Virus record (IMG/VR): IMGVR_UViG_2693429642_000022 | Coordinates: 1-5,325 of that record | Length of the DNA stretch: 5,325 nucleotides | DNA from: a virus | Lineage: Duplodnaviria; Heunggongvirae; Uroviricota; Caudoviricetes | Reading direction: 5' to 3' (one strand) | In this document: positions 1-5,325 of the stretch, piece by piece | Numbering within the stretch: position 1 is the stretch's first letter | Layout of the letters: each line of letters begins with the position of its first letter | Notes under the pieces: model-generated | What the model saw: only the letters and a program-made list of their open reading frames with translations | Databases searched by the model: none | What the model was told of the DNA's origin: nothing | Translations under genes and position numbers: made by a program

Positions 1-151
1 AGAAGGGCAGTATGTCAGCAGTATTTTGCTGTGCGAAAACATCTATCCGGTACGCCAGGAACTCTATTTTGGCATGGTGGTGAATCGTGAAAGCCAGCGG
101 GTCACGTTTATTGTCAGCCCGGAAGGTGGTGTGGAAATTGAAAAAGTCGCC
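1..151 (+). pseudogene. 3'-truncated fragment of a succinyl-CoA synthetase beta subunit (SucC)-like ATP-grasp gene, entering the window from the left
   Basis: Seen: the plus frame is open from base 2 and translates [50 protein letters not shown]. Recalled: this closely parallels the E. coli SucC segment [31 protein letters not shown]. Seen: the resemblance stops at base 151, where the endolysin stop codon sits on the other strand; the ORF-track frame then runs on to 226 as antisense of the endolysin 3' end. Only about 70 percent nucleotide identity to E. coli sucC is estimated, so this is a divergent homologue or paralogue. Confidence 0.5.
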
Positions 152-685
152 TTATCTGTCAATTCCCCAGCACGCCAGCGCACTCTCCTGGTCACGACGG
201 GATACCTGACCGTAACAGTTATTTGAGCGAATACGGCAGTCTCTGCCACCGTCCTTAATCCACCAGCGAATCGCCTCGCATGCTCCCCTGCGATCACCAG
301 CATTAATTCGTCTGTAAAACGTCGACGGGAAACACTTACCGGGACCAATGTTGTACGGACAGAATGACGCGATCCCCGCTTTCTGGGGTTCGGTCAGCGG
401 CACTCTGATGTTTTTCTCCACCCACGCCAGCGCTTTATCACGCTCAATGGCGTTAACCTGGTCGCATTTTTCCTTCGACAACTTCATGCCCGGAACGACA
501 GGTTTACTATCCACCAGGATGGCACCGCGGCAGATGGTCCAGATACCCGCGCCATCACGGTATGCCGTGGTGTGGTTACCTTCCTTTTCATCCAGAAACT
601 GGTCGAGGATTTCAGGCGCAGGCGCACCTGCGGCAATCAGCGCCAGAACGGCAGCCGACAGGCCGTATTTGATTTTGGTGTTCAT
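152..685 (-). CDS. R: SAR endolysin (phage-21 R-type, T4-lysozyme-like muramidase), 177 aa
   Basis: Seen: 177-aa ORF with a weakly hydrophobic Gly/Ala-rich N-terminal segment [16 protein letters not shown], as in a signal-anchor-release domain, followed by the catalytic triad spacing E-x8-D-x5-T ([16 protein letters not shown]). Recalled: near full-length resemblance to the E. coli Qin prophage lysozyme RrrQ/YdfQ. Seen: no Cys inside the SAR segment, which is R21-like, not P1 Lyz-like. No Shine-Dalgarno is evident upstream. Confidence 0.9.
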
Positions 686-735
686 GGATATTTATCAGGG
701 TTTATCGATTTCAAATCCCTGGATATGTTAAGTCT

Positions 736-1080
736 TCAGGCCAGCGGTGGAGTCTTCAGAGAACCAGTAATTATTCCCGGTAGTTTTCCTCTGTAGGTTA
801 TCAACACATCCTGCGCCTCTAAAATTACGGGGCGCTTTTCCGGCAACGGACCATCCCCTTCACATAACCCGGCAGCAACATCCATGAAAAACTGCTTCGC
901 CTGCTTTTTCGCCTCAGCTTCGTAAAACTCCAGCGTGGCATCTTCAGTACGGTCAAGACTAATCGCCACATCTGGCAACAACAGTGACGGATACCCACCA
1001 ATTTCCAGTGCCACAGTAACAGTAATCTTATTCGGGTAATTATTTATCCCTTTAACAACCAGTTCGTATTTTTTCTTCAT
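736..1080 (-). CDS. ydfR: DUF1327-family protein (YdfR-like), 114 aa, between holin and endolysin
   Basis: Seen: ORF begins 4 nt after the holin stop with a GGGGAGAG Shine-Dalgarno embedded in the holin 3' end. Recalled: sequence (MKKKYELV...EIGGYPSLLLPDVAISLDRTEDA...FFMDVAA...RPVILE..DVLITYRG) and position match the YdfR/DUF1327 proteins of Qin-type lysis cassettes. Confidence 0.75.
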   Translation of the reverse strand: MKKKYELVVKGINNYPNKITVTVALEIGGYPSLLLPDVAISLDRTEDATLEFYEAEAKKQAKQFFMDVAAGLCEGDGPLPEKRPVILEAQDVLITYRGKLPGIITGSLKTPPLA

Positions 1081-1084
1081 CGCT

Positions 1085-1300
1085 TTACTCTCCCCGCGCC
1101 GCCTTACGACGGTCCTCTCTGATTTTGAAATACAGGTTAGTCAGATATGTCAGCAGCCCAAACAACAGACTCCCCAGCACGCCTATTGCCGCCCACTGAG
1201 ACGGGGAAACCCTGTCCAGCAACTGCAGGAACCAGTAGCCCGTTCCCACCGCTGACGTGGTGTATGACACACCTGTTGTGATTTTTTCCATCTGGTACAT
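1085..1300 (-). CDS. S: Class II holin of the phage-21 S type (pinholin), 71 aa with dual-start motif
   Basis: Seen: [71 protein letters not shown] has two hydrophobic segments and a basic C-terminus; a second Met at codon 4 (start at 1291) gives the two-start arrangement; GGGAGA Shine-Dalgarno 6 nt upstream of Met1. Recalled: near-identical over the C-terminal two thirds to phage 21 S (S21-71 antiholin / S21-68 holin). Confidence 0.9.
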
Positions 1301-1375
1301 ACCCCGTCTCCCGTACTCGGAAGCTCACAACAACAAAAGGGCCACCAGCTCTTTACTGATGACCCTGACTCACCG

Positions 1376-1666
1376 TTACAGCATTGTGCCCGATTCTGGC
1401 TGTGTGTCTGTCATATCCGTCACCGGTGGCTCCGGCTGAATATCACCATTTTCCGTGGTGACATCTTCCGCCTGTGGTTCCGGAAGCAGTTCCGGGGATG
1501 GTTCCGGCTGTGCACCAAGCAATTCATCCAGAATTGAATCCACTTCTGCATCAAGACGCGCCTCAAGGTTCTGCCGAAGTTGCTGTTTCAGTGCGCTCCG
1601 GACTTCTTCAGAGCGCAGGACTTCCTTCACTGCCTCAGCAGTGACCAGCGATTTTATTTCTGACAT
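1376..1666 (-). CDS. Hypothetical strongly acidic protein, 96 aa: helical N-terminal half plus Pro/Glu-rich acidic tail
   Basis: Seen: internal ATG of the 154-aa track ORF, 26 nt downstream of the membrane-peptide stop. The product MSEIKSLVTAEAVKEVLRSEEVRSALKQQLRQNLEARLDAEVDSILDELLGAQPEPSPELLPEPQAEDVTTENGDIQPEPPVTDMTDTQPESGTML has about 22 D/E against 7 K/R. Weak Shine-Dalgarno, so translation may be coupled to the upstream ORF. No family recognised. Confidence 0.5.
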   Translation of the reverse strand: MSEIKSLVTAEAVKEVLRSEEVRSALKQQLRQNLEARLDAEVDSILDELLGAQPEPSPELLPEPQAEDVTTENGDIQPEPPVTDMTDTQPESGTML

Positions 1667-1691
1667 AGGATTTTCTCGTTGAAAGGGGTTA

Positions 1692-1886
1692 TTAAGAAGG
1701 TTGTTCCGGAATGAGTGGGGCTTCTGTTTTTGCTCCGGCTGACTGACTGGCGCTGATTTTCTCTGCGGCCCTTTTATCAATCTGCCTGCGCCAGAAATCG
1801 CGCACTGCCCTGTACCCACCCGAAAGAAGATACAGCACACAGACCGCCGTACAGAAGTACAGCATCACCTGATGAACAAATGTCAT
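1692..1886 (-). CDS. Hypothetical small single-pass membrane protein, 64 aa
   Basis: Seen: MTFVHQVMLYFCTAVCVLYLLSGGYRAVRDFWRRQIDKRAAEKISASQSAGAKTEAPLIPEQPS has one hydrophobic helix followed by a basic juxtamembrane stretch and a polar tail. Weak purine-rich ribosome-binding site (AAGAAA). It overlaps, in another frame, the N-terminal extension of the 154-aa track ORF. Confidence 0.4.
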   Translation of the reverse strand: MTFVHQVMLYFCTAVCVLYLLSGGYRAVRDFWRRQIDKRAAEKISASQSAGAKTEAPLIPEQPS

Positions 1887-1982
1887 AGTTTCTTACCGTT
1901 ATGGTTGACAATGAGAACTGTTTTCATTTAAAAACCGATATACGAAAGCATCTTTTCTTTACATTCTCCATTGGGATTACCT

Positions 1983-2019
1983 CCGCCAGCTTCCGTTCCT
2001 GCCGCTGGCGGCTTTTTTT
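1983..2019 (+). terminator. Plus-strand intrinsic terminator-like hairpin with T7 run, immediately 3' of the esterase gene
   Basis: Seen: stem 1983-1990 (ccgccagc) pairs with 2004-2011 (gctggcgg), 13-nt loop, then TTTTTTT at 2013-2019. On the minus strand the hairpin is preceded by an A-run and not followed by a U-run, so it is oriented for plus-strand RNA. Confidence 0.5.
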
Positions 2020-2024
2020 GCCGG

Positions 2025-4013
2025 TTATGATGATGCCCGGCTTTCGTTAACTTTGACTGTGACCGTATCAAGCAGTACCGGATACGTCGCTTTTGCCCCC
2101 GTGATATCTGTCAGCGTCAGCGTATCTGCTGTAAAGCCATCATTTGTCCACATCACAAGGTCAAACGCCGTCTGCTCTGTACCATCAATCACCGGAACGA
2201 CTCTTTCGCTGTTATTTCCCGCAAAGCGGAAAACAACCGTATGCCAGTTATGGTCAAACGCACCAAATGTACCCAGTTGTGCATTCGACGTGCCCTTGTG
2301 GTGCATAAGATTCAGATTTGATGCATCCGTCTGAAGGAAGAATGATGCCAGCATACTGTTTGCTGCCGCGCCTGACGCCCACTGCGACACCGGCCAGTAG
2401 AGACCAAAGACAAACTGTCCGTTCACCAGTTCGCTTCCATCCGGAATTTTGAACCGTACGGCAATTTCACCCCCCTTGCTGAGAAGATTTTTTGCCTCCT
2501 CCACTGCAACAGTACGGAACATTTTCCAGGACGTCAGTTTACCGGGCTGTTTTTCCAGTCGCAGCGCTTTCCGTCCACCGTCATCAGTCACAGTGCCTTT
2601 GCCACCGGCAGCCCCCCACTGCTGCTCTGTCCATACACCATTTCCACTGTTCGCATCATATTCAGCCACCGTCCTGGTACTGCTCACGGCCTCATCATGA
2701 CCAGTACCAGCAACACCGCCATCCTGCGGTTTCTCAACACCCGGTACCCCCGGACTGACATCATCACCGGGAGTTGTACCACCCAACTGCGGTGCGCTCT
2801 GCCCGGTAAGGAACGATAATGTCCGCCCGGCGTACTGCAAAATGGCACCTGCCAGGCGGTCTGAAACAATGCCTCTTCGCGCCCATGAACTGAAGTGCGT
2901 TTTACGATCGGCTGACGTCCAGTTACTGGCAGTGCGTGACGCAGCACCATAGTATCCCGCCGGGATAATGTCCGGATCTTCTGACGGCTCGTTTGTCGGC
3001 ACATTCACACCATGCTCATCCGTCATCAACGGCACAAAGTGAATATTCTGCGCAGCTTTGCCTTTATACCCACCGTAAACCGCCTCATACGGCGCTGCAT
3101 ACCTTTCCTTCCAGTAGTACGTGGTATCACCGCAAATCCACGGGACGCTGGCCGTTGTCCCGCCAGTACACTGCTCTGCCACATCTGCCAGTTCCGTACG
3201 GAACTGATTTACCATGGCAAGGAAAAGCGCATTGTGTTCTGCATGTCTCCCCGAACTGACATCTTTTTCTCCCTGCATCCAAATCACTGATAACAGCACG
3301 TTCTTCGGATTTTTCTTCAGGGCCGCACGGGTTCTGCTGACCAGGTCATAATACAGCGGTTTATCCGCCCCCCACAGGGACGAGCCTGCGGTCGCTCCCG
3401 ACGCTGCGTTAAACGCCCCCTCGGCCCCCGCAGTAAATCCCGAATCGCCACGGCCACATGGAACAAGAAGGATACCCGCATTCGCAGGCATAAACGGCAG
3501 CAGCTTTTTGGCAACATGCAGAGCATGCCCCACACAACCGTACTGCCCTTTATTAAGGTCCGCTTCAGGATGATTCAGGTTACTCATATCCTGCACATCA
3601 TGCAGACAGTGGTCTGCCGGAATGATGTCGTTATATTTACAGGCGGCACCACCCGGCGTCACCGTACTGCGACGCGCCAGCTGTTTAATACGCGGGTCCG
3701 GACGGTCATATGTCTCCGGCAGCGGCAGCCCTTCCCCAAAAGACATTGAGTTTGACTGCCCCGCCAGAACAACAACAAAGTAATACTCCGGTTCGCTGGT
3801 GGTGCTGATAACTGTGCCTTCTCCATCCGACGGCTTCACCACCACAGGTGTGGTGACATCACCTTCCGCCGCAATGGCCTGCATCAGGGTATAAGGCGTG
3901 ATGGCGACAGGGCTGCCAAATGGCTGCCACCCCTCCTTCAGTTTTTGTGTCAGTCGCTCCGCAAGGTCTGACGGCGACGCCGCCCTGACCACATCGTAGT
4001 GTTTAAATGTCAT
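2025..4013 (-). CDS. nanS-p: Prophage-type sialate O-acetylesterase (NanS-p-like): N-terminal DUF1737 domain, SASA/SGNH esterase domain, Gly/Pro/Thr-rich linker, C-terminal beta-rich domain; 662 aa
   Basis: Seen: 662-aa ORF with strong Shine-Dalgarno GGGAGGA; GQSNS motif in VVLAGQSNSMSFGEG. Recalled: GQSN is the nucleophile block of SASA-family esterases, the N-terminus MTFKHYDVV... matches DUF1737, and the architecture and position upstream of the lysis cassette match nanS-p morons of EHEC lambdoid prophages such as 933W. Confidence 0.85.
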   Translation of the reverse strand: MTFKHYDVVRAASPSDLAERLTQKLKEGWQPFGSPVAITPYTLMQAIAAEGDVTTPVVVKPSDGEGTVISTTSEPEYYFVVVLAGQSNSMSFGEGLPLPETYDRPDPRIKQLARRSTVTPGGAACKYNDIIPADHCLHDVQDMSNLNHPEADLNKGQYGCVGHALHVAKKLLPFMPANAGILLVPCGRGDSGFTAGAEGAFNAASGATAGSSLWGADKPLYYDLVSRTRAALKKNPKNVLLSVIWMQGEKDVSSGRHAEHNALFLAMVNQFRTELADVAEQCTGGTTASVPWICGDTTYYWKERYAAPYEAVYGGYKGKAAQNIHFVPLMTDEHGVNVPTNEPSEDPDIIPAGYYGAASRTASNWTSADRKTHFSSWARRGIVSDRLAGAILQYAGRTLSFLTGQSAPQLGGTTPGDDVSPGVPGVEKPQDGGVAGTGHDEAVSSTRTVAEYDANSGNGVWTEQQWGAAGGKGTVTDDGGRKALRLEKQPGKLTSWKMFRTVAVEEAKNLLSKGGEIAVRFKIPDGSELVNGQFVFGLYWPVSQWASGAAANSMLASFFLQTDASNLNLMHHKGTSNAQLGTFGAFDHNWHTVVFRFAGNNSERVVPVIDGTEQTAFDLVMWTNDGFTADTLTLTDITGAKATYPVLLDTVTVKVNESRASS

Positions 4014-4115
4014 GAATCCTCCCGGTCGGGATAATGTTGTGAGTCAGATAAGGAGCGAGCTGAAGTCCGGAAGTTACAGGACAATGGCAGGAGGAAGACT
4101 ACAGCCCGCAATACG

Positions 4116-4140
4116 AAAAAGGCCGCGCAGTTGCGCAGCC
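4116..4140 (-). terminator. Minus-strand intrinsic terminator
   Basis: Seen: minus-strand RNA ggcugcgcaacugcgcggcc forms an 8-bp GC-rich stem (one G-U) with a 4-nt loop (4121-4140), followed by UUUUU (4120-4116). Confidence 0.6.
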
Positions 4141-4195
4141 TTATGAATTCTGGTTAAAATCCATTCGATTATAAAAATGTATATCTCATGCTGTT

Positions 4196-4220
4196 GCCCG
4201 AACCCACTCGGGCTTTTTTT
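4196..4220 (+). terminator. Plus-strand intrinsic terminator, convergent with the minus-strand hairpin at 4221-4251
   Basis: Seen: gcccga (4196-4201) / acccac loop / tcgggc (4208-4213), followed by TTTTTTT (4214-4220). Confidence 0.55.
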
Positions 4221-4251
4221 GCCCACAAGAAAGCCCCTCCGGAGAGGGGCT
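4221..4251 (-). terminator. Minus-strand terminator-like hairpin, conserved element of repeat unit A
   Basis: Seen: perfect 8-bp stem agcccctc/gaggggct with 4-nt loop (4232-4251), followed on the minus strand by UUUCUUGUG (4231-4221). Confidence 0.5.
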
Positions 4252-4480
4252 AAAGCCGCGTATCTGTATCATCATGCACATGGTGCCGGGTGCCTCCCGG
4301 TGAGTTCAGCCCGGTGCCACTAAACCCGCGTCATTCTCGTTTTGATAATCAGAGATTATACCGTCACCAGTCGCCCCTCCGCTCAGGGGGATTCACCATG
4401 CGAAATTTTTTTAACAAATGCCCAGTCTGACAGGCAACTGTCAACTTACTGAATTGTGAGCAACATAGCATTTAACGGGG
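4224..4480. repeat. Repeat unit A of a diverged tandem non-coding element (~255 bp, period ~485 bp)
   Basis: Seen: shares four conserved blocks with unit B in the same order: cacaRgaaagcccctccggagaggggct; gccgggtgcctcccggtgagttcag; ccagtcgc..gcccctccgcNcagggggattcaccatgc; ttttaacaaa..cagtcaac..ctgaattgtgag..aacggg. The stretches between blocks have diverged. Confidence 0.7.
4355..4360 (-). promoter_or_regulatory. Candidate sigma-70 -10 hexamer (TATAAT, minus strand) inside unit A; no convincing -35
   Basis: Seen: plus-strand attata at 4355-4360 is a perfect TATAAT on the minus strand; the -35 position reads gcggag, a poor match. A transcript from here would end at the 4221-4251 hairpin after about 110 nt. 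Unit B lacks this hexamer. Confidence 0.25.
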
Positions 4481-4496
4481 AACCTGTTTTCTGCAG

Positions 4497-4524
4497 TAAA
4501 AAGGCCCACCGGAGCGGATGGGCC
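4497..4524 (-). terminator. Minus-strand intrinsic terminator between repeat units
   Basis: Seen: ggccca (4503-4508) pairs with tgggcc (4519-4524), loop can pair further (cc/gg); followed on the minus strand by UUUUUA (4502-4497). Confidence 0.65.
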
Positions 4525-4710
4525 TAGAAGGATAGCGGTCATGTGATGCCGGTTTCCCGGTAACTCAGCACCGGTATCTGAGTCAACGTTTTCTCTACTG
4601 GGTCATTTCCGATACGCCCTGCCTGCTGACAGGCTTTCATCACATCTGAAAATATAGCACCCTGACTGATACTGTAGTACCTAAGGTTCCAGAAACTGTG
4701 ATGTATCCGG

Positions 4711-4738
4711 CACAGAAAAGCCCCTCCGGAGAGGGGCT
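4711..4738 (-). terminator. Minus-strand terminator-like hairpin, conserved element of repeat unit B
   Basis: Seen: same 8-bp stem / 4-nt loop hairpin (4719-4738), followed on the minus strand by UUUUCUGUG (4718-4711). Confidence 0.45.
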
Positions 4739-4964
4739 GGAGAGTGGCGCTATGTGCCATTGCATGATGCCGGGTGCCTCCCGGTGAGTTCAGTATCAGC
4801 ACCTGAACCCGCACAGAAAGGATAAGGGTCGGTGACAAAACACCAGTCGCTGATTGCCCCTCCGCACAGGGGGATTCACCATGCCAGTTTCTTTTAACAA
4901 ACTCCCCGCAAACCAGACAACAGTCAACCGCCTGAATTGTGAGGTATTTAAAAATTTCAACGGG
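4711..4964. repeat. Repeat unit B of the diverged tandem non-coding element
   Basis: Seen: same four conserved blocks as unit A, offset by 483-487 bp; the hairpin agcccctccggagaggggct is identical in both units. Confidence 0.7.
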
Positions 4965-5053
4965 TAACTGATACCCTGCTAATCGCCTGATGCTTTCTTT
5001 TTCAGCAACGGGAAAGCAACAACCACCACACCCACCAGCCGCCCATTTACCAC

Positions 5054-5081
5054 AAATAAAAAAGCCTTCAGGACTGAAGGC
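5054..5081 (-). terminator. Minus-strand intrinsic terminator overlapping the stop codon of the small wHTH ORF
   Basis: Seen: gccttca (5064-5070) pairs with tgaaggc (5075-5081) around a 4-nt loop; followed on the minus strand by UUUUUUAUUU (5063-5054). Confidence 0.65.
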
Positions 5082-5247
5082 GTCTGTAACAACCGAACTG
5101 ATAGTCTGCCAGCCCCGCCATAACAAGCTGGGTCAGTATTAACTGGCAGCGTTCACGTGAAAGGTAAGTATTCTGCGCAATCTCCCCGACTGTCGCCGGT
5201 TCGGTGGCACTTAATTCATTAAACACCACTCTGGCGGTTTCGGTCAT
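5068..5247 (-). CDS. Possible small winged-helix DNA-binding protein (FaeA/PapI-like fold), 59 aa
   Basis: Seen: ATG at 5247 directly after an in-frame stop; product MTETARVVFNELSATEPATVGEIAQNTYLSRERCQLILTQLVMAGLADYQFGCYRRLQS; codon usage looks coding; stop codon lies inside the 5054-5081 terminator. The ribosome-binding site is poor (AGGA only 1 nt from the ATG) and the ORF is below the 60-aa track cutoff. Inference: the pattern hydrophobic-x-EIA-x-LSR-x-ILxxL-x-G resembles small wHTH regulators. Confidence 0.35.
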   Translation of the reverse strand: MTETARVVFNELSATEPATVGEIAQNTYLSRERCQLILTQLVMAGLADYQFGCYRRLQS

Positions 5248-5325
5248 ATCCTACTGTTTTAGCATGTCTTTTTCCATTTTCTGGTTAACGTAACATACCA
5301 ATAACTCTTGTCGGAAAAGCCAGCA

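Follow-up and report, generated by a model that had tools for sequence, protein, structure and literature searches.

A DUF1378/DUF826 gene pair linked to nanS-p upstream of a phage pinholin gene: comparative analysis and a possible role in late lysis

The window analysed here, i.e. the whole 5,325-nucleotide stretch of phage DNA, carries two small, closely spaced genes (ORF-A and ORF-B) between the sialate O-acetylesterase gene nanS-p and the holin gene. This location had been given in a first-pass annotation made from the sequence alone and was confirmed, the holin being of the S21 pinholin type. The features of the region are as follows:

1085..1300, minus strand: S21-type class II holin (pinholin) gene with a Met1/Met4 dual start (PF04971, E=9e-33)
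1338..1366, minus strand: terminator-like hairpin with a U-rich tract, from a terminator scan
1666..1376, minus strand: ORF-B, DUF826-family gene (ATG start, TAA stop, 96 aa, pI 4.05)
1886..1692, minus strand: ORF-A, DUF1378-family gene (ATG start, TAA stop, 64 aa, pI 9.2)
1905..2019, plus strand: small-RNA-like unit between nanS-p and the DUF1378 gene, in antisense orientation to the late operon
2025..4013, minus strand: nanS-p sialate O-acetylesterase gene (Pfam domains DUF1737, SASA and DUF6645)

The nanS-p stop codon is separated from ORF-A by 138 nt, ORF-A from ORF-B by 25 nt and ORF-B from the holin ATG by 75 nt. ORF-B was listed by the ORF program as a 154-aa frame with an upstream GTG start; the 96-aa form starting at position 1666 is supported by homologues and by RefSeq annotation. 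The endolysin of the window has a SAR-type N-terminus with two Lys.

ORF-A matched DUF1378 (PF07125) with an E-value of 4.5e-35 and 120.1 bits against a gathering cut-off of 25, its residues 1–59 aligning to positions 1–59, i.e. the whole 59-position model, and ORF-B matched DUF826 (PF05696) over residues 1–57 (E=1.9e-28, 98.8 bits, cut-off 25). The PHROG assignments were phrog_494 and phrog_311, respectively, and both window proteins were 98–100% identical to database entries, while divergent forms of DUF1378 from Mu-like phages and siphophages also exceeded the Pfam threshold. L0106/Orf25 of phage 933W and H0119/H0120 (ECs1210/ECs1211) of VT2-Sakai belong to the same families, and in 933W and Sakai Sp5 the pair lies between nanS-p and S as in the window, with no difference in arrangement. 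The pair, at first taken as unrecognised and potentially undescribed, is therefore already catalogued under two long-standing Pfam families and annotated in hundreds of genomes, including those of 933W and Sakai. No function is assigned to either family in Pfam, PHROGs, NCBIfam or the literature, and the only paper naming both DUF1378 and DUF826 gives them no assigned function (PMC10462455). Literature searches with locus tags L0106, H0119 and H0120 returned unrelated papers only, ECs1210 one unrelated paper, and Z1467 and ECs1212 no matches.

The pair occurs in 933W, in VT2-Sakai and in some 307 phage records; among 5426 complete E. coli genomes, about 1000 have it, i.e. roughly one in five, often in several copies. 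In most Stx phages it is flanked by the Shiga-toxin/NanS-p cargo on one side and the lysis switch on the other. The host range is narrow, covering Escherichia/Shigella plus Cedecea and Mixta. Specifically, the DUF826 profile gave no match among 185,579 species representatives, and the DUF1378 profile matched only Cedecea neteri and Mixta tenebrionis among species representatives. An exhaustive HMM search with DUF826 covered 1.8 billion proteins and returned only 63 clusters at E<=0.001; nearly all of these were about 140 aa or less, many being short fragments, and the two long exceptions appear to be spurious repeat matches.

Both genes are under purifying selection (dN/dS 0.12–0.22, with dozens of distinct alleles) and their order is constant in more than 100 independent loci. 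Together with the Pfam scores, this shows that ORF-A and ORF-B are true genes and not chance ORFs, and the tightly linked two-gene module of the first-pass annotation holds; neither product matched a known lysis-accessory family, and both ORFs are intact and conserved in relatives. A programmed frameshift fusing both ORFs was considered since the reading frame of DUF826 extends another 198 nt upstream without a stop. It was rejected because the rare database fusions (P0032, P0068), which arise at GAT-AAA-AGG-G, are each represented by one entry and lie at an A run, because the frame offset is +1 in lambdoid versus +2 in Mu-like loci, because some alleles contain stop codons, and because the overlap shows no loss of synonymous variation (dS 0.33 versus 0.40).

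In the DUF1378 protein (gene dN/dS 0.17), the best 19-aa hydropathy window covers residues 3–21 (Kyte-Doolittle mean 1.91), and the conserved transmembrane helix reads LLYFCTAVCVLYLVSGGY. No charged residue precedes this helix and six Arg/Lys follow directly in residues 26–39, a distribution that points to an N-out/C-in topology; the net charge of the whole protein is +3, and the AlphaFold2 model consists of a single helix (residues 2–50). The protein is thus predicted to be a single-pass inner-membrane protein whose transmembrane segment leads into a basic cytoplasmic helix, in keeping with the single transmembrane helix and basic juxtamembrane stretch that had been read from the 64-aa product. 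Identity with the S21-family holins/antiholins (PF04971), which have two transmembrane domains and a dual-start motif, was rejected, as the profile matched only the neighbouring gene at 1300..1085 and DUF1378 has a single transmembrane helix.

The DUF826 protein contains 22 Asp/Glu and 7 Lys/Arg (net −15), with no Pro in the N-terminal half and 9 Pro together with 11 Asp/Glu in residues 53–96. AlphaFold2 placed helices at residues 10–17 and 20–49 (block-mean pLDDT 83–98), with pLDDT above 90 for residues 21–50 and below 50 for the tail (residues 55–96). The tail is hypervariable in the family alignment and is missing in members of 57–61 aa, and the core shows a dN/dS of 0.12. This describes a conserved, predicted helical core (residues 1–52) followed by a variable Pro/Glu-rich tail that is predicted to be disordered, and bears out the net charge of −15, helical N-terminal half and Pro/Glu-rich tail noted at first sight. 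Profile searches against PDB sequences gave chance matches only (E above 0.7), Foldseek gave no match with the DUF826 model, and sequence and profile searches revealed no similarity of the pair to holins or any characterized family.

The two genes depend on each other asymmetrically. DUF1378 adjoins every DUF826 locus with readable upstream sequence, and when DUF826 was used for searching, DUF1378 was adjacent in 80 of 80 loci (one cut by an insertion); the phage-record counts are 309 for DUF1378 versus 307 for DUF826. No DUF826 was thus found without DUF1378, but DUF1378 can stand by itself, as it does in a siphophage context and in some Mu-like contexts; this dependence is described here for the first time. 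In lambdoid late operons, the pair lies directly downstream of nanS-p at every locus. In 33 Mu-like loci, nanS-p is again followed by the pair, between gin and com/mom and with no holin following, and in other Mu-like prophages the genes come behind the tail-fibre assembly gene, both sites being at the far right end; DUF826 precedes DUF1378 in one Mu-like context, so that gene order is not fixed. In 43-kb siphophages, DUF1378 alone closes an S21-holin/SAR-lysozyme/Rz-Rz1 cassette in 26 loci, its start overlapping the Rz stop by ATGA. The siphophage context and two Mu-like contexts carry DUF1378, with or without DUF826, in the absence of any nanS-p.

The first-pass annotation had asked which neighbour, esterase or holin, the pair travels with, and comparison across relatives shows that it is the esterase. 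Within lambdoid phages, divergence of the pair correlated with that of the nanS-p 3' end (r=0.35–0.52) and was uncorrelated with that of the holin (r at most 0.14). Between lambdoid and Mu-like backbones, nanS-p, DUF1378 and DUF826 each share about 50–65% identity. By record counts, nanS-p is present in 347 phage records and the pair in 307–309, while about 130 phage records have an S21-type holin without the pair. These divergence patterns link the pair to nanS-p and place the holin outside the inheritance unit of the module, which is likewise new here. About 38 phage records carry nanS-p without the pair, and the two that were inspected also carry an S21 holin. Of these, Stx1_499 lacks the pair but keeps the same holin and SAR endolysin type, and 2B8 combines nanS-p with an S21-type holin, again in the absence of the pair. 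The pair is therefore dispensable and not needed for lysis, and it shows the moron feature of variable presence among close relatives. A relation between presence of the pair and endolysin type was considered and rejected on the same evidence.

A promoter scan found no sense-strand sigma-70 promoter for the pair, and mitomycin C raises nanS-p by 1 to 2.4 logs (PMC10462455), which together suggest that the region is expressed late. The hairpin at 1338..1366 begins 10 nt past the DUF826 stop codon, upstream of the holin gene, and is kept in 12–14 distinct sequence variants, with 3 of 12 pairs changed on both sides. Phages without the pair likewise place a sense-strand terminator immediately ahead of S, so that this hairpin probably serves to insulate S and has no particular tie to the pair.

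The unit at 1905..2019 combines TTGACA-N18-TAAAAA with some 50 nt of unstructured body, a GC stem of 8 bp and seven consecutive T; the motif occurs once in the window, where none is expected by chance, and is found at the same relative place and on the same strand in about 95 lambdoid and Mu-like loci. An Rfam search gave no match, and no trans target stood out among the translation starts of the window (strongest z-score −1.83). The putative RNA resembles PasA/PasC (EcOnc51/52, Hfq-bound), which lie in the same gap downstream of the esterase gene in the same antisense orientation and share the TTGACA promoter, the approximate length of 80 nt and, beside the esterase stop codon, a terminator stem of GCCAGC type with its T run. 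However, the body sequences are not alignable and, unlike the present unit, PasA/PasC were described in prophages lacking the DUF pair.

On balance, we tentatively favour a reading of the two genes as a non-essential accessory pair of the Q-dependent late operon that would tune a membrane-dependent late event, with pinholin/SAR-endolysin lysis as the preferred candidate; this is possible rather than probable. DUF1378 would be the core effector, an inner-membrane protein with nearly no periplasmic part and a basic cytoplasmic helix. DUF826, with its acidic helical core and variable disordered tail, would be its dependent cytoplasmic partner and may dock on the basic juxtamembrane helix, the putative complex being an anionic module tethered to the inner membrane on its cytoplasmic side. 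Expressed late, as presumed from its place in the Q-dependent late operon of Enterobacterales temperate phages, the pair could tune the proton-motive-force-sensitive pinholin/SAR-endolysin pathway in a releasin- or antiholin-like manner and would not act in defence. The place of siphophage DUF1378 as the last gene of a lysis cassette and of the window pair directly upstream of S21 favours lysis. The reading is weakened by the far-right site in Mu-like prophages, which differs from the site of the lysis genes in phage Mu itself, and by the co-divergence of the lambdoid pair with nanS-p and not with the holin; phages having the same endolysin and no pair argue against a requirement for SAR-endolysin release.

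The linkage to nanS-p could also mean that the pair serves the esterase, docking it, timing its release or regulating it within a three-gene cargo cassette. The constant position of nanS-p directly upstream, in lambdoid loci and in the 33 holin-less Mu-like loci alike, is consistent with this, as are the similar divergence of all three genes between backbones and the correlation of the pair with the nanS-p 3' end. In addition, the NanS-p N-terminus, read by eye, shows no signal-peptide-like hydrophobic stretch, so that the esterase would need some exit route from the cell. However, the contexts with DUF1378 and no nanS-p, and the records with nanS-p and no pair, do not fit such a helper, and the linkage could merely mirror the positions of recombination joints; we consider this role unlikely.

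A host-directed role appears unlikely to a similar degree. Here DUF1378 would bind and inhibit a protein of the host inner membrane, for example a transporter or a factor for phage DNA entry, leading to superinfection exclusion or a physiological change, with DUF826 as modulator. Small single-pass proteins often regulate larger membrane proteins, as known for SgrT, AcrZ, MgrB and HK97 gp15, which gives precedent for this. The presence/absence polymorphism among close relatives and the narrow host range are in line with it, as is the genomic setting: in three unrelated phage architectures the module sits in accessory slots, beside genes typical of conversion or anti-restriction (an acyltransferase; Mom, Dam or Dcm methyltransferases), and terminator-like hairpins follow it in every context. 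Furthermore, a transcript of ECs1211, the Sakai DUF826 gene, was detectable in uninduced cultures in a microarray table (PMC2241611), but this signal may reflect spontaneous induction or cross-hybridization between prophage copies. The siphophage gene lies inside a lysis cassette and no sense-strand promoter was detected, both of which speak against this role. A search of PADLOC-DB 2.0 gave no match for either window protein or for three of four divergent relatives, the fourth showing one weak, chance-level match (LmuA, E=0.0099).

A more elaborate proposal, which we regard as distinctly doubtful, is that of a two-piece, membrane-tethered anionic device working late in infection as a split functional analogue of the Mu releasin or of an antiholin, perhaps co-opted into a mobile three-gene nanS-p cassette, which would tune the release of the cytoplasmic esterase and of Shiga toxin independently of the resident lysis cassette. 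If true, this would represent a new class of lysis/release modulator on Stx phages. More generally, if the pair tunes cell opening, then release of toxin and esterase in EHEC disease would be affected, and if it tunes lysis, it would provide a second, unrelated example of the releasin/antiholin idea; if it has no measurable effect, it would be one more conserved phage protein of unassigned role. The asymmetric dependence, the nanS-p linkage and the natural pair-less variants make the question testable by simple deletions.

That DUF1378 is a membrane-damaging peptide of type I toxin or holin kind, neutralized by DUF826, and perhaps by an antisense RNA, in addiction or abortive infection is improbable. 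In size and shape it is close to the type I toxins of prophages, built from an N-terminal transmembrane helix plus a charged tail (PMC2887945), DUF826 never occurs without it, and the conserved antisense promoter-plus-terminator unit lies just upstream of its start codon. Against this, DUF1378 is found without DUF826 in two contexts, the order of the genes is not fixed, and the PasA/PasC equivalents occupy the same gap without DUF1378, so that the RNA would not be a dedicated antitoxin.

There is hardly any prospect that DUF826 works in anti-restriction as a DNA mimic, or in anti-defence by other means, as first envisaged: the charge of −15 would suit such a role, as would the genes for DNA methyltransferases or Mom found close to the module in several contexts, but the acidic tail is predicted to be disordered, is hypervariable and is dispensable in the shortest family members, the folded part spans only about 50 residues, the protein is obligately paired with a membrane protein, a Q-dependent late-operon site is ill-suited to a function needed at DNA entry, and no Pfam, PADLOC, PDB-sequence or Foldseek match was found, the lack of PADLOC and PDB matches also leaving the wider defence/anti-defence proposal unsupported.

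Compared with known systems, DUF826 shows no detectable homology to Ocr/ArdA-type DNA mimics and, by prediction, no folded acidic DNA-like array. DUF1378 is like type I toxins (TxpA, YonT, BsrG; Hok-like) in being a prophage peptide in the 48–64 aa range with an antisense RNA gene nearby; here, however, equivalents of the antisense unit (PasA/PasC) are found where the peptide gene is absent, and a protein partner, DUF826, is present instead. Under the favoured lysis reading, the closest parallels are antiholins and the Mu releasin. T4 RI/RIII and P1 LydB are small membrane or cytoplasmic accessories encoded near the holin gene that adjust lysis timing and are non-essential. The pair shows no sequence relationship to these antiholins in Pfam or PHROGs and differs from them in being inherited with nanS-p and not with the holin. 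Homology to releasin gp25 (DUF2730, PF10805) was also rejected, with no Pfam match of the pair to that family at E<=1 and an hhalign probability of 0.25% for the DUF1378 profile against gp25. The gp25 anionic domain is on the same polypeptide as the transmembrane domain, whereas here acidity resides on the separate DUF826 and the cytoplasmic part of DUF1378 is basic. Releasin genes lie within about five genes downstream of the endolysin, a position shared only by siphophage DUF1378, whereas the window pair is upstream of the holin. The pair is also dispensable, and it is found in Mu-like prophages as well; Mu-like phages typically carry a gp25-type DUF2730 gene (PMC9239132). What the pair would have in common with releasin is architecture: gp25 has an N-out/C-in transmembrane domain with nearly no periplasmic part and an anionic cytoplasmic domain (PMC9239132), and an N-terminal transmembrane domain with few periplasmic residues is likewise predicted in DUF1378, with anionic cytoplasmic material that would be held at the membrane, in phages that use SAR endolysins.

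The two small genes lying between nanS-p, which encodes a sialate O-acetylesterase, and S, which encodes an S21-type pinholin, are real genes and, as a pair, are nothing new or unusual in a prophage of the Stx type. All genes of the window are carried on the minus strand, and the region is arranged as follows:

4013..2025, minus: nanS-p, 662 aa, with DUF1737, SASA and DUF6645 domains
1905-2019, plus: antisense unit, in the 138-nt gap downstream of nanS-p and upstream of DUF1378
1886..1692, minus: ORF-A (DUF1378 gene), 64 aa
1666..1376, minus: ORF-B (DUF826 gene), 96 aa
1366..1338, minus: terminator-like hairpin, 12 bp plus a U-rich tract, 10 nt past the DUF826 stop codon
1323..1308, minus: second hairpin, covering the Shine-Dalgarno sequence of S
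1300..1085, minus: S, S21-type class II holin, 71 aa
1080..736, minus: DUF1327/YdfR-family gene, 114 aa
685..152, minus: lysozyme (endolysin) with SAR-type N-terminus, 177 aa

The first-pass annotation had described both ORFs accurately (coordinates, hydrophobicity, charge and Pro distribution) but regarded them as unrecognised, whereas both are catalogued Pfam families also present in PHROGs. ORF-A matched DUF1378 over its full length (PF07125, E=4.5e-35) and phrog_494, and ORF-B matched DUF826 over residues 1-57 (PF05696, E=1.9e-28) and phrog_311, both PHROGs being labelled 'unknown function'; NCBIfam profiles gave no match for either. The 724-nt stretch containing both genes shared 99.9% identity with an E. 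coli chromosome on which RefSeq annotates exactly these two genes, and matched 306 phage records including 933W (L0106), VT2-Sakai (H0119/H0120, i.e. ECs1210/ECs1211) and Stx1, Stx2a and Stx2c phages. It was present in 1006 of 5426 complete E. coli genomes (median 2 copies, maximum 7). Protein searches with the two products returned Escherichia and Shigella entries only, named 'DUF1378 family protein' or 'DUF826 domain-containing protein'. The DUF826 gene is named 'head completion protein' in phage records PV340545-PV340554 (hits H1-H9), a label that nothing here supports and that looks like a mis-annotation. The sole paper naming both families places such genes of unknown function between nanS-p and S, and nothing more (PMC10462455). 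With at least 30 distinct alleles compared, DUF1378 had a dN/dS of 0.17 and the core of DUF826 one of 0.12, and values in the Mu-like lineage were similar.

A single transmembrane helix with a basic juxtamembrane stretch, as proposed earlier for the 64-aa product, is predicted from hydrophobicity and charges: the only hydrophobic stretch begins at residue 3, with no charge before it and six Arg/Lys after it within residues 26-39, and AlphaFold2 modelled one helix (residues 2-50) plus a loose tail. By the positive-inside rule, this charge distribution predicts an N-terminus outside and a cytoplasmic C-terminus. Composition and AlphaFold2 likewise agreed with the description of the 96-aa product as strongly acidic, with a helical N-terminal half and a Pro/Glu-rich tail. 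ORF-B has 22 Asp/Glu vs 7 Lys/Arg (net -15, pI 4.05), a Pro-free first half and a second half abundant in Pro, Glu, Thr and Gln; its model comprises two helices, a short one at 10-17 and a long one at 20-49, where block-mean pLDDT was 83-98; it exceeded 90 at residues 21-50 and fell below 50 in the tail (55-96). In DUF826 alignments the core motif LEARLDAEVDxILDELLG was invariant and the tail differed in length and sequence. An exhaustive HMM search found only 63 clusters at E<=0.001 among 1.8 billion representative proteins, nearly all of up to ~140 aa and many of them short fragments; two long proteins among the matches look like spurious repeat matches. Since the tail varies and is missing from some full-length members of 57-61 residues, it is not the conserved functional part of DUF826. 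The DUF826 frame stays open for 198 nt 5' of its ATG (1376-1840, minus strand), which accounts for database versions of 134-154 aa (148 aa for 933W L0106). In rare entries, a shift of one base at the A run of GAT-AAA-AGG-G puts residues 1-37 of DUF1378 in front of DUF826 (P0001, P0032 and P0068 are linked to the open frame or such fusions); programmed frameshifting was rejected, and these look like errors or mutations.

Five genomic contexts were found, lettered here A-E, and the divergent forms of both families were all above Pfam thresholds:

Context A, lambdoid late operon (>80 IMG/VR loci): nanS-p, DUF1378, DUF826, S21 holin
Context B, Mu-like prophage (33 loci): gin, nanS-p, DUF1378, DUF826, then com/mom or a Dcm-type methyltransferase before the right end
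Context C, 43-kb siphophages (26 loci: phages BUCT708/709 and 24 IMG/VR contigs): S21-like holin, SAR lysozyme, Rz/Rz1, DUF1378
Context D, Mu-like prophage (3 loci): tail fibre, tail-fibre assembly gene, DUF826, DUF1378, Dam methyltransferase
Context E, Mu-like prophage (6 loci, L155-L160, those of Cedecea neteri and Mixta tenebrionis among them): arranged like D, with only DUF1378 of the pair

The order in context A was invariant, even in alleles merely 60% identical. Context B (e.g. L094 2594-5246 and L096 3020-7753, within L094-L127) has no holin and a nanS-p without the DUF1737 domain, and its cassette shows that the esterase cargo is not limited to lambdoid phages. In context C, which is without DUF826 and nanS-p, the DUF1378 ATG overlaps the Rz stop codon (L093 (OM816835) 2721-4153 and L128-L151). 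BUCT708/709 were deposited as Stenotrophomonas phages; their lysozyme visibly resembles the enterobacterial-type lysozyme of the window, with an identity that we estimate at ~70% over the N-terminal part. Context D has the pair inverted, with a tail-less DUF826 of 57 aa.

In the DUF826-search loci (all 33, all 80), DUF1378 adjoined DUF826 wherever the flank exists, once cut by an insertion, which bears out the proposed two-gene module, although DUF1378 also occurs alone. Phage records numbered 309 for DUF1378 vs 307 for DUF826; BUCT708/709 make up the difference. This asymmetry indicates that DUF826 depends on DUF1378, the core of the pair. The pair is dispensable to the phage: nanS-p was found in 347 phage records and an S21-type holin in 436, and Stx1_499, whose endolysin is of the same 177-aa SAR type as that of the window, and phage 2B8 carry solely non-coding sequence between nanS-p and holin.

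As to whether it travels with esterase or holin, a question raised in the first-pass annotation, the answer is the esterase. When divergence was compared pair by pair over 44 distinct lambdoid loci, DUF1378 correlated at r=0.61 with the core of DUF826 and at r=0.35 with the 3' end of nanS-p, and DUF826 core and tail with nanS-p (r=0.47-0.52); holin correlations were all <=0.14, a test limited by how little the holin varies (mean p-distance 0.03). The holin-free trio of context B is an independent sign of this linkage. The pair fits the definition of a moron only in part.

These comparative results narrow the hypotheses on the role of the pair. A helper of NanS-p, which the shared inheritance with the esterase would suit and the esterase-free DUF1378 of context C would not, is rather unlikely. 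A small membrane protein directed at the host, or an exclusion factor, is similarly doubtful. ECs1211 decreased at entry into stationary phase in a Sakai microarray (PMC2241611), so that its transcript is detectable without induction, with cross-hybridisation or spontaneous induction as possible sources.

A toxin-antidote pair is improbable; the pair fits the definition of a type I toxin-antitoxin only in part, the candidate RNA being the antisense unit. This unit has a promoter-like motif, TTGACA-N18-TAAAAA (1905-1934), a ~50-nt unstructured body, a GC stem (CCGCCAGC/GCTGGCGG) and, up to position 2019, seven T; 5 nt separate its end from the stop codon of nanS-p. Single copies of the motif were found in the window (chance expectation, none) and, with the same position and strand, in each of ~95 context A and B loci, the spacers of which are otherwise unrelated in sequence. 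The unit shares place, orientation and design with PasA and PasC, Hfq-bound small RNAs of EPEC (EHEC Sakai equivalents EcOnc51/52) that are encoded antisense between the esterase and holin genes in prophages without this pair (PMC8550237 table S6; preprint 10.64898/2026.05.13.724894); the Sakai coordinates of EcOnc51/52 were checked, and the published PasA and PasC probes were located in Stx1_499 and 2B8. However, the body sequences do not align, and no Rfam family matched the unit, which we call a positional analogue of PasA/PasC and a putative small RNA. Because such RNAs exist without DUF1378, a dedicated antitoxin is unlikely. Upstream of nanS-p, the prophage small RNA STnc100, related to PasD by a 2026 preprint, has strong copies at 4221-4430 and 4708-4913 and a weak one at 4496-4669 (all minus); an AsxR-like anti-sRNA match at 4166-4218 (plus), opposite the STnc100 strand, scores exactly at the gathering score (63 bits).

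The defence or DNA-mimic function suggested earlier found no counterpart among PADLOC defence families or in the DNA-mimic class, and a DNA mimic, for all the acidity of ORF-B, is highly improbable.

Downstream of the pair, the hairpin at 1366..1338 was kept in 12-14 sequence variants, with three of its pairs showing compensatory changes in both arms. Phages without the pair likewise have a sense-strand terminator directly 5' of S, which carries a Met1/Met4 dual start, so the hairpin is probably not pair-specific and seems to be an insulator silencing S unless Q-modified polymerase comes. The DUF1327/YdfR-family gene, 4 nt past the holin stop codon and interposed before the SAR endolysin, is variable among relatives, absent from some (e.g. 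933W) and in others fused to longer C-terminal regions (263 aa in Stx1_499).

The role that we tentatively favour is a non-essential tuning of lysis or release. Against it count the right-end position of the genes in Mu-like prophages, the lysis genes of phage Mu itself lying elsewhere, their inheritance with nanS-p and not the holin, the natural phages that do without the pair despite the same lysis genes, and the finding of no homology to releasin, phage Mu gp25 (DUF2730); neither the releasin nor the S21 holin family takes in either product. No sense-strand promoter of its own was detected for the pair, which lies in the same region as nanS-p, whose transcription rises by 1 to 2.4 logs upon induction (qPCR, PMC10462455). 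Of the two co-inherited products, one resembles a membrane anchor and the other is acidic and helical; DUF826 may dock on the basic, cytoplasmic helix predicted for DUF1378, and the docked pair would form an anionic module kept on the cytoplasmic side of the inner membrane. Lysis tuning is suggested by the coupling of DUF1378, in context C, to the translation of the end of a pinholin/SAR-endolysin/spanin cassette, by the two Lys ahead of the SAR domain in the window endolysin, and by the design that such an assembly would share with gp25, whose transmembrane domain is N-out/C-in, with four residues in the periplasm and a mostly anionic domain in the cytoplasm, and which helps SAR endolysins with basic N-termini out of the membrane (PMC9239132).

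Follow-up and report, generated by a model that had tools for sequence, protein, structure and literature searches.

The stretch of DNA analysed here (the window; 5,325 nt) corresponds to the late region of a lambdoid prophage and shares 99.5% identity with a prophage in E. coli JNEC-KY177 (NZ_AP045173). Read in the late direction (minus strand), RusA is followed by a DUF1133 protein at the usual position of Q, a small ORF, approximately 1 kb devoid of genes, a DUF1737-SASA esterase, DUF1378, DUF826, a holin, DUF1327 and a lysozyme. The small ORF (5068–5247, minus strand; 59–65 aa), the first gene after the Q-position gene, has a weak winged-helix-like match and is a hypothetical protein in RefSeq; a terminator (5064–5081, minus strand) overlaps its last codons (the ORF ends at 5068). 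At the far side of the interval, the first late gene encodes a sialate O-acetylesterase of the nanS-p type (DUF1737-SASA-DUF6645; 2025–4013, minus strand). The elements described below occupy the interval, i.e., the “moron” site: the annotated neighbourhood places them between the Q-position gene and the lysis genes, downstream of the terminator at 5064–5081, in agreement with the late-leader location given in the original prediction. An extra intrinsic terminator (4119–4142, minus strand; a 10-bp stem and a T run) separates them from the esterase gene and is kept in prophage Sp17 of strain Sakai. Elsewhere in the window, the segment 1900–2021 (plus strand) was considered as a relative of PasA/PasC and rejected, the likeness being only positional, bar a shared GCCAGC terminator stem.

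Two stretches of the interval, unit A (4224–4480) and unit B (4711–4964), had been singled out beforehand as diverged copies of one element. They are true repeats: their local alignment scores 85, compared with 9.5 ± 1.3 in 200 dinucleotide shuffles (z = 60), and a repeat finder recovers the blocks described originally. In the pairwise alignment (79% column identity), diverged stretches alternate with conserved blocks. The block at 4224–4251 and 4711–4738 (93% identical) includes a terminator hairpin, on the minus strand a perfect 8-bp stem, AGCCCCTC-CGGA-GAGGGGCT, with a T-rich tail; as predicted, this hairpin is identical in both units (4232–4251 and 4719–4738), and it ends copy A and copy B. 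Another block (4279–4309 and 4763–4793; 97% identical) carries a CCGGG-TGCCT-CCCGG hairpin, and a longer one of 88 nt (4373–4460 and 4856–4943) is 80% identical; a 10-nt exact match (4365–4374 and 4841–4850) occurs in a register that differs from the other blocks. The functional strand of the repeat units, missed originally, is the minus strand.

We scanned the window against all Rfam families. Both units match RF02076 (STnc100; gathering threshold of 47 bits), copy A at 4221–4430 (minus strand; 165.5 bits, E 2e-38) and copy B at 4708–4913 (minus strand; 138.1 bits, E 2.1e-31), in each case over the full length of the model (positions 1–206) and at about three times the family threshold. The original prediction had suggested this covariance-model search and had left the function of the element open; the element is already catalogued as STnc100 and described at the same prophage position as the Hfq-binding sRNAs EcOnc05/06/27 and sRNA103, which are related to PasD (PMC4104026, PMC7873438, bioRxiv 10.64898/2026.05.13.724894). 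Judged from these matches, the repeats are copies of a known prophage sRNA gene (STnc100; EcOnc/PasD group of pathogenic E. coli), and the finding is an ordinary one. From promoter to terminator, the predicted transcripts run on the minus strand from ~4401 to ~4224 (copy A, ~178 nt) and from ~4884 to ~4711 (copy B, ~174 nt). In RefSeq, genes of the STnc100 type are either unannotated or covered by pseudo-CDS calls. A tRNA or tmRNA origin of the units was dropped, since ARAGORN found 0 such genes in the window; the Rfam scan gave no tRNA match there at E ≤ 1.

To assess the RNA structure, we used homologues from more than 120 viral contigs that contain the exact core 17-mer CACCGGGAGGCACCCGG, which comprise 131 unique copies; the Rfam structure of copy A was mapped onto the alignment of these copies, and pairs were counted by column. 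Over these 131 copies, 78.7% of the cells are paired, versus 69.5% in shuffles and 40–50% with slid partners, and both sides of a pair have changed in 638 cells versus 276 expected: this is the outcome of the compensatory-change test by which the original prediction proposed to check the stems. Many such changes fall in the closing helix, hairpin 3 and the terminator. Pairing in the 8-bp closing helix amounts to 87–99%, with one pair divided AU:58/GC:58 and another CG:52/UA:44; two-sided changes affect 6 of the 7 pairs in hairpin 3 and all 8 in the terminator stem. Covariation in the 131 copies backs the closing helix, hairpins 1 and 3 and the terminator of the RF02076 consensus structure, while hairpin 4 is invariant because the search itself required the exact 17-mer. 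For Rfam helices 1, 5, 6, 7 and 10, covariation support was not found among the 131 copies: only 28–58% of their cells are paired, a value to which poor alignment of the variable parts may contribute.

In the minimum free energy (MFE) folds, copies A and B both recover the closing helix, hairpins 3 and 4 and the terminator, and copy A also recovers hairpin 1. Folding z-scores are modest throughout (−1.6 to −2.3). An sRNA-type 3′ end is present three times on the minus strand, in the form of Rho-independent terminators at 4251–4232 (copy A), 4525–4502 (see below) and 4738–4719 (copy B), each preceded in the folds by an unpaired linker of 15–26 nt. The U tails following the terminators of copies A and B are interrupted (UUCUUGUG and UUUUCUGUG).

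The terminator at 4525–4502 belongs to a third copy. The original prediction counted two copies of a ~255-bp element; the repeat itself stood up, unlike the count and the extent of the unit, in that copy C is found inside the 230-nt “spacer” between A and B, and each unit is a gene made up of promoter, RNA and terminator. Copy C (4496–4669, minus strand) scores 28.5 bits with RF02076 (E 0.0023), under the 47-bit threshold, and its sequence is barely similar to those of A and B (z of 2.2 and 4.5); for these two reasons we call it a diverged relative (like PasD) rather than a curated member. A further allele of copy C reaches 30 bits (E 0.00057). The predicted transcript extends from ~4645 to ~4497 (~149 nt, minus strand), with a closing helix at 4645–4638/4548–4541 (AUGUGAUG/CAUCACAU) and an extended −10, TGcTATATT, at 4659–4651. 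Constraining nothing but the closing helix is enough for copy C to take up the family architecture, at −54.8 kcal/mol (MFE −54.9); this fold comprises the closing helix, hairpins 1 and 3, a middle hairpin, a hairpin 4 of sequence CCGG-GAAA-CCGG and a strong terminator. Compared with copy A, both partners differ at three pairs of the closing helix.

Of 5426 complete E. coli genomes, 673 (~12%) carry sequences of the copy C type, as two alleles. In the allele of 90% identity, the substitutions cluster in hairpin 1, where the 6-bp hairpin is kept through compensatory changes. In an unrelated prophage (antiterminator, tRNA-Ile, DUF3927 and, further on, IraM), copy C again lies between two STnc100 copies, in the order B-C-A. 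We have rejected the idea that copy C is a decayed remnant: no helix has been lost, its extended −10 is good, no other copy in the array has a better terminator, and it recurs in those 673 genomes. Moreover, tandem arrays are widespread in the family. Viral contigs harbour 2–5 copies in tandem, with spacings of 253 and 484 nt that recur, and include arrays of 3–5 above-threshold STnc100 copies, some of which adjoin isrI.

Upstream of the closing helix, copies A and B each carry a putative promoter on the minus strand. That of copy A (4408–4437) consists of the −35 TTGCCT (4437–4432), an 18-nt spacer and the extended −10 TGtTAAAAA (4416–4408), and that of copy B (4891–4920) of the −35 TTGTCT (4920–4915), an 18-nt spacer and the extended −10 TGtTAAAAG (4899–4891). 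With a simple sigma-70 score of at least 9 and a −10 ending 4–9 nt before the closing helix, a promoter-like signal is found at this fixed position in 47% of the 131 family copies versus 0.25% of control windows. In the 53 E. coli-type copies, Rfam positions 1–29 consist of a conserved TTG(C/T)CT, a variable spacer and a conserved TTTGTTAAAA, directly followed by the closing helix. Other subfamilies in the alignment of 131 copies have a canonical TTGAC-N17-TAAATT at the aligned position, which matches the position of the copy A promoter. For PasD2, the 5′ end defined by RNA-seq is the first base of the homologous closing helix (PMC8550237 Table S6). Since copies throughout the family show the promoter-like signal immediately before the closing helix, positions 1 to ~29 of the RF02076 model probably represent sigma-70-like promoter DNA. 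The hexamers are weak (TAAAAA and TAAAAG lack the T at −7), and a standard promoter scan of the window returned no promoter on the minus strand, so that the case for these promoters is one of positional conservation and not of hexamer quality. Further upstream, the block CTCACAATTCAG (4449–4460 in copy A, 4943–4932 in copy B; minus strand) is at least 80% conserved among the 53 E. coli-type copies.

Two other sets of hexamers were discarded. TTGACA and TTGACT (4444–4439 and 4927–4922) are 24 nt away from the A-rich −10, and 17 nt downstream of them there is only GCATTT or GAGTTT; TTGCCT and TTGTCT are preferred as −35 because they align with the canonical TTGAC-N17-TAAATT of the other subfamilies. 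The perfect TATAAT that only unit A was said to keep is indeed present in A alone, on the minus strand (4355–4360), but was rejected as a promoter: it lies within the RNA, in a hypervariable internal segment that is not conserved in the family, it has no TG or −35 in register, and the conserved promoter is elsewhere. The sizes seen on northern blots for EcOnc05 (~222 nt) and EcOnc27 (~235/247 nt) (PMC4104026) exceed the promoter-to-terminator prediction, so there must be alternative 5′ ends, or longer transcripts must be processed.

The variation among copies is modular. For the 53 E. coli-type copies, the mean pairwise identity is 0.96 and 0.82 in the scaffold, compared with 0.41 in the internal segment and 0.39 in the linker before the terminator.

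In addition, the array has a neighbour on the opposite strand. An anti-sRNA gene of the AsxR/AgvB family (4166–4218, plus strand; RF02703 AsxR, 63.0 bits at a threshold of 63, E 1.3e-08; RF02702 AgvB, 43.4 bits) is convergent with copy A and stops 3 nt short of position 4221, where the copy A match ends. Tree et al. (2014; PMC4104026) described convergent genes for Hfq-binding sRNAs in at least eight prophages of Sakai, at the moron site that lies downstream of pR′, and the window holds what defines a convergent dyad in that study: two tail-to-tail sRNA genes at the moron site, one of which is of the AsxR/AgvB type. The reason for the convergent arrangement was called unclear in a review (PMC7873438). 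In the O157 Sakai prophage Sp17, STnc100 likewise faces AgvB tail to tail, ahead of the esterase gene. In an Stx2a phage of the same backbone, a methylase gene, tRNAs and stx2AB are located between the small ORF and a single STnc100, which starts 74 nt after stx2B.

We consider it likely that three paralogous sRNA genes of the STnc100/PasD group, arranged B, C, A, form an array at 4221–4920 (minus strand), and that they are self-contained and specify Hfq-associated, trans-acting RNAs with different pairing segments. Each gene would be transcribed from a weak sigma-70 promoter of its own, of the extended −10 type, and give rise to an RNA of ~150–180 nt, starting at the 8-bp closing helix around three or four hairpins, continuing with the single-stranded linker of 15–26 nt and finishing with the intrinsic terminator. 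The structured 5′ domain would be the conserved scaffold, and the hypervariable linker and internal segment would allow copy-specific base-pairing with host and prophage mRNAs or sRNAs. We would place the seed in the linker, because that of PasD is found there and because the linker is hypervariable. Lysogens would produce these RNAs, which would work in trans together with Hfq. Incidentally, the three terminators and the two at 5081–5064 and 4142–4119 could form a five-fold barrier that keeps the lysis genes closed unless the polymerase is antiterminator-modified. To our knowledge, no direct target has been validated for any STnc100 member.

Transcription, Hfq binding and action in trans are presumed here by analogy with published relatives. 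PasD is Hfq-associated and has many partners in RIL-seq, and its seed, just 5′ of the terminator, has a matching motif in its targets; northern blots included an hfq deletion strain (PMC8550237). STnc100 and the PasD of EPEC share their origin (bioRxiv 10.64898/2026.05.13.724894). In EDL933, 10 out of 11 STnc100 copies have more than 300 RNA-seq reads each, and one (STnc100_4) was verified by northern blot (PMC5331693). EcOnc05/06/27 are sRNAs of the moron site, cross-linked to Hfq (Hfq-CRAC) and northern-verified (PMC4104026, PMC7873438). Overexpression of sRNA103 is accompanied by higher fimZ and espA (PMC7873438). Furthermore, STnc100 was found in STEC vesicles (PMC12370729), and variants of the STnc100 copy adjoining stx2a are statistically associated with HUS/disease severity (PMC12711010).

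The main role of the units could instead be in cis, as terminators or insulators stacked in the late leader that keep the esterase and lysis genes silent until the arrival of a Q-modified polymerase, with short RNAs as by-products in the manner of the lambda pR′-tR′ 6S RNA or StxS. The array is downstream of the Q-position gene, and in the 1 kb before the late genes the minus strand carries five terminator-like hairpins (10 terminator-like sites found versus 1.3 expected); StxS also illustrates that a terminated late-leader transcript is able to become an sRNA (PMC7873438). However, a terminator needs no more than a hairpin and a U-tract, which leaves the covarying domain of ~120 nt, the positional promoter before each unit and the hypervariable segments unexplained, and the units are separated from the Q gene by ORFs, tRNAs or stx genes. 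We regard a primarily cis-acting role as unlikely.

We give still less credit to the proposal that the conserved scaffold is itself the active part, as a protein-binding or decoy RNA (a sponge for a host sRNA, or a mimic of the Shine-Dalgarno sequence by way of the GGGAGG of the CACCGGGAGGCACCCGG hairpin), the variable parts being unconstrained. Its appeal lies in the motifs GGUGAAUC and CACCGGGAGGCACCCGG, unusually conserved among copies that have otherwise diverged (of the two, only the conservation of GGUGAAUC is independent, because the copy set was gathered by exact match to the 17-mer CACCGGGAGGCACCCGG), and in AgvB and AsxR, neighbour RNAs at the moron site that are sponges (PMC4104026). 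Copy C and PasD2, however, keep the helices and not the loop sequences (GAAA for AGGCA in copy C; GGGAGGCGCC in PasD2), and the PasD seed, with its matching motif in the targets, lies outside the scaffold.

It is very improbable, and largely refuted already, that the blocks are DNA-level sites (a duplicated promoter, an operator or antiterminator loading sites) or the remains of a protein or tRNA gene: a short ATG/GTG frame (MVNPP.RRG) does begin at the closing helix in 116 of the 131 copies, and RefSeq sometimes lays pseudo-CDS calls over such loci, but that frame runs for anything from 5 to more than 62 codons with peptides that diverge after ~9 residues and are not conserved past the residues encoded by the hairpin, the ORFs overlapping the units have no Pfam family (including a 195-aa ORF at 4539–5126, minus strand), no tRNA is present, and compensatory base changes are the mark of pairing in RNA rather than of codons or sites in DNA. 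No conserved ORF was found across the 131 copies. The blocks are, as the original prediction held, stem-loops of a structured non-coding RNA and not coding sequence, which follows from the compensatory changes among the 131 homologues and from the missing ORF and Pfam family; its suggestion of antiterminator loading or pause sites fared worse, as we found nothing that points there.

Returning to the array of trans-acting sRNA genes, a broader reading is possible, albeit rather doubtful: units of the STnc100 type may constitute a cassette system, in which a rigid, constant scaffold bears two hypervariable windows and 2–5 cassettes are stacked as a diversified battery of regulators, copy C representing an unrecognised third lineage beside STnc100 and PasD. 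If so, the scaffold would have a function of its own (partner protein, stability element or decoy), and the Rfam family would have to be turned into a clan and its model stripped of the promoter. The STnc100 model seems to include promoter DNA and to miss diverged relatives (copy C, PasD). The novelty is low and the value as a discovery small, since this is a catalogued sRNA family at a known sRNA hotspot of Stx-type and related prophages, with its location already described; what we add is incremental (the strand, the diverged third copy, the placement of the promoter, the supported helices and the modular variation). Three genes in one array, with distinct variable segments, do offer a handy natural system to test which part of the RNA carries specificity.

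The closest known counterparts are the EHEC STnc100 loci EcOnc05, EcOnc06 and EcOnc27 (=sRNA103), with which the window shares the core helices, the position in the prophage (after the late promoter or moron genes, before the esterase and lysis genes) and the convergent partner of the AsxR/AgvB type. By eye, the published northern probe for EcOnc06 (PMC4104026) is complementary to the body of the Sakai Sp17 STnc100 at 34 of 35 positions. In contrast to those loci, the window has three tandem genes, one of which has diverged below the threshold, and the stx and tRNA morons are absent. PasD1 and PasD2 of EPEC E2348/69 (EcOnc13 in EHEC) have the same layout of closing helix, hairpins, linker and terminator as the copies in the window and are also located directly upstream of a SASA esterase gene. 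PasD2 scores only 41.4 bits on the STnc100 model, below the threshold, and copies A and B are, therefore, STnc100 proper and not PasD. In alignments, sequence identity of A, B and C to PasD2 is seen only around the GCAUGGUGAAUCC start, and the UGUGAG seed of PasD is absent from the linkers of A, B and C.

With respect to the AsxR/AgvB dyads (Tree et al. [quoted passage not shown] The lambda pR′-tR′ 6S RNA and StxS are likewise short, constitutively terminated RNAs made between Q and the late genes and read through under Q. Transcription of these RNAs, however, is initiated at pR′, immediately behind Q, and they lack their own promoter, whereas the STnc100 units lie further downstream, past other genes, and each follows a promoter-like signal of its own.

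The three STnc100-type sRNA genes on the minus strand, in the order B-C-A, recur as the same array in L124 (NZ_CP029973 1943957-1947128). The prophage that carries them there differs in its antiterminator and in the gene downstream, which is iraM. The occurrence of one array in such different prophage surroundings suggests that B-C-A moves as a unit between prophage backbones. In several viral contigs, STnc100 arrays are directly adjoined by isrI (RF01392), another Hfq-binding island sRNA (L077 5220-5316; L038 8139-8235; L060 8665-8763; L079 12541-12637), and the site thus looks like a general sRNA island of enterobacterial prophages.

Upstream of the -35 elements of copies A and B, a conserved block, CTCACAATTCAG, occurs on the minus strand at 4449-4460 and 4932-4943. 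It contains CUCACA, a motif enriched among the RIL-seq targets of PasD, the STnc100-related sRNA of EPEC E2348/69; the match could be due to chance, or the block could serve as a regulator site or belong to a longer isoform.

A 195-aa open reading frame with a TTG start (4539-5126, minus strand), which crosses two terminator hairpins as well as copy B, has no Pfam match and is absent from the RefSeq annotation; it is thus almost certainly spurious. At the STnc100/PasD loci of L002 (3769-3909) and L003 (1698-1939), RefSeq has pseudogene calls (“hypothetical protein”) over or antisense to the sRNA genes, which themselves are left unannotated.

The AsxR/AgvB-family anti-sRNA gene (4166-4218, plus strand) scores 63.0 bits with RF02703, exactly the threshold score, and differs slightly from AsxR in its 5′ variable region. 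A promoter-like TTGCGC-N18-TAAAAT (4131-4160, plus strand) overlaps the minus-strand terminator at 4142-4119. A second minus-strand TATAAT (4168-4173) lies antisense inside this gene, some 30 nt upstream of the same terminator; it is not conserved in prophage Sp17 of O157 Sakai.

Between the esterase and DUF1378 genes, and antisense to the late operon, we identified a candidate unannotated sRNA (about 1905-2021, plus strand), delimited by a promoter-like site (TTGACA at 1905-1910, a 17-nt spacer and TTAAAA) and, about 60 nt further on, a terminator (1999-2011 followed by seven T). Though sequence similarity is weak, its position matches that of PasA/PasC in EPEC E2348/69.
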